From the NCBI GenBank assembly GCA_963743305.1, contig CAVUPH010000012.1, positions 64,001 to 128,000 on the forward strand: a stretch of DNA of 64,000 nt, written 5' to 3'. Each line of letters starts with the position of its first letter. Within the stretch, counting starts at the first letter, position 1. The DNA comes from an uncultured delta proteobacterium. Its GTDB lineage: Bacteria > Desulfobacterota > RBG-13-43-22. The position numbers were made by a program, and so were the translations under genes. The notes under the pieces were generated by a model. The model saw only the letters and a program-made list of their open reading frames with translations. It ran no database searches and was not told the origin of the DNA. This document shows, one piece after another, positions 1 through 64,000 of this stretch.

Positions 1-402
1 TTGTTCGGACAGGGTGGCAATGGCCATGGCCACGCCACTTAAAAAGGGACCCACCAGGCAGACGGCTCCTTCTTTGATCTGCCGCTCGGCGACGGTCCGG
101 CCCACCTCCTCCTTGGCTTCGTTGTCCCCCAGCAGGAGTTTCAGCTTGGCCCCGCCCAGGGACTTGATGCCACCCCTAGCGTTGACTTCATCCGCCGCCA
201 GCTTGTTGCCCCGTTGCATGGCAATGCCGATATCTGGAAGCGGTCCGGTAATCGGCTGGATGGAACCGATGGTGATTTCCTTCGGCTGGCTTCGGACGAT
301 GGCCGGAAAACCAGTGATGGCCGTGACCGCGCCGACGGCTGCTGAAGCCTTCAGAAATGTCCTCCGGTCAATACCTTGGGGCTTACCTTGCTTCTCTTTC
401 AT
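1..402 (-). CDS. Branched-chain amino acid (Liv-type) ABC transporter substrate-binding protein, Tat signal; 3' part outside window
   Basis: Manual translation MKEKQGKPQGIDRRTFLKASAAVG...KEITIGSIQPITGPL...AADEVNASGGIKSLGGAKLKLLLGD; twin-Arg RRTFLK; AAGGAGG RBS upstream. Confidence 0.85.
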   Translation of the reverse strand, partial: MKEKQGKPQGIDRRTFLKASAAVGAVTAITGFPAIVRSQPKEITIGSIQPITGPLPDIGIAMQRGNKLAADEVNARGGIKSLGGAKLKLLLGDNEAKEEVGRTVAERQIKEGAVCLVGPFLSGVAMAIATLSEQ

Positions 403-567
403 GGTTTCCTCCTTTTACCAACAGGGTTAATAAGAACTAAATGGAATTCAGCTTATTATCGTTTCAATCTTTTTGGTTCACGTCAAGTGATTATTTTTAG
501 CACAAACTGATGACTTTTATCAATAGTTTTTGAAAGGTTAGGCCCTAACCTGAAAAACAAATGTTTT

Positions 568-1869
568 TTAAGAGGCTTCGATCTCCGGCAGAATCACCCC
601 TCCTGAGGGAATCACGTGGACTTCAGGTGAGGGGCAATAGCGGGCGCTAATGGCTATAGCCTGGTCCAGGTCCTCGGCATATACGTACCCCATGCGTTCT
701 ACCGTCGTCCGGGGGATGTCTCCGGAGACCAAAACAATCTTGAATTGGTGCTGCGCCGCCAGAGCGAAAGCCAAGGCCATATTGTAGTCCACGGCCCCGC
801 CCTCCATGATCAAACGCCTTTCCGAAAAATGGGCCAGGACTCCCCCGAACAAGTCCCCGGCCTGCCGGGATCGGAACCTTTCAAAGCTGGCGATAAAGGG
901 CTCCGGCAAATTCCCCGAGCAGTCCGCGGCCAAAATGATGCAGCCCCCCGGTTTGGTTACCAGGGAAGCCGGTACCAGGGGTTTGACGATTTGGGGCCCT
1001 TCCCGGTAGGGGAAGGAGGTGGTCACGGTGAGGTCGGCCCGTTTGGGGAAACGCCGAGTAGTCAGTGCTCGGCAAATCCGGGCGCCGGCCCAATGGGCCT
1101 CGATCGGATCTCCGGCCACTAAATCGGCCAGGGCATCTTTTTGGTCCAGGACCCCGTTGACCACAAAATGCAAAGGCACCGACCGGGCCAGGGCGCAGAC
1201 TTCCTCATAAAAAGGATTCCCGTCTAGTTTTCCCAAACCGGTGCCGGATTGAAAGGTATAATGGAAATGATGCTCGGTAATGGCTTCCAGATCGGCCACT
1301 CCGGGAAAGAGGATCTTCCCGCCTCCGCCGAAACCGTTCATGGGATGGGGGAAGATAGACCCTATTCCGAGGCGGAAGGTGGCCTCCATGACCCGGCGGT
1401 TGATCTTGACCCCATGTCCGGTTTTCAGTCGGGCGGCCGGCACCAGATCGGCGGCCCGGCAGTCGTGGTTCACGAACTCGTACCGGTCGACCAGCTCCCG
1501 CCCGAAGGCCCCTTCAATTTCCTCCTGTTCCAAGCCCCGGTGGGTGCCCAGAGAAAAAATGATCACGATTTGCCGGTCCGGGATCCTTTTTTTCCTCAGG
1601 AGTTCCAGGATCGCTTCCAGGATGATTTTCTTGGGAGAGGGCCTGGTCAGGTCTTCGATGAGCACTGCCACCCGGTCCTTTTCGGTAACCAATTCCGATA
1701 ACGAGGGGGCGCCGATAGGGCTTTGCAGGACCGTCCGGGTTTTATCCCGGATATTGTCCACTCCGGGGGAATCCTCAAAATCTGCGAAAGATAATATTTT
1801 CCAAGCCGAGGGGACCGTCAGGGGTGTCTTACGGTTCTGGTATTGGAGAAAAAGATCCTTCATCATCAC
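568..1869 (-). CDS. larA: Nickel-pincer lactate racemase LarA family (2-hydroxyacid racemase/epimerase)
   Basis: Motifs EDLTRPSP, SLGTHR, NHDC, PHPMNGFGGGGKILFPGVA. Confidence 0.85.
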   Translation of the reverse strand: MMMKDLFLQYQNRKTPLTVPSAWKILSFADFEDSPGVDNIRDKTRTVLQSPIGAPSLSELVTEKDRVAVLIEDLTRPSPKKIILEAILELLRKKRIPDRQIVIIFSLGTHRGLEQEEIEGAFGRELVDRYEFVNHDCRAADLVPAARLKTGHGVKINRRVMEATFRLGIGSIFPHPMNGFGGGGKILFPGVADLEAITEHHFHYTFQSGTGLGKLDGNPFYEEVCALARSVPLHFVVNGVLDQKDALADLVAGDPIEAHWAGARICRALTTRRFPKRADLTVTTSFPYREGPQIVKPLVPASLVTKPGGCIILAADCSGNLPEPFIASFERFRSRQAGDLFGGVLAHFSERRLIMEGGAVDYNMALAFALAAQHQFKIVLVSGDIPRTTVERMGYVYAEDLDQAIAISARYCPSPEVHVIPSGGVILPEIEAS

Positions 1870-1938
1870 CTCACAAAAAGTCTAACCAAAAAAAGCTGAA
1901 TATTTGGTTTAGATTCTCAGGCAAACATAGGCAAAAAT

Positions 1939-2685
1939 CTAGAAACGACTTTTTGCCCGCTTCAGGCAGGTCTTAATTTCCTCTCCCTTTAGGCGAAAGG
2001 CCTGCTTCACCAGGGAGTAAAGCGGTTCCCGAATTTGGCTCAACTTCGGCAGAGACTTGAATTCTGAAAACCCCAAACCTGAAGGATCCAGGGATGGCAA
2101 CATCAGTTTCTTTTCCAGATCCGGTACGGCCCGGGGATCGGTGTTTTCTCCCAGGACCCCTTTCAATTCACCGCTGCCCTCTATCGCCTTAATAAAAGCC
2201 AGTATCTCCTGAAGGCTGTAGGAGTGTGAAAATTTGGCCAAATCCTCATTAAAGAGACGGATCCTTTTCTCCAAAGCCAGGCCTTTTTCCAGGAGTGGTT
2301 GACTTCGCCCCCAGGCCAGGCTATACATTTGGGTGATCAGGCCCTGGTATTTGGCCTTAGAAGTTAAGGCAAACGGCAGTGCACAGATTGCCACGGCTTC
2401 CGAAAATGGACGGTCCGGAAGGTCCGGGACCGTGAGGAGCGGTCTCTCCCGTCCGAGGAGAGCGAAGAAGGAATTCATCGTTTCCGGATCCAGCAACAGG
2501 TCCCCAATCAAGGCCAGCGGGACTTGCACCTCCTGAGCCCATCTCTTTTGGATCTCTTTCGCCTGGCTGATCAGATCCTCCCGCTCCTCCTCCAATTCCC
2601 GACGGGTCCCGAAATAATTTTCGGCGATCTCCTTTTTGACCTGATAGGCCAGGGCCGCCGCAATGTCACCGACCTGCGTAGCCAA
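1939..2685 (-). CDS. Hypothetical protein (helical/coiled-coil)
   Basis: 248-aa ORF co-oriented with neighbours; no recognisable motif. Confidence 0.65.
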   Translation of the reverse strand: MATQVGDIAAALAYQVKKEIAENYFGTRRELEEEREDLISQAKEIQKRWAQEVQVPLALIGDLLLDPETMNSFFALLGRERPLLTVPDLPDRPFSEAVAICALPFALTSKAKYQGLITQMYSLAWGRSQPLLEKGLALEKRIRLFNEDLAKFSHSYSLQEILAFIKAIEGSGELKGVLGENTDPRAVPDLEKKLMLPSLDPSGLGFSEFKSLPKLSQIREPLYSLVKQAFRLKGEEIKTCLKRAKSRF

Positions 2686-2734
2686 TCGATTCCCTCTTTA
2701 CTGGTTCTTGGTATTTTTTCCCCACAAATACCAA

Positions 2735-3736
2735 TTAAATTCTGTTGTCCTGGATGGACCGCAAAGACAACCCCTCCTGCCAGAGTAGAAAAATACCCAG
2801 CACTGTGATGGGGATGAAATAAGCGAGCCAAAGGATTATTGAAAAGGTCTTTGCCAGGTTGGGCTCGATCCCAAAAAAAGCCAGAGCGGCGGCACAGGCC
2901 CAATGAAAGGTCCCGATATACCCCGGGGCCGAGGGAATACTCACCCCGAAAATCAATATGATCTCCACAAAAATAGCCTGCAGCAGGGTTAAATGAAGAC
3001 CGAACCCAAAAAAAAGCAAGTAAACGCCAAGACTGGAGACAATCCACAAAAGCAGCGAATACCCTTTGATAATTAAAATGTCCTGTCCCCGCCGCAGGAT
3101 CTCCAGGCCGAACACGAAAGAGTTGATGATTTCCAGGATCCGGCTGGATACCCGGGCGGGAAAAGGTTTAAGCACCAGCCCGATCAGTCGATTCAAGCGA
3201 TGGTTATGAAAACGCAGCAAAACCAAAATGACCAAAACCAGGAAGTAAAACAGAAAGCTGAACCAACCAATCATTTTAATCCGGGTCGGCGTCAAAAACG
3301 ATGTCGAGGTCTCCGGAAAGGGCATGAAAAGAAGCACTCCTAAGAACAAAAGCAATACGGAAAAACCGTCAAAGAGCCTCTCAACCACCAGTGTCGCCAA
3401 GCAAGCGGTTTTGCTTATTTTTTCCCGATCCCCCAGAATAAAGGCCCGGACGAATTCCCCGATACGAGCCGGGAGGATATTGTTGGCCATAAATCCGATC
3501 GCCGTGGCCTTGAACAATTCGAGTAGGCCGACGCTCTTTATCGGGCTTAACAAATAGCGCCAGCGAACGGCCCGAATCCAGAGGCAGAACAGGTTGATTA
3601 ACATAATCGGAATAGTATAAAAATAGTTGACGCTTTGAAAGGCAATCCATATTTCCCGGATATCGACATTTCTAAAGAAAAAGAAAGCGAACAGGATTGA
3701 GACGGCGAAACCAAACCAATATTTCTTTTGGGTCAT
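2735..3736 (-). CDS. Lysylphosphatidylglycerol synthase TM / flippase-like membrane protein (UPF0104)
   Basis: RAVRWRYLL, NNILPARIGEFVRA, VVERLFD, PSAPGYIGTFH; multiple TM helices. Confidence 0.85.
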   Translation of the reverse strand: MTQKKYWFGFAVSILFAFFFFRNVDIREIWIAFQSVNYFYTIPIMLINLFCLWIRAVRWRYLLSPIKSVGLLELFKATAIGFMANNILPARIGEFVRAFILGDREKISKTACLATLVVERLFDGFSVLLLFLGVLLFMPFPETSTSFLTPTRIKMIGWFSFLFYFLVLVILVLLRFHNHRLNRLIGLVLKPFPARVSSRILEIINSFVFGLEILRRGQDILIIKGYSLLLWIVSSLGVYLLFFGFGLHLTLLQAIFVEIILIFGVSIPSAPGYIGTFHWACAAALAFFGIEPNLAKTFSIILWLAYFIPITVLGIFLLWQEGLSLRSIQDNRI

Positions 3737-4473
3737 TTACCCTTCTTCCCGCGGGAAAACCGAAGGGCCAGCACCGCCCGGGTATAATTGATCAGTTGTT
3801 TTCTGAACTGGGTTTTACTCTCTCCCCCCAAGCGAAATTCATAGACCACCGGGACTTCCCGGAGGACAAAACCCTCCTGCAGGGCATGATAAATCAACCG
3901 AATAGCATAATCGCCATAGCCAAAATAGATAGGTTTATCCATCAGCCGTAAAAAAAGAGTTCGTTTGCCCACCAGGAAGCCGCTGAGATTATCTTTGATC
4001 GGGGATCCCAACCCCCAGCGAATAAAAACGTTAAAGAACCAACTTCCCCAGTACCGGAACCGGGACGTTTTCATGCCCCCGCCCGGCAAATATCGGGAGC
4101 CGATGACCAGGTCAGCACCGTTCGTTTTCCTGATCATCTCGGGGAGGTAACGGGGATGATGGTTAAAATCCGTGTCCATCACTCCGATCAGTTCCGACTC
4201 GGCCATAGAAATCCCTCTGGCGATAGCCGTGGCCAATCCCCGCTCTTTTTCTCGCACGATCAGGCGAACGGCCTCCGAACCTCTAAAAGCCTCTCGAACC
4301 GCCTCGGCGGTCCCATCCGGGCTGTTATCATCCACCACGATGACCTGGACCTTCAAGGGCGGGACCGCCAAGGCTTCCAATATAGCCCGAATCAGGGCGA
4401 CAATATTGGTCCGTTCATTATAGGTGGGCAGGACGATAGAGATATCGATGATCTGGACTCCTTTGAAAAACAA
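3733..4473 (-). CDS. GT2 glycosyltransferase, polyprenol-phosphate mannose synthase-like
   Basis: LPTYNERTNI, VVDDNSPDGT, MDTDFNH, GSRYLPGG. Confidence 0.88.
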   Translation of the reverse strand: MFFKGVQIIDISIVLPTYNERTNIVALIRAILEALAVPPLKVQVIVVDDNSPDGTAEAVREAFRGSEAVRLIVREKERGLATAIARGISMAESELIGVMDTDFNHHPRYLPEMIRKTNGADLVIGSRYLPGGGMKTSRFRYWGSWFFNVFIRWGLGSPIKDNLSGFLVGKRTLFLRLMDKPIYFGYGDYAIRLIYHALQEGFVLREVPVVYEFRLGGESKTQFRKQLINYTRAVLALRFSRGKKGK

Positions 4474-4476
4474 AAA

Positions 4477-5571
4477 CTAGCGGCTGATAAATTCTTGAAT
4501 TAGGGCCACGACGGTGTCAATCTCCCCCCAGGTCAATCCGGCCCCCGAAGGCAAGGAGATTCCCAGGGCCGAAATTTTTTCGGCTATGGGAAAAGAACCG
4601 CTTCCCACATAAGGCGGCATGGTAGGAATTGGATAGAACAGGGGCCTGGACTCTACCCCGGCTCGGGCCAGAAAGTGGATCAATTCATCCCGGTTTTTAT
4701 TGAGCTCCGGCTTCAATAAAATGGAATAAAGCCAATAAACATTTTTGGCCCAAGAAGCCTCCGGGGGTTGGATTACCCCCGCCACCTCTTCAAACTTTTC
4801 ATGGTAATAGCGGGCGATTTGCCTCTTTTTTTCTAATATGGCCTCCAGTTTGGTCATTTGACCCAAACCGATGGCGGCTTGAACATTGGTCAGGCGGTAA
4901 TTGAACCCCACCAGGGGATGCCAGTATTTCCGCTCTGTGGACATCCCGTGATCGCGCAAAATGCGGGCCCGGGCAGCCCAGTCAGGATCGTTCGTGACGA
5001 TCATCCCCCCCTCCCCGGTGGAGATGATTTTATTACCGTAAAAACTAAAACAGCCCAAATGCCCGAGGCCCCCTACTTTTTTGCCGTTATATTCGGCGCC
5101 ATGGGCCTCAGCGGCGTCCTCAACCACCCAGACGGACGCTCTTTCCGCCAACTCCAAAAGGCGTGTCATATCGGCGGGATGCCCATAGAGATGAACCGGG
5201 ATGACCGCCTTGGTCCGCGCGGTAATCCGTGATGCCACCTGCTCCGGGTCCAACGTCCAGGTCTCCTCGCTGACATCGGCAAAAACCGGTTTGGCCCCGG
5301 CATGGACCACCACATTGGCCGTGGCAATAAAACTTAAAGCCGGGACGATGACTTCATCCCCCGGACCTATTCCTAAGGTCACTAAGGATAAATGCAGGGC
5401 CGTGGTCCCGTTGGAAGTGGCGACTCCAAAGCGCGTCTGGCAAAATTCCGCAAAGGCTTTTTCAAAGGAAACGATATATTTGCCTTGCGAAGAAATCCAA
5501 CCCGTATTCAAACAATCCATAACCCGGTCGATCTCCTGATGATCGATCAAGGGTCCCATGATAGGAATCAT
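4477..5571 (-). CDS. DegT/DnrJ/EryC1/StrS aminotransferase (perosamine synthetase-like)
   Basis: SNGTTALHL, EDAAEAHG, FSFYGNKIISTGEGG PLP-Lys motif. Confidence 0.92.
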   Translation of the reverse strand: MIPIMGPLIDHQEIDRVMDCLNTGWISSQGKYIVSFEKAFAEFCQTRFGVATSNGTTALHLSLVTLGIGPGDEVIVPALSFIATANVVVHAGAKPVFADVSEETWTLDPEQVASRITARTKAVIPVHLYGHPADMTRLLELAERASVWVVEDAAEAHGAEYNGKKVGGLGHLGCFSFYGNKIISTGEGGMIVTNDPDWAARARILRDHGMSTERKYWHPLVGFNYRLTNVQAAIGLGQMTKLEAILEKKRQIARYYHEKFEEVAGVIQPPEASWAKNVYWLYSILLKPELNKNRDELIHFLARAGVESRPLFYPIPTMPPYVGSGSFPIAEKISALGISLPSGAGLTWGEIDTVVALIQEFISR

Positions 5572-5793
5572 TAGGCGCCTCGCTTGAGGTGATAATGGGC
5601 TTAACCCGTTTATTGTTCGGCCGTCGGTTTGGTATAGGAGGTTAATACCCCCAACTTGAGCCCAAACGGTTAAATTTACCCGAGCACTCGAAACTTTTCA
5701 AGCAAATAAAGAAGTCTGTTTTTTAACTGGCTATTGCCAAGAAGGGGGCGGTTCGCCCTTTTGGAAGGAGTTTCTTGGGGGACCCGGGTGTAT

Positions 5794-6390
5794 CTAAAAG
5801 CTGATAACTTTTTCCGCCACTTGCAGACTGGTGACGATATCCAGCATATTAGTTGTTTCGCCCACCATTTTCTGTTCCAACAAGCCGAAATGATTCAGGC
5901 AGGTGCCGCAGACGAGAACCGAGACGCCTTGCTCGGCCAGCCCCAGAATAAGCGGCAAGGATTCTGCTCCCGCGATGGTCAATTTGACTCCGGAATTCAA
6001 AAAAACCAAGCGCCAGAGACTTTTTTCCATTTCCTTCAAAGTCTTCAACAAATTGAGCATGAGTTGGCTGCCCAGGTAGTCATCCCCCGTTCCCAACTTA
6101 TCCTTGGTAATCAAGATGATCGTTTTTTGAACGCCCTGTATCAAATCCTGGACAACGGCTTCGCAGGTCGGTCCACCCGCCCTTTCGGCGTTGATCTTAA
6201 AATTCGATTCGGAGGTTTCCACACTGACCCCAAAGCCCCGGCTTTTAAGGAACTTCTCGACGTTTTCGGCCGAAGCCGGATTGTCCACCAGGACCTGAAA
6301 ATGATTCAACTGGGGGTGATTCTCAATATAGTCCCGGGTTTCAGTAACCGGCAGAGGACAGGATAAGCCGCGGCAATTCAAAGTCTCCAT
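5794..6390 (-). CDS. yedF: Sulfurtransferase-like selenium metabolism protein YedF (TusA + DsrE domains)
   Basis: N-term CRGLSCPLP (TusA); C-term VCGTCLNHFGL...TNM (DsrE-like). Confidence 0.88.
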   Translation of the reverse strand: METLNCRGLSCPLPVTETRDYIENHPQLNHFQVLVDNPASAENVEKFLKSRGFGVSVETSESNFKINAERAGGPTCEAVVQDLIQGVQKTIILITKDKLGTGDDYLGSQLMLNLLKTLKEMEKSLWRLVFLNSGVKLTIAGAESLPLILGLAEQGVSVLVCGTCLNHFGLLEQKMVGETTNMLDIVTSLQVAEKVISF

Positions 6391-6425
6391 TCATCCCTCT
6401 CGAATAAATTTTCAACCAATTATTT

Positions 6426-6457
6426 AAAGGTAGTCCGGACTTCGAATCCGGGCCTAA
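6426..6457. repeat. Partial copy of dispersed intergenic repeat (see 12357 and 46716)
   Basis: AAAGGTAGTCCGGACTTCGAATCCGGGCCTAA matches the core of the other two copies. Confidence 0.75.
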
Positions 6458-6550
6458 GTTGCTACTATTATATAGTGATCGCTGTGGAGCGAGTCAAATA
6501 GGAAATCAGATGAATAGGAAGGCGCTAGAATAGATTTTTTCTATATTATT

Positions 6551-8270
6551 TTAGGACGGGATCGCGGGCGGCTTCCCGTCAACCGGCGCCGGAGACGGAG
6601 ATTCAGAGGAAGCGACCGTCTTCCTGGAAGTATCCAAACAGCTTTTCCCCATGTTCAGTTCCTCCATAATGGCAAAAGAAATGTCCCGGGCAATCTCGCT
6701 GATCTGCTGGTAACTGTTCAGCAGTTCCAGGTGCAGGTTGCTGGTCTCTTCGCTTTCCTTGACCCCCTCGGTTAAGCGGTGAATATGGTTTTGACGATAC
6801 TCCCGAATCAGGGCACTGATCCGGGGCTGGGCGGTTACCGCCTCTTCAGCCAGGTAATAATCGTTCTGAACCAACCCCTTGTGGGTCAGACGTAACTGGT
6901 CGATCACCCGGTGGATCGTGTTCAGCAGTTCCGTTTCCCCCTGAGGGGAGAAGGAGGCTCTCTGCGCCAATTTGGTTTCAATCCTATATTTTATATCCCG
7001 TTCAATAATGTCGCTGATTTTCTCCAGATTGTCCAGGACATGGATTAAGCCAATGGCGTATTGGTGTTCATCGCTACTCAGCGGCTGGCGCAGAACCTTG
7101 GTCAGGTAGTCCACGGCGGCCTTAAAGAGCACATCCATCACCCTCTCCCGATAGGCGATTCGCTCCAGAAAATATCGCTTACCGTGGGTGATGGTCCTTT
7201 CCGTATACCAGAGCATGCGCAGGGTTCCGGCCGAAAGCCGCACCGTTTCCTTGTGGGCCAACCCGATGGCCACCGCCGGCAGGTTGATGACCTCCTCCCG
7301 CAGAAATTTGGGCTCCAGCTCCGGAATCTTTTTGTCGGGCACCAGCCATTCCAGGAAACGGCTCCCATATCGGCTGAACGGCAGGAAGACGGCGGCCAGG
7401 CCGACATTAAAAACGGTGTGGGCATTGGCCACCTGGAAGGGCGGGTTGGCGGTCAAGAAGGACAGAAAGGCAGCCAGACCAGGGACCAGAAAGAAAAAAA
7501 GGACCGTCCCCCCCAATTTGGAAAAAAAGTGGGACAGGGCCACCCGCTGGGCTTCCCGACGGGATCCGATGCTGGAAAGCAGGGCGGTGAAGGAGGTTCC
7601 CAGGTTGCACCCGAGAATTAGAAAAATCGCGCCGGGAAGATCGATGAGCTGGTAGCCGGCCAGGGCCATGATGATGCCCAGCACCGCTGCGCTGCTATGG
7701 ATCAGGAAGGTGATGACCGAGGCGGCCGCAATGGCCAAAAGCGGATGATTGCTGACCGAAAGCAGGAGTTGAGTGAATTCCGGGACCTTCTGAAGCGGAT
7801 GCAGGCTATCGCCCACAATCTTCAGACCGAGGAACAGCAGGCCGAAACCCATGACGGCCTGGCCGATTCGGCGGTATCGGTCTTGCTTGGCGAAAAAAAC
7901 GACGGGCGAGCCGATCCCCACGATCAATAGCGACAGCTCCGTAAATTTCAGAGCGATCAACTGGGCCGTTACGACGGTTCCGATGTCCGCCCCCAGAATT
8001 ACCGGCATGGATTGCCGCAAGGTGATGACCGCCGCGTTGGTCAAGACCTACCAAGATAACCGTCGTGGCCGTGCTGCTCTGAAAGAGCATGGTGACCAGG
8101 ACCCCGGCCAGGACTCCCAGTATAGGCCTCCGGGTCACCGACTCCAGCAGACGCCGCAACTGTTTTCCCAGAATCTTCTGCAGCCCGTCCCCCATGACCT
8201 GGATCCCGTAAAGAAGGATCCCGATACCGCCGAAGAGTCCTAAGAGAATGGTTATCCAGGGGATGGGCAC
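6551..8270 (-). CDS. Na+/Pi cotransporter family protein with PhoU-like C-terminus (one frameshift ~8044, likely sequencing error)
   Basis: ORFs 7806-8270 and 6551-8044 join: QSSTATT, GADIGT, HSSAA, GCNLGTS, ANAHTVFN. Confidence 0.85.
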
Positions 8271-8316
8271 CGGCTAGAAGGACCTTTCAACTTGACGGAC
8301 TTTTTGCGAGGTCATT

Positions 8317-8790
8317 CTATTTGACAATCAGTACCGGGCATGGAGTGCGGTGCAGCACCTTCTGGCTGACGCTGCCGATGATGACCCCGCGCAAAGGACC
8401 GATCCCGCGGCAACCGAGAATGACCAGATCAAAGGATCTCTTCTCCAAAAAATCAATGATCTGTTCCGCCGGATCGCCGAAGTGAACCAGGGCGTCGACT
8501 TCAACCGGCCTGTTTTTCAGCAGGTCGGAACAGGCCGTCCGGGCTTCCTTCAGGACCTCCTGGCCCTCCTTGAAGGCCTTATCCAGGGCGGATCGTTCTT
8601 CGGAGGCCGCCTGATTCAGGTCGCTTAAAGGCCCTCGAAAACGGAACCAGTCGAAGTCGCCGGCTGCCTTGGCCACATAGAACAGGGTCAGGGTCCCTGG
8701 AGACTCCCGGTTCAGGATATCGGCTCCCAGCAGCGCGGCCCGCAACGAAAAGGATGAGCCGTCCACGGCCACCAGTACTCGGGATATCAC
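8317..8790 (-). CDS. Universal stress protein (UspA family)
   Basis: RVLVAVDGS, GDPAEQI, GCRG...GSVSQKVLHRTPCPVLIVK; AGGAGG before GTG at 8790. Confidence 0.9.
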   Translation of the reverse strand: MISRVLVAVDGSSFSLRAALLGADILNRESPGTLTLFYVAKAAGDFDWFRFRGPLSDLNQAASEERSALDKAFKEGQEVLKEARTACSDLLKNRPVEVDALVHFGDPAEQIIDFLEKRSFDLVILGCRGIGPLRGVIIGSVSQKVLHRTPCPVLIVK

Positions 8791-8920
8791 TACACCTCCT
8801 ATCCTTCGGTTGTTTGTCACCCCTGAGGGTTTCACGATAACCGATTTAAAAAATCAGCGGACCTTTTTCACGCCCTCTCGGAGACCTTCTGAAATATATG
8901 CCTTTTTTATGCAATTATCA

Positions 8921-8936
8921 AGCAAATCACGTGCCA
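8921..8936 (-). promoter_or_regulatory. Sigma54 (-24/-12) promoter for usp-Na/Pi operon
   Basis: Minus strand reads TGGCACGTGATTTGCT, a match to TGGCAC-N5-TTGC. Confidence 0.75.
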
Positions 8937-9243
8937 TCTAGCGACTCTTGGATCTAAAATAGTTAATATAATGAATTTAAATGGTTACTATAGGTTCCCC
9001 TCGATAGTTTTTTCGTGTTCCTTGAATTTATTGAAATTCCTGACAGAGGTGTAACCTGACCAAGGGATATGTGCCCTGACAACCGGCCCATTCATCCTCC
9101 CCTTGGCTAGGGCGAACCGGATGACGATCCCTGGAAAGCCTATCATCATTTGATTGACCCTGAAACATGAATTTGGTAAACCAGATACATTTAGCCGGAG
9201 ACAACCGGTTGGATTACCTGATTCCGACGCTGGAGAAAGCAAG

Positions 9244-11118
9244 ATGTTCGAAGAAAAATGGGTATCGGCCGATGAGGCCTTGAGCCGGATAAAAAAGGGG
9301 AGCCGGGTCTTTATCAGCTCCGGCTGCGGGGAACCCCAATACTTGGTGGAACGGCTGGTCAAACAGGCCGAGCGTTTCTTTGACGTCGAGATTATTCATG
9401 TCCTGAGCATTCGGGATCCCGGTTACTCTTCCACCGGGTTGAGCCACCACTTCCGGGTCCGGACTTTCTTCGTGGCCGGCCGCGGGGCCCGGGAGGCGGT
9501 CTGGGAAGGACGGGCGGAATACATCCCTATTTTCATTTCCGACATCCCCCGACTGTTCAACGACCGGCGCCTGGAGATCGACACCGCTTTAATCCAGGTT
9601 TCCCCGCCGGACAAAAACGGTTATATGAGCCTCGGAATTGCCGTGGACGTGGCCAAGGAAGCGGTGGAGGCCGCCGGAACGGTCATCGCCCAGGTCAACC
9701 CGGCCATGCCGACCACCCTGGGCGGCGGCTTCATCCACATTCGCGATGTCGATTTCCTGGTCGACAAGGAGGAGCCTCTGCTCGAGGTGGGGAGACCCCC
9801 GTTGAGCGAAACCGATTGGGCCATCGGTCGCAACGTGGCCCGCCTGGTGGAAAACGGGTCCACCCTGCATGCCGGTCTGGGGCATCTCCCGGCCACGGCC
9901 CTGCTGTCCCTGAAGGACAAAAAAGATTTGGGCATCCATACCGACATGCTTACCGAGGCCTACTTGGAATTAATCCGTTCCGGGGCCGTCACCAACGAGA
10001 AGAAAGAGATCAACCGCAAAAAGGCCATCGCCTCCTACTGCCTCGGCGGCCGCGAGCTGTTCGATTTCGTGCACCTGAATCCCTTTGTGGAATTCCATCC
10101 GGTGGCTTACACCAATGACCCCAATGTCATCAGCCAGCACGATTCGATGGTTTCCATCCATGAGGCCCTGGAGGTTGATTTTTCCGGGCTGGTCTGCACC
10201 TCCAGTGGCCGGAACCGGATTTATAGCGGCATCGGCGGCCTGGTCGATTTCATGCGTGGCACCTCACGGGCCCGGAAGGGAAAGTTTATCATTGTCTTGC
10301 ACTCCCTGACCCGGGACGGCCAAGCCTCCTGCATCGTCCCCGGCATCCCCCCCGGTTCGGGGCTGATAGCCAGTCGCGCGGCCGTTCAGTACGTGGTGAC
10401 CGAGTTCGGGTGGACGAATTTACACGGCAAGTCCCTTCGGGATCGGACTATTGCCCTGTTAGAGATCTCCCACCCCAAGTTCCGCCAGGAGTTATTGAAC
10501 CGGGCCCAGTTGGATGGACTGCTGGCCCATGGTGAACCGATCACCTTCTCCACCGCCGGTATCTACCCGACGGAAATGGAAAAAAAATTCACCCGTCGCG
10601 ATCAGTCCTTACTGTTGCGGCCGGCCAAACCCACCGATCTCCGCTCCATCCAGGAATTTTTTTACGGGCTCAGCGATCAGGACATCTACTACCGGTTTCT
10701 CCGTTCCAAGCACACCTTTCCCCGGGAAGAAATGGCCGCCATCGTGGATATCGACTACCATAACCGGATGACCCTCCTGGTCCTCTCCGGCGACCCGGCC
10801 TTTGAGAAAATCGTGGCGCTCGGGCGATATATCGCCGAATCCGCCCAGGGGTTAGCCGAAATCGATATCGCCGTGAGCCCGGATTACCGCCGTCTGGGCC
10901 TCGGGCAGGCGGTGCTGGAAGTTCTTTTCGAAACCGCCAGAAACAAAGGCTTCCAGGGGATCAAGGCCCTGGTGGATTACGACAATCCCAGGATGATCAT
11001 GCTACTCAAGAAAATGGGCTATAACATGCGGGCCACCCTGGATCACGGGGTTTACGGAATCGAAATTCTGTTTGAGGAAAGCTCCGCGGAGCCCTCCTTC
11101 GTGGTTACTTATGCCTGA
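9244..11118 (+). CDS. Acetyl-CoA hydrolase/transferase fused to C-terminal GNAT acetyltransferase
   Basis: VSADEAL, QVSPPDKNGYMSLG, SGIGGLVDF, YVVTEFG; then LRPAKPTD...YYRF...YRRLGLG (GNAT motif A). Confidence 0.88.
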   Translation: MFEEKWVSADEALSRIKKGSRVFISSGCGEPQYLVERLVKQAERFFDVEIIHVLSIRDPGYSSTGLSHHFRVRTFFVAGRGAREAVWEGRAEYIPIFISDIPRLFNDRRLEIDTALIQVSPPDKNGYMSLGIAVDVAKEAVEAAGTVIAQVNPAMPTTLGGGFIHIRDVDFLVDKEEPLLEVGRPPLSETDWAIGRNVARLVENGSTLHAGLGHLPATALLSLKDKKDLGIHTDMLTEAYLELIRSGAVTNEKKEINRKKAIASYCLGGRELFDFVHLNPFVEFHPVAYTNDPNVISQHDSMVSIHEALEVDFSGLVCTSSGRNRIYSGIGGLVDFMRGTSRARKGKFIIVLHSLTRDGQASCIVPGIPPGSGLIASRAAVQYVVTEFGWTNLHGKSLRDRTIALLEISHPKFRQELLNRAQLDGLLAHGEPITFSTAGIYPTEMEKKFTRRDQSLLLRPAKPTDLRSIQEFFYGLSDQDIYYRFLRSKHTFPREEMAAIVDIDYHNRMTLLVLSGDPAFEKIVALGRYIAESAQGLAEIDIAVSPDYRRLGLGQAVLEVLFETARNKGFQGIKALVDYDNPRMIMLLKKMGYNMRATLDHGVYGIEILFEESSAEPSFVVTYA

Positions 11119-11184
11119 TCCCCGGCACCCCTGCCCCGCTCCAGAATTTCCGCACCATATTATTCTGCCGGAAGCGAATACGCT

Positions 11185-12351
11185 TTGGTCCGCACCAGCC
11201 TTTACCTCTTTCTAATCGTTTTTCTAACCGGCTACGGTTTGGTTAACGCCTATATTTTCATCCGGGGCTGGCCGGCCACGGCCTGGATGCGGCGTTTTTG
11301 GCGAAAGGCCGTCCTGCTGCTCTTCGGGCTGTCCGTCCTCTCCTATCCCCTGGGCCGTTTTATAAGCAGGCGGGTGCCTCTACCGGGAGAAGACGGGCTG
11401 GTCCTGATGGGATCTTTTTATCTGGCCGTCATGATTTACCTGTTTTTGGGTTTGCTATTTCTGGACATCCTCCGTCTAATCCGCTATTTGACCCCAACAG
11501 TCCTGAAAAGACACTTTCGGCCCTGCGAGATAGCCCCCCGAACAAAATTTCTGCTGATGATCGGCATCGTACTGATCACGGTATCCCTGGGACACTGGAA
11601 TGCCTTACACCCTCGGATTCGAAACCTGGAGATAACTCTCCCTCAAACCACCGGTCCCAGGAAACAATTGAGCGTGGTCATGGCCTCGGACCTGCACCTG
11701 GGGCGGATCATTCGCAACTCCCGCCTGGAAAAAATCGTCGGGCTGATTAACGAATTGAAACCGGACCTGGTCCTGCTGGCCGGAGACCTGACCGATGAGG
11801 ACATTTCTTTTCTCTCGGACCAGAACACGGCCGCTATCCTGCAGCGGATCCAGGCCCCTTTAGGCGTCTATTCGGTTACCGGGAATCACGAATACTATGG
11901 TGGAATAAAAAAAGCCGTGGCCCTTTTAAAACAGGGAAAGGTGCGGGTCTTGGAAGACCGGACCGCCCGGATCGGCGACTGCCTTTACCTGGTCGGGCGA
12001 AAAGACCGGACGGCGGAACGGTTTGGAGAGCCAAGAAAACCGTTGGGGGAACTGATGCAGGAGGTGCCTTCCGGCTACCCCGTTATCCTGATGGACCACC
12101 AGCCCTTTCAGTTGGCGGAGGCCCAGCGGCAGGGCGTTGGGTTGCAGTTATCCGGGCATACCCATAACGGGCAGCTTTTCCCGATCAATTACCTTGTGGG
12201 ACGGATTTTTGAAAATCCCTGGGGCTACCTCAAAAAAGGGAATACCCACTATTACGTTTCCTGCGGGGTGGGCACTTGGGGTCCGCCGGTGCGCACCTGC
12301 AGTATCCCCGAAATTATTCATATCCGCTTGACCCTTCAATCGGGTTATTAA
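11185..12351 (+). CDS. Membrane-anchored metallophosphoesterase (YkuE-like)
   Basis: SDLHLG, GDLTD, GNHEY, SGHTHNGQ; N-terminal TM helices. Confidence 0.9.
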   Translation: MVRTSLYLFLIVFLTGYGLVNAYIFIRGWPATAWMRRFWRKAVLLLFGLSVLSYPLGRFISRRVPLPGEDGLVLMGSFYLAVMIYLFLGLLFLDILRLIRYLTPTVLKRHFRPCEIAPRTKFLLMIGIVLITVSLGHWNALHPRIRNLEITLPQTTGPRKQLSVVMASDLHLGRIIRNSRLEKIVGLINELKPDLVLLAGDLTDEDISFLSDQNTAAILQRIQAPLGVYSVTGNHEYYGGIKKAVALLKQGKVRVLEDRTARIGDCLYLVGRKDRTAERFGEPRKPLGELMQEVPSGYPVILMDHQPFQLAEAQRQGVGLQLSGHTHNGQLFPINYLVGRIFENPWGYLKKGNTHYYVSCGVGTWGPPVRTCSIPEIIHIRLTLQSGY

Positions 12352-12356
12352 AAATT

Positions 12357-12504
12357 CCGCCGCTTCGCCTTTTTGAGTGCGTCCCCCCCAGATCTGGTAT
12401 GGCCGTGGGGTCTCGGCGAAAGGTCTTGCCAAAGGTTCCAAAAGTACTCCGGACATCGAATCCGGGCCTAACTTACTAATTTTATTTAAAGCAGGCCCAT
12501 ACTC
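12357..12504. repeat. Dispersed ~145-bp intergenic repeat, copy 1
   Basis: Aligns with 46716-46854; near-identical 3' block TCCGGAC(A/T)TCGAATCCGGGCCTAACTTA(C/T)TAATTTTATTTAAAGCAGGCCCATACTC. Confidence 0.85.
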
Positions 12505-12507
12505 CGA

Positions 12508-13416
12508 TTAAGCAGAAACCACGGCTTTGGAGAGTTTGATCGGGTTCAGACGGATGATTAAACCCTCCAGGCTAATCCGGTCTAGGTGGGGAACGGTCCG
12601 GTGAAAAGAGAATAGGTAGGCGCCCTCCACCAGCTCCGGTTTGAGGAAGGGGAGGCAGTGTTGACGAAAATCTTCATAGGCCAGGGTATTCATCAGGTCA
12701 AAGCATTTCAAGGTTTCGGGATATGGTCTTTTCGATTTCCGCCCCTGGCAGTCAAAATCCCGGGGAAGAACGCGATCCAGTAAAGGAAGGAGGTCCACTT
12801 GGTCCTTATCCACTGTTCCCAGAAGCCTGATAAAATTGACCGGGATGAATCTTTTTCTGTTGGGAAGCTTATAAAACATGCGTCCTTCCGGATCGATTTT
12901 TATTTCCTTGTAATTGGTCCCCAGGTTCCAATTCGAAGAACGCACATTATGATTGATGGCCAAATCCTGGAGCCCGAGACGCCAGTTTTTTAGGTTATAA
13001 AGGCTGGCCTGATCCGCTGAATTGGTTAGAGTTGGGGGATAGCAGGGTTCAATCAAAAAGCGAAAGTAGTTCTGGGAAAGTGACTGGTTGAGCCGGGTTA
13101 ACTCCTGGATTTCCCGATTCAGCTTGCGGGCGGTCTTCAGCCAACCTTCTCCCAGTCGCCTGACGTATAATTCCTTAAAGTGCTGGAGGGACGCGGGGTT
13201 TCGATCATGATCCAGTTTTTCAAAGGCCAGGTTGATCTCGGCCACTTTTCTGTTTCTCAGCGTTTTTAAGGGTTCGTTTCCCAAAGGCGCTCGGTCGGGA
13301 TGATAAATCATCATCAAGGCCCGGTAAGAAGACCGGATCAGGGCAAACAGGTCCTTTCCTTCCAGCGTTCGGACGATTTCCGGAGAAAGCCCTAATAATT
13401 CAAAAGGGTTTTTCAT
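12508..13416 (-). CDS. J-domain-containing protein
   Basis: NPFELLGL...SYRALMMIYHPDR...EINLAFEKL; uncharacterised C-terminus. Confidence 0.75.
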   Translation of the reverse strand: MKNPFELLGLSPEIVRTLEGKDLFALIRSSYRALMMIYHPDRAPLGNEPLKTLRNRKVAEINLAFEKLDHDRNPASLQHFKELYVRRLGEGWLKTARKLNREIQELTRLNQSLSQNYFRFLIEPCYPPTLTNSADQASLYNLKNWRLGLQDLAINHNVRSSNWNLGTNYKEIKIDPEGRMFYKLPNRKRFIPVNFIRLLGTVDKDQVDLLPLLDRVLPRDFDCQGRKSKRPYPETLKCFDLMNTLAYEDFRQHCLPFLKPELVEGAYLFSFHRTVPHLDRISLEGLIIRLNPIKLSKAVVSA

Positions 13417-14795
13417 GACGTAAAGATCTTGCCGGGATTGAGGATGTGATTCGGATCAAAGAGGTCCTTGATTTTTTTCATCAGGGCCAGGGGCAGCGGA
13501 TCGATTTCCCAGGATAGGTAGGACGCTTTAGCCAGACCGATTCCATGCTCCCCCGAAAGGGTGCCTCCCAGTTCGATAACGGTCCTGAATATATCTTCAA
13601 CAGCCAGGTGGGCTTTGTCCTCTTGGTTGGATATTTTTTTATCAAACATGACATTCACATGAATATTGCCGTCACCGGCGTGCCCGAAACAGACCACCAA
13701 GAGGTCGAATCGGCGCCCGATTTCCTGAAACCTGCGGATGGCTTCAGGAATATGCGCCCGGGGCACCACGATGTCTTCATTGATCTTATTGGGACGGATG
13801 CGAAAAAGGGCGGGGGAGATGGATCGCCGGGCCTTCCAGAGATCTTCCGCCTCCTGAGGTGACGAAGCGGTCCGGATCCCTACGCCTCCCAGTTGTTCGC
13901 AGGCCTGGACCACCCGGCGGCTCTGACGATTCACCAGGTCCCGGTCTCCATCAACCTCGATCAGCAGGGCGGCTTCCGCCTCCCGGGGGAAATCCAGTTC
14001 TAAAAACTGGTCCACCGCCTGAAGGGAGGGTTGATCCATGAATTCCAAGCTGGAGGGGACGATGCCGGCCTGTAATATTTCCACCACCGCCCGGGTGGCT
14101 AAATCCAACCGGTCAAAAAAAACCAATACCGGCTGACGGGTTTCGGGTTTAGGCAGCAGCTTCACCGTGAATTCAGTAAAAATCCCCAAGGTCCCTTCCG
14201 AGCCGACCAATAGGCGGGTCAGGTCATAACCCACCACCCCTTTGGCGGTTCGGGTACCGGTCTTCAGAATTTCACCGGTCGGCAGGACCACGGTCAAAGC
14301 CAGGATGTAATCTCGGGTCACCCCGTATTTCACCGCCCGGGCGCCTCCGGCACACTCGGCCACATTCCCTCCCAAAGTGGAAAAACGTAAGGAAGCCGGA
14401 TCGGGAGGATAGAAAAGGCCCACCGCTTCCACTGCGGATTGCAGGTCTCGGTTGACCACGCCCGGTTCAACCACGGCCAAGAAATTCTGGGTATCGATAT
14501 TTCTGATGCGGTTAAACCGGCTCATGACCAGAACCAGTCCCCCCTGAATCGGAACCGACCCGCCGCTCATCCCGGATCCGGCCCCTCGGGGGATCACCGG
14601 AAACCGGTATTCATTCGCTAATCTCAAAATAGCGCTGATTTCTTCAGCGCTCCCGGGAAAAGCCACGGCCTCGGGCATCGCCTGGAAGGCGGTGGCGTCG
14701 TAGGCATAGCACTTCAGTTCGGTTTCCTGATCGGTGATCTGCCCCGGACCAACGATTTCACGTAGGGACTGATAGGTTTCCTGGCTGAAAGGCAT
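13413..14795 (-). CDS. FAD-linked oxidase, GlcD / D-2-hydroxyacid dehydrogenase family
   Basis: PRGAGSGMSGG, YPPDPAS, GSEGTLG, GHAGDGNIH, SGEHGIG, NPGKIF. Confidence 0.9.
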   Translation of the reverse strand: MPFSQETYQSLREIVGPGQITDQETELKCYAYDATAFQAMPEAVAFPGSAEEISAILRLANEYRFPVIPRGAGSGMSGGSVPIQGGLVLVMSRFNRIRNIDTQNFLAVVEPGVVNRDLQSAVEAVGLFYPPDPASLRFSTLGGNVAECAGGARAVKYGVTRDYILALTVVLPTGEILKTGTRTAKGVVGYDLTRLLVGSEGTLGIFTEFTVKLLPKPETRQPVLVFFDRLDLATRAVVEILQAGIVPSSLEFMDQPSLQAVDQFLELDFPREAEAALLIEVDGDRDLVNRQSRRVVQACEQLGGVGIRTASSPQEAEDLWKARRSISPALFRIRPNKINEDIVVPRAHIPEAIRRFQEIGRRFDLLVVCFGHAGDGNIHVNVMFDKKISNQEDKAHLAVEDIFRTVIELGGTLSGEHGIGLAKASYLSWEIDPLPLALMKKIKDLFDPNHILNPGKIFTS

Positions 14796-14813
14796 GGAAT
14801 TTATAATACCGGC

Positions 14814-15740
14814 TTAATATCCAAATTCGGTTAGGGCGGCCGGGTTTGAATGTCGGACCTTCAGCGTTTGCCAATGATCGACCGGAACTCGCTCTAAATA
14901 CTCCCGGCGGCTCCCCACCCCGTATACCCATTCCTGGAACCATTCCCGGCTGCCCTCCTCGGTTCGGGTGGCCCGGGCATAGTCCAGATAGACCGGGTCA
15001 TCGTGGCCGTAATAGCCTTGAACCGCCGACGGGTGGGCGCCCCAAGGCTCTTCCACTACCCCTGAGACGGTAAACCCTGGAATGATAGTCCGGTTGGGAT
15101 CGCTGCGGATTACCTCCGGGTCAACGATCTCCTCCGTAATAATGAGCACCGCTTTGGCGGCTCTGGCCGCCGTGGCGCTGACGCCCATGTTCCCCCAGAG
15201 ATGGGCGTTTCCCTGGGGATCGGCTCGCTGGACATGAATAATGGCCAGGTCGGGCTCCATGGCCCGAACCAGCAGCAGCGGATCCCCGGTGAAAGGGCAG
15301 GGGCTCACCTTAAACGCCAGATTGTTCCGAATAATGTGGGAGCCCAGCAAGGTCCGGGCGGGGAGATAAGGAACCCCTAAGGCCGCGGCTTGCAATCCCA
15401 GGGCAATGGTAAAATTGGAGTGATTTTCCATCACCAGGGAGTGCGGCTTGCCCTGCTCCACGGCCCGGCGCAGATGATACCCGATTCCGGTACTGACATT
15501 GCCTACCCAAGCGGCCTGAATCCGGGTAACACAGCCTCCCCCGATCAATTGATCGAAGAGCATATCGGATATCGGTCCGATTAGGGTTAAGTCTCTGATG
15601 CCTTGACGGATTAATTCGTGCCCGGCGGCAAAAGGAATCAATCCCTCCAGGGAAGTGCCCAAGGCTATGGACATACCAGGTCTAACCAGTCTGGAAACGG
15701 CCTCGGGCATGGACATCAGCTTGGATTCAGTCAAATACAT
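14814..15740 (-). CDS. Family I CoA-transferase alpha subunit (glutaconate CoA-transferase GctA-like)
   Basis: IPFAAGHELIRQG, PDLAIIHVQRADPQGNA, PWGAHPS; start placed at MYLTESKL. Confidence 0.8.
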   Translation of the reverse strand: MYLTESKLMSMPEAVSRLVRPGMSIALGTSLEGLIPFAAGHELIRQGIRDLTLIGPISDMLFDQLIGGGCVTRIQAAWVGNVSTGIGYHLRRAVEQGKPHSLVMENHSNFTIALGLQAAALGVPYLPARTLLGSHIIRNNLAFKVSPCPFTGDPLLLVRAMEPDLAIIHVQRADPQGNAHLWGNMGVSATAARAAKAVLIITEEIVDPEVIRSDPNRTIIPGFTVSGVVEEPWGAHPSAVQGYYGHDDPVYLDYARATRTEEGSREWFQEWVYGVGSRREYLERVPVDHWQTLKVRHSNPAALTEFGY

Positions 15741-15792
15741 AAGTAAATTAATGTAACATTTGTATTTTAAAAAGAAAAGAGGTAAAAAGATA

Positions 15793-15821
15793 TTGACAAA
15801 AGACTCATTTTTTTTGATAGT
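15793..15821 (+). promoter_or_regulatory. Putative sigma70 promoter for thiolase-acd-gcdA operon
   Basis: TTGACA-N17-GATAGT in AT-rich divergent spacer. Confidence 0.45.
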
Positions 15822-15915
15822 TACAAGTTTAACGGACTTACCGGTTGCGAGGTTATCAAGATTGTAAGCCGCCGGAGGGGGATAAACCCCTTTCCGGTCA
15901 AAAAAGGAGGAAGGT

Positions 15916-17100
15916 ATGCGGGAAGTCGTCATAGTCAGTGGTACCCGGACCCCCATCGGGCGGTTCGGTGGCACACTAAAGGATGTCAGCGACATGGACA
16001 TAGGCGCTTTGGTCATTCGAGAGGCCCTCAAGCGGGCCGGGATATCCGGGGATCAGGTGGATGAGGTAATCTTCGCTTCCGGTTATCGGACCGGCGATCT
16101 GCCCATCAATTCAGCCCGAGTGGTGGCTGTCAAGGGCGGGATTCCCATCGAAAAACCCCAGTTTACCATAACCAAGGCCTGCGGTGGAAGCCTGAGGGCC
16201 GTATCTCTGGCCGCCCAGATCATCAAGAGCGGGGATGCGGATGTTATCGTGGCCGGCGGCATGGAGGTTATGAGTCGGGCGGCCTATCTGTTGAAAAATG
16301 CCCGCTGGGGATATCGTCTGGGTCATGGACAACTAATGGACCAATTAATCCTCTTTGACCCCCTGTCCGGAAATACCATGGGAGAAACCGCGGAAAACGT
16401 GGCCGTCAAATATCAGGTGACCCGCCAGGAGCAGGATGAGCTGGCCTTGATCAGCCAGCAGCGGGCCGAAGCCGCTATCAAGAACGGGAAATTCAAAGAA
16501 GAAATAGTTCCGGTGGAAATCCCCCAGAAGAAAAAACCTCCCCTGGTCTTTGATACCGACGAGCACCCCCGGTTGGGAACCACCATGGAGGCCCTGGTCA
16601 AGCTGCAGCCGGCCTTTAAGAAAGACGGCACGGTAACGGCCGGTAATTCCAGCGGGATGAACGACGGGGGTTCCGCCTTGATCGTCATGGCCAGGGAAAA
16701 AGCCGAGGCCTTGGGATTAAAACCTTTAGCCACCATCGTCTCTTACGCCTCAGCCGGTGTCGAACCTTCTCTGATGGGCATCGGTCCTATCCCGGCCACT
16801 CGAATGGCCCTGGAAAAAGCCGGGTTGACTGTTAATGACCTGGATTTGATTGAGCTCAACGAGGCCTTTGCCTCTCAGGCGGTAGTCTGCATCAAAGAAT
16901 TGGGTATGCATCTGGATAAGGTCAATGTGAACGGCGGGGCCATTGCCCTGGGGCATCCGATTTCCGCCTCGGGCGGGTGTCTGCTGGTTAAACTGCTTTA
17001 TGAGATGGGTCGGCGAAAAGCCCGCTACGGCCTGACTACCATGTGCATCGGCGGCGGCCAGGGAATTGCCCTGATTGTTGAACGAAAGTCCGACCTCTAA
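15916..17100 (+). CDS. Acetyl-CoA C-acyltransferase (thiolase)
   Basis: TKACGGS, NEAFA, GHPISASG, CIGGGQG. Confidence 0.93.
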   Translation: MREVVIVSGTRTPIGRFGGTLKDVSDMDIGALVIREALKRAGISGDQVDEVIFASGYRTGDLPINSARVVAVKGGIPIEKPQFTITKACGGSLRAVSLAAQIIKSGDADVIVAGGMEVMSRAAYLLKNARWGYRLGHGQLMDQLILFDPLSGNTMGETAENVAVKYQVTRQEQDELALISQQRAEAAIKNGKFKEEIVPVEIPQKKKPPLVFDTDEHPRLGTTMEALVKLQPAFKKDGTVTAGNSSGMNDGGSALIVMAREKAEALGLKPLATIVSYASAGVEPSLMGIGPIPATRMALEKAGLTVNDLDLIELNEAFASQAVVCIKELGMHLDKVNVNGGAIALGHPISASGGCLLVKLLYEMGRRKARYGLTTMCIGGGQGIALIVERKSDL

Positions 17101-17147
17101 TCGCTTTGGTGCTTCGAATTTTGGACTAATAATGTAAGAATTCACTC

Positions 17148-18303
17148 ATGTTCCTTCATCTCAGCCCGGAACAACGGGCGCTGCAAAGACAGGTCCAGGC
17201 CTTGGTGGCGGAACGAATCGCCCCGTGGGCGGCGGAAATTGACGCCCGGGACGAGTTCCCTCAGGAAAGCTATCTGGCCTTCAAGGAGACCGGTTTGCTC
17301 AAGCTGTCCCTTCCCAGGGAGTACGGCGGGATAGCGGCGGATGCCACCACCCTCTGCCTGGTGATTGAGGAGATCTCCAAGGTCTCCCCGGCCTCGGCCT
17401 TGTTGGTTTTTCCCACCCAGGCCGTGATCCGAACCATCCGGGAAGTGGGCACGGAGGAGCAAAAGCAACGTTTCTTTTCCGCCATGTCGGCTGGGGACAA
17501 ACTGGCCGCCTTCTGTCTGACCGAGCCCAACTACGGCTCTGATGCCGGATCCCTGCAAACCCGGGCGAACTTGGAAGGTGATTACTATCTGGTGAACGGG
17601 TCCAAGACCTATATCACCCAAGGCCCACACGCTCATTTCTACCTGGTTTTTGTCCGAACCGGGCCCGGGAAAAGGACGGCCGGAATCAGCGGGCTTATTA
17701 TCCCGCGTGATACCCCGGGATTATCCTTCGGAAGGAAAGAGCGCAAAATGGGGTTGGGGGGATCGGTCACGGCCGAGATGATCTCTTAAAGATGTCCGGG
17801 TGCCCAAAGATAATCTGCTCCTCTCCGAGGGGCAGGGATGGACTATCCTTTCGCGGCACTCCAACCCCATGAGGGTCTGGGGGGCCGCTTCCATGGCCCT
17901 GGGAATCGCCGAAGGAGCTTACGAAGCCGCTCTGGAATTTGCCAAAAAAAGGGTCCAATTCCGACGAAAAATAGCGGCCTTCCAAAGCATCCGCTTCATG
18001 CTGGCCGACATGAAAATGTCCATCGAGGCCACCAAATCCCTGATCTACCGGACCGCGGACCTGATCGATTCCGGTGAAGGCACTTTCCGGGACATAGAAA
18101 CCCTCGTATCCATGTCCAAGTGCTATGCCTCGGACATGGCCATGAAGGTAACCATCGATGCCGTTCAAATCTTCGGCGGGGCCGGGGTTCTCAAAGGCTG
18201 CCCGGTGGAGCGGATGATGCGGGACGCCAAGGCGATTCAGATCTTCGATGGCAGCAACCAGATTCAACGGATGATCGTTTCGAAAAATATTATTTTAGAT
18301 TAA
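17148..18303 (+). CDS. Acyl-CoA dehydrogenase (single-base frameshift ~17784)
   Basis: FCLTEPNYGSD, NGSKTYIT, ERKMGL; EMI(+1)KDVRVP junction; GCPVERMMRDAKAIQIFDGSNQIQR. Confidence 0.85.
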
Positions 18304-18346
18304 TGCACGGGGTTATCAATCCCGTCAATACCCGAGGAGGAATGCC

Positions 18347-19510
18347 ATGGATTTTGAATTATCGGAAGAATTGCAGGCGGTACGGGAGATGGCCCGCGAT
18401 TTTGGGACCGAAAAGATCGCCCCCTTTGCCGACAAGTGGGATATGGACCATTATTTTCCCTATCAGGAAGTCATCAAGCCCATGGGCGAACTGGGGTTTT
18501 TCGGGACGGTGATCCCTGAAGAATACGGTGGAAACAATATGGGCTGGCTGGCGGCCATGATCCTGACCGAGGAGATCGCTCGGGCCTCCAGTTCCTTGCG
18601 GGTCCAGATCAATATGCTGGCCCTGGGCTGCGCCTTCACTATTTTTCGCTACGGGACCGAGGGCTTAAAAGAAAAATATATCTCCAAGCTGGTCAACGCC
18701 GAATACTTGGGCGGTTTCGGCATCACCGAACCCAACGCCGGTTCGGATGTCATGTCCCTGAAATCCACGGCCGAGGACAAAGGGGATCATTGGTTGATCA
18801 ACGGCTCCAAGACCTGGATCTCCAACGCCAGCATCGCCGACGTACTCATTTATTACGCTTACACCGACCGCTCGGCCGGCGGCCGGGGCCTGTCGGCCTT
18901 CGTCATCGAGCCGAGGAATTTCAACGGGATCTCCACCACCGATCTGGACAAGCTGGGTTCCCGCTCGTCCCCCACCGGGGAGCTTTATCTGGAGGATACC
19001 CGCGTTCCCAAGGAAAATATCCTGGGCAAACCCGGAGACGGGGCCAAGATCGTTTTTGGTTCCCTCAATCAGACCCGGCTCTCGGCGGCCGCCGGCGGCG
19101 TTGGACTGGCCCAGGCCTGTCTGGACAGCGTGACCAAGTACTGCAACGAGCGCGAACAGTTCGGCAAACCCATCGGTCAGTTCCAGATGAACCAGGACAT
19201 GGTGGCCCAGATGACCGTGGAGATTGAAGCCGCTCGTTTGCTGGTTTATAAAGCCGCCTGGCAGAAAGATCAGGGCAACCTGAACAACAATCTAGAAGTG
19301 GCCATGGCCAAATACTTCGCCGGCGAGGTGGTCAACAAGGCCTCCAATTTCGCCCTGCGGATTTTAGGGGCCTACGGCTATTCCACCGAATACCCGGTGG
19401 CCCGGTATTACCGGGATGCCCCCACCTATTTCATGGTGGAAGGCTCGGCCAATATCTGCAAATGGATCGTGGCCCTGGATCAGTTGGGCATCCGGAAAGC
19501 GAACAAGTAG
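18347..19510 (+). CDS. acd: Glutaryl-CoA dehydrogenase, non-decarboxylating
   Basis: Closely resembles the Desulfococcus multivorans enzyme as recalled: PMGELGFFGTVIPEEYGG, SSLRVQINM, RDAPTYFMVEGSANICK (Val before catalytic Glu); adjacent gcdA. Confidence 0.92.
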   Translation: MDFELSEELQAVREMARDFGTEKIAPFADKWDMDHYFPYQEVIKPMGELGFFGTVIPEEYGGNNMGWLAAMILTEEIARASSSLRVQINMLALGCAFTIFRYGTEGLKEKYISKLVNAEYLGGFGITEPNAGSDVMSLKSTAEDKGDHWLINGSKTWISNASIADVLIYYAYTDRSAGGRGLSAFVIEPRNFNGISTTDLDKLGSRSSPTGELYLEDTRVPKENILGKPGDGAKIVFGSLNQTRLSAAAGGVGLAQACLDSVTKYCNEREQFGKPIGQFQMNQDMVAQMTVEIEAARLLVYKAAWQKDQGNLNNNLEVAMAKYFAGEVVNKASNFALRILGAYGYSTEYPVARYYRDAPTYFMVEGSANICKWIVALDQLGIRKANK

Positions 19511-19550
19511 GGGCAAGGCAGGCCAGGCCGAAAAGCAGCCAACCAAAGTT

Positions 19551-19649
19551 GGGAATGATGGAATATTGGAATGGTGGAATGATAGGCAGTCTGAAATGGC
19601 GTTCCTCCATTATTCCATTGTTCCATTATTCCAATCATCCAATATTCCC
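19551..19649. repeat. Inverted array of 8-bp periodic repeats (GGAATRNT x4 / (A/G)TTCCA(T/A)T x4-5)
   Basis: gggaatgat-ggaatatt-ggaatggt-ggaatgat ... attccatt-gttccatt-attccaat-catccaat-attccc. Confidence 0.85.
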
Positions 19650-19681
19650 GAGCGTATTTCACTTGAGGAGGTTTTTTAACG

Positions 19682-21457
19682 ATGCACCCTTATTTTAAGA
19701 AAATGGACGACTTGGGCAAGCCTTTAAAGCCCGCTCAGTTCGACAAGATGGCGGAAAACCGGGCCCAGATCGATGCGGTCCTGATGGAAGTGGCGGCCGA
19801 GGTCGAGCGGGTCAAAAACGCGGGTTTACCGGCCGAAAAAATCCATAAACGGGGAGAGATGACCGTTTGGGATCGGATCGAGTATCTGATCGATCCCGGG
19901 ACCTTCTGTCCCTTGCATACCCTTTACAATCCCCGGGACAATGAAGAAGGGATGACCGGGGTAATCGACGGCCTGGCCCGGATCAGGGGCAAGTGGTGCG
20001 TCCTGATCGGGTTCGACAACAAGGTGATGGCCGGAGCCTGGATCGCCGGGCAGGCGGAAAACCAACTTCGGGTGACCGATCTGGCCAAACGGCTCCGGAT
20101 CCCTCTGGTTTGGCTGGTCAACTGTTCCGGGGTCAAGCTCCCTGAGCAGCAGGAAGTATATGCCGACAGGCGCGGCAACGGGACCACCTTCTTCCGCCAT
20201 GCCGAACTGGAACAAATGGGGATCCCCATCCTGGCCGGGATCTACGGCACCAACCCGGCCGGCGGCGGATACCAGGGAATCAGCCCGACCATTCTGTTGG
20301 CGCACAAAAACGCCAACATCGCTGTCGGCGGCGGCGGGATCGTCAGCGGCATGACCCCTAAAGGGTCCTTTGATGAAGAAGGGGCCGAACAGATTATTGA
20401 GGCCACCCGTCATTTCAAACAAGTTCCGCCGGGCAGCGCGGGGGTCCACTTCGACCAGACCGGCTTTTTCCGGGAGGTGTATGAAAATGAAACCGAAGTC
20501 CTGGAGGCCCTCAAGGGATACATGGCCGAAATGCCGGGTTATCATCCGCGATTTTTTCGGGTGGCCGAACCGGCCGAACCAAAGTTCCCTTTGTCCGACC
20601 TGCCTTCCCTGATTGCCTTCAACCAGAAAGCGGTTTACGATTTCGACAATTTCTTAGCCCGGCTGGTCGACAACAGCGAGCACCTGGAATTTCGCCCCGG
20701 GTTCGGCCCGGAGGTCTATACCGGCTTGGTGAAGATTGACGGTTTCCTGATGGGGGTGATCGGTAACCGCCAGGGATTTCTCGGTCCCCAGTATCCGGAA
20801 TACACCAACGAATACATGGGGGTCGGCGGCAAGCTTTACCGCCAGGGTTTAATCAAGATGAACGAATTCGTCACCCAGTGCGGCCGGGACCGGGTGCCGG
20901 TTATCTGGTTTCAGGATACCTCGGGAATCGATGTGGGCGACATCGCCGAAAAGGCCGAACTCCTGGGGTTGGGCCAGTCGTTGATCTACTCCATTGAACA
21001 GACGGACGTGCCCATGATGCTGGTGGCCCTGCGCAAAGGCACAGCGGCGGCCCATTACATCATGGGTGGGCCCACGGCCAACAACCACAACGCCTTCACC
21101 CTGGGCACAGCCACCACCGAAATCTACGTCATGCACGGGGAAACCGCTTCGGTGGCTTCCTTCGCCCGCCGGCTGGTGAAAGAAAAGGACGCCGGCCGCC
21201 CCCTCCAGCCGACCATCGACAAGATGAACGAATTGGCTCAACAGTACTATAACAATTCCCGTCCGGTCTACTGCGCCAAACGGGGTTTCGTGGACGAGAT
21301 CGTCCGCTACGAAGACCTACGTAAGTACCTGGTGGCTTTCACCGATTCCGCCTACCAGAATCCAAAATCGATTTGTCCCCAGCACCACCTGATGCTGCCT
21401 CGCTTGATCCGGGCCCAGGTCGTCAAGGGCTTGGACCGGCCGAAAAAGGAAAGCTAA
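19682..21457 (+). CDS. gcdA: Glutaconyl-CoA decarboxylase alpha (carboxyltransferase) subunit
   Basis: NCSGVKL, GTNPAGGGY, GGKLYRQGLIKMNEFV, RKGTAAAHY, SICPQHHL. Confidence 0.92.
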   Translation: MHPYFKKMDDLGKPLKPAQFDKMAENRAQIDAVLMEVAAEVERVKNAGLPAEKIHKRGEMTVWDRIEYLIDPGTFCPLHTLYNPRDNEEGMTGVIDGLARIRGKWCVLIGFDNKVMAGAWIAGQAENQLRVTDLAKRLRIPLVWLVNCSGVKLPEQQEVYADRRGNGTTFFRHAELEQMGIPILAGIYGTNPAGGGYQGISPTILLAHKNANIAVGGGGIVSGMTPKGSFDEEGAEQIIEATRHFKQVPPGSAGVHFDQTGFFREVYENETEVLEALKGYMAEMPGYHPRFFRVAEPAEPKFPLSDLPSLIAFNQKAVYDFDNFLARLVDNSEHLEFRPGFGPEVYTGLVKIDGFLMGVIGNRQGFLGPQYPEYTNEYMGVGGKLYRQGLIKMNEFVTQCGRDRVPVIWFQDTSGIDVGDIAEKAELLGLGQSLIYSIEQTDVPMMLVALRKGTAAAHYIMGGPTANNHNAFTLGTATTEIYVMHGETASVASFARRLVKEKDAGRPLQPTIDKMNELAQQYYNNSRPVYCAKRGFVDEIVRYEDLRKYLVAFTDSAYQNPKSICPQHHLMLPRLIRAQVVKGLDRPKKES

Positions 21458-21500
21458 GAGGGGTTCAAGCGCTTCCGAAAATTATCTGAATTAGAGCCCG

Positions 21501-21544
21501 ACAAGGTCCAGGCGATTCATCTTGCCTGGACCTTGTATTTTAAA
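21501..21544 (+). terminator. Rho-independent terminator after gcdA
   Basis: ACAAGGTCCAGGC-N10-GCCTGGACCTTGT followed by ATTTTAAA. Confidence 0.75.
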
Positions 21545-21610
21545 GCTCCGAAATTGGAGGGTGTAAGCAGTCGTACCCCAAAAAAGATCGCCGGAAGTGG
21601 CTTTTCAGTT

Positions 21611-21637
21611 TAAGAAAATTCGCCCTTCTGCCGATAA
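21611..21637 (+). promoter_or_regulatory. Sigma28 (FliA/SigD-type) promoter
   Basis: TAAG-N15-GCCGATAA about 100 bp upstream of the ATG at 21735. Confidence 0.6.
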
Positions 21638-21734
21638 GTTAGGCATTTCGCAGTTTGCACTATTCAAATTTCAGTCCTTATTCTTTCCACAGAACCCATC
21701 CCTCAGGGGGGGGGTTGGGGCGGAGGTGCAAAAA

Positions 21735-22634
21735 ATGATACATCGGCCGGTCTTCGGTGGTTTAACCGCTGCAATTATCCTAGTTTTGGGGATGGTTCAC
21801 CCGGTTTGGCCGGATAATAAACTGTTTTTACCCTTGGTTATTACATCAGCCAATCCCCAGCCTACTTCGGCCATTATCGTGAACCACACCAGCACCGATT
21901 TGAGTAAGATCCCGGCCCAGTGGATTACCCAGGCTAAAACGATATTGCGGGCCAGTTACGGCCATACCTCCCATGGCAGCCAGTTGATTACCGGGATGCA
22001 GGCCATTGAGAGTAATAGTTCTCTAAACGTGAATCATCTTTTTGATTTCAATACCAGCGGGGCCGTAGAAACGGGGGTTCAATCTATAAAAGATTCTACC
22101 CCATCCGGGGACCTGGGAAACCCGGATCGAACCTCCTGGGCCAGCCGGACGCGGGATTACTTGAAGAGCACCGCGGGTCAGAACCGCAATCTGGTGGTCT
22201 GGTCCTGGTGCGGACAGGCAGATACCTCCAACCCGGCCGATATAGAAACCTATTTGAATTTGATGAACCAGTTGGAGAATGAATTTCCAAATGTCCGTTT
22301 TGTCTACATGACCGGCCATCTGGTGGGAAGCGGTCCTAGCGGCGACCTATATCAACGCAACGATCAAATCCGGAGCTATGTCCGGACCCACAACAAAATC
22401 CTCTTCGATTTTGCCGACATCGAAAGCTACGCCCCGGACGGGACCTATTATCCCAATGAAAGCGACGGCTGCAACTGGTGTTCCGCCTGGTGCAGCGCCC
22501 ACCCAGCCGACTGCACCAACCTGCCTCCCCTCGGGTCCTGCGCCCATTCTCACGAGTTCAACTGCTACCGCAAGGGAATCGCCTTCTGGTGGCTTCTGGC
22601 CCGTCTGGCCGGCTGGGATGGGGTAACTCTGTAA
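21735..22634 (+). CDS. Secreted hypothetical protein with N-terminal LFLPLV motif, possible SGNH-like fold, Cys-rich C-terminus
   Basis: Signal peptide then NKLFLPLVIT; YGHTSHGSQL, WSWCGQ, FDFADIES, CAHSHEFNC; GGAGG RBS. Confidence 0.75.
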   Translation: MIHRPVFGGLTAAIILVLGMVHPVWPDNKLFLPLVITSANPQPTSAIIVNHTSTDLSKIPAQWITQAKTILRASYGHTSHGSQLITGMQAIESNSSLNVNHLFDFNTSGAVETGVQSIKDSTPSGDLGNPDRTSWASRTRDYLKSTAGQNRNLVVWSWCGQADTSNPADIETYLNLMNQLENEFPNVRFVYMTGHLVGSGPSGDLYQRNDQIRSYVRTHNKILFDFADIESYAPDGTYYPNESDGCNWCSAWCSAHPADCTNLPPLGSCAHSHEFNCYRKGIAFWWLLARLAGWDGVTL

Positions 22635-22645
22635 TTATTCATCCC

Positions 22646-24691
22646 CTATCGCCTCTTCGGCGTCGTCGGCCTATTTACGGGGGCCCCCTCCGAGGGCGAT
22701 GATTTGATGACCACCGGATCCCCGCTGGTGGTGGAGATGGCCACGTCGTCCACGAAAAAATTACTGGTATACCCTTCATCGGTTACCACCTTAAAGGTCA
22801 GATCCAGCGTCTGTCCCCTATACCCCGATAAATTGACTGTGTCCTGAACCCACCCGTTGGTGTTTTGATCGGCGCATAAATCATATCCTTTAAGATTCTG
22901 AGTCCCTAGGAAGATTCCGGCGGTATCATAACCGCAGAGATCATTCGAACCGATCCAGTACCAAAAACTGAGGGTCTGCGCAGTATCGGGAACCTTGATC
23001 TTTTGGGATAAGACGGAAATCTCGAAATCGGCCCCTCCCAGCCAGGCCGCCCAAGTGCCGCTATGGGGGGTGATCTGTAGTCCTTCGACCGGAGTCATAA
23101 CCAGCAGGTACCCGTTGCTGGATGACTCCTGCCAAGTGCCGTCACGCCCGGACTCAAAATCACCGTTTCCAAGGGCGGCGGAAGGCGTCGTCCCCCCCGA
23201 GTTATTAGCGACTAGGGGGAAATAGAGCCACTGGGAGGCCGTGAAGGGCGCGGAGTAAATCACATAATTGGCCGAATAGCCGATGTTGGAAGTGCCCCGG
23301 GTAATCTGCATATAGCCTCCCTCGCCCCAGGAGGCCCCCCAGGAGTTTCTCATAATCCACGTGTTTTCAACATCGTTCCAGCCTACCAGCACCACGGCAT
23401 GGTTGACCCCGCCGCCGCAATAATTTCTTTCGTCAGTACTAAAAACGCCTCCCCGGTAGCCCTGCATCTTCGGGCCGGAACAGACCGCTACGGCCACCGG
23501 CCCATAACTGTAGATGGCATTTTTGATCGCTTCCGCGGCCGGGATGCTGGAATCATTGCCCACATAACTCCAGTTTATCAGCCGGTAGGGGTGGCTGAAC
23601 ACCCGGTTACAGGATTGGGAGGCACCCACGTAGGGAAAATCCGCCTCCAAAACAGCCCCGGGCTGGGTCTGATTGATGGCGGTTTGATTAGAATGGTATT
23701 CATGAGCCCACCAGCCGCCGTTGCAACTATACCCGTCGGTGTTACAGGAAAGCAGGAATTCCTCCGAGAGGTCCGTGGTCAAGCTGCTTTTCCATTTCAG
23801 ATTGGCCTCAAAGGGGCCGACCGTGCCGAAGGCCCAGCAACTCCCGCAATTTCCCTGGTCCCGGACCGGGGTGAGTATCCCGGAATCCCTCCAGTCAAAG
23901 GAGGTGGGGAGTCCTAGAGCCGGCGTTCCGGATAGCGGGGCTTTCCGGTCAGTGGAGAAACGGGGTTGATTGATAGGCGGTTCTGGATTGCTCAGATCGG
24001 AAATCAGGGAGATCTCAGCCGCCTGGAGGGTGATCTCCATTTGGGGGGCTTGGGGTTCGATCCAGGGTCGCCGGTAGAGGAGCCGAACGGCGGTTTCCCC
24101 CTCCGTCACCCCTTCCAGAGAAATAATTTGTCGGGCGGCTCCCCCCAACCTGCTTCCCGAAGATTGAAATTGCACCGCTTCCCCCGGTTTCAATTTCAGC
24201 GCCTCCAGGGTTTGAATTTCCCAGACATAACCGCTGGCCAGATTGGATTCCAGGATTAATTCCAGAGGTTCACCGGACTTGACGCTTCCCCTCAATTCCA
24301 GCAAGGACGGGCCATCAGTAAACGGCAGGGTTGGATCAGTAGCCAGGAACAAGGCCTTTCGAAACTGCCCCCAACCCTCGGTTCCCTGAAGCTGGATCTC
24401 ATAGGTCAAACGACCTTCCGGGCCGACCTGTTTCCGGAGGTTAGGGGTAACCCTCTGGGTCTTGAGTTTCCCCAAGAGTTGATCGGCCAAAAGCCGATCG
24501 ATGTTAGCTTCCCGACCCCTCACTCCCGGGCTGAAAACAATTTGGACCTCCGCTTCCCAATGCTGATCGGACAAAAAGCGGGCTGCGGTTTGGCTGTGAG
24601 CCGGAGAACCGGAAGCCACCCCAAAAAATGTTAAAATCAGAATGGTAATCCTCACAAATAAAGGAGCGAAAATAGGATTAGATATGGACAC
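22646..24691 (-). CDS. Secreted papain-family (C1A) cysteine protease with chagasin (I42) inhibitor domain and C-terminal beta-sandwich domain
   Basis: I42: LESNLASGYVW...YRRPW; C1A: DQGNCGSCWAF, NHAVVLVGW, RNSWG; WLYFPLV; NGDFESG domain. Confidence 0.88.
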   Translation of the reverse strand: MSISNPIFAPLFVRITILILTFFGVASGSPAHSQTAARFLSDQHWEAEVQIVFSPGVRGREANIDRLLADQLLGKLKTQRVTPNLRKQVGPEGRLTYEIQLQGTEGWGQFRKALFLATDPTLPFTDGPSLLELRGSVKSGEPLELILESNLASGYVWEIQTLEALKLKPGEAVQFQSSGSRLGGAARQIISLEGVTEGETAVRLLYRRPWIEPQAPQMEITLQAAEISLISDLSNPEPPINQPRFSTDRKAPLSGTPALGLPTSFDWRDSGILTPVRDQGNCGSCWAFGTVGPFEANLKWKSSLTTDLSEEFLLSCNTDGYSCNGGWWAHEYHSNQTAINQTQPGAVLEADFPYVGASQSCNRVFSHPYRLINWSYVGNDSSIPAAEAIKNAIYSYGPVAVAVCSGPKMQGYRGGVFSTDERNYCGGGVNHAVVLVGWNDVENTWIMRNSWGASWGEGGYMQITRGTSNIGYSANYVIYSAPFTASQWLYFPLVANNSGGTTPSAALGNGDFESGRDGTWQESSSNGYLLVMTPVEGLQITPHSGTWAAWLGGADFEISVLSQKIKVPDTAQTLSFWYWIGSNDLCGYDTAGIFLGTQNLKGYDLCADQNTNGWVQDTVNLSGYRGQTLDLTFKVVTDEGYTSNFFVDDVAISTTSGDPVVIKSSPSEGAPVNRPTTPKRR

Positions 24692-25069
24692 GCTGAAGCA
24701 CTCCTTCCATAGTGGCCCGATACTATTAATGGTACTGTGTCACTTTTGGATAGGTAATCCCCCAAAAGGAAAAACCACCCCATTTTATCACCATAGTTTA
24801 ATGATCATAATCGCCACCGTCAAGAGGGAAGTCCCCTGGCATTCCCTTAGAGGAGATCTAGAGGCAAGTCAAAAAAATCCGATTTACCCTGTGGCGCATC
24901 AACGACTCCGGAAAGGGTTTGATGAAGGACCTGCAGGAAATCCGACATTCCGTCGGACAGCCCTGCAGGCGTGGGGTGGGCAAGTGATAAATATTCTAAC
25001 AAAATCGTTTGCGCGATCGGAGGCTTCAATAGACCGGAGTGGCTGATCCTCAATGGGGCTTTAGAAGTT

Positions 25070-27229
25070 TTATCGGCCTATCTTCGCCGATGGCCGGGCG
25101 GACTTTCTTATCCCGGGAGAAAACGGCATCCTGGTTTTAGGAATCTCGCCTGAGCCTTGCAGCGACTGCGGCGACTGGGCCCCCACCAGGATGGACACAT
25201 CATCCAGCAGGAAGCTGCTGATAAATGTTCCGGTAGAATCAGGGGCGATTTCTGCCTTGAAAGTCAAATCCAAGGCTTTACCCCGAAAATTTGCCGGAAT
25301 AGCTACCCTTTCATTCGTCCAGCCCAAAGTTACCTGGTTCAAATCGTAGGTTTTTATAGAGGTAGCGTCCAAGTAAACCGTCCCCGTACTTCCCCCAATA
25401 TTGTCGTTGGAGTCGATCCAATACCAATAACTGAGCTCGGTGGCATCCCCCGGGACAGTGATGTGTTGGGTGACAGTGGCGACCTCAGCAGGATCTCCAC
25501 CCAACCAGACGGCATAATTACCGCTATGATTAGAAATATCATAATCGGATAAATTGACAATTATAAATTCCGACCAGGAATTGCCGGACGTGATGGCCCA
25601 GGTCCCATCCGGCCCATTTTCAAAATCCCCGTTGCAAACAATTTGCTGGCAGGCGCCTTTATCGTTCAAAACCACCGGCAAATAGACCCAATGGGTGACT
25701 GCGGTTTGCGGCGGAGACGGCGGAGGCGTTGGAGGTAACGGCGGAGGACTGGACGTATAGACCACGTAATTGGCCGCATAGCCGATATTGGAAACATTTC
25801 TTTTTATTCGCATATAACCGGACTCACCCCAGCCGGTTCCCCAGGAATTCTTCATGATCCAGGTATCGGTGGCATCGTCCCACCCAACCAGCACCACGGC
25901 ATGGTTGACCTGCCCGGTCTTGCAAACATTTTTTTCATCGCTGGAAAAAATCCCCGAGCGATAACTGGAGAAGGCCGAACCGGCGCAAACAGCCGCAGCG
26001 ACCGGCCCGTAGGTGGCGATGGCGTATTTAATGGCTTCCACCGAAGGCACCCCGTAAGAATTGCCCACATACTTCCAGCTTTCAATCTTCTGGTAATGGG
26101 CATGAGGAGGATTGCAGACGGTGTCGCTGGCGGTATAGGGTAAAAGGGTTTCCAGTACCGATCCCGCTTCGAGTTCACCGGACACCTTTTTGTCATTGTG
26201 ATAATCGTGGGCCCACCAGCCGCCATCGCAACTCCAACCGCTGTCGTTGCAGGAAAGCAGATATTGCTCGGAAAGATCGGCTAATTCCCCCCCGCTGATC
26301 AACAGCTTGGCCTCCAAGGGTGCTACGGTACCGAAGGCCCAACAGCTCCCGCAGGATCCCTGATTTTTGACAGGTGATACATAATTCTGCCCGTTCACGC
26401 TGCGCCAATCAAAGAAAGACGACAATTGCAGCGAACCGGAGGCGATTTCCTCTCCTGGGGTAGTGGTAACCAGGGCTGCCGGGCGCATCAATGGGGGGTT
26501 GGGATTACCTAAGTCGGCCACCAGGGCGATCTCAGGAACCTGAATGGTAGTCTTTCTTTTAGGGACCTGATCGCCCAACCAGGGCCGGCGGTAGGTAAAC
26601 TGGACCGAGGTTTCCGCATCCTCCTGTCCTTCCAGATAGATAATCTGGGTCATGGGGGCACCCAATAGATCACTCTTGGACTCGAAAACGGCATTCCCCT
26701 GCTGAAGGACCTGTTGGGCATTCGCAGCCGTGAGTTCCCAGATAAACCCGGTCGAGGGATTGCTTTCCAAAATCACCGGGATGGACTCCCCTTTTTTGAC
26801 CCTGCCCATCAGTTCCAGAGCCACCGGGCCGTCGGCCAACGGGAGGGTCGGATCAGCGACGACATGAATCACTTTTCTAAACTGATCCAACCCCTCGTTT
26901 CCCTGGAGAGTGATCGTATAGGTGAAGCCGGCATTTCTTTCCGGACTCCGGGATACATGATAGGCTACCCGGTGTGATTGAACCTGCTCCTGGAGGGTTT
27001 GCCGAATCTTCTGAACTATCCCTGCTTCCCGCGCAGCCATGTCCGGGCTGAAGGTTATGGCAATATCCGCTTTCCAATCTTGACTGCCGGTTTGGATCAA
27101 TTCACCAAAACACTCCCTCGGCCCGAGGGAAAGCAAAGTGATAAAAGCCAAAGAAAAGAAAAATGCCAACCCGCCCATCAGTCGCTTCAGCGGGTTGAAG
27201 TTTTCGCGAAACTGATTGAAATTATTCAT
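25070..27229 (-). CDS. Second C1A cysteine protease with I42 inhibitor domain (tandem paralog)
   Basis: ESNPSTGFIW...YRRPW; NQGSCGSCWAF, NHAVVLVGW, KNSWG; Pro-rich linker; WVYLPVV; NGDFENG domain. Confidence 0.88.
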   Translation of the reverse strand: MNNFNQFRENFNPLKRLMGGLAFFFSLAFITLLSLGPRECFGELIQTGSQDWKADIAITFSPDMAAREAGIVQKIRQTLQEQVQSHRVAYHVSRSPERNAGFTYTITLQGNEGLDQFRKVIHVVADPTLPLADGPVALELMGRVKKGESIPVILESNPSTGFIWELTAANAQQVLQQGNAVFESKSDLLGAPMTQIIYLEGQEDAETSVQFTYRRPWLGDQVPKRKTTIQVPEIALVADLGNPNPPLMRPAALVTTTPGEEIASGSLQLSSFFDWRSVNGQNYVSPVKNQGSCGSCWAFGTVAPLEAKLLISGGELADLSEQYLLSCNDSGWSCDGGWWAHDYHNDKKVSGELEAGSVLETLLPYTASDTVCNPPHAHYQKIESWKYVGNSYGVPSVEAIKYAIATYGPVAAAVCAGSAFSSYRSGIFSSDEKNVCKTGQVNHAVVLVGWDDATDTWIMKNSWGTGWGESGYMRIKRNVSNIGYAANYVVYTSSPPPLPPTPPPSPPQTAVTHWVYLPVVLNDKGACQQIVCNGDFENGPDGTWAITSGNSWSEFIIVNLSDYDISNHSGNYAVWLGGDPAEVATVTQHITVPGDATELSYWYWIDSNDNIGGSTGTVYLDATSIKTYDLNQVTLGWTNERVAIPANFRGKALDLTFKAEIAPDSTGTFISSFLLDDVSILVGAQSPQSLQGSGEIPKTRMPFSPGIRKSARPSAKIGR

Positions 27230-27287
27230 GATCGTTTAATTAGGTGTAATTCCGTTGAGGTGCTCTCCCCTTATTTGCTTAGTACTC

Positions 27288-27314
27288 TTATCGGCATTTC
27301 CCGGACAACCTTAA
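27288..27314 (-). promoter_or_regulatory. Sigma28-type promoter upstream of protease pair
   Basis: Minus strand TTAA-N15-GCCGATAA about 60 bp upstream of the ATG at 27229. Confidence 0.6.
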
Positions 27315-27589
27315 ATCCTGCCTCGCCTTTTGCGGAGGTGGGATAAACCGCTCGAAATCGTTCCCCCGATCACCCGGGTCGGGCTAAAACGAAAAGATTT
27401 CCAAACCGCTTTTATTTTATTGCCCGTTTTACCGATAAGGCCGGTAAGGAGCGGACCAACTGTCTTTTTTCAGAAAATTTGGAAAAGAAAGAAAAGTCGG
27501 ATTTTTCCGAATCAGGAGAGATAAACCCTCAGTCTTGAATTTCAAGACCGATATATCCGAGCGGAGGCACTTGGAGAAGGCGCTAAAAA

Positions 27590-27706
27590 GATCGGATCGA
27601 ATATGACGGCCGGCCGATGGTTCTGGGCAATTTTTTCGACATCACCAACCGGAAACAGGCCGAAAGGGCGTTGGAAAAAAAGGTCTTTAGCCCAATAGAC
27701 CTCTAA
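27590..27706 (+). pseudogene. Remnant of PAS/PAC sensor domain
   Basis: Translates EYDGRPMVLGNFFDITNRKQAERALEKK*, a typical PAC end (DIT-RK-AE-AL) with no upstream coding frame. Confidence 0.6.
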
Positions 27707-27792
27707 TCCGTCAAGTTCTTGACTTAATCAAGGGCCTGGAAGGGTAGCAGACCAGCCCTTCGAGATTAACCTATTGAAAGACAAAAGAGTTT

Positions 27793-28203
27793 TCAGTCAG
27801 CAATCAGGTTGAATTCCAGGACTTGGATCTCTCCCGGGTCGAGGGAACCTTTAACCGGATACGGACTCAAGCGGACTTTGGTTCCGATGAGTCCCATATC
27901 TGCCGTTTCCGGGTCTCTATCCACAATCAACCCCATCACCCAGGGTCCCTGTTCCAGCTCGACCAGGGCAAGAACATAGGGGGGTTGTTTCCCTTCCGGG
28001 GCTACCCGGATGACCGTGAAGGTGCGGATCGCGCCCTCCCCTTTAATCTCCGCCGGAAACAAGTTTGGCCCTCGGCAGTTTCGGCAGACTGCTTGAGGGG
28101 GAACGGTGTAGGTCCCGCAGGATGGGCAGTGCAACCCCAATAATTTTCCCTCCCTCAGGCCCTGCTGGTATTGCTCAAATGTTAAGGGATATTCCATCTT
28201 CAA
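27793..28203 (-). CDS. DUF35 Zn-ribbon/OB-fold protein (ChsH2/PhlB-like)
   Basis: CPSCG...PPQAVCRNC, PYVLALVELEQG; overlaps thiolase stop. Confidence 0.88.
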   Translation of the reverse strand: MKMEYPLTFEQYQQGLREGKLLGLHCPSCGTYTVPPQAVCRNCRGPNLFPAEIKGEGAIRTFTVIRVAPEGKQPPYVLALVELEQGPWVMGLIVDRDPETADMGLIGTKVRLSPYPVKGSLDPGEIQVLEFNLIAD

Positions 28204-29366
28204 CTCCTGAGAATGAGGTTGCAGACTGTTCCAAAATCTCCGCCCAGGGTGTCCACCAACCCCACCCGGGCTCCAGCCACCTGGCGGGCGCCACTTTCCC
28301 CGCGCAGTTGTTCTACGATCTCCACCACCTGGGCCGCGCCGGTGGCCCCAATCGGATGCCCCTTGGCCTTGAGTCCCCCCGATGGATTAACCACCACCCG
28401 GCCCTTGAAGGTCGTTTCCCCTTTAGCCGCCGAGTCATGGGCTTGTCCGAAATCGTAAAAACCCAAACCCTCCAAGGCCAGGATTTCGGCGATGGTAAAA
28501 CAATCGTGGAGTTCCACCACATCGATATCCCGGGGAGTCAGTCCTGACTGCTCATAGGCGGCCTGAACCGAGGTCTCCCGGGCCTTGACCCGAGTCAGGT
28601 CCTGCTGGCGGTATAATGGTCCGGCCGAGGCCTGGCCCATCCCGACGATATAAACGGGTTTTTTCGTCAGCTTGCGGGCCGTCCCGGCCTCCGCGATGAC
28701 CACCGCCGCCGCGCCGTCAGAAAAAGGGCAGCAATCCAACAACTGCAGGGGATCGGCCACCATCATTCCGGTCAGCACCGTTTCCGCCTGAATTATTTTC
28801 TGAAAATGGGCTTTGGGATTCAGGAATCCGTGGGAATGATTTTTGACCGCCACCTCTGCCATGTTCCTCTTTAGAACCTCCAGGGGGATACCATACTTGT
28901 GGGCGTACAGATGGGTAGCCATGGCAAAGACCCCTGGGAAAGTCAGCCCCACCGCCGACTCGTACTGGGCCTGGCAAGCCATGGCGAAGGTCCGGGTGGC
29001 CAGAGGCGTGCCCATTCGGGCGGCCCGTTCGGTACCCCCGGCCAGGACCAGGTCGTAAACCCCGGAGGCCACCAGCAGGGCCGCATGGCGTATGGCCACT
29101 GTGGCCGTGGCACAGGCCGATTCGAAACGGGTGGCCGGGGCCGATACGGGCAGGCCGAGCTCCGCGTGGGCAAAGGGCGCCATATGCAGTTGTCCCTCCT
29201 CAAAATCACCCAGACAGTTGCCGAAAAACAGGGCCTGCAGCGCCTTGGGTTCCAGGTTGGATTGTCCAATAGCCTCCAGGCCCGCTTCGGCAAACATCTC
29301 CAGGTTGCTCTTTCGGGAAATGCCGAATTTGGTCATCGCCGCCCCCACTACCGCAACCTCCCTCAT
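28200..29366 (-). CDS. SCP2-type thiolase domain protein
   Basis: ESACAT, DCCPFSDGAAA, ELHDCFT, NPSGGLKAKGHPIGATG. Confidence 0.9.
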   Translation of the reverse strand: MREVAVVGAAMTKFGISRKSNLEMFAEAGLEAIGQSNLEPKALQALFFGNCLGDFEEGQLHMAPFAHAELGLPVSAPATRFESACATATVAIRHAALLVASGVYDLVLAGGTERAARMGTPLATRTFAMACQAQYESAVGLTFPGVFAMATHLYAHKYGIPLEVLKRNMAEVAVKNHSHGFLNPKAHFQKIIQAETVLTGMMVADPLQLLDCCPFSDGAAAVVIAEAGTARKLTKKPVYIVGMGQASAGPLYRQQDLTRVKARETSVQAAYEQSGLTPRDIDVVELHDCFTIAEILALEGLGFYDFGQAHDSAAKGETTFKGRVVVNPSGGLKAKGHPIGATGAAQVVEIVEQLRGESGARQVAGARVGLVDTLGGDFGTVCNLILRS

Positions 29367-29421
29367 GCACGCCTCCTATTCACAGTTCCTTCGTCCGGTA
29401 TTCAACATCCTACAACCGGCC

Positions 29422-30189
29422 TTACTTCGCCCCCATCCTCAATCCGCCGTCCAAACGGATCACTTCCCCATTCAAGAGGGGGTTTTCAATGATCTGGGCC
29501 GCCAGCATGGCGAATTCCACCGGCCGTCCCAGACGTTTCGGAAAAAGCGTCATATTGACCAGGGACTCATAGACTTGAGGAGACATGCCGGCCATCATGG
29601 GGGTTTCAAACAACCCGGGGGCAATCGTCACGATTCGAATCCCATAGTTGGCGAACTCCCTGGCAATAGGCAGGGTCATACCGGCCACCCCGGCCTTGGA
29701 GGCGGCGTAAGCCGCCTGACCGAACTGGCCTTCAAAGGCCGCGACGGAAGAGGTATTGACCATCACGCCCTTTTCACCGTCCTCGTTAGGTTGATTTTTA
29801 TTGATCTGTTCGGCGGCCAGGAGGATCACGTTCATGGTGCCGATCAGGTTGATTTGAATTACCTGATTGAACCGGGCGATGTCCATCGGCCCCTCTTTTC
29901 CCAGCACCCTGCCGGGAGTGGCCACACCGGCACAGTTCACCACGAAATGGATAGCACCGAAAACCTCCATGGTTTTGAAAATGGCCTCCTTCACGCTGGC
30001 CTCATCCGTCACATCGGTTTTACAGAACAGTGCATCTCCACCTAAATCAGAAGCTACTTTTTCCCCCCGATCCTGGGCAAAATCCAGGATCGACGCCTTG
30101 GCCCCTCTCCTCATTAAAAAGCGCACCGTGGCCTCCCCCAAACCGGAAGCCCCGCCGCTGACCACGGCTACCCCACCCTTAATCTCCAT
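29422..30189 (-). CDS. SDR 3-hydroxyacyl-CoA dehydrogenase type II (HSD10-like)
   Basis: GGASGLG, NCAG, EGQFGQAAYAASKAG, LPIARE, NGEVIRLDG. Confidence 0.9.
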   Translation of the reverse strand: MEIKGGVAVVSGGASGLGEATVRFLMRRGAKASILDFAQDRGEKVASDLGGDALFCKTDVTDEASVKEAIFKTMEVFGAIHFVVNCAGVATPGRVLGKEGPMDIARFNQVIQINLIGTMNVILLAAEQINKNQPNEDGEKGVMVNTSSVAAFEGQFGQAAYAASKAGVAGMTLPIAREFANYGIRIVTIAPGLFETPMMAGMSPQVYESLVNMTLFPKRLGRPVEFAMLAAQIIENPLLNGEVIRLDGGLRMGAK

Positions 30190-30247
30190 CTTCTTCCCCC
30201 TCTTTCTAATTAAGAAATTTTATTAAAGGACAGATTTCAATAAGCGG

Positions 30248-31235
30248 TTAAAAACGAAAAAGGGAGGCCCCCCAGGTAAAACCGGCCCCAAAGGAGGTAG
30301 TCAGAACCAGGTCGCCTCGTTTGATCCGATCGGAGCGGACCCCTTCATCCAGGGCCGTGGGAATGGTGGCCGCCGAGGTGTTGCCGTACTTCTGAACGGT
30401 CAGGATCACTTTTTCCAGGGGAACTTCCATCAGCTTGGCCACGGCCTCGATGATCCGAAGATTGGCCTGGTGGGGAATAAACCAATCGATCTGCCGGCCG
30501 GAGCATTCCACCCTCTTCCAGGGCGGCTTTCGAGGCTTCCGCCATGGAACGGACGGCATGTTTGAAGACCTCATTGCCCTTCATCTTAACGTATTGGAGT
30601 CGCCGGTCGATCATCTCATGGGTCGGCGGGTTGAGCGAGCCGCCACCGGGGACATTCAGGAGTCCCCAAAGGTCGCCATCGGAATAGATCCGGGTGGAGA
30701 GGAGTTCTCCCTCCCCTTTTCGGGTGTGCTGCCCCAGAACGACCGCTCCAGCCCCGTCTCCAAAAAGCACGCAAGTATTTCGATCCTCAAAATCGGTTCG
30801 GTGCGAGACGATCTCCCCCCCCACCACTAAGACTCGTTGATGGGATCCGTCCTGCATAAACTTCTGGGCCACGGCCAGCCCGTATATAAATCCCGGGCAA
30901 GCGGCATTGATATCAAAAGCCACGGCCTTTTTGGCCCCGAGCCGGTGTTGGACTATGCAGCCCGCGGAAGGAGAGGGCATATCCGCCGTGGAGGTGCCGA
31001 TAATAATCAGGTCCAGTTCCTTCGGGAAAACGCCCGCCATTTCCAGGGCTTTTTCCGCGGCCGGGACCGCGAGATCGCTCAGGGCCTGCCCGGGCAGAAC
31101 CATCCTTCGTTCTTTAATTCCGGTCCGACTGACGATCCATTCGTTGGAGGTATTTACCAGGCCTTCGAAATAAGCGTTGGGGACGACCCGTTCGGGAATA
31201 AAGGATCCTGTCCCCAAAATGCGCACTTTCTTCAA
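30248..31235 (-). CDS. fabH: 3-oxoacyl-ACP synthase III (frameshift ~30510)
   Basis: [29 protein letters not shown]; second frame [22 protein letters not shown]. Confidence 0.85.
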
Positions 31236-31403
31236 TTGAATATCTTTCCCCCAATCGTCTTTGATGCTTTGAGAACTATTATCATTTGAAAAACTATTTA
31301 TCAAATTATTTTTTTAAGCAAATAAACCCTTTGACAGGGATCCTCCCGGGTTGCTAGATTTAGCCCTCAGGCGGAAATTTTAATGGGAATCGGAGGGGAT
31401 CGT

Positions 31404-31814
31404 ATGACTTGTCATTTACACCATACCCATTTATTTGCTTCGGACCTAAACAAAACTATCCAATTTTATTCGGAATATTTTGACGGTCGGGTGGTGATGG
31501 ACCTGGAGATGGCGGGATCCAGAAATGTTTTCCTGAGCATCGGTCGGGGGAGGCTTCACTTTTATGACCAGGCCCCGAAGAATCCAGTCCGGGGGAATAT
31601 CCACCACATTGGTATTCAAACCGACAACCTGGAGGAGATGGTCAAAAAACTCGCCGCCGGGGGGGTGCCCTTAAAGAAAGGGATAACGGACTTTGGATTC
31701 TGGAAATACATCACGGTCCTGGCGCCGGACAACGTCCTGATTGAACTTTTTCAGGTCGACCAAACCCAGTTGTCGAAAGAACAGAGCGCCTATTTTAATC
31801 AGGACCATCCTTAA
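31404..31814 (+). CDS. VOC/glyoxalase family protein
   Basis: LHHTHL, IHHIGI, APDNVLIELFQ; TTGACA-N18-TAGATT upstream. Confidence 0.85.
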   Translation: MTCHLHHTHLFASDLNKTIQFYSEYFDGRVVMDLEMAGSRNVFLSIGRGRLHFYDQAPKNPVRGNIHHIGIQTDNLEEMVKKLAAGGVPLKKGITDFGFWKYITVLAPDNVLIELFQVDQTQLSKEQSAYFNQDHP

Positions 31815-31829
31815 AGGCCGTCGGCCTGG

Positions 31830-33393
31830 TCATAGCGCCGACAGGTCCGCCTTCATCTGTTGATGTATCCGCCCGCGATATTCGTGTAGACGACCCGCGG
31901 GCCGCCAGCCGACCTGGACGAAAAAGGGGATGTTTTCTTCCTGAATCCGGGCGGTAAAGGCCGTGCAGCCTTTACTTTTCACAAAACGCATGGCTTCCCT
32001 GACCAGAAGTTCACCGGCTCCCGAACCCCGCCATTCCTTTTGAATGGCCAACCTCCCACCGATCCAGTGGCCGTTTCCTTCCACCGGGAAGACCCTCACC
32101 GTGCCGATAATTTGCCCTTCCATCTCAGCGATCAGATGGGTGCTTTCCCCATCGTTTTCGTCGGCATCCGTATCCTGAAAGAGCCGCTGCTCGTCCACAA
32201 AGACCTGATGACGAATCGCCGCCGCCTTGGCCAACTCCCGGCGGGTCCGGGAGGGGTGGCAAACGATTCGTTCGACCGGCTGTTCGTAAAAAGGCAGGGC
32301 CGAACAGGCCCCGCAGCGGACACAGCCGGCCAAACTCTTTTTCGAGGACAGCCCTTTTCTGCTTAAAATCTCCGCCACCTTTTCGTAGATTTCCGTTATG
32401 ATCCCGTGATCCGGAGGCACAGCTTTCTCCATTGCTGATCCGGGGATCGGACGGAGTGGAACCACAAAAGGGAAGACCCCCAGATCGGCCAACCGTTCGC
32501 TGCCCTGGATAATCGAATCCTGCTCCTCACCCAGGCCGACGATCAGGAAACTGCTGACCTGGTTGGGCCCGAAGAGCTCCACCGCCTCCTTCCAGGCCTT
32601 GACATACCTTGACCGGCCGATAGCCGCTTTGGCCGGGGCCAGGCGTGCCAGGACCTCCCGGTCAAAACTTTCAATATGAAGGCCGATGGTATCCACCCCC
32701 GCCGTCTTTAATAAAAGCAGGGACTCCGGATCCGAGGGGGGAAGGCATTGGGCCTGAACGGGTAAGCCGGTAGCCTGTCTTGATAGCGGTCGCGCAGCGG
32801 GACAGGAGCTGAACCTCTTCCCCCGGTGAAGACGCCGCTCCGGTGGTGAGGACCACCTGCCGGATCCCGTCCAGTTCCTTGGCCTTCCGGGCCACTTCGG
32901 CTACCTGGTCCGGAGTTTTGCTGGGGAGTGTGGATTGGTTCCGAAGAGAAACCGCTATTCCACAAAAACGGCACTGCCGTTGGGATGGCCAGTGGTCGCA
33001 GGTCTGCAACACCGTCGTGGCCAGGCAATCCCGGCCATGGAGCAACGCGATTTTTTTATAGGGAACCCCTTCCGGAGTTTGAAGTTCATAAAAGGCCGGA
33101 CGCGAGACCGGTTCTACCGTGTTTCTAAATTCTCCATGTCTGAAAATCCCATATCGATTTCCCGTGCGCTTCAAGGTATAGGGAGAATGAGGGACGTAAT
33201 GTCCGCTGACCGGAATCGAAACCGCCCGCCCTTGGATGATGATGGTCCCCCCTTCAGCAGGACCGGCCCCGCCATTTCGCTGTAGGAGACCCTCTTGGAT
33301 CCGCAGACCCAGGCTTTGCAGTTCGGTAACCAGATGCTTAGTGGCCTTGAAATTTATTTCTGTTTTGTCGGTGGCCAAAAAAGTTCTCCCCAA
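31830..33393 (-). CDS. MSMEG_0568/NitD-family radical SAM protein fused to MSMEG_0567/NitE-like GNAT (frameshift ~32780)
   Basis: ELQSLG, GGAGP, KIALLHG, LATTVLQTC-x8-CRFC, AGCVRCGACS then IRHQVFVDEQRLF...WIGGRLAI. Confidence 0.82.
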
Positions 33394-33396
33394 GGT

Positions 33397-34221
33397 TCAA
33401 CGGTTCAAGTTAACACCCAATTCTAATTGATTCCCGGCCCTCTCTTTTATCTGGGATCTTTGAACTTTGAGCAGATTAAGGATGGTCCGGCGCAGGGTAT
33501 TGAATTCCGGATCGGTTCGATCCCGGGGCCGGGGTGATTCCACCTTCAAAATGGTCTCAATCCGGGCCGGCCGGGGAGTCAACACCACGATCTGATCGCT
33601 TAAGAAAACCGCCTCATCCACGTTGTGGGTTACAAAAAGGATCGTTTCCCCCCTTTTCTGCCAGATGGACAGAAGAAATTCCTGCATATCGTTCCGGGTC
33701 TGGCTGTCCAGGGAAGCAAAGGGTTCGTCCATGAGGACCACCCGCGGATTCATGATCAGGGTCCGGGCAATGGCCACCCGCTGTTGCATGCCGCCGGATA
33801 ATTCCCGCGGATAATGGTGTTCAAAACCGGAAAGGCCGAAGATAGACAAGTACTTCCCGGCCAATCGTTCCCGGTCCGCTTTAACGATACCCTGCATCTC
33901 CAAACCGAATTGGATATTCTCCAGGGTAGTCCTCCAGGGGAAAAGGGCATATTCCTGAAAGACCAATCCGATGCCCTCGGTCCCGGGAAGAAGTTCCCGG
34001 TCATTCAGCACGACCTTTCCCGAAGTGGCTTTCTCCAGGCCGGACAATATTTTCAAGAGGGTCGTCTTCCCACAGCCGCTGGAACCAATAAAAGAAATAA
34101 ACTGACCGGACTCAAAACAGCAGGAAAGGTCCTGGAGTACCGGGATGGTTTCCCCCGGGTTCTTTCCGGGATAGCTTTTGGTAAGTTTACTGAGCGCTAA
34201 AGACAAAAGGGGACCTTTCAC
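33397..34221 (-). CDS. Nitrate/sulfonate-type ABC transporter ATP-binding protein
   Basis: GSSGCGKT, FQEYALFPW, LSGGMQQR, MDEPF. Confidence 0.92.
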   Translation of the reverse strand: MKGPLLSLALSKLTKSYPGKNPGETIPVLQDLSCCFESGQFISFIGSSGCGKTTLLKILSGLEKATSGKVVLNDRELLPGTEGIGLVFQEYALFPWRTTLENIQFGLEMQGIVKADRERLAGKYLSIFGLSGFEHHYPRELSGGMQQRVAIARTLIMNPRVVLMDEPFASLDSQTRNDMQEFLLSIWQKRGETILFVTHNVDEAVFLSDQIVVLTPRPARIETILKVESPRPRDRTDPEFNTLRRTILNLLKVQRSQIKERAGNQLELGVNLNR

Positions 34222-34973
34222 TTCCAGGGAATCATTTTGGCCTCAAGCTGCCGGAGACCCACATCAATCAGGAGTCCGATCAACCCGATGACCAGCATGC
34301 CGGCCAGGATCTCATCCGGCCGCTGAATGTCCCGGGCGGTCATGATCATATACCCCAATCCGTAGCCCTCCCGGACACCGGTGAACTCCGCGGCCACCAA
34401 AGTCATCCAGCCGATCCCGATGCCGATCCGTAATCCCACAAAAATGGAGGGAACGGAGCCGGGCAGGAGTACCTGGAGAAAGATATTCCGCTCTCTGGCC
34501 TGCAGGGTACGGGCCGCCTCCACCAGGGTGGGGTTGATGGACAACACCCCGGAGATGGTATTCAGGAGGATGGGGAAAAAGGCGCCCAGGAAAATGATAA
34601 AGGCCGCGGCCTGAATGCCGATGCCGAACCAGAGAATGGCAATGGGAATCCAGGCCAAAGGGGGAATGGGCCGGATGACTTCGATAACCGGCCTGACCAG
34701 CCCCCTGACCTTTTCGGACCAGCCCAAAACCAGCCCAAAAGGGATGGCCAGCACTACGGCGGCCAGGTAACCCAGTCCGACGCGGTATAAGCTATACAAC
34801 ACATGATTATGCAACAGATGGCCGGGAGGCATGCCCTCCAGGACGAGTTCCTTTAAGCCGGCCAGGATCTCCAGGGGAGCGGGGAGCTTGAACCGGGGGA
34901 CGATCTCCAGGATAGAGACCAATTGCCAAAGAACGATCAACCCCAGGGGTAATAGAAATTTTTCATATTTCAT
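34218..34973 (-). CDS. Nitrate/sulfonate-type ABC transporter permease
   Basis: RPIPPLAWIP, EAARTL, WMTLVAAE, GLGY. Confidence 0.92.
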   Translation of the reverse strand: MKYEKFLLPLGLIVLWQLVSILEIVPRFKLPAPLEILAGLKELVLEGMPPGHLLHNHVLYSLYRVGLGYLAAVVLAIPFGLVLGWSEKVRGLVRPVIEVIRPIPPLAWIPIAILWFGIGIQAAAFIIFLGAFFPILLNTISGVLSINPTLVEAARTLQARERNIFLQVLLPGSVPSIFVGLRIGIGIGWMTLVAAEFTGVREGYGLGYMIMTARDIQRPDEILAGMLVIGLIGLLIDVGLRQLEAKMIPWK

Positions 34974-34987
34974 GGTTATGGAATAGA

Positions 34988-35958
34988 TTACTTCTTCAAG
35001 ACTTCAGCCAGGATCTCCGGCTTTAGAAATTCCCGGACGAAAGCCTGAGGGTTTTCCACCTTGATGTATTTCATCTGGGAGAGGAAATCCACATATTCTT
35101 TTTCCCCTTCCACACTGAGTTGATAGGTGTAACGGACATTTTTCAAGGCCAAGGCAATGGTTTTTTCATCCAGTCCGGTGTATTTGACCCCGATTTTGAC
35201 GGCCTCCTCCGGATTCTGCCGAATAAAATCCGTGGCCTTCACATGGGCCCGGACCAGTTTTTTGGCCGAGTCGGGCTGGGCGTCCAGAAATTTGGCCTCC
35301 ACCGCCAGCACGCAGCAGGGATGGTCCTTCCAGATATCCCGGGAATAAGCCAGCACCCGTCCCACTTCCATGGTCTGGGCCTTGGCCGGAAAGGGTTCCC
35401 AGGCGATAAAGGCCTCCACCTGGTCGGTACGCAAGGCCCCGATCATTTCCGGGGGCTTGATCACCAGGGTCTTGACCGCTTTTGGTCCATTTTGTTGTTT
35501 AATAATGCTTTCTTAAATAGAAAATCCTGGACCGTGGCGTGTCCGGGAATGGCCACGCTTTTCCCCGCCAGGTCCGTCACTTTTTGAAGTGGAGAATCCT
35601 TTTTTACCACCAGGGCCGAGCCCTCGACGTTGACCTGGGCCAGGACCACCACCCTGGCGGCTTTGTTGGCCACCGCCGTGGTGGCCGGCGCTTCGCCCAC
35701 ATAGCCTGCGTCCAGGGCCCCGGCGGCAGAAGGCGCTCATCAGTTCCGGCCCGGCTTTGAAGACCCCGGCCACCTGGACTTCCAGTCCTTCCCGGGAATA
35801 AAACCCCTTTTCCAGGGCCACCCAGCAGGGCAGGTGGTGGATGTCATTCTGCAAGATAGGCTATCCGGATCGGCTTTTTATCGGCGCCTTCGGGTATCCC
35901 CTGAATCAGCAATATGAAAAACAACCGCCAAGCCCATGAAAGGTAGCTTCAGTTTCAT
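34988..35958 (-). CDS. Nitrate/sulfonate-type ABC substrate-binding protein (frameshifts ~35465, ~35728, ~35856)
   Basis: Joined frames: signal peptide, IRIAYLQNDIHHL, FKAGPELM, GYVGEAPA, AFIAWEPFP, WKDHPCCVL. Confidence 0.78.
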
Positions 35959-35964
35959 AACCAG

Positions 35965-37131
35965 CTATTTTCCTTCCTTCACAATTCCCTCCAGGATCTT
36001 CCCTCGATTTATCTTGTCCACCAGGGTGGGCTTTCTTAAATGTGCCTTGACCAAATCCAACACCCGGGAATTAAATAGATCCTTCCGGTTTTGAAATTCA
36101 GCGAGGTCTTTCAAATCCCGCAAGAGGGAGACTGCCTCATCATATCGTTTCGGTTGTTTGGTGGCAATGAGTTCTTCCACCTTGTTCCAAAGAATACCTT
36201 CCTTGTTGACCAGAGACTCGAGATACTTTTTTCGTTTTTCAGCCTCCTCCTTTTGCGCCTGGCCAAATCACGGGCCTTCTTTTCGGCCTCAATCCTTTTC
36301 CTTTCCGCAGCCAGAATTTCGGCCCGGGCCCTGATCTGACCGGCAGTCCTTCGGGGTCCTTCGACCGGCTTTATATCCCCGCGCAGCTCCCGCCTGGCTT
36401 GTTGTCGAAGTTCCGCCAGGCAATGCGGGTTGTCCCCCTCGACCAGGCGTAAGAGGAGCCTATCTTTTTCTTGACTCGGTAGACTCAGAACCCACTTTCC
36501 GAATTCTTCCTGCGATAAGCCGATAGCCTGCTCGCCGGGACTGGCTTCCGCTGCCGCCGCAATGAGGTCCCTGGAGAGACGCAGGAAATCGGCAAGTCGA
36601 TCCAGGGAGGCGTTAAGGGTTTTTAGACCACCCGGAACAGGTGGCTCCAACTCGTCATCATCGATCTCCTCCGATTGCACATCGCCCAGCCAGCCAAGGT
36701 ATAGGGCGCGATAATCTCCGGACAACAAATCGGCCCGTATCGGCAAAAGCGATGCCAGCCAGCCCTCTCCACCGGCCCATTCACCATCCTCATCCTCGGA
36801 CTGAAAAGTCAGAATGACTTTGTCCCCTTTCGAATGACAGGACAGGGTTTCACCCTCAGAGTAGGGTTCTATGGTCTCTGGATCGAACAGTTTTATGGGT
36901 AGTCCCAACATAAGATGGTGAGAACCCCAATTGGCAAGGTACAAGGAAAGCATCAAAGTATTGCTCCAGCCACTTTTCCGGATTACCCTTGAAGCTGCCA
37001 TAATTGTAGACCACGACAAAGCTGCTCGCCGTAATCTGGGCACGGGAGGAGTAGGCCCGCAGTACCGATATCTGCTCCGGCGTCAACGGCCGATCTACCG
37101 CCTGGAATTCATAGTACTGATACTCGCTCAT
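35965..37131 (-). CDS. Conserved hypothetical protein (MSEYQYYEF... family), frameshifted
   Basis: Fragments MSEYQYYEFQAVDRPL, LYLANWG, GDYRALYLGWL, YDEAVSLLRDL span three frames. Confidence 0.65.
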
Positions 37132-37144
37132 CGGTTCTGGTCCT

Positions 37145-37465
37145 TCATATCGATACCCCTTCTTCCCTAACCGCCATGGCCGGCAAGGATGCCTGTTCGG
37201 GTCCGTTTTCCCATCTTTCACGTGAAACCACGATGGGCACGACTACAATCCCGGCCTCAAACCCGACTTCCCGGGCGTTATCGGAGACGATTCTCCGGGA
37301 CTGTTTAGAGACCGGTCCATCAAGAACCACCAGTACATCCATGTCCGAATCGGATTCGGCGTCCCCCCTGGCGCGGGAGCCAAAGAGGATCATTCCCGAC
37401 AATTGGACCCTGCCCTTTATGGAATGTTTAAGCCGCCGGAGTACTCCATGATCCTTGGGGTCCAT
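37145..37465 (-). CDS. Minimal nucleotidyltransferase (MNT)
   Basis: LFGSRARGDAESDSDMDVLVV. Confidence 0.88.
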   Translation of the reverse strand: MDPKDHGVLRRLKHSIKGRVQLSGMILFGSRARGDAESDSDMDVLVVLDGPVSKQSRRIVSDNAREVGFEAGIVVVPIVVSRERWENGPEQASLPAMAVREEGVSI

Positions 37466-37528
37466 ATCTTTTACCCTTTATAGGCCTTTATGAGTTTTGG
37501 TACCATAGCGTTAACCGTACACCTTTCT

Positions 37529-37555
37529 ATATCGGCTAAGTCATTAAGCTTTTTA
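37529..37555 (-). promoter_or_regulatory. Sigma28-like promoter upstream of MNT gene
   Basis: Minus strand TAAA-N15-GCCGATAT. Confidence 0.45.
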
Positions 37556-37652
37556 AAAGGGATTCTCTTACGGTTTTTTCTCGATTGCGTCCAGTTCCTT
37601 ACCCGTGTGGTCCCAGATTTTCATTGATTCTCTGATGCCAAATGCCGGAGCC

Positions 37653-38153
37653 TCAGTTGTGCTTTTTATGTCGGTAAATGGTCTGTTTTGTCGATAGTAC
37701 TTCCTTATTTCTTGATAGTAACGGTTTGACATCCTGTCTAAAGAGGACGAGTTCTTTGAAAAGACACGGTAGCATTAGATCGGCATATTCCTCTGCCGGC
37801 TCATGACCCAAGTAGTCTTTGTAACTTGTCGAAGTTAAGACCTGGCCGTTATTCCCGGAGAGGACATGAATGGAGTTTGTGCGTACAAAGTGACATAGAA
37901 ACCTGGAGAGAACCCCGTCAATAGGAGTCGCTTCTTTGAAGCTCGGGTAATCATCCGAAAGCTCCCTGCTCATCCCTAGACGAGTGCTCCACGTGTCCGC
38001 GTCAGACATGGGGTTTATGCCTTCGACAAGGTATTCAACTATCATCCTGTCAAAAGCTCGCCCCCCATCTGTCCTTTTAGCGGTCAGGGCATTGACCTTG
38101 TCTGGTAACACTAAGTATTCAGGAATACCGTTCATAGGGCTACGGCCTGACAA
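37653..38153 (-). CDS. Hypothetical protein (lower GC; start uncertain, possibly a fragment)
   Basis: 166-aa ORF, no motif. Confidence 0.35.
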   Translation of the reverse strand: MSGRSPMNGIPEYLVLPDKVNALTAKRTDGGRAFDRMIVEYLVEGINPMSDADTWSTRLGMSRELSDDYPSFKEATPIDGVLSRFLCHFVRTNSIHVLSGNNGQVLTSTSYKDYLGHEPAEEYADLMLPCLFKELVLFRQDVKPLLSRNKEVLSTKQTIYRHKKHN

Positions 38154-38317
38154 CCGGCAAGTTTGCCGCCCAAGGGATGCAATTCCAGGTGGGGCTGAAA
38201 CGGGTCCGATTGCAGATCTTTCAGCACCTCGGCAAAGCGTGATTTCAGGTCGGCGTGCTTTTTAAGAAATTTACGAGCCTGTCGGAGAAACTGATGCGGC
38301 GTGACGATGGCGTACAC
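38132..38317 (-). pseudogene. RelE/YafQ-like toxin, C-terminally truncated
   Basis: FLRQARKFLKKHADL...DPFQPHLELHPLGGKLAG then stop; the C-terminal YR...IGxHDEVY part is absent. Confidence 0.65.
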
Positions 38318-38508
38318 TAGGCGATCTCGTCGACGTCCAGGGCTTTCAGCAGGTCGTCTGCAGTCTTAAATGACCGTACTTCCCCCCGCTTGACATTCTG
38401 CAGGGCTGAGCGGACCCGGCCATTATAGGCTTCCTGCTCTGTCCGGATCAACTCGTGATAGCGCTCTTCCGAAAGCACCACATACTGGGGTTGGTTTTTC
38501 CGAATCAC
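38317..38508 (-). CDS. Phd/YefM-like antitoxin, apparently N-terminally truncated
   Basis: IRKNQPQYVVLSEERY...VKRGEVRSF; abuts hicB stop. Confidence 0.55.
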   Translation of the reverse strand: MIRKNQPQYVVLSEERYHELIRTEQEAYNGRVRSALQNVKRGEVRSFKTADDLLKALDVDEIA

Positions 38509-38744
38509 GCGGCGTTTTGCATCTTGTTGGCAAAGTCTCGTCCCGAAGTAGGGGGCGGAAGGGGTTTCCCGTCCTTGCGGTACAGAGAAACAGCTTCCTC
38601 GACGATCTCACAGAGCTCGTCGAACACCGCTTTCTCGTCCGGGCCGTGGCATCCTCCGAACACCAGCCCGGGAGAACTCCCGACATAGCACTGATCCTCT
38701 TCCGACCATTCGACGATCTTGGCGTATCTGGCACTGTCTTTCAT
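38505..38744 (-). CDS. hicB: HicB-family antitoxin
   Basis: YAKIVEWSEEDQCYVGSSP...CHG...GKPLPPP. Confidence 0.8.
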   Translation of the reverse strand: MKDSARYAKIVEWSEEDQCYVGSSPGLVFGGCHGPDEKAVFDELCEIVEEAVSLYRKDGKPLPPPTSGRDFANKMQNAA

Positions 38745-38938
38745 TTTTTCGACTCCTCAATGACGAGCTTCACTGTGCGAACTTGATAATGCTTGGCGTC
38801 ATCACCCAGGGAACCCGATATAGTGACCGGTTTAGCCACCTGGGGATGGACGAAGTTCCGGTGGTTTCCCTTCCCTCCTCGTTCGACAAACCCTGCGCGC
38901 TCCAACTCAGCTACCAATTCCCTTACCTTCGGAGGCAC
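38741..38938 (-). CDS. hicA: HicA-family toxin
   Basis: KVRELVAELERAGF...GKGNHRNFVHP...VTISG; GTG start with GGAG RBS. Confidence 0.85.
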   Translation of the reverse strand: MPPKVRELVAELERAGFVERGGKGNHRNFVHPQVAKPVTISGSLGDDAKHYQVRTVKLVIEESKK

Positions 38939-39138
38939 GTTTTTCAACTCCCCCCTACCCCCATCGAGTCCGGGAACACCTAACTCTTTGTATTGTGCAC
39001 TTAATTTTTCTGAATAAGCTACCATTATTATTGAATATGGGGTCCTTGTCTATAGGTTTTTACCCTATCATCTTGGTAACACCTAAGTACGATTAAACCG
39101 GCGCTTTTCAGGGACAAACCAGATGAACCGGTCCCTTC

Positions 39139-39825
39139 TCAGGGACTAATCACCTCATAATAGTGATTGGGAACCATCCCGGCGAACAGCACCGCCCCCG
39201 GGCAAGGGACCACATATTTTTTCTGGAAGGATGCTCCGATGATATTATAGAACTCGAGGCAGGCCGAACAGACCGTGCGGGTCTTGCCCAGCGAGTACGG
39301 CACGGGCCGTCCGTCCTCCGGGACCTGATAGGCTGGTTCGATGAAATTGGCATGATTGGCGCAGTGTCCCACAAACAGGTCTTCGAAGGTCATCCCCTGG
39401 AGCCCCATGACCTTCATCCAGCGCACCTGCTCGTCTCGGTCCGCGGCCCCGATATTTTCCCATTCCTCCGGACGGGCCTCCCGGTAGCTGGCCCGGTGAA
39501 TCAGGGCCCATTGTTCTTCCGATGTAGGCAGGCGCGGCGGGCGGAAGGCGGAGTTGCGGAGGAAAACTTCCGGGGGCGGGGCCGGTTCAGGCAGGGGGAG
39601 GCTGCTCACAACCAGGGTCTGGCCCCGGCGGGGGGATTGGCGGTACCAGGAATATTGTCTTCGGCACAAATCATAGTTGTCCCAGGCCGCCGGGGCCACC
39701 AGACCGACTACCACCCGCCGGGACAGGGCCAGGCAGACGGCCTTTTTGGCCTCGGTCACCTCCAGGCCGCTGCGGTCCAGGGACGACCTCAACCCTGCGG
39801 CTTCCGACGCCGGGACCCAATACAC
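39139..39825 (-). CDS. Cys-rich hypothetical protein
   Basis: HCANHANF, CSAC, PCPGAV motifs. Confidence 0.65.
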   Translation of the reverse strand: MYWVPASEAAGLRSSLDRSGLEVTEAKKAVCLALSRRVVVGLVAPAAWDNYDLCRRQYSWYRQSPRRGQTLVVSSLPLPEPAPPPEVFLRNSAFRPPRLPTSEEQWALIHRASYREARPEEWENIGAADRDEQVRWMKVMGLQGMTFEDLFVGHCANHANFIEPAYQVPEDGRPVPYSLGKTRTVCSACLEFYNIIGASFQKKYVVPCPGAVLFAGMVPNHYYEVISP

Positions 39826-39880
39826 ATATTTGCAAAAAGGTTTGATGGCCCCTTCCCTCTTCAGCCAGGGAAAAAATATC

Positions 39881-40297
39881 TTAAGCGGTATGCCAGTTTT
39901 CCAAAAACAGTCCGGAGAAAAAACGAAAATCGTTCAGATTCCTGGTTACCAGCGTCAGCCCATTGGTAACGGCGATGGCAGCAATTTGTCCGTCTGCAAA
40001 GGATGGTGTCCGACCCGTCAGGGATAAGCGCGCCCTTTCGAGAGCATGCCATCTGGCGGCCTGTTCATCGTAAGGGAGTATCGACAATTTTTTTGAAACG
40101 ACCTCTTCCAGGAATAATTCCAATAGTTCCCTTTTACGGGATTGAGGCAACCTCTGGCATCCGTACTGCAATTCATGCCAGACCGGAGCGGCGGTAGCCA
40201 GCTCCTGCCGGTACTGGCTGCATCTTTTTTCCACCCTCCGATCAGGTTTGAGTTTACTCAGTTCGGAGATCAGGTTGGTGTCTAAAAGATATTTCAT
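39881..40297 (-). CDS. vapC: VapC PIN-domain toxin
   Basis: YLLDTNLISE, DGQIAAIA, LVTRNLNDF. Confidence 0.92.
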   Translation of the reverse strand: MKYLLDTNLISELSKLKPDRRVEKRCSQYRQELATAAPVWHELQYGCQRLPQSRKRELLELFLEEVVSKKLSILPYDEQAARWHALERARLSLTGRTPSFADGQIAAIAVTNGLTLVTRNLNDFRFFSGLFLENWHTA

Positions 40298-40579
40298 TCA
40301 ATCCAGATCGACCGGGCGTCCCGGCGAAGCATCCCGAAGGTCGGAAAAATCGCGGTCCTCCATAACTATCCCCTCGGCCTTCATGATATTTCTAACCTTG
40401 ACCAGGGCCTCCCAAAATCCCCCGCCTTTCTCCTGCAGCCGCTCAAAATCCTTTTGGGGGACTACAAAGGCCACGGATCGGCCATACCGGGTGATCTCCA
40501 CCACCGAACCCTTTTCCACATCATGGATGATGGCGGGGAGCTTATTTTTGGCCTCGGCCACCGATACCCTGCGGTTCAT
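40298..40579 (-). CDS. Phd/YefM-family antitoxin
   Basis: VSVAEAKNKLPAII...VEITRYGRSVA. Confidence 0.88.
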   Translation of the reverse strand: MNRRVSVAEAKNKLPAIIHDVEKGSVVEITRYGRSVAFVVPQKDFERLQEKGGGFWEALVKVRNIMKAEGIVMEDRDFSDLRDASPGRPVDLD

Positions 40580-40643
40580 TCCTTAACCCCTCTTTTCGAT
40601 TTCCTTACGACGAAAAAAGATTCCATAGCTTCTCTCCATTAGG

Positions 40644-40692
40644 GTAGGGGCGACTTTAGTCGCCCAAACGGGGAGGCTAAAGCCTCCCCTAC
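40644..40692. repeat. REP doublet (REPIN-like; GTAG ends)
   Basis: GTAGGGGCGACTTTAGTCGCCC ... GGGAGGCTAAAGCCTCCCCTAC: two inverted GTAG-palindromes. Confidence 0.75.
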
Positions 40693-40749
40693 CCGGGATT
40701 TTCATGCCTCGCGGTCGCCCCACCGACCATGAGGATTTAATTTAAAAAA

Positions 40750-40777
40750 ATTATAGCTATAATTATAGCCATGTCAA
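40750..40777 (-). promoter_or_regulatory. Sigma70 promoter of phd-vapC with palindromic operator
   Basis: Minus strand TTGACA-N16-TATAAT; spacer contains the palindrome GCTATAATTATAGC (40756-40769). Confidence 0.75.
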
Positions 40778-40805
40778 GTGTTCTATGACAACTAGCCAAT
40801 TCTTG

Positions 40806-40840
40806 GGGATTGCTTCGTCGCTTCACTCCTCGCAAAGACA
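40806..40840. repeat. Short palindromic extragenic element (GATTGCTTCGTCGCTTCxCTCCTCGCAA type)
   Basis: GGGATTGCTTCGTCGCTTCACTCCTCGCAAAGACA resembles a widespread bacterial intergenic repeat as recalled. Confidence 0.5.
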
Positions 40841-40875
40841 GCTTGGGGAACTTTTTGCGGATCCGGGACCGTTTA

Positions 40876-42264
40876 TCAGCCGGCCTTCTGGATAAGCGAT
40901 TCCTCGACCAGGCAGCTCAGGTCCTTCATGACCAGCGGGGAATTCAGGGCCTTGATCCCCACCTGCAACCCGGCGTAACAAAAGGGGCAGGCCGATATCA
41001 GTTCACTAGCCCCGGTGGCCTCCGCTTCCCTGACCCGCTCCCGGGCCATTTTGTTTTGAATATCCGGATAGCCGGACTTCAGACCGCCCCCGGCCCCGCA
41101 GCAGCGGGAGTAGGGACCGCTCCGGGACATCTCGACCAGTTCCAGCCCCGGAATGGCTTCCATGAGCACCCGCGGGTCTTCAAAGACGCCACTGGCCCGT
41201 CCCAAATGGCAGGGATCGTGGTAGGTGACCTTTCGTTCCAACGGTTGAACAAAGGGTAGTTTTTTATCTTCTAGCAGCCGCCGGAGAAATTCGACGGTAT
41301 GGAGCACCTCGAAGTTCAGCTTTCCCACCTTGGGATAGTCTTCCTTGATGGTTTTAAAACATCCGGAGCAGGAGCTGACCAGGGTGTCGATGCCCAAGGC
41401 GTTGAGCTGTTTAAGGTTATCCCCGGCAATCCGTTCGAATTCCGCATCTCCCATGCGCAGGAGCACGCTGCCGCAGCACTTCTCGTCTCCCCCCAAACAG
41501 CCGTAGTCGATGCCCAGGCTTTCGAGGATATTGATCGTGCTGATGGCGATCTGTTTCACATTGACGTCATAGACCGCGGTACACCCCAGCCAGAGCAGGA
41601 CTTTCGCCTTGTTCTTCTTGATTTCCCGGGGCGGGGCGGCAATCTGGCCGTCTTTTTGCGCCCGGCGCGCCCACTTGGTGCGGCCCGCCCGGGGCTGCTG
41701 CCAGGGATTGTCGTAGGCCTTGACGCTTTTCACCAGGACCTTCTGCGGTTCCAGCGGCCCATAGCCGGCAGTGACGACCAGGCGGCGAATGTCTTCCCAG
41801 AGGCTGACCGTATCGATGTTGGCCGGGCAGACGACCTGGCATTGCCCGCAGGTGGAGCATTCGTATAGATTCTGAACGAATTCGTCGATTTCATTTTGAC
41901 CGATTTCTTTATAGCGGAATACCGCGCCCAACAGTTTCTTGATCGGTTCGCCCACCTTTCCCTGCTTCATGATCCGGGTCAGCAGGGATTGTTGGGTTTT
42001 GACGATGTGCAGGAAATCGGCGATCTTCTTCCGAGGGATGATCTGTTCTCGGGAATCCTGGTCATGGACGGGACACCAGTTCAGGCATTCCCCGCAGCGG
42101 GTGCAGGCCTCGAGCTGAATCAACCGGGCGGCCGACAGGTTGGCGAGGGGAATCTCCCGGGCCGGCTCGGGAGGCGTTTCCGTCTCGGTTGCGGCGGACT
42201 CGGGGGGGATTGGTCCCGATGGGTTGGCCGGGAGGTTGTTTTCAACCGGAACTTCTTCTGTCAT
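40876..42264 (-). CDS. HdrD/GlpC-like Fe-S protein (2x[4Fe-4S] + 2 CCG domains)
   Basis: CTRCGECLNWCP, CSTCGQCQVVCP, EKCCG, CSGC, YHDPCHLGR, CCGAGGG, ACPFC. Confidence 0.9.
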   Translation of the reverse strand: MTEEVPVENNLPANPSGPIPPESAATETETPPEPAREIPLANLSAARLIQLEACTRCGECLNWCPVHDQDSREQIIPRKKIADFLHIVKTQQSLLTRIMKQGKVGEPIKKLLGAVFRYKEIGQNEIDEFVQNLYECSTCGQCQVVCPANIDTVSLWEDIRRLVVTAGYGPLEPQKVLVKSVKAYDNPWQQPRAGRTKWARRAQKDGQIAAPPREIKKNKAKVLLWLGCTAVYDVNVKQIAISTINILESLGIDYGCLGGDEKCCGSVLLRMGDAEFERIAGDNLKQLNALGIDTLVSSCSGCFKTIKEDYPKVGKLNFEVLHTVEFLRRLLEDKKLPFVQPLERKVTYHDPCHLGRASGVFEDPRVLMEAIPGLELVEMSRSGPYSRCCGAGGGLKSGYPDIQNKMARERVREAEATGASELISACPFCYAGLQVGIKALNSPLVMKDLSCLVEESLIQKAG

Positions 42265-42421
42265 TCTACTTCCTCAATTCATCCACTGAAAAAAAAAGCT
42301 AACACTTCTTTATGGCTTGTAGTTGTCTATTTTATCTGTGGCTGAAAACGTCTTTGTCTTTGCAGTTGCTTCCCTCTTCCATCTGGCCCCGATCTGTAGC
42401 GTCGGTGGCGAAAAATCCAGG

Positions 42422-43879
42422 TTATCCCTTCTTCTTATATTGCGACACCAGGCTCAGCGGCGTCACGAAAATATGCTTGAGCTTTCCGTAAGGCAAATAG
42501 GCCACCAGCAGCGCCCCCAGGACGGCGTGGGCATACCAGAAGTACACATAGGCAACAGGCCAGTCCGCCGGCAACCAGGCAAATAACCGGGAAAGCAGGT
42601 AGCCCACAAACGAATAGGCCGCCTTTTCCGGGGGAATCCCGGTTACCAGGATACGGGCGCCCTCCAGGAAAAACCCCACCAACACCAGGGCCCCCAAAAT
42701 GACCAGGGCCCAGTTGTCTTTCCATTCACTAATGACCTGAGGGGACTTCACGACCAACCGTTGAATGACCAAGGCCGCCAAACCCGCTAGGATGAACAAC
42801 CCCAGAAGGTCATTGGTCAGGGCCACGAAGGGATGGTTCTTGTCGATCAGGGCATAGGCCAGCGCGCCGCCGGGTTTAAAAAAATAGGAAAAATGGGTCA
42901 ACAAAGCCAGCCCGAACCGCGACAGGATAGCGTAGTAAATCAAGGAGTGGATGGACCAGCGTTTGACGCTCTCCTGCAGAATCCGCCGCTGCAGCAACAC
43001 ATCAAAGAAGAAAGTTTTGAGCAGGGGCCATAACTCCCGGGAAAAGACAACGGACCAAGCCGCTTCCGAACCCAGGCTGATTTTTCGGTGGATCGATTTT
43101 TCCTCTCCCTGGACACTCCCGCTGAGCCAGAACATTCCCGTCAACAGGAGACCCAGGCCAAAAATAACCAGGGCCGCCCAGAACAAGGGGTGCCCGACGG
43201 CGATCGGGGCATAGTGGCAGGGCAGGCAGAGCAGGCTTTTCGCCGGAAGGACCGCCGCTGCCGCCCCCACTTTATTCCCCGGCACATGGCAACGTTGACA
43301 GAACTCCGTACTTCGGGTATCCGGCAGCCGATGGTCGGTCAGCGCCATGGGGCTCCCCCGGGCATCGAGCCGGGAAAGAACCACCCGGTCTATGGATTTA
43401 TTGAGTACCGCCGCCTTTGACTGCCGGTGGCAGGCCTGGCAGCTTACCCGCAGATGGGGATCATGGGCCGCGCCTTCCCCGTGGACCGTATGGCAGGAGA
43501 GGCACTGGGCCCCCACCCGGGTCCGATGCGGTGAGCGGGCCACGTCGGTATGACAGGCCATACAGGCCACCATCCGGTGGCGATTGCCGATAAAGGATTC
43601 GGGGGTTACCTGCAAGGAAACCGCCGTATCCCCCCAGCTTCGTTTCAGGCCTTCCCGGGCGTGGCACTCCAAACACAGGGCTTGAATAGCCAGGGCCCCT
43701 TCATTGGTCTGGATGTTCGGCCGGCGGTGGCAATCCAGACAGACCCGTTCCTTTCCCTCCGCCATGACCGGCATGGAAACCGGCGCCTCCGCCCACCCGC
43801 TCCGAGCTCCCGGGAGGCACCCCAGCACGGCCGTCAGCAGCAGGAACCCCAGTAGGTTTTTTATATCTTTTCTTTGCAT
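42422..43879 (-). CDS. Heptaheme cytochrome c fused to NarI/HdrE-like cytochrome b membrane domain
   Basis: 7 CxxCH motifs; then DVLLQRR, RWSIH, WYAH, PYGKLKHIF. Confidence 0.85.
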   Translation of the reverse strand: MQRKDIKNLLGFLLLTAVLGCLPGARSGWAEAPVSMPVMAEGKERVCLDCHRRPNIQTNEGALAIQALCLECHAREGLKRSWGDTAVSLQVTPESFIGNRHRMVACMACHTDVARSPHRTRVGAQCLSCHTVHGEGAAHDPHLRVSCQACHRQSKAAVLNKSIDRVVLSRLDARGSPMALTDHRLPDTRSTEFCQRCHVPGNKVGAAAAVLPAKSLLCLPCHYAPIAVGHPLFWAALVIFGLGLLLTGMFWLSGSVQGEEKSIHRKISLGSEAAWSVVFSRELWPLLKTFFFDVLLQRRILQESVKRWSIHSLIYYAILSRFGLALLTHFSYFFKPGGALAYALIDKNHPFVALTNDLLGLFILAGLAALVIQRLVVKSPQVISEWKDNWALVILGALVLVGFFLEGARILVTGIPPEKAAYSFVGYLLSRLFAWLPADWPVAYVYFWYAHAVLGALLVAYLPYGKLKHIFVTPLSLVSQYKKKG

Positions 43880-43905
43880 TTTGAAATGTACGCTTGGCCT
43901 GTCAA

Positions 43906-44610
43906 CTATCGGTTCCTCTCCTGCTGCACATCTTCCCATTCCCCCGGGTGCTCGTGTTCCATCCTCTCCGGGGTGGTCTTCCCGTTGAAAATGGATTTGT
44001 CCAGCGGATAGACCTCCGGACGCAGATGGGCGGTCACCCCATGCACCACGAATTTCAAGGCCACCGCCAACAGGGCTTCATAGAGATGAAGGACCCGGGC
44101 CAGGTTGATAAAATATCCGGGCATCCACCCGCTGAAAAACACCGGAAACCAGAGCACCAGCCCGGTCAGGCCCATGGTGTTCATCCCCACCAGCATGGCC
44201 CAGTAATCCAGTTTCTCCCAGTAGGTGAACCGGTTAAATCGCGGCGGGCGGCCTTTTCCCAGAAAGTATTGGACATGGGCCAGGAGATCCTTCAGATCCT
44301 GGCTCCCGGGAAAGGCCGATTGGGGCCCGGTCAGGCGCCCCTTCAACACGCCCTTGAAATAGACCAGCCAACCCAAGTGGATCACCACGCCACCGTAAGT
44401 GATCACCGCCCAGAAGCGGTGCCAGTAACCGGTCCAGCCCGGGCCGCCCCATAAGCCAACGATCCACTGGGCCCAGGTCTGGGAACTGAATTTGAGGGGA
44501 AACCCGGTCAGTGCCAGGCCGACAAACCCCACCATGATGACCCAGTGCAGCAGGCGGTGAATAACCGGAAACCGGATCAACGATTGGTTTTCCTGCCGGT
44601 CGACGGTCAT
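43906..44610 (-). CDS. Cytochrome b subunit (FdnI/Cbc-type)
   Basis: HRLLHW, ALTGFP, HRFWA, RFNRFTYWEKLDYWA, LHLYEALLA. Confidence 0.85.
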   Translation of the reverse strand: MTVDRQENQSLIRFPVIHRLLHWVIMVGFVGLALTGFPLKFSSQTWAQWIVGLWGGPGWTGYWHRFWAVITYGGVVIHLGWLVYFKGVLKGRLTGPQSAFPGSQDLKDLLAHVQYFLGKGRPPRFNRFTYWEKLDYWAMLVGMNTMGLTGLVLWFPVFFSGWMPGYFINLARVLHLYEALLAVALKFVVHGVTAHLRPEVYPLDKSIFNGKTTPERMEHEHPGEWEDVQQERNR

Positions 44611-45527
44611 GGCCGGCGCCTTTTCAGTTTTTCGTGCAGCTCCCGCAGCAGCCAGATGAAACTGTGTCCATAGAAGAAAGCCACCAGGGCGATGACCAGT
44701 ACCAGCATAACCAGGGTCACCGTTTGGATGAGTTCCACCCGGGCCTTTTTCTCCCGGTCTTTTTCGGTCAGGTCTTTGGTCGCGGGATGAATAACGAATT
44801 CGGCCAGGCGCTCCCCGGCCTGGGGATGGCAGCGCCGGCAGGCGGTCAGGGCGATCTTTTTGTCTTTCAAGGAAACACATTGGTGGGCGCCGTGGCAGTC
44901 AGTGCAGTAAGCGGCATTGATCTGGCCCAACCAAACAGCCTTCTTCCCGTGACTGTTCTCCAGGTAGGTAGCTTTCTGAGAGGGATGGCAGGACCCGCAG
45001 GACTCGGTCATGGCCCGGCCGATCTCCAAACGGGTTCGGTGGGCTTTTTCATAATGGGAAGAATGGCACTGACCGCAGGTCGGGGCCGGGGTCCTTGGAT
45101 CCTCCAAGGACTCTCCTCGAGAAAGAAGATCCTTTTCCTTTTGCCGGGCCAGGGCATGGGCCCCGATTTGATACCGATCATAGCCCGTCCGGTGGCAGGA
45201 CCGACAGCGGCCGTAGTCAAAGAGGCGACTGGCCTCCTGCTTGAGAAAAAGGGGTACCCTTGAATCCGGGTGAATCTTGCCTGCTTCCTTCATGGTCCCG
45301 TGGCAGACCTCGCAGGTCAGCGTACCATGGGCCGAGGTTGAAAATCGGCTTAGGTCGACAAACCAGGAGGAAGCGGGGGGCGCCTCTTTGGCCCACAGGT
45401 TTTGGCCGAGAAGACTCAGACTGACCCAGACGCCAAAGAAAACTATCCGGGCCGGTTTCCGACAAAAACTAAATGTGCTGATAAATAGCCGGGGCTGAAA
45501 ACCGGCTGAATTTGACTTCATCAGCAA
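44607..45527 (-). CDS. Hexaheme cytochrome c with C-terminal TM helix
   Basis: 6 CxxCH (CEVCH, CRSCH, CGQCH, CGSCH, CTDCH, CRRCH); signal peptide; C-terminal TM with His. Confidence 0.85.
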   Translation of the reverse strand: MLMKSNSAGFQPRLFISTFSFCRKPARIVFFGVWVSLSLLGQNLWAKEAPPASSWFVDLSRFSTSAHGTLTCEVCHGTMKEAGKIHPDSRVPLFLKQEASRLFDYGRCRSCHRTGYDRYQIGAHALARQKEKDLLSRGESLEDPRTPAPTCGQCHSSHYEKAHRTRLEIGRAMTESCGSCHPSQKATYLENSHGKKAVWLGQINAAYCTDCHGAHQCVSLKDKKIALTACRRCHPQAGERLAEFVIHPATKDLTEKDREKKARVELIQTVTLVMLVLVIALVAFFYGHSFIWLLRELHEKLKRRRP

Positions 45528-46692
45528 CCGCCTTTTTGGTCTGAAAATAAATGGTGAGAAAATCTTGGGCCAGGGTCCTTAAACCCTGGAATATTTTTTC
45601 GGCCAGGGGAGTGGATTCCAGTCCCTGGTCTGAGTATTTTTTGAGTTCCCGCAACTGCCGGGTGATCTGCTCCGCGGCATTCACCACCGCTGTCCCTCGC
45701 CGCGAGCCATGGATCCGGTTCACCTGCTCCAGCGATTTTAACCGTTTCCAGATCGCCTCCAAAAATACCCTCATTTTCAAAGGCTCATACGTTTTCCAGC
45801 CGATTTTCCAGTTTAGAGAAAAGTTTTCGATTCCGGCGACCACGATGCGGGCGTTACTCACTTCACGTTTGACCGCCAGGACCCACTGCCGGGCTTCGTC
45901 TATTTCCATAACCCGGGGAACAGTCGAAGACTGTTGTTTTGGGCCTAAGCCTTCCCGGGTTTCATTCCGGACCATCCGAACCATCAGATTATTGGCGCTG
46001 GCGAAACGGGGATGTTCCAGGTGGGGCCCCGAAAGATAAAAAGATCCGGCCCCCAACTTTTTCCGAATAATGGCGGCCTTTCCGATCAGCGTCTTTCGGG
46101 CCAGTTCCGGGTCCACCAGGAAGGCGGTCCTATCGGTAAACCCGGTATAAGTGGCCAGGGTTTCGGTCCGGTCATAGGGGACCATGGCCGGACCGCCATA
46201 GAGCGGAGCCGGAAAAATCCCGGTCAGCGGCATTTTTTCATTGGCCGAAAGCTGAACCTCCTCGCGCACGGGATGGAAGATGAAAGAACAGCCGTAGGGC
46301 TGGCTGAATTTTTCCTTTAATTGTTTCGGTTCCGGGAGGATGGAGGTCAGGTTGCTTATCCTAGCCTCCACAAAATTAAAGAGGTCCAAGGGGTCCTTGG
46401 ACGACCGCAAGGGTAAATAGGCCCCGGCACAGGAGCCCAGATAAATCCCCCCGCCCCGGACGAAGGTCTCGATCGCCATCGCCCCCTTACTTCCCAGACC
46501 TTTGGCCATGGCAAAGGTGTCGCCTCCGGAAACGGCTAGGAACGACAGGCCTTTCAATTCACCCTCCCTGATCCCGGCTTCGTCCAGAAGCCTCAGGTCA
46601 TAAAAGCCGGAGGTTTCAAAGAGATCCGCGAACCAGAGCCAGGAATGGGAGCTGCCCTGACCGGTGTAAATAGCGATCGCAGTACTCGGCAT
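45469..46692 (-). CDS. BPL-N domain (class I glutamine amidotransferase-like) protein with helical C-terminus
   Basis: IAIYTGQGS, SGGD, GGIYLGSCAGAY, GPHLE (Cys-His-Glu triad). Confidence 0.8.
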   Translation of the reverse strand: MPSTAIAIYTGQGSSHSWLWFADLFETSGFYDLRLLDEAGIREGELKGLSFLAVSGGDTFAMAKGLGSKGAMAIETFVRGGGIYLGSCAGAYLPLRSSKDPLDLFNFVEARISNLTSILPEPKQLKEKFSQPYGCSFIFHPVREEVQLSANEKMPLTGIFPAPLYGGPAMVPYDRTETLATYTGFTDRTAFLVDPELARKTLIGKAAIIRKKLGAGSFYLSGPHLEHPRFASANNLMVRMVRNETREGLGPKQQSSTVPRVMEIDEARQWVLAVKREVSNARIVVAGIENFSLNWKIGWKTYEPLKMRVFLEAIWKRLKSLEQVNRIHGSRRGTAVVNAAEQITRQLRELKKYSDQGLESTPLAEKIFQGLRTLAQDFLTIYFQTKKAVADEVKFSRFSAPAIYQHI

Positions 46693-46715
46693 CAAGGAAC
46701 CATCGATTTTTATTT

Positions 46716-46854
46716 GTCGCCTCGCCCTTTTGGGTGGGTACTCCCCCCATAACTGGTATGGCCGCCGGGTCTCGGCCAAAGGGTTTTCCAAAGGTACTCC
46801 GGACTTCGAATCCGGGCCTAACTTATTAATTTTATTTAAAGCAGGCCCATACTC
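46716..46854. repeat. Dispersed ~140-bp intergenic repeat, copy 2
   Basis: Aligns with 12357-12504. Confidence 0.85.
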
Positions 46855-46973
46855 AGAGACTTTTGACGCCTACTAGGCCGGCCCTGCCTCCTGTAAGATT
46901 TGACCAGATGGGGGCCGGGTTAGAACCGAAAAAACATTGTGGAAAACCCTTTGGCCGAGACCCGGCGGCCATA
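46757..46973. repeat. Perfect 34-bp inverted repeat (46757-46790 / 46940-46973)
   Basis: TATGGCCGCCGGGTCTCGGCCAAAGGGTTTTCCA and its exact reverse complement. Confidence 0.88.
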
Positions 46974-47039
46974 GAGCTCCGCTTACAGACTAAGCTAATC
47001 TATAATTGTGGCCACCCACCCAATAGGGCGAACAACCTT

Positions 47040-48350
47040 TTATTTAACAAGATCATCAATGACGTTATCCAGTGTCTCCCGGGGAAACTCCAGCCCCGTT
47101 CCGAGCCGGGCCAATTCCAACAGGTTCTCCGCGGTCAATTCCGGCGACATCAAGGCAAAGATTGGATGAATGCCGAAGATATAAGCTAGGGCCTGGCGTT
47201 TGGCCCACCAGTCGCCTTCGGCGGACCCGCTGAAATCGGCTCCCAGGGGTTGCGGCGGGGCCCAGGGGCTGAAAGGCGTTTTTCCGATATCCTCCAAAGG
47301 ACCTTGGAGGCCCGGCAGGGATTTCCGGATGGCCTCCATATGGTCGGCGCCGGACTTCCGGCATAACTCGGACACGGCCACCGGATCGAGGCCGTTGCGT
47401 GCGCAGTCTTTCAGCAGGCGGCAGGAATCAACCGCCGAAAGTCCGATCTTTTTGAAGCCCAACAACCCGAAAAGGTCGGTGATCAAGAAACCGGGTTCAG
47501 CCCCTGCGGTCTCCTGGAGCATCCGGGGGTCTTCGTCCAGGAAAACAAAGGTGTTGGTGGCATAGGGGGTGTTAAAACAGGCCCGGTGGCGGTGGGTGAT
47601 GGGGGCCAGCCATTCGGGAACATCGTTTTCGCCCAGAGCGGCGGCTATTTCGGCGATTCCCTTCTTCCCCGCCCAGGGACCTTTCTTGATCTCGCCCAGC
47701 AAAGCCTGGCTTTGGGCGATGAAACCTTCCGCATCGGCAATCTCCAGGAGCCCCATGCCGCGAAAGGCGATCCCCTTTAGTTTTTTCGAGCCGAATAGGC
47801 CGCCGAATCCCCAGCGGTCGCCGCTGCCCCAATAATTGATATGGACCTGGGCCAGACTGGAGGCGGCTTCCCCGGCCGGACCGATGGCCAGGACCTGGAT
47901 GAGATCATCCCCCAGGGACTGGCGAATGGCCTCGGTAGTCTGCCAGAGGTCCCGGCCCCAGAGATCATCGGCCGGGTTGCTATCCAGAATCCCGTCGTGA
48001 AGCCAGAGCGATACCGGACGGGCCGAGGCCCCCTTGATGACCAAATAGTCAAAACCGGAGAATTTCAGTTCCATCCCGGCGTATAAGGTCAAGGGCGCGT
48101 GGCCGACCCGGCCGTTCAGAGGGCTCCTGGCGGTCAGCACCCCCAGCGACGAGCCGGGAACCAGGGTGCCGGTGAGCAACCCGGACCCCAGCACGATCGG
48201 GTCTTCCGCCTCGTATTGGGCGTACAGGGCGGAGGTGATCCCGGCCCCGCCGATTTTTTCCTGGACCAGGCTCTCCTCCAACTCCTCTTCTTTGATCTCG
48301 CCCGTGCTCAAATCGATGATCGCAATTTTATTCGCAGAGAGATTATCCAT
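47040..48350 (-). CDS. Aldehyde ferredoxin oxidoreductase-like protein (N-terminal domain; short, degenerate)
   Basis: IDLSTG, IGGAG, ARSPLNG, LKFSGFDYLVIKG, IGPAGE, GSKKLKGI; only 436 aa. Confidence 0.8.
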   Translation of the reverse strand: MDNLSANKIAIIDLSTGEIKEEELEESLVQEKIGGAGITSALYAQYEAEDPIVLGSGLLTGTLVPGSSLGVLTARSPLNGRVGHAPLTLYAGMELKFSGFDYLVIKGASARPVSLWLHDGILDSNPADDLWGRDLWQTTEAIRQSLGDDLIQVLAIGPAGEAASSLAQVHINYWGSGDRWGFGGLFGSKKLKGIAFRGMGLLEIADAEGFIAQSQALLGEIKKGPWAGKKGIAEIAAALGENDVPEWLAPITHRHRACFNTPYATNTFVFLDEDPRMLQETAGAEPGFLITDLFGLLGFKKIGLSAVDSCRLLKDCARNGLDPVAVSELCRKSGADHMEAIRKSLPGLQGPLEDIGKTPFSPWAPPQPLGADFSGSAEGDWWAKRQALAYIFGIHPIFALMSPELTAENLLELARLGTGLEFPRETLDNVIDDLVK

Positions 48351-48363
48351 TAATGGGGCTCCT

Positions 48364-48714
48364 TTAGTCTAAATAGATGGCGTCCACCGGGCAGAATTGA
48401 AGGCACAAAGGACCCCCTTCCCGGTCCTGGCAAAGGTCGCAGGGTTCGCGGAGGAGCATAGGTTTGGCCGAGGCATCCCCTTTGGACTTTTCATCGACTT
48501 CCCCGATCTTTTTTACCTCCAGCCCTTCCGGCCGGGCAATGACCAGGCTTTCCTCCTCTTTCAAAATCACCCCGAAATAATCTTTTTTTTCTTTAGTCCG
48601 GTAAGTCACAATGCAGGCCGAGAGCAGCGCGAAAGCATCGTCCCGATGATATCCGCAGGCCATCTCGCAGGCCATGCAGGCCGTACATTTTAACGGATCG
48701 ATTTTGACTCCCAT
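48364..48714 (-). CDS. 4Fe-4S ferredoxin-type protein
   Basis: CTACMACEMAC and CDLC...CLQFCPVDAI. Confidence 0.85.
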   Translation of the reverse strand: MGVKIDPLKCTACMACEMACGYHRDDAFALLSACIVTYRTKEKKDYFGVILKEEESLVIARPEGLEVKKIGEVDEKSKGDASAKPMLLREPCDLCQDREGGPLCLQFCPVDAIYLD

Positions 48715-48835
48715 GTCTGGTCTCCTTTGACGGACTTTTTACCAGTCGATAAATTTATGGGACATTTATATAAAAGGTCGATTACAAAAGTCAAACAAAA
48801 ACAGTATAAAAAATATAATTATTATGATATTTCGC

Positions 48836-48865
48836 TTGACACCGCCGTTTTCCTTTGTCTAAGAT
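48836..48865 (+). promoter_or_regulatory. Putative sigma70 promoter of FadR-family gene
   Basis: TTGACA-N18-TAAGAT. Confidence 0.45.
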
Positions 48866-48905
48866 AGCCGCGAAAGCCTACCCCAATTAATCAGGAAGGT
48901 TTCCT

Positions 48906-49796
48906 TTGTTCCAGGCAGCCAGCAAAAGCCACAAAATCTCTGATCAGATTATAGATCAGTTCCGGGACGCCATCCTTTCCGGTCAATTGAAACCCGGCGA
49001 AAAAGTGGCCTCGGAAAAAGAGCTGACGCTCCAGTTCGGGGTCAGCAAAGCCACCCTCCGCGAGGCCCTTCGCGTCCTGGAGGCCATGGGTCTGATCGAA
49101 ATCCGAAAAGGGACGGCCGGGGGGGCTTTTGTCGCCGGAGTCGACATGCGGGCCACGTTGAACAGCCTGGTCAACTTCCTCCGCTTCGAAAAGATCTCCG
49201 TCAGGGAAATCACCATGTTCCGTTATCTGATCGAGCCCACGGTCGCCGGAATCGCCGCCACCGGGATCACGGATAAGGACATATTCAATCTGAGAAAAAT
49301 CATCGGACGGACCGTCACCAAGGGTAAAAATGAGGTTTCCAAAGAAATCGGATTTCACCGCTATCTGGCCCGAATGGTAGATAATACCCTGCTGAATTTG
49401 ATCATAGACTTCGTTGATAATATCCTCAGCTCCCTCAAAACCGAATTGCAACTGGAAGACGTGTTTTACCGAAACGTCCGGACCTCTCATCGATATATAT
49501 TGGAATGCATGATCCAGAAAGACCCCATCGCCGCCGCGGTCGCCATGGGAAACGACCTGATCGAGGTCGGCGACTATCTGGCTGAGGTCACTAAAACCGC
49601 GCCGTTCGACCCCCAGGAACTCCCCCAGTTCTGGTCCTCCGATCACTGGCACCTGCTCTTGAACCCGGGGGCCCGGGTGGTAGCCGAGGGAGATCCGCTG
49701 ATGAAAAACCGGGGGGTTATTTTGAAGCGGGTGGGGACCAGCCCGCTGTTTCTGGCTTCCCAACCCCCGACCGGCATAACCCAACGATCGACCTAG
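48906..49796 (+). CDS. GntR/FadR-family transcriptional regulator
   Basis: LKPGEKVASEKEL...FGVSKATLREALRVLEAMGLI; FCD domain with FHR. Confidence 0.9.
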   Translation: MFQAASKSHKISDQIIDQFRDAILSGQLKPGEKVASEKELTLQFGVSKATLREALRVLEAMGLIEIRKGTAGGAFVAGVDMRATLNSLVNFLRFEKISVREITMFRYLIEPTVAGIAATGITDKDIFNLRKIIGRTVTKGKNEVSKEIGFHRYLARMVDNTLLNLIIDFVDNILSSLKTELQLEDVFYRNVRTSHRYILECMIQKDPIAAAVAMGNDLIEVGDYLAEVTKTAPFDPQELPQFWSSDHWHLLLNPGARVVAEGDPLMKNRGVILKRVGTSPLFLASQPPTGITQRST

Positions 49797-49923
49797 GTAT
49801 TCATTTTCGCAACCCAAAACCGAGAACAGCGGTAAAGGGAGGCGGAAAAGGAAGACGGAGAGAGGTAATTAGAGATTAAATAATGCCCAAAAAAACAAAG
49901 ACCACCTACGGGGAGGATAAGAT

Positions 49924-51441
49924 ATGGCAGACAAACATTTAAAGTATTGTGTCAACAACGAGTGGAGGGAATCCAGCACCGGCAAATGTATGCCGGTGAC
50001 GAATTCCAGCACGGGAGAGATTATGGCGGAGGCCCCTTGCTGTACCGTTGACGAAGTGGAAAGCGCCGTGGCGGCGGCTAAAGCGGCCTTCCCGAAATGG
50101 TCGAGCAAGTCCGTGCAACAGCGAACCGAGTTAATGTTTCATTTCCGTCAGCTTCTGGAGGCCCACCTGGAGGAGTTGACTCTTTCGGTTTCCATGGAGC
50201 TAGGCAAAAACCTGGATGAAGCCCGCGGGGATATCCTTAAAAGCATCGAGGTGGTGGAACTGGCCTGCGCCGCTCCGGTGCTCATGCAGGGGGACGCCCT
50301 GATGAACGTTTCCACCGGGCACGATACGGTCATGTACCGCGAGCCGATCGGCGTTTTTGCGGGGATCGTTCCCTTCAACTTCCCGTCCATGATCCCCTTC
50401 GGCTGGATGATTCCCCTGTGTATCACCATGGGCAACACCTTTGTCCTCAAGGCGGCCAGTCTGACGCCTCAGACCGCGGTGCGGGTTTTGGAACTGCTCA
50501 TCCAAGCCGGAATGCCCCCCGGGGTGGTGAACCTGGTGACCTGCAGCCGCGATGAAGCGGGACTGCTTCTCAAGCACCCCGACGTCCGGGGGATTTCTTA
50601 CGTCGGGTCCACTGCAGTGGGCCGCCATATTTATGCCACGGCCGCCGCCCACGGCAAAAGAGTTCAAGCCCTTTGCGAGGCCAAAAACCACGCCCTGGTC
50701 ATGCGCGATGCCGCACTGGAGCGCTCCGCTTTAGGGATCATCAATTCAACCTTCGGCTGCGCCGGCATGCGCTGCATGGCCTTGCCGGTCCTCTGCGTGG
50801 AAGAGGCCTGTGCCGACGAATTCCTGGGTTACCTGATCAAGTTCGCCAAGGAGCGCAAGGTCGGATGTGCTTACCATCCTGATACGGAACTGGGACCGGT
50901 GGTCTCCGCGGAGCATAAGAAATCGATTATCGACTGGATCAACAAGGGGGTCGCCGAGGGCGCCGAACTGGTTCTCGACGGAAGGGATGTCGTCGTCCCC
51001 GGGTTTGAAAACGGTCACTACATCGGCCCCACCATTTTCGATCATGTCCAGCCGGGGATGAGCGTGGGCGATTCCGAGATTTTCGGTCCGGTGACCTGTA
51101 TCAAACGGGTCAAGGATTTCGAAGAAGGCCTGGCCATCATGAACGCCAGTCCCTTTGCCAACGGATCGGCCATCTTTACTCAAAACGGCTATTACGCCAG
51201 GGAGTTCGCCCGGAGGACCGACGCCGGTATGGTCGGGGTCAATGTAGGCATTCCCGTCCCTATCTCTTACTTCCCCTTTTCCGGACACAAGCAGTCCTTT
51301 TTTGGCGACCTGCATGTCATGGGCCGAGACGGGGTGGCCTTCTACACGGAATCCAAGTGTGTCACCTCCCGCTGGTTCGGTGAAGTAGAGAAAAAAGAGA
51401 CCAAGATCAGCACCTGGGAAGGGACGATTGCCCGGAAGTAA
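49924..51441 (+). CDS. mmsA: CoA-acylating (methyl)malonate-semialdehyde dehydrogenase
   Basis: PFNFPSMIP, AKNHALV, GCAGMRCMAL, EIFGPV, VGIPVP, SFFGDLH. Confidence 0.9.
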   Translation: MADKHLKYCVNNEWRESSTGKCMPVTNSSTGEIMAEAPCCTVDEVESAVAAAKAAFPKWSSKSVQQRTELMFHFRQLLEAHLEELTLSVSMELGKNLDEARGDILKSIEVVELACAAPVLMQGDALMNVSTGHDTVMYREPIGVFAGIVPFNFPSMIPFGWMIPLCITMGNTFVLKAASLTPQTAVRVLELLIQAGMPPGVVNLVTCSRDEAGLLLKHPDVRGISYVGSTAVGRHIYATAAAHGKRVQALCEAKNHALVMRDAALERSALGIINSTFGCAGMRCMALPVLCVEEACADEFLGYLIKFAKERKVGCAYHPDTELGPVVSAEHKKSIIDWINKGVAEGAELVLDGRDVVVPGFENGHYIGPTIFDHVQPGMSVGDSEIFGPVTCIKRVKDFEEGLAIMNASPFANGSAIFTQNGYYAREFARRTDAGMVGVNVGIPVPISYFPFSGHKQSFFGDLHVMGRDGVAFYTESKCVTSRWFGEVEKKETKISTWEGTIARK

Positions 51442-51553
51442 TAACCCGAGGATCGTCATTCCCCACCTTTTGTCGGAGTAGGACAAAAAAAGGAAAGGTG
51501 AAATTAATAACGGCTTTTTGCCATGCTGTCAATCCTGAAACAAGGAGAGTTTT

Positions 51554-52984
51554 ATGCACGTTACCAATAAAGACGTCATATTAGACGAACTGGTCTCTAT
51601 CGTAGGAAAGGATAATGCCACGGCTGCGAAACACATCCGCTATGCCTATTCCTACGATATGTCCTTCGTTACTCCTAAGATGCCCGACTATGTGGTCATG
51701 GCCACCACGGTGGAACAGATCCAGGCCGTCCTGAAAATGGCCAACCGGGAGAAGATCCCGGTGGTGCCCTACACGGCCGGAACCAACATCGGGGGTCTGA
51801 CCATCCCGGAACGGGGCGGAATCATCCTGGATCTGAAACGGATGAATAAGATCCTGAAAATCGACGTCGAATCCCATTATGCCGTGATAGAACCGGGGGT
51901 TTCCCATGGCCAATTGGCCAGCGCCCTCTATAAACATAACCTGCGCTTCGGCTGGCCGGTGGGTCCCCCCTCCGCCTCCGTATCCTCCTGCGCCATTTCC
52001 CACGGGATCGGGGGTTTAAACGCCCGCTACGGCTTGAACAGCCAGGAGATCACCAGTATGGAAGTAGTCCTGCCCACCGGCGAACTGGTGCGGGTGGGCT
52101 CCTGCGCCATTAACGCCGAGGCCTGGCATAGTGTGCTGCCCATGCCCCAACTGGACGGCTTGTTCAAAGGCTGGCTGGGAAGCACCGGCGTGGTCACCAA
52201 ACTGGGAATCACCGTTCATCCCATTCCGCCGGTTTTGAAAGTCTTCACCGTCTCCTGCGAGAACGTGGAAGACATGGTCTCCTACATGATGAATCTAAGC
52301 ACCTATGAGATCTGTGACGACCTGACGGCTGTCTCCTGGTGGCTGGCCCAGGTGCCCATCCCTTATCCCCTCAAACCCAAACCCGATTCCGCCCCGGAAT
52401 GGTTCAGTTTCGCCAATACCAATTCCTTTACCCAGAAGGAAAAGGAAGCCCGGGTGGAAATCTGGGAGACGGTGGTCGAGGAGGAGAAGAAGAAAGGGAC
52501 CTCCCTCCAGGTAACCCAATACCCGGAAGAGGCCCTGCGGGCCCGGACCCAACTGCCCAGCCAGATCGTGGGCTCCACCAAGAACTACTGCAAGCAGGGC
52601 GGCGCGGGCATTTCCTGGCCGGGCACCTTTACCCCGGCCAATAAATGGGCCCCGGTGTATAACGACTGGAAAAAAATCCTCATGGAGCACAACCTGTCCC
52701 CCTCGGTGCGCATGAGCATGTACCGGGGGGTCCACTACGGCATGCTCCGGGCCATGATTCCCTTCAATAAGAAAAGCCCCCAGGAAACGGAAAACGCCCG
52801 GCAGGCCATTGTCGAGTGTCTCAAGGTCGATCTGGATCACGGCGGCATGCCCTACAAGCCCCCGGTGGACTTTGCCCGGGAGATCAACCAGCGGGCACAT
52901 CCGGGGTACCTTTCCCTGCTTAGACAGGTAAAAAAGCTCCTGGATCCCAACGATATTATGAATCCCGGAAAGCTGGGAATATAG
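51554..52984 (+). CDS. FAD-binding oxidoreductase (GlcD/VAO family)
   Basis: IILDLKRMNKI, VIEPGVS, EVVLPTGELVRVGS, LDPNDIMNPGKL. Confidence 0.88.
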   Translation: MHVTNKDVILDELVSIVGKDNATAAKHIRYAYSYDMSFVTPKMPDYVVMATTVEQIQAVLKMANREKIPVVPYTAGTNIGGLTIPERGGIILDLKRMNKILKIDVESHYAVIEPGVSHGQLASALYKHNLRFGWPVGPPSASVSSCAISHGIGGLNARYGLNSQEITSMEVVLPTGELVRVGSCAINAEAWHSVLPMPQLDGLFKGWLGSTGVVTKLGITVHPIPPVLKVFTVSCENVEDMVSYMMNLSTYEICDDLTAVSWWLAQVPIPYPLKPKPDSAPEWFSFANTNSFTQKEKEARVEIWETVVEEEKKKGTSLQVTQYPEEALRARTQLPSQIVGSTKNYCKQGGAGISWPGTFTPANKWAPVYNDWKKILMEHNLSPSVRMSMYRGVHYGMLRAMIPFNKKSPQETENARQAIVECLKVDLDHGGMPYKPPVDFAREINQRAHPGYLSLLRQVKKLLDPNDIMNPGKLGI

Positions 52985-53108
52985 GTGCATCCATTTTTCT
53001 GAGAATTTGTATCTAACAATTAAACCGGACCCATCATTGCATCTCACTATGGGTTTTTTATTTCAGCCAAAAATTTTAAAAGTTTTTGGCTAGGTATTGG
53101 AGGTTGGT

Positions 53109-54431
53109 ATGCATTGGAACATTCCTTCGCTGGAAGATCTGGAAGACGCCATCTGGCGGTGCACGGCCTGCGGGACCTGTAAAGTAACCTACGAATACGG
53201 CCCTCCCTCCCGCTGTCGGGAAATCTGCCCTTCGGGGACGGAATTTGGCTTTGAAGGCTTTATGGCCTCCAAGGGAAAAATCGCCTTTGCCCGGGGAATC
53301 CTCAGCGGCGAACTGGAATGGGACGACGACCTGGCCGAGGCCGTTTACCGCTGCACCCTCTGCGCCGGCTGTCAGACCCAGTGCCAGCTCGACCATAAGC
53401 CCCATATCCCGGAAATTTTTGAAGCCTTGCGACGGAAGGCCGTGGAGGCCGGCGCCGGCCCTCTGCCCCAGCAGAAGGTCATCGCCCAGTCGCTGAAGAG
53501 TTACGACAATCCCTACCAGGGCCCGCGGCGGGTCCGCTGGGACTGGACCCGGCCCTTCAAAAAAGAAAAACGGCCCATCAAGGATATCAATAAGGAAGCG
53601 GCCCCGGTTTTGTACTTTGTGGGGTGTACCGGCGCCTACAACCTCCCGGCCCGAGTCCTGCCTCAGGCCACGGCCTCGGTCTTTCAGAAACTGGGGGTGG
53701 ATTTCGGCATCCTGGGTGAAAACGAACTCTGCTGCGGCTCAACGGCCATGCGGTTGGGAGATGCCGAGGCCTTTAAACGGGTGGCCGAAGCCAATCTGCA
53801 GACCTTTAAAACACTGCATGAAACTCGGGGGGTGGAGACGATCGTCACCGCCTGCGCCGGCTGCTACCGGGCCATCCTCAAGGATTATTCCCTGGCCGAT
53901 GAATACGAAGACCTGATGAAGGGAATTCGAGTCATCCATGTGACGCAGTTTCTCAGCGGACTGCACCAGGCCGGTCGACTGACTTTTTCCCGGCCGGTCC
54001 CCATGAAAGTCACCTACCATGACCCCTGCCACGCGGGCCGGCATTTGACCAAATACCTGGTGGACGAAGACGGCTCCCAGCTCTGGCCCGGGGCCTATAT
54101 CAACCTGAACGAAGAGGACTGCCTGTACGATATTCCCCGGGACCTTTTGAAGGCCATTCCCGGCATCGAGCTGGTCGAGATGGAACGGACCCGGGCCAAT
54201 TCCTTCTGCTGCGGAGGCGGCGGCGGGGTCATGACCGGCTTTCCGGACTGGGCCCAGCGCAATGCCGCCCTTCGCGTCCAGGAAGGGTTGGAAACCGGCG
54301 CCGAACATATGGTCTCCATCTGCCCTTTCTGCCATTTTAATTTGAACCAGGGCGCCCAGGCCATCGGCAGCACCATGAAACTTTACGATCTGATCGAGTT
54401 GATTGACCAGGCGCTTCCCGAAAAGTCATAA
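53109..54431 (+). CDS. Fe-S oxidoreductase, GlcF/HdrD-like CCG protein
   Basis: CTACGTC, CTLCAGCQTQC, LCCGS, YHDPCH, CCGGGGG, CPFC. Confidence 0.88.
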   Translation: MHWNIPSLEDLEDAIWRCTACGTCKVTYEYGPPSRCREICPSGTEFGFEGFMASKGKIAFARGILSGELEWDDDLAEAVYRCTLCAGCQTQCQLDHKPHIPEIFEALRRKAVEAGAGPLPQQKVIAQSLKSYDNPYQGPRRVRWDWTRPFKKEKRPIKDINKEAAPVLYFVGCTGAYNLPARVLPQATASVFQKLGVDFGILGENELCCGSTAMRLGDAEAFKRVAEANLQTFKTLHETRGVETIVTACAGCYRAILKDYSLADEYEDLMKGIRVIHVTQFLSGLHQAGRLTFSRPVPMKVTYHDPCHAGRHLTKYLVDEDGSQLWPGAYINLNEEDCLYDIPRDLLKAIPGIELVEMERTRANSFCCGGGGGVMTGFPDWAQRNAALRVQEGLETGAEHMVSICPFCHFNLNQGAQAIGSTMKLYDLIELIDQALPEKS

Positions 54432-54569
54432 ATCAGATGGCCATCTTCAATTTAGCTTAGCCTGAAAATCGATAGGAGGGGGTGATTTATCCTGCATTAA
54501 CCGATTTTGGTAAAAAGGGCCTAGTGATTCATTCACTTAAACTTTTTTTGATGACTACGAGGAGGGGAT

Positions 54570-55886
54570 ATGGAAACCAAAAAAGGTACGCCGGCAGAAC
54601 AGAATAATGAACCCCAAGGGGTCAATCGTCGTGATTTTTTAAAGACCACCTTGGCCGGGGCGGCAGGACTCTCCCTGAGTTCCTGGGTGGTTACTCCGTT
54701 CACCTACGGAGCTGAAAAACCAATTAAAATCGGCATGATCAATGAGTTGACTGTGGGGGCCACCGAATATGGCTATTGGTTGTCCAAAACCGGCCATGCC
54801 GCCATCAAGAAACTTAATGCCGAAGGCGGCATTGCGGGACGTAAAGTTGAAATAATCGAGTACGACACCAAGTTCAACCCGGCCCAAGGGGCCCAGATGT
54901 TCAAGAAGCTGGCCCTGGAAGATAAGGCGGATTTTATCATGGGGTCTATCCATTCCGGAATTCAACTAGCCTGTTTCCCTCTGGCCGAACAGTTCAAGAT
55001 CCCCTACTTCGGCGGCGGGGCCATGGCTTCTGCTTTGACCGGAAAGGCGGCCGTTCCCTACTACATCCGTATCCACACCCATGCCCTGATGCAGGCCGTG
55101 GCCGGCTGGGAATGGGCCTTCAAAAATCTGGGTAAAAAATGGGCTTTGGTGGTGGCCGATTATGCCTGGGGCCATTCACTGGAAGAAGAGTTCGGCAAAC
55201 GGGTCCAGGCGGCAGGAGGCAAGGCCCAAGGGATCCGCGCCCCCCAGACCACCAAGGATTTCATCCCCTTCCTGCAGAAAATCGACCCGGATATCGACGT
55301 CCTGTTTACCGCCTTCCTCAATCCGGCCGCCCTGGGCGTCATGCGCCAATCCGTAGAATTGGGGCTGCATAAGCGGATGAAGCGCTTTACCGTCATCTGC
55401 TGCACCGAGGGCATCAGCCAGGAGGTGGTCGGGAAAGAATCCGCCGGGGCCTATTATGAGGAATACCATCCCCGTTATTTCAACCAGGTGCCAAAGGAAC
55501 TTCAGGTCTATGAGCGGGCCTACCGCCAGGCCGTGGGGGTCACCGACGACGGAAAAGACACCAAGGATCCCAAGATCACTTCGGCCCACTCCCACATGTG
55601 GTCCATGTGGACCTCTCCCTACATGATTAAATTGGGGGTGGAACAGACGGGTTGGAAAGACGCCTCTAAAAACGCCGATTTTATCAAGGCCGTGGTTAAG
55701 ATGAAGCTCAAGGCCGGGCCCTGGACCCCCCAGGGTGATTTAATTATGCGGGAAGAAGATCATCAGGGCTTTCACGATCATTACATCTCGGAAGTGACGC
55801 CGGACTTGAAACTGAAGGTCCTGCTGCGCATCCCTAAAGAAAAAGTCATGTATGAACCGCAGGTTGATTTGAGGACCAAGCTCTAA
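54570..55886 (+). CDS. Liv-type ABC substrate-binding protein, Tat signal
   Basis: NRRDFLK; LNAEGGIAGRKVE; ADYAWG; MREEDHQ. Confidence 0.88.
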   Translation: METKKGTPAEQNNEPQGVNRRDFLKTTLAGAAGLSLSSWVVTPFTYGAEKPIKIGMINELTVGATEYGYWLSKTGHAAIKKLNAEGGIAGRKVEIIEYDTKFNPAQGAQMFKKLALEDKADFIMGSIHSGIQLACFPLAEQFKIPYFGGGAMASALTGKAAVPYYIRIHTHALMQAVAGWEWAFKNLGKKWALVVADYAWGHSLEEEFGKRVQAAGGKAQGIRAPQTTKDFIPFLQKIDPDIDVLFTAFLNPAALGVMRQSVELGLHKRMKRFTVICCTEGISQEVVGKESAGAYYEEYHPRYFNQVPKELQVYERAYRQAVGVTDDGKDTKDPKITSAHSHMWSMWTSPYMIKLGVEQTGWKDASKNADFIKAVVKMKLKAGPWTPQGDLIMREEDHQGFHDHYISEVTPDLKLKVLLRIPKEKVMYEPQVDLRTKL

Positions 55887-55910
55887 TCGCCGAGCCTTTA
55901 GCCTATTGTC

Positions 55911-55950
55911 GACCGGTTTCCCTTTCCCGCCCGGGGGAGAGAAACCGGTC
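55911..55950 (+). terminator. Intercistronic hairpin after SBP gene (terminator or mRNA stabiliser)
   Basis: GACCGGTTTC...GAAACCGGTC stem. Confidence 0.55.
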
Positions 55951-55969
55951 TCAACCCGTCCCTAAGGAG

Positions 55970-56830
55970 TTGCCCACCATGCTTTCCAATGTAGCCGTGG
56001 CGGTTATAAACGGCGTCATCTGGGGTTTGATCATGGCCCTCATCGCCCTGGGTTTGAACATGATTTTCGGCCTGCTGCACATTATCAACATGGCCCACGG
56101 AGTCCTCTACATGCTGGGGGCCGTGGTGGCCTGGTATATTATCAATCTGACCGGCAACTTCTGGATCGCCCTGATCCTGGCCCCGGTTGTAGTCGGGGTG
56201 ATCGGGATGGCCATAGAGCGGGGGCTCCTCCGCACCATTGAAGACCAGCCCATCACCACCATCATCTGCACCTTCGGCATCATGCTGGCCGCCCAGCATC
56301 TGGTCTTCATGACCTTTGGGGGCACACCCCAACGGATCAATATTCCCATTGAGGGACGATTTCAGCTTTTTCAATTGCAATATCCCCTGATGCGGGTGGT
56401 CATCGCCGCTATCTCCATCGGGGTCATGATCGCCCTTTGGTTTCTCTTAAACAAGACCAAGTACGGGCTCTGGATGCGGGCCGTAGTCCAGGACCGAGAG
56501 ATGGCCGTGGGCATCGGAATTCCGGTACACCGGGTCTATATGTGGACCTTTGTCCTGGGATCGGCCCTAGCGGCCTTCTCCGGAGTTTTGGCGGCCCCCA
56601 TTGTCTATGTGGATTTCATGATGGGCCGGGAAATCCTGATCATGGCCTTCATCATCGTCATCGTGGGGGGCATGGGAAATCTGGAGGGATCGGTCCTGGC
56701 AGCAATTATTATCTCCCTGATCCAGGGGGTGGGCTCGTTATTCGTTCCACCGGCCATGGCTACCGTCTTTGCCCTGGCCTTCATGATCATTGTCCTTTTG
56801 TTTCGCCCTCAAGGGCTTTTTGGAGAATAG
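55970..56830 (+). CDS. Branched-chain ABC permease (LivH-like)
   Basis: ALGLNMIFG, NMAHG, GGMGNLEG, RPQGLFG. Confidence 0.9.
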   Translation: MPTMLSNVAVAVINGVIWGLIMALIALGLNMIFGLLHIINMAHGVLYMLGAVVAWYIINLTGNFWIALILAPVVVGVIGMAIERGLLRTIEDQPITTIICTFGIMLAAQHLVFMTFGGTPQRINIPIEGRFQLFQLQYPLMRVVIAAISIGVMIALWFLLNKTKYGLWMRAVVQDREMAVGIGIPVHRVYMWTFVLGSALAAFSGVLAAPIVYVDFMMGREILIMAFIIVIVGGMGNLEGSVLAAIIISLIQGVGSLFVPPAMATVFALAFMIIVLLFRPQGLFGE

Positions 56831-56839
56831 AGGTCGGTC

Positions 56840-57790
56840 GTGTCCGGTCATCCGCAAAAATCAACCGGGTTTATCCTGGGTTTCTCGATGGTACTCTTGG
56901 TCCTGATCGCTGTGCCTTTTTTTATGGGGCTCTTTTACCAAACCTTCCTGACCGAAGTGCTGGTTTGGGTCCTCTTTGCCGTCTCCTTTGACCTGATCTT
57001 CGGCTATACGGGCCTGCTCAGTTTCGGACAAGCCCTTTTCTTTGGTCTGGGGGCCTATTGCATCGCCATCCCCGTTTCGAAATTCGGCCTGGGACCTGCA
57101 CCGGCTTTTATGCTTTCCATCGTGGTCCCCATGCTCTTTGCCTGGTTTGTGGGCTATTTTTCCGTAAAACTGTCCGGGATCCACTTTGTTATTATTACCC
57201 TGATCTTTGCCCTAATCGGCAGCACCATCGGGGAAACCTGGCCTTCCCTGACCGGCGGCGCTGACGGTCTGACCATCCCCCTCAGCCCCCTGCAAATAGG
57301 CCCTTTAAAAATCGATTTCGTCGATATCAAGACCAACTATTATCTGGTCCTCATCGTGGTGGCCCTCTGCTTCCTGTTGTTGAGACGGATGGTGCAGTCG
57401 CCCCTGGGCAAGGTCTTTATCGCCATTCGGGAAAACGAGGATCGAGCTCGACTGATTGGCTACAATGTCCAGCGCTACAAGCTGCTGGCCTTCGTAATTG
57501 CCGGCGGTCTCAGCGGCCTAGCCGGAGGGTTGTACGGAATTACCTTGAAGTACGCCTCAGCCAATTTTCTACACTGGGGGGTCTCCGGCCACGCGGTCGT
57601 CTATACCATTGTGGGAGGCATGGGGACCCTTTTCGGGCCGGTGTTGGGAACGGCTATCATCATGTCGCTGGAACATTATTTGGTAGACTACATGCAGGGC
57701 ACCGACCTGGTGATCGGGATGGTCCTGGTCTTTATGGTGCTGGTCGCCCCCAAGGGTCTGGTGGGTCTCCTGCAAAGAAAAGGGAAATAA
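56840..57790 (+). CDS. Branched-chain ABC permease (LivM-like)
   Basis: GYTGLLSFGQA, TGGADG, AIRENE, GGMGTLFGP. Confidence 0.9.
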   Translation: MSGHPQKSTGFILGFSMVLLVLIAVPFFMGLFYQTFLTEVLVWVLFAVSFDLIFGYTGLLSFGQALFFGLGAYCIAIPVSKFGLGPAPAFMLSIVVPMLFAWFVGYFSVKLSGIHFVIITLIFALIGSTIGETWPSLTGGADGLTIPLSPLQIGPLKIDFVDIKTNYYLVLIVVALCFLLLRRMVQSPLGKVFIAIRENEDRARLIGYNVQRYKLLAFVIAGGLSGLAGGLYGITLKYASANFLHWGVSGHAVVYTIVGGMGTLFGPVLGTAIIMSLEHYLVDYMQGTDLVIGMVLVFMVLVAPKGLVGLLQRKGK

Positions 57791-58543
57791 GTGAACCCAG
57801 CAGCTCCGGAATCCATTTTGACGGTAGAGGAGGTCAGCAAGTCCTTCGGGGGTCTGCTGGCCATAAACAATGCCCATCTTTCCGTAAAGAAGGGGGAACT
57901 GCGGGCTTTGATCGGACCGAACGGGGCCGGCAAAACGACCCTGCTCAATCTGATTACCGGCATTTACCCGGTCTCCCGAGGACAGATCTATTTCAAGAAT
58001 GAAGAAATTACCCATCTGACCCCGGATCGGATTTCCCGCAAGGGGATTTCCCGGACCATGCAGATCACCAGTCTGTTTTCCGGGTTGACGGTATTTGAAA
58101 ATATCTGGGCGGCGGTCCAGTCCCGGAAGAAATTCTTCAATCCCTTTATTCGGGCCTCTAAATGTCAGGATGTCCGGGACAAGACGCATCAGATGCTGGA
58201 ACTCACCGGGCTTCAGGACAAGGCCGACCTGATCTGTTCCGAACTGGCTTACGGGGAACAGCGCATCCTGGAAATGGGCATCGCCCTGAGTACCAGCCCC
58301 GACCTGCTCCTGCTTGATGAGCCCACGGCCGGCCTGAATACCCAGGAGTCCATGGCCTTGGTCAGAAAAATGAGAACCATGCTTTCCGGCCAGACCATTG
58401 TACTGGTGGAACACGACATGGGGGTCGTAATGGAACTGGCCGACCGGATTTCGGTGCTTCATTACGGGGAAATCTTGGCCGAAGGCGCCCCGGATGAAAT
58501 CAGGAATAACGAAGAGGTAAAAAAAGTCTATTTGGGGCATTAG
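57791..58543 (+). CDS. Branched-chain ABC ATPase (LivG-like)
   Basis: GPNGAGKT, LAYGEQR, LLDEPTAG, VEHDM. Confidence 0.92.
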   Translation: MNPAAPESILTVEEVSKSFGGLLAINNAHLSVKKGELRALIGPNGAGKTTLLNLITGIYPVSRGQIYFKNEEITHLTPDRISRKGISRTMQITSLFSGLTVFENIWAAVQSRKKFFNPFIRASKCQDVRDKTHQMLELTGLQDKADLICSELAYGEQRILEMGIALSTSPDLLLLDEPTAGLNTQESMALVRKMRTMLSGQTIVLVEHDMGVVMELADRISVLHYGEILAEGAPDEIRNNEEVKKVYLGH

Positions 58544-58544
58544 T

Positions 58545-59246
58545 ATGTTAACCATGAAAGAAGTGAACTGTTTTTACGGAAAAAGCCATGTCCTAAACGA
58601 CACCTCCCTGAAGATTCGGGAAAAGGAACTGGTGGGCCTGGCCGGGCGTAACGGGGTCGGTAAGACCACCACACTGAAAGCCATTATGGGCCTGGTCCCG
58701 CCCAAAAGCGGCGAGGTCCGTTTTGACCAATGCACCCTTTCCAAATTGCCGGCTTATCAAGTCCCCCGCCAAGGCATTGCTTATGTCCCCCAGGGGCGAC
58801 ACCTTTTCCCCAAATTGACGGTCATGGAGAACCTTCGGATCCCTATCGTCCAGGGGACCTTCGATCCCGACGCGCTGGAAGAAGTCTTTGACTACTTCCC
58901 CCGTTTAAAGGAAAGGCTCAAACAAAAAGCCGGCACCCTTTCCGGAGGGGAACAGCAGATGTTGGCCGTCGGTCGGGCACTGATCATCAAGCCCCGATTG
59001 ATTTTGTTGGATGAGCCTACGGAAGGACTCATGCCTTTGCTGGTTCAGGCCATCAGCCAGACCGTAAAAGCCATCAACGCCAAAGGAACCACAATCCTGC
59101 TAGTGGAACAGAACCTCAAAACCTTGAAAGACGTTTGTCATCGTATTTATATTATGGAAAAAGGCTCCATTGTTTATCAGGGGACCCCGGCTGACCTGGA
59201 GGCCGCCCCGGAGATCCAGGATCGTTATTTGAGTGTCAAAGTCTAG
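58545..59246 (+). CDS. Branched-chain ABC ATPase (LivF-like)
   Basis: GRNGVGKT, LSGGEQQMLA, LDEPTEGL, LVEQN. Confidence 0.92.
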   Translation: MLTMKEVNCFYGKSHVLNDTSLKIREKELVGLAGRNGVGKTTTLKAIMGLVPPKSGEVRFDQCTLSKLPAYQVPRQGIAYVPQGRHLFPKLTVMENLRIPIVQGTFDPDALEEVFDYFPRLKERLKQKAGTLSGGEQQMLAVGRALIIKPRLILLDEPTEGLMPLLVQAISQTVKAINAKGTTILLVEQNLKTLKDVCHRIYIMEKGSIVYQGTPADLEAAPEIQDRYLSVKV

Positions 59247-60096
59247 ATTTTTACATCCGTTGTTCGAGACAATTTCTCAGAACAATGGATGTAAAAATCT
59301 ACGTGGGAGTACGTTCGTTATTAAAAAATCTTCATACTGGGTCCTGGTCGGTCTGGCCCTTATTCTGGCAGGGCGCCTGGAAGCAGAGGAATTCGGGATC
59401 GTTCACTTCAAAAACCAGGAATTTCTGGTTAAGCGCGATCCCCTGAGCCGAAGTCCGGTGATTATTAGGGGGAAAGACCGGCCGATCATCACCCTGAAAG
59501 GGGCACTAACCCGTTCCCGGGTTGTTCAAAGCGGCGCCTTGGTCGCTGATCGACTAAACCCGCTGCTTCCACTCACCGCGAAGCAGATCAAATTTAAATC
59601 CGCCGAGAAGATCGACGGCCTTTGGTATGTCAGCTTCTGGCAGACCGCCGGGGGCCTTATCGTTTTTGGATCGTCGTTGGGTTATAGTGTGGACCGCAGG
59701 GGGCGTATCCTCTCCACCGGATCGGTCATTTACCCGGCCATTGAGGTCCCAACCGCCGTCAAGGTTGATCGGAAGGCGGCTTTGGAAACATCGACACGGT
59801 CCATTAAAAATTTTCAGACACTGAAATATAAACTCTTCGCCGAGAATGTCATCATCTATCCGGATCGGAAGGCCAACCCTGTTCGGTTTTATCAGGTTTA
59901 CGCCTTCAACTTTTTCCCTCCTGCGGAGGCCCTGCACCCGGCTTCAGCGGAAGCGGGTTGGGGTATTTTCGTAGATACCCAGACCGGAAAGATCGTGGAT
60001 CGCCAGACTCTTTTTAAACCCTTGGGCTGTTGTGTCCCGGAGGAAGGCCCTCCCCTGGACACCCAAGAACTTTATAAATCTCAAATCGGAAAATAA
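59233..60096 (+). CDS. Exported hypothetical protein resembling an FTP/PepSY peptidase propeptide (start uncertain)
   Basis: Signal-like segment; WYVSFWQTAGGLIVFGS, FVDTQTGKIVD; no HExxH domain. Confidence 0.5.
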   Translation: MSKSRFLHPLFETISQNNGCKNLRGSTFVIKKSSYWVLVGLALILAGRLEAEEFGIVHFKNQEFLVKRDPLSRSPVIIRGKDRPIITLKGALTRSRVVQSGALVADRLNPLLPLTAKQIKFKSAEKIDGLWYVSFWQTAGGLIVFGSSLGYSVDRRGRILSTGSVIYPAIEVPTAVKVDRKAALETSTRSIKNFQTLKYKLFAENVIIYPDRKANPVRFYQVYAFNFFPPAEALHPASAEAGWGIFVDTQTGKIVDRQTLFKPLGCCVPEEGPPLDTQELYKSQIGK

Positions 60097-60121
60097 TTAC
60101 CAGCAAGGAGGAAATTTCGCC

Positions 60122-61135
60122 ATGACTTTAAAAGAACGGGTGCTGAACCGTCTTCAGGGAAAAGAAGTGGACAAAACCCCGGTGGGGTGTACGACAACCT
60201 ACGGGGTGGTGGATTTCATGAAAAAATGCGGCTTCGAGCGACCCCAGGCCGATACCGATCCGCTGGCCATGACCGAACTGGCCATGGCCGGGCACACCTA
60301 TGGCGGCTTCGAGTGGGTCAAAGCCATGGGTTGGGACATCGTGGCCTTGAGTGAGGCCCTGGGCTGCGAGTTGGGAACACCGCGGATCGACCGGCAGTAT
60401 TATATCAATTCCTTCCCCTACGCGGAAGGAGTGGATCGTCTGGAATTCCCCTCCGACTTCCTCTCCCGCGGCCGCTTCCCGGCTTTTAAAGAACATCTGA
60501 AACTCCTTAAAGATCGGGTGGGCGATCGGATGGCCATTTTCGGTGAAACCGAAGGGGCCTTTACCTCTGCCGCCAATCTGGTGGGTCCCGAACAATTTAT
60601 CAAATGGGCCATCAAAAAGCCCGATCAGGTGGCCAAAACGTTGGAAGTCACCAAACAGGCGGCCGTCGCCGCCGCCAACTTTGCCTTTGATAACGGAGTT
60701 GATTTTTTCGTCTTTGCCGAACCGACTTCCGGACCGGCCCTGCTGAATCCCCGGATCTATGAGAAGCTGGTGTTGCCCGTGGAAAAAGAGATCGTCAGCC
60801 AAATCAAAGGTCCGGTGGTGTTGCACATCTGTGCCGATACCGATCCGATTATGGATTTCATGTGTCAGACCGGAGCGGCCGGGATCAGTATCGAGGAAAA
60901 GGCCGATTTGAAGCGGGCCGTGGAAATCGCGCATCGCTATGGAGTCAAGGTCTTCGGCAATGTGGCCACGGCCACCACCATTTTTAACGGCACTCCGGAG
61001 GAGGTTTACCGGGAAGCGATCACCGCCCTCACCCATGGGACAGACTTCCTTTGCCCGGGTTGCGGCATCGCCCCCGGCTCTCCGCTGGAAAATATCGTCC
61101 AGATGAAAAAGGCCCGGGATGATTTTTTTAAATAG
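60122..61135 (+). CDS. MtaA/CmuA-family methylcobamide methyltransferase (UroD fold)
   Basis: EALGCE, AEPTSG, VLHICAD, GNV, PGCGIAPGSPLEN (Zn-binding His/Cys/Cys). Confidence 0.9.
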   Translation: MTLKERVLNRLQGKEVDKTPVGCTTTYGVVDFMKKCGFERPQADTDPLAMTELAMAGHTYGGFEWVKAMGWDIVALSEALGCELGTPRIDRQYYINSFPYAEGVDRLEFPSDFLSRGRFPAFKEHLKLLKDRVGDRMAIFGETEGAFTSAANLVGPEQFIKWAIKKPDQVAKTLEVTKQAAVAAANFAFDNGVDFFVFAEPTSGPALLNPRIYEKLVLPVEKEIVSQIKGPVVLHICADTDPIMDFMCQTGAAGISIEEKADLKRAVEIAHRYGVKVFGNVATATTIFNGTPEEVYREAITALTHGTDFLCPGCGIAPGSPLENIVQMKKARDDFFK

Positions 61136-61174
61136 GGGGCCTCAAATCATTTATCAAAAGAAGGAGGAATAGAC

Positions 61175-61856
61175 ATGGCTTCAGAAGAAAGAACCCAAGA
61201 GATCATAAAGGGACTTCAGCAGGCGGTAATTGAGTTTGACGAGGACAAGACCAGGGAATTGGCGCAGGCCTCCATCGATGAAGGGGTGGATCCTTTTCTG
61301 GCCACCATGGAAGGTCTGGCTGAAGGAATGATTCAGGTGGGCGATCTGTATAATAAAAAAGAGTACTTTGTCTCGGAACTCCTGTTGTGCGCCGACGCCC
61401 TTTATGCGGGATTGGACTTACTCAAACCGGCTATTGTGGCCTCCGGAAGAATCAGTGAGGCCAAAGGCTCCATCGTGCTTGGGAGTGGTGGAAGGCGATG
61501 TCCACGACATCGGTAAGAATTTGATCAAGATGATGTTCGATGTGGCCGGCTGGACCGTCTACGATCTGGGAAAGGATGTTCCTTTGGAAAAATTCGTCGA
61601 AGAACAACTGCGGACCGATTCGGATATCGTCGGTCTTTCGGCGTTGATGACCACCAGCATGATCAGCATGCCGGAAATCGTCAAGAAGCTGAAAGAGAAA
61701 AATCCCAAGGTTCGGATTATGCTGGGCGGCGCTCCGATAACGCCGGAAACCGTGGAAAAGTACGGCGCCGACGGGTACGCCAAGGACGCGGGGACGGCCG
61801 TTGATGAAGCCATCAAATTGATTAAAATGTTGAGGACCGAGGAAAAGACCAAATAG
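61175..61856 (+). CDS. Corrinoid (B12-binding) protein (frameshift ~61481)
   Basis: EYFVSELL cap; VEGDVHDIGKN, DLGKDVP, LSALMTT, GGAP, GADGYA. Confidence 0.88.
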
Positions 61857-61871
61857 GAAGGAGCAGTCTTT

Positions 61872-64000
61872 ATGGCGAGTGGTGAAAGTGAAAAATGCCT
61901 GGTCATTTTTCAGCCCTCAGGATGCCGAGGATATGTCGATAGAGGCAAGACCCTTAAACAGGCCTCCGTGGCCCTGGGCGTGGATATCGAGGGGGTCTGC
62001 GGTGAACAGGCCATTTGCGGAACCTGCAAGGTCCGGATTGAGGAAGGGGAATTTGAAAAGTACGGTATCCGTTCCGGCCGGGAGAGCATCTCGGCTATGG
62101 GCCCCTCTGAAAGAAAATTTTTTAATTTGCGCCAGGTGGATGAAGGCTATCGTCTGGCCTGTCAGGCCCAGATCCTGGACGACGTGGTTATTTTCGTCCC
62201 GGAAGAAAGCCGCATGGGGAAGCAGGTGGTCCGCAAGGCCGCTACCTCGCGGCCCATGGCCGTCAAACCGGTGGTCCGAAAATATACCCTGTCCCTGGTC
62301 AAAGCCACCCTGGAGGATAATGTCGGAGACTGGGAACGGGTGACCGCGGCCCTGGAGACCCAATACGGGCTCAAGGACCTGACCATCGATTATGAAGCCC
62401 TCATGTTCTTGCAGGACCTGGTCCGGCAAGGAGAGTGGAAGATTACCGTTTCGGTCTGGCACGGCCAGGAGGTCATCCGGGTTGAGCCGGGGTTTAATGA
62501 AAAAGGCTACGGCCTGGCGGTCGACGTGGGCACCTCCACGGTGGCCGGATATCTATGTGATCTGTCCGACGGCACGGTGGTGGCCACCGCCTCCATGATG
62601 AATCCCCAGATCGTCTACGGGGAAGATGTCATGTCCCGGATCAGCTACACCATGACCAATCCCGAAGGTCTGGAGATCTTAAACCAGGCCATTATCGACG
62701 GCCTGAACAATATCGCCGCCGAGGTGGCCGAAAGCGCCGGCATCAAACGCCAGGATATCCTGGATATGTCCCTGGTGGGCAATACCTGTATGCATCATAT
62801 TTACCTGAACATCAATCCCCGCTATATCGGTCGTTCCCCCTTTCCCCCCAGTCTACATCATTCCCTGGACGTCAAGGCGCGCGATTTCGGCTTCAAGATC
62901 CCCCAGGAAAAAGAGCGGGAAGAGAAGGGCAAGTACGCCCCTTGTCGGGTGGAATGTCCGGCCGGGGTCAATGTAGACGACTTTTTATATCTCATCGCCC
63001 AACGCAAATTTAAGGAGGCCCTGGAATTGGTCCGCCTTTCCTACCCCTTTCCCGGGGTCTGCGGACGGGTCTGCACCCATCCCTGTGAACAAATTTGTGA
63101 AAGGGGAAAAGTGGATGAGCCCATCTCCATTCGGGCGGCCCATCGTTTCCTGGGCGATTTTGAATTGACTGCGGGAAGGGAAAAGGCTACTCCGGTGGAA
63201 CTGAAAAAAGAGGCCCCCATCGCCGTGGTCGGATCAGGACCGGCCGGTCTGGCCTGTGCCTATGACCTGATCAATCGAGGATATCCGGTAACGGTTTTTG
63301 AAGCCCAGTCCCAGGCCGGAGGAATGATGCGTTACGGCATCCCGGAATATCGGCTGCCTAAACGTATTTTGGATGATGAAATCCGTTATATTGAAGAACT
63401 GGGCCTGGAGATCAGGACCAATACCCCGGTAAAAAACCTGAAGGATCTTTTCGATCAGGAGTATAAAGCCGTCTTCCTGGCCACCGGGACCTGGAAAAGT
63501 CAAAAATTAAATGTTCCCGGTGAGGAAAGCCCGGGGGTGATGATGGCCCTCGACCTGCTCCGGGAGGTCAATTCAGGGGCGAAGGTCGAATTAAGCGGAA
63601 AAGTAGCCGTGGTCGGAGGCGGCAGCGTGGCCGTTGACGCGGCTCGAATGGCCCAACGGCTAGGTGCCCGGGAAGTCCATCTGATCTGCCTGGAGTCCGA
63701 CGACCTCACCTGCCAAGACCGGATGCCGGCCCAGGATTTGGAAATCGACCAGGCCCGCGAAGAGGGTGTGATCGTTCATCCCTCTCTGGGCGTCGGCACC
63801 ATCGTGGTCGACCAAGGCCGGGTCAGCGCCGTGGAAACCATAGGCTGTGTATCGGTCTACGATGACCGGGGACGGTTCGCGCCGCAGTTTTCCGAAGAAC
63901 CGGCTCTCCCTATTGCCGTGGAGACCGTCATTGTGGCCATAGGCCAGAGGGCCGAAGAAGATCTCTTTCCCGATTTGGCCCGCCAGCCTTCGGGCATCTT
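61872..64000 (+). CDS. RACo/RamA-type corrinoid reductive activator (2Fe-2S + ASKHA) fused in frame to a GltD/Nfn-like FAD/NAD(P)H oxidoreductase; runs off window
   Basis: Manual translation: CGEQAICGTC...RLACQ, VDVGTSTV, NPQIVYGEDVMSRI, GNTCMHH, LDVKARDFG, then APCRVECPAG, CGRVCTHPCEQIC, GSGPAG, GGMMRYGIP, GGGSVAVD, VAIGQ; no stop before window end. Confidence 0.85.
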   Translation, partial: MASGESEKCLVIFQPSGCRGYVDRGKTLKQASVALGVDIEGVCGEQAICGTCKVRIEEGEFEKYGIRSGRESISAMGPSERKFFNLRQVDEGYRLACQAQILDDVVIFVPEESRMGKQVVRKAATSRPMAVKPVVRKYTLSLVKATLEDNVGDWERVTAALETQYGLKDLTIDYEALMFLQDLVRQGEWKITVSVWHGQEVIRVEPGFNEKGYGLAVDVGTSTVAGYLCDLSDGTVVATASMMNPQIVYGEDVMSRISYTMTNPEGLEILNQAIIDGLNNIAAEVAESAGIKRQDILDMSLVGNTCMHHIYLNINPRYIGRSPFPPSLHHSLDVKARDFGFKIPQEKEREEKGKYAPCRVECPAGVNVDDFLYLIAQRKFKEALELVRLSYPFPGVCGRVCTHPCEQICERGKVDEPISIRAAHRFLGDFELTAGREKATPVELKKEAPIAVVGSGPAGLACAYDLINRGYPVTVFEAQSQAGGMMRYGIPEYRLPKRILDDEIRYIEELGLEIRTNTPVKNLKDLFDQEYKAVFLATGTWKSQKLNVPGEESPGVMMALDLLREVNSGAKVELSGKVAVVGGGSVAVDAARMAQRLGAREVHLICLESDDLTCQDRMPAQDLEIDQAREEGVIVHPSLGVGTIVVDQGRVSAVETIGCVSVYDDRGRFAPQFSEEPALPIAVETVIVAIGQRAEEDLFPDLARQPSGI

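Follow-up and report, generated by a model that had tools for sequence, protein, structure and literature searches.

By existing accounts, ATP-driven corrinoid activators depend on a low-potential electron donor from outside, and in vitro work with them leans on Ti(III) or Eu(II). Flavodoxin hydroquinone has reportedly been shown to donate electrons to the Acetobacterium enzyme. Cobalamin is reduced at the expense of NAD(P)H, by way of flavin, in proteins of unrelated fold: the corrin reductase PduS, which would work like the protein described here and has no ASKHA ATPase, and methionine synthase reductase, where reactivation is driven by SAM and not by ATP. The closest described activators are RACo (AcsV) of Carboxydothermus hydrogenoformans (3ZYY/4C1N) and AE, the activating enzyme of the Acetobacterium dehalogenans O-demethylase; these are said to require a donor from outside, for example ferredoxin or flavodoxin (PMC6739815), and for some corrinoid activator systems PMC7448270 states that the natural donor is not known. 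In the Acetobacterium system, the [2Fe-2S] cluster of the activator lies at -330 mV and the corrinoid at -530 mV alone and at -250 mV with activator and ATP, one ATP being used per electron (PMC6739815). The second relevant group comprises StnC of Sporomusa ovata (8OH5) and NfnA of the Bfu-type NfnABC complexes (9BOV, 9N5U), which have a circularly permuted 2x[4Fe-4S]/FAD/NAD(P)H fold ending in RCLxC and are reported as NADPH entry modules passing on single electrons (PMC10482914, PMC11829005).

The gene described here would place donor and activator in one chain. It lies at the end of the window (the whole stretch of 64,000 nucleotides that was analysed, from an uncultured delta proteobacterium) as an ORF that opens at 61872 on the + strand and is still open at the window end; on the genome contig the stop follows 1324 bases beyond the window, and the product has 1150 aa. 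A preliminary description made from the window letters had proposed an ORF from this start that begins as a RACo-type activator and switches, in the same frame, into a flavoprotein after LDVKARDFGFKI at about 62900, and both points hold. The features of the locus are as follows.

60122..61135, + strand: methyltransferase of the MtaA/URO-D family, 337 aa, carrying the motifs H-x-C and GC (Pfam URO-D, E 1.8e-58)
61175..61856, + strand: small corrinoid protein with a DVHDIG motif, its frame broken by an extra base near 61476-61481 (Pfam matches to B12-binding_2 and B12-binding, spread over two frames)
61872..64000 in the window, continuing to the stop at window-equivalent 65324 (L001:3873-7325), + strand: fused activator gene, 1150 aa (ORF reading, genome contig, Pfam)
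61935..62171, + strand: [2Fe-2S] ferredoxin domain with C43, C49, C52 and C97 (Pfam Fer2; the four Cys invariant in alignment A1)
62244..62900, + strand: RACo linker plus the initial stretch of the middle (ASKHA) domain, motifs VDVGTSTV and GEDVMSRI (Pfam, alignment)
62901..62942, + strand: N-side tether, 14 residues in 117 of 119 members, low model confidence (alignment A1, AlphaFold2)
62943..64000, continuing to window-equivalent 64331, + strand: inserted, circularly permuted GltD-like module (alignments to 9BOV, 9N5U, 8OH5 and 4YLF, ligand counts, fold search)
63141..63143, + strand: His424, matching Lys170 in StnC/NfnA and the NfnB Glu ligand (alignments, ligand counts)
63507..63944, + strand: NAD(P)H-binding subdomain, here of the CLE class, motif at 63687-63695 (alignment, trees)
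64317-64331 (window-equivalent, past the edge), + strand: end of the insert with RCLHC
64332-64382 (window-equivalent, past the edge), + strand: C-side tether, 17 residues
64383-65324 (window-equivalent, past the edge), + strand: rest of the middle domain and C-terminal ASKHA domain
65339-66370 (window-equivalent): second MtaA-like gene, starting 14 bases past the activator stop

Pfam assigns Fer2 to residues 22-100, RACo_linker to 125-210 and Raco_middle to 213-345 (in two stretches, the second elsewhere), followed by Fer4_20 at 346-433, Pyr_redox_2 at 450-744 and RACo_C_ter at 877-1142. In the alignment to RACo (3ZYY), residues 11-328 correspond to RACo 6-322 and residues 839-1141 to RACo 335-629. 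Since the activator parts match RACo on both sides, about 494 residues (344-837) have been inserted between the positions matching roughly 322-335 of RACo, and no portion of the activator has been lost. The domain insertion that had been proposed is thereby upheld, and the ASKHA region does resume past the window edge. The LPxIxxFVGAD segment, reported as missing, is indeed absent from the junction but is not lost from the protein, where it reappears past the insert at residues 850-860. A short motif occurs on both flanks of the insert (DFGFKI before, GWGIKI after) and in a single copy in plain relatives. All ASKHA activator motifs are preserved in the fused proteins.

Judged by architecture and context, the fused protein is a RACE activator of the [2Fe-2S] (RACo/AE) type. 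It has the [2Fe-2S], linker, middle and C-terminal ASKHA domains and the nucleotide motifs of RACo and AE, and its gene, like theirs, lies beside those of a corrinoid protein and methyltransferases. The four Cys of the plant-type N-terminal [2Fe-2S] domain are invariant in 119 aligned proteins, PF17650, PF17651 and PF14574 score above cut-off, and the fold matches 3ZYY. We infer that it reduces protein-bound Co(II) to Co(I) with ATP, as RACE activators do. AcsV/RACo proper was considered and rejected: the protein scores 420 of the 800 bits required by NF040756 (the insert partly splits the match), the cobalt-binding Ser398 of RACo is replaced by Ala902, and the corrinoid protein it likely serves is of the small DxHxxG kind and is not CoFeSP. 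The preliminary assignment to a RACo/RamA activator therefore stands in its first half only; RamA-type enzymes have two [4Fe-4S] clusters and no N-terminal [2Fe-2S] domain, whereas this protein carries an N-terminal Fer2 domain and reaches 115 bits against the TIGR04270 cut-off of 500.

By sequence and by fold, the insert finds its best solved matches in Caldicellulosiruptor and Thermococcus NfnA and in Sporomusa StnC. The insert also aligns to NfnB 4YLF with an overall E of 8e-70, with residues 15-44 of 4YLF, which include RCLxC, placed after the FAD domain of the insert; this placement indicates a circular permutation, as in StnC and NfnA. From its sequence, the insert is of the permuted StnC/NfnA(Bfu) type, neither NfnB nor plain GltD, so the 4Fe-4S/FAD/NAD(P)H fold named at the outset is right and the GltD/Nfn-large-like subtype is not. 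NfnB/NfnL (4YLF, 5JCA) and GltD share the homologous fold, the FAD site and a conserved Arg with the insert but are unpermuted, carry RCLxC at the N terminus and need a partner subunit; the insert falls below the curated cut-offs for NfnB/NfnL and GltD. The same kind of module is found fused to many unrelated partners. In StnC and NfnA it is joined to NuoG-like and bifurcating HydBC-like subunits, not to an ATPase, and the electron entry role of those proteins would be shared by the insert.

The cluster ligands were assigned by the numbering in the available text of PMC7596348 and PMC11829005. The predicted ligands are C362, C401, C405 and H424 for the proximal [4Fe-4S] cluster and C358, C409, C817 and C820 for the distal one, and GSGPAG forms the predicted FAD site. 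Every one of the 119 aligned proteins has C358, C362, C401, C405, C817, C820 and H424, so that the C-terminal RCLxC pair of the distal cluster is retained throughout; C409 is present in 118 of the 119 (A1). Position 424, Lys in StnC and NfnA, is His in 119/119 fused proteins; the 36 free modules carry 28 Lys, 3 Glu, 3 His and 1 Arg there, with a gap in the remaining one. His424 presumably binds iron of the proximal cluster, and a His-ligated cluster would be the third ligand type for this well-studied flavin/Fe-S fold.

These ligands bear on flavin bifurcation, which the preliminary description had raised as the means by which the inserted module supplies the activator. The inserted FAD would then act as in NfnB and split its electrons, the one of low potential going to the activator and that of high potential to another acceptor, and the homology to NfnB, the retention of the flavin-adjacent Arg494 in 118 of 119 fused proteins and the marginal standing of NADH alone as a donor would all fit. 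However, the insert has the topology of StnC and NfnA, which are reported to be non-bifurcating and keep this Arg too (Arg239 of StnC is the counterpart of Arg494; available text of PMC10482914). The NfnB bifurcating subunit was also rejected as an identity for the insert, which is without the N-terminal RCLxC topology and has His at the Glu position. No gene for a partner small subunit (NfnA/NfnS-like) was recognised among those recurrent neighbours that were annotated, and published potentials do not require bifurcation. Bifurcation is highly improbable. NAD(P)H as the built-in electron source stands as the best-supported inference of the original proposal.

The fused architecture recurs widely. 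A protein search found both RACo_C_ter and Fer4_20 in all of the best 120 of 7997 scored protein candidates, and among the matches listed 119 measure 1097-1188 aa, with 60-98% identity, and come from several collections. Alignment A1 holds 119 sequences (P0001, the protein of this locus, and 118 matches; P0054, a partial sequence, and P0008, short at its N terminus, are excluded), whose counts are those of kin and not of independent samples. Only one of the best 150 representatives at 50% identity is a full-length match, which makes the fused proteins one compact family. The same layout is present in 28 of 41 genome loci, with two carrying frameshifts, one broken by Ns and some cut at contig ends; an apparent partial deletion in L027 was rejected as such because it is a gap of Ns. 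All hosts of fused loci are metagenome-assembled genomes, mostly of Thermodesulfobacteriota/Deltaproteobacteria and Chloroflexota, and one listed protein is named from Peptococcaceae. Of the 401 genomes searched in its own phylum, 8 have the fused activator, and 6 of these, this genome counted, belong to the same family. A search for longer fused forms (2014-5000 aa) returned one match, without this module. Sequence databases label the fused protein by its domain families only, and a literature search found no study of the activator-module fusion; most subscription papers and all supplements lay outside that search, which could miss a passing mention.

The insert is under purifying selection. 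In eight pairs from ten genes, dN/dS (Nei-Gojobori) was 0.09-0.23 for insert segments and 0.04-0.13 for the activator halves. An assembly chimera or a functionless passenger insertion might be suspected from the assembly frameshift 400 bases upstream and from the sequencing runs, none of which held half of the locus's sequence words. The check for a chimeric junction was passed at the 5' side, which is bridged by a contig from another run (run X4, record 27); among the relatives' contig pieces shown, none bridges the 3' junction and none covers the corrinoid frameshift cleanly. The presence of both parts in all 120 matches listed, together with the purifying selection on the insert, argues that the fusion is no assembly artefact, as do the 119 near-full-length homologues and the 28 loci of the same layout. 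Independent assemblies have already refuted the chimera, and chimera and passenger together retain next to no probability. A RACo-type activator with an inserted flavin/Fe-S module is conserved as a family in uncultured anaerobic bacteria.

The insert is not essential to the activators. The activator-only tree has five plain proteins (L028, L032, L035, L036 and L042) nested among the fused ones, and the AU test rejects a clade of fused proteins alone (25 versus 11 rows, p 2.5e-4). L042 retains 17 extra residues at the insert site and L028 has a clean junction. The simplest reading of the tree, and a likely one, is a single gain of the insert with several losses. This genome has four plain activators besides the fused one, and plain activators serve the same operon types as fused ones. 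RnfC gave no match above cut-off in the genome, which is 90% complete.

Separate genes for the module provide a second comparison. Contig C28 of this genome carries a 653-aa gene for the same kind of module (YRR, Lys) in a cluster of MtrH, MtaA, corrinoid protein and plain RACo genes. The C28 module was rejected as the origin of the insert, to which it is 35% identical and distant in the tree. A free module gene lies in a cluster of this kind in 3 of 37 plain-activator loci from other genomes, all in one genus, and a CLE-type one in 1 of 66 metagenome loci without the insert, many loci in both sets being short. These clusters lend weak support to an NAD(P)H flavoprotein serving activators of this kind.

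The NAD(P)H-binding subdomain occurs in two classes. The triplet after the second Rossmann motif is YRR in 61 of the 119 aligned proteins and CLE in 58 (one SLE), this copy belonging to the latter and so departing from the YRR of StnC and NfnA. In NfnB and DsrL-2, YRR binds the phosphate of NADP(H), and NAD(H)-specific DsrL-1 enzymes have other triplets, with Ser or Thr first and Glu among the third residues (available text of PMC7596348). The YRR class of fused activators would be of the NADPH type; the CLE class, this copy included, is likely to use NADH by analogy with DsrL-1. Module trees were computed from 22 fused and 18 free modules under LG+G4 without a mixture model, quick trees having been inspected before the tests. 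The Fe-S/FAD part places the fused proteins in one clade (99/100), whereas in the tree of the nucleotide subdomain (546-691) fused CLE proteins group with free CLE modules (100/100) and a fused clade is rejected (AU p 4e-67; p 2e-5 after removal of motif columns). Residues 354-513 of P0001 are 63-74% identical to fused YRR proteins; over residues 634-673 its identity averages 19% to the fused YRR proteins (60 compared) and reaches 55% to P0177, the best free CLE module. P0177 lies outside the AU set and could itself have acquired the segment from a fused gene. The foreign segment in this copy spans about residues 594-700. Furthermore, P0060 falls in the CLE clade with a YRR triplet, and in P0055 the activator that bears a CLE insert is grouped with a YRR protein. 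The tree conflict and these two proteins point to a likely history of one or more subdomain swaps, a reversion and some exchange of cassettes, and recombination has likely moved the nucleotide subdomain between the YRR and CLE classes, which suggests that the choice of nucleotide matters.

The AlphaFold2 model of the fused protein (mean pLDDT 83, pTM 0.61) reproduces both folds, with Foldseek matching the insert to NfnA/StnC and the remainder to RACo. A structure prediction had been suggested in the preliminary description; at pTM 0.61, it does not fix the placement of the module relative to the activator. The tethers (341-352 and 824-836) fall below pLDDT 50 and are the least conserved part in sequence, but keep their lengths, 14 residues in 117 of 119 members and 17 in 113 of 119. 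Both ends of the module chain meet at the distal (exit) cluster, which makes the module a unit that can be inserted into a loop with its exit beside the activator. A complex prediction for the [2Fe-2S] domain (5-113) and the insert (350-826), with Fe-S clusters and without FAD, scored 0.31 against a mark of 0.32.

By analogy, the fused protein would work like an activator joined to a StnC entry module. It is probable, from the sequence and these precedents, that the activator supplies itself, with electrons running from NAD(P)H through FAD and the Fe-S clusters to Co(II) along an internal wire without bifurcation, and with ATP shifting the cobalt potential. The insert would oxidise NAD(P)H (likely NADH in this copy) and pass the hydride to FAD, from which single electrons would leave for the proximal cluster (three Cys and His) and then the distal cluster. 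A mobile [2Fe-2S] domain would take up the electron at the distal cluster and deliver it to Co(II) of the neighbouring corrinoid protein, as ATP hydrolysis raised the Co(II)/Co(I) potential in the manner of the Acetobacterium activating enzyme. The two ends of the module, at the exit cluster and 14 and 17 residues from the activator body, would lie where the shuttle domain must collect its electrons. The internal wire is supported by the architecture, the kept activator motifs, the cofactor ligands, the purifying selection and the fixed tether lengths. Further support comes from the role of NfnA and StnC, the closest solved modules, as NADPH entry modules, from the feasibility of the published potentials, from the exchange of nucleotide subdomains between classes and from the free module in MtaA-corrinoid-plain RACo clusters. 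Counting against it are the dispensability of the insert (plain activators nested among fused ones and present in the same operon types), the rarity of the split-gene association (three cases in one genus, with a free module 35% identical to the insert) and the low-confidence tethers and pTM of 0.61. A further point against it is that NAD(P)H and ATP did not stand in for Ti(III) citrate in denitrifier extracts with a RACE-like protein, which may or may not share the fused architecture (available text of PMC7448270).

Alternatively, the module could be active but unwired, either reducing a soluble ferredoxin or flavodoxin or sensing the NAD(P)H pool and gating the ATPase, with the activator's electron coming from an outside carrier. 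The uncertain tethers and module placement would suit this reading, as would the repeated loss of the insert, the joining of the same module to many unrelated partners and a flavodoxin-like match in this genome (one, weak and partial). It is nevertheless unlikely, given that tethers of fixed length hold the module within the ATPase fold, its exit cluster at the junction, that His424 is fixed in the fused family only, and that the module of the solved relatives supplies electrons to clusters within the same complex (available text of PMC10482914 and PMC11829005). The module could also reduce the corrinoid directly, bypassing the [2Fe-2S] domain, for instance from Co(III) to Co(II) or by an electron from the distal cluster, as PduS is a known NADH/flavin/2x[4Fe-4S] corrin reductase (available text of PMC2982820) and the module is placed on the middle domain of a protein with Ala at the position of the cobalt-binding Ser398 of RACo. 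Against this, the four [2Fe-2S] Cys are invariant and that domain is as conserved as the ATPase; plain sister proteins are also without the Ser, so its absence is not tied to the insert. Direct reduction is quite improbable.

The energetics of an internal wire can be gauged from potentials. The standard potential of NAD(P)H is -320 mV and NADPH is more negative than NADH in cells, so a path fed by NADPH would run downhill. The published [2Fe-2S] and corrinoid potentials indicate that NAD(P)H can feed the path without bifurcation. With NADH at about -280 mV in cells (PMC9304861) and the RACo cluster at -340 mV (PMC4934906), as reported in the available text of each, the step from NADH to a cluster at -330 or -340 mV is 50-60 mV uphill and the path about 30 mV downhill overall, so that an NADH-type copy would rely on the pull of ATP. 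The fullest form of the proposal, in which this single chain makes Co(I) from NADH and ATP alone, without ferredoxin, flavodoxin or bifurcation, through a His-ligated [4Fe-4S] relay, and the family retunes between NADPH and NADH by cassette swaps of the nucleotide subdomain, is tentative and stands a little short of an even chance. If it is true, B12 methyltransferases could be kept active without spending reduced ferredoxin, and the enzyme would be a reagent for running them without chemical reductants. The fused enzyme lets one ask directly whether ATP hydrolysis alone lifts electrons from the level of NAD(P)H to Co(I), with NADPH-type, NADH-type and insert-less versions at hand as natural controls.

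The location of the gene behind MtaA and corrinoid genes, as given in the preliminary description, was confirmed: 60122-61135 and 61175-61856 lie directly upstream, with 39 bases between the MtaA-like and corrinoid genes and 15 between the corrinoid gene and the activator. Promoter and terminator scans gave nothing specific at the locus, and two short exact pieces of it were present in one RNA run, which is no demonstration of transcription. Across 29 fused loci, a corrinoid gene is found in 27, an MtaA-like gene in 27 and an MtrH-like gene in 13. The neighbouring small corrinoid protein is likely the client of the fused activator and the upstream MtaA-like protein its partner methyltransferase. 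The one-base split of the corrinoid gene is probably a sequencing or assembly error, the extra base having no counterpart in any of the five relatives with printed alignments.

A paralogous cluster in the same genome, on contig C28, holds a plain activator and a flavin/Fe-S module of the same kind as separate genes:

L043:7444-14592, minus strand: MtrH, free flavoprotein, MtaA, corrinoid protein, plain RACo, in that order.

The free flavoprotein (653 aa) combines an NADH_4Fe-4S domain with a permuted GltD-like module and carries the NADPH-type YRR motif and a Lys at the predicted proximal [4Fe-4S] ligand position, which is His in the fused family. The layout was also found in loci L080, L081 (which ends short of MtrH), and L087, all from one genus and of the YRR type, and in L185, which has the likely NADH-type CLE motif. 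The C28-type cluster is a candidate for a split version of the fused design. In another free module, P0177 (445 aa, Lys ligand), the nucleotide subdomain falls inside the fused CLE clade, suggesting that fused genes also pass subdomains to free ones.

The plain activator at L042:9977-12007 nests within the fused clade and, where fused members have the insert, carries 17 additional residues flanked by FGFK and GIRI; this surplus looks like a deletion scar. The junction in the L028 plain activator is clean.

Plain-RACo clusters at two loci include a NuoF/HydB-like gene (Pfam for L082):

L082:2232-12914
L191:1-10055

In both, NuoE-like and NuoG-like genes flank this gene, MtaA, corrinoid, and plain RACo genes lie immediately downstream of the group, and what we take from N-terminal motifs to be AcsE-like and two CoFeSP-subunit-like genes precede it.

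Upstream of the fused activator, the window contains:

49924-59246, plus strand (as the fused activator): gene group
59233-60096: 287-aa ORF separating the transporter from the MtaA-like gene

The group contains a FAD-linked oxidase and a CCG/HdrD-like partner (Pfam), and presumably an aldehyde dehydrogenase-like gene and a branched-chain amino acid-type ABC transporter. The oxidase/CCG pair recurs next to several fused loci and may point to the substrate. The 287-aa ORF had no match in Pfam and occurs in six close loci.

Several further genes appeared truncated or split:

window 17148-17789 and 30345-31304: presumably acyl-CoA dehydrogenase-like and FabH-like
L045:7283-9137: plain activator on contig C14

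This pattern is consistent with single-base assembly errors.

Other activator fusions were also found: five proteins of about 850-910 aa with a C-terminal URO-D/MtaA-like domain (P0129, P0137, P0143, P0175, and P0192), one with a cNMP-binding domain (P0122, 784 aa), and one of 4519 aa containing PAS domains (P0271).
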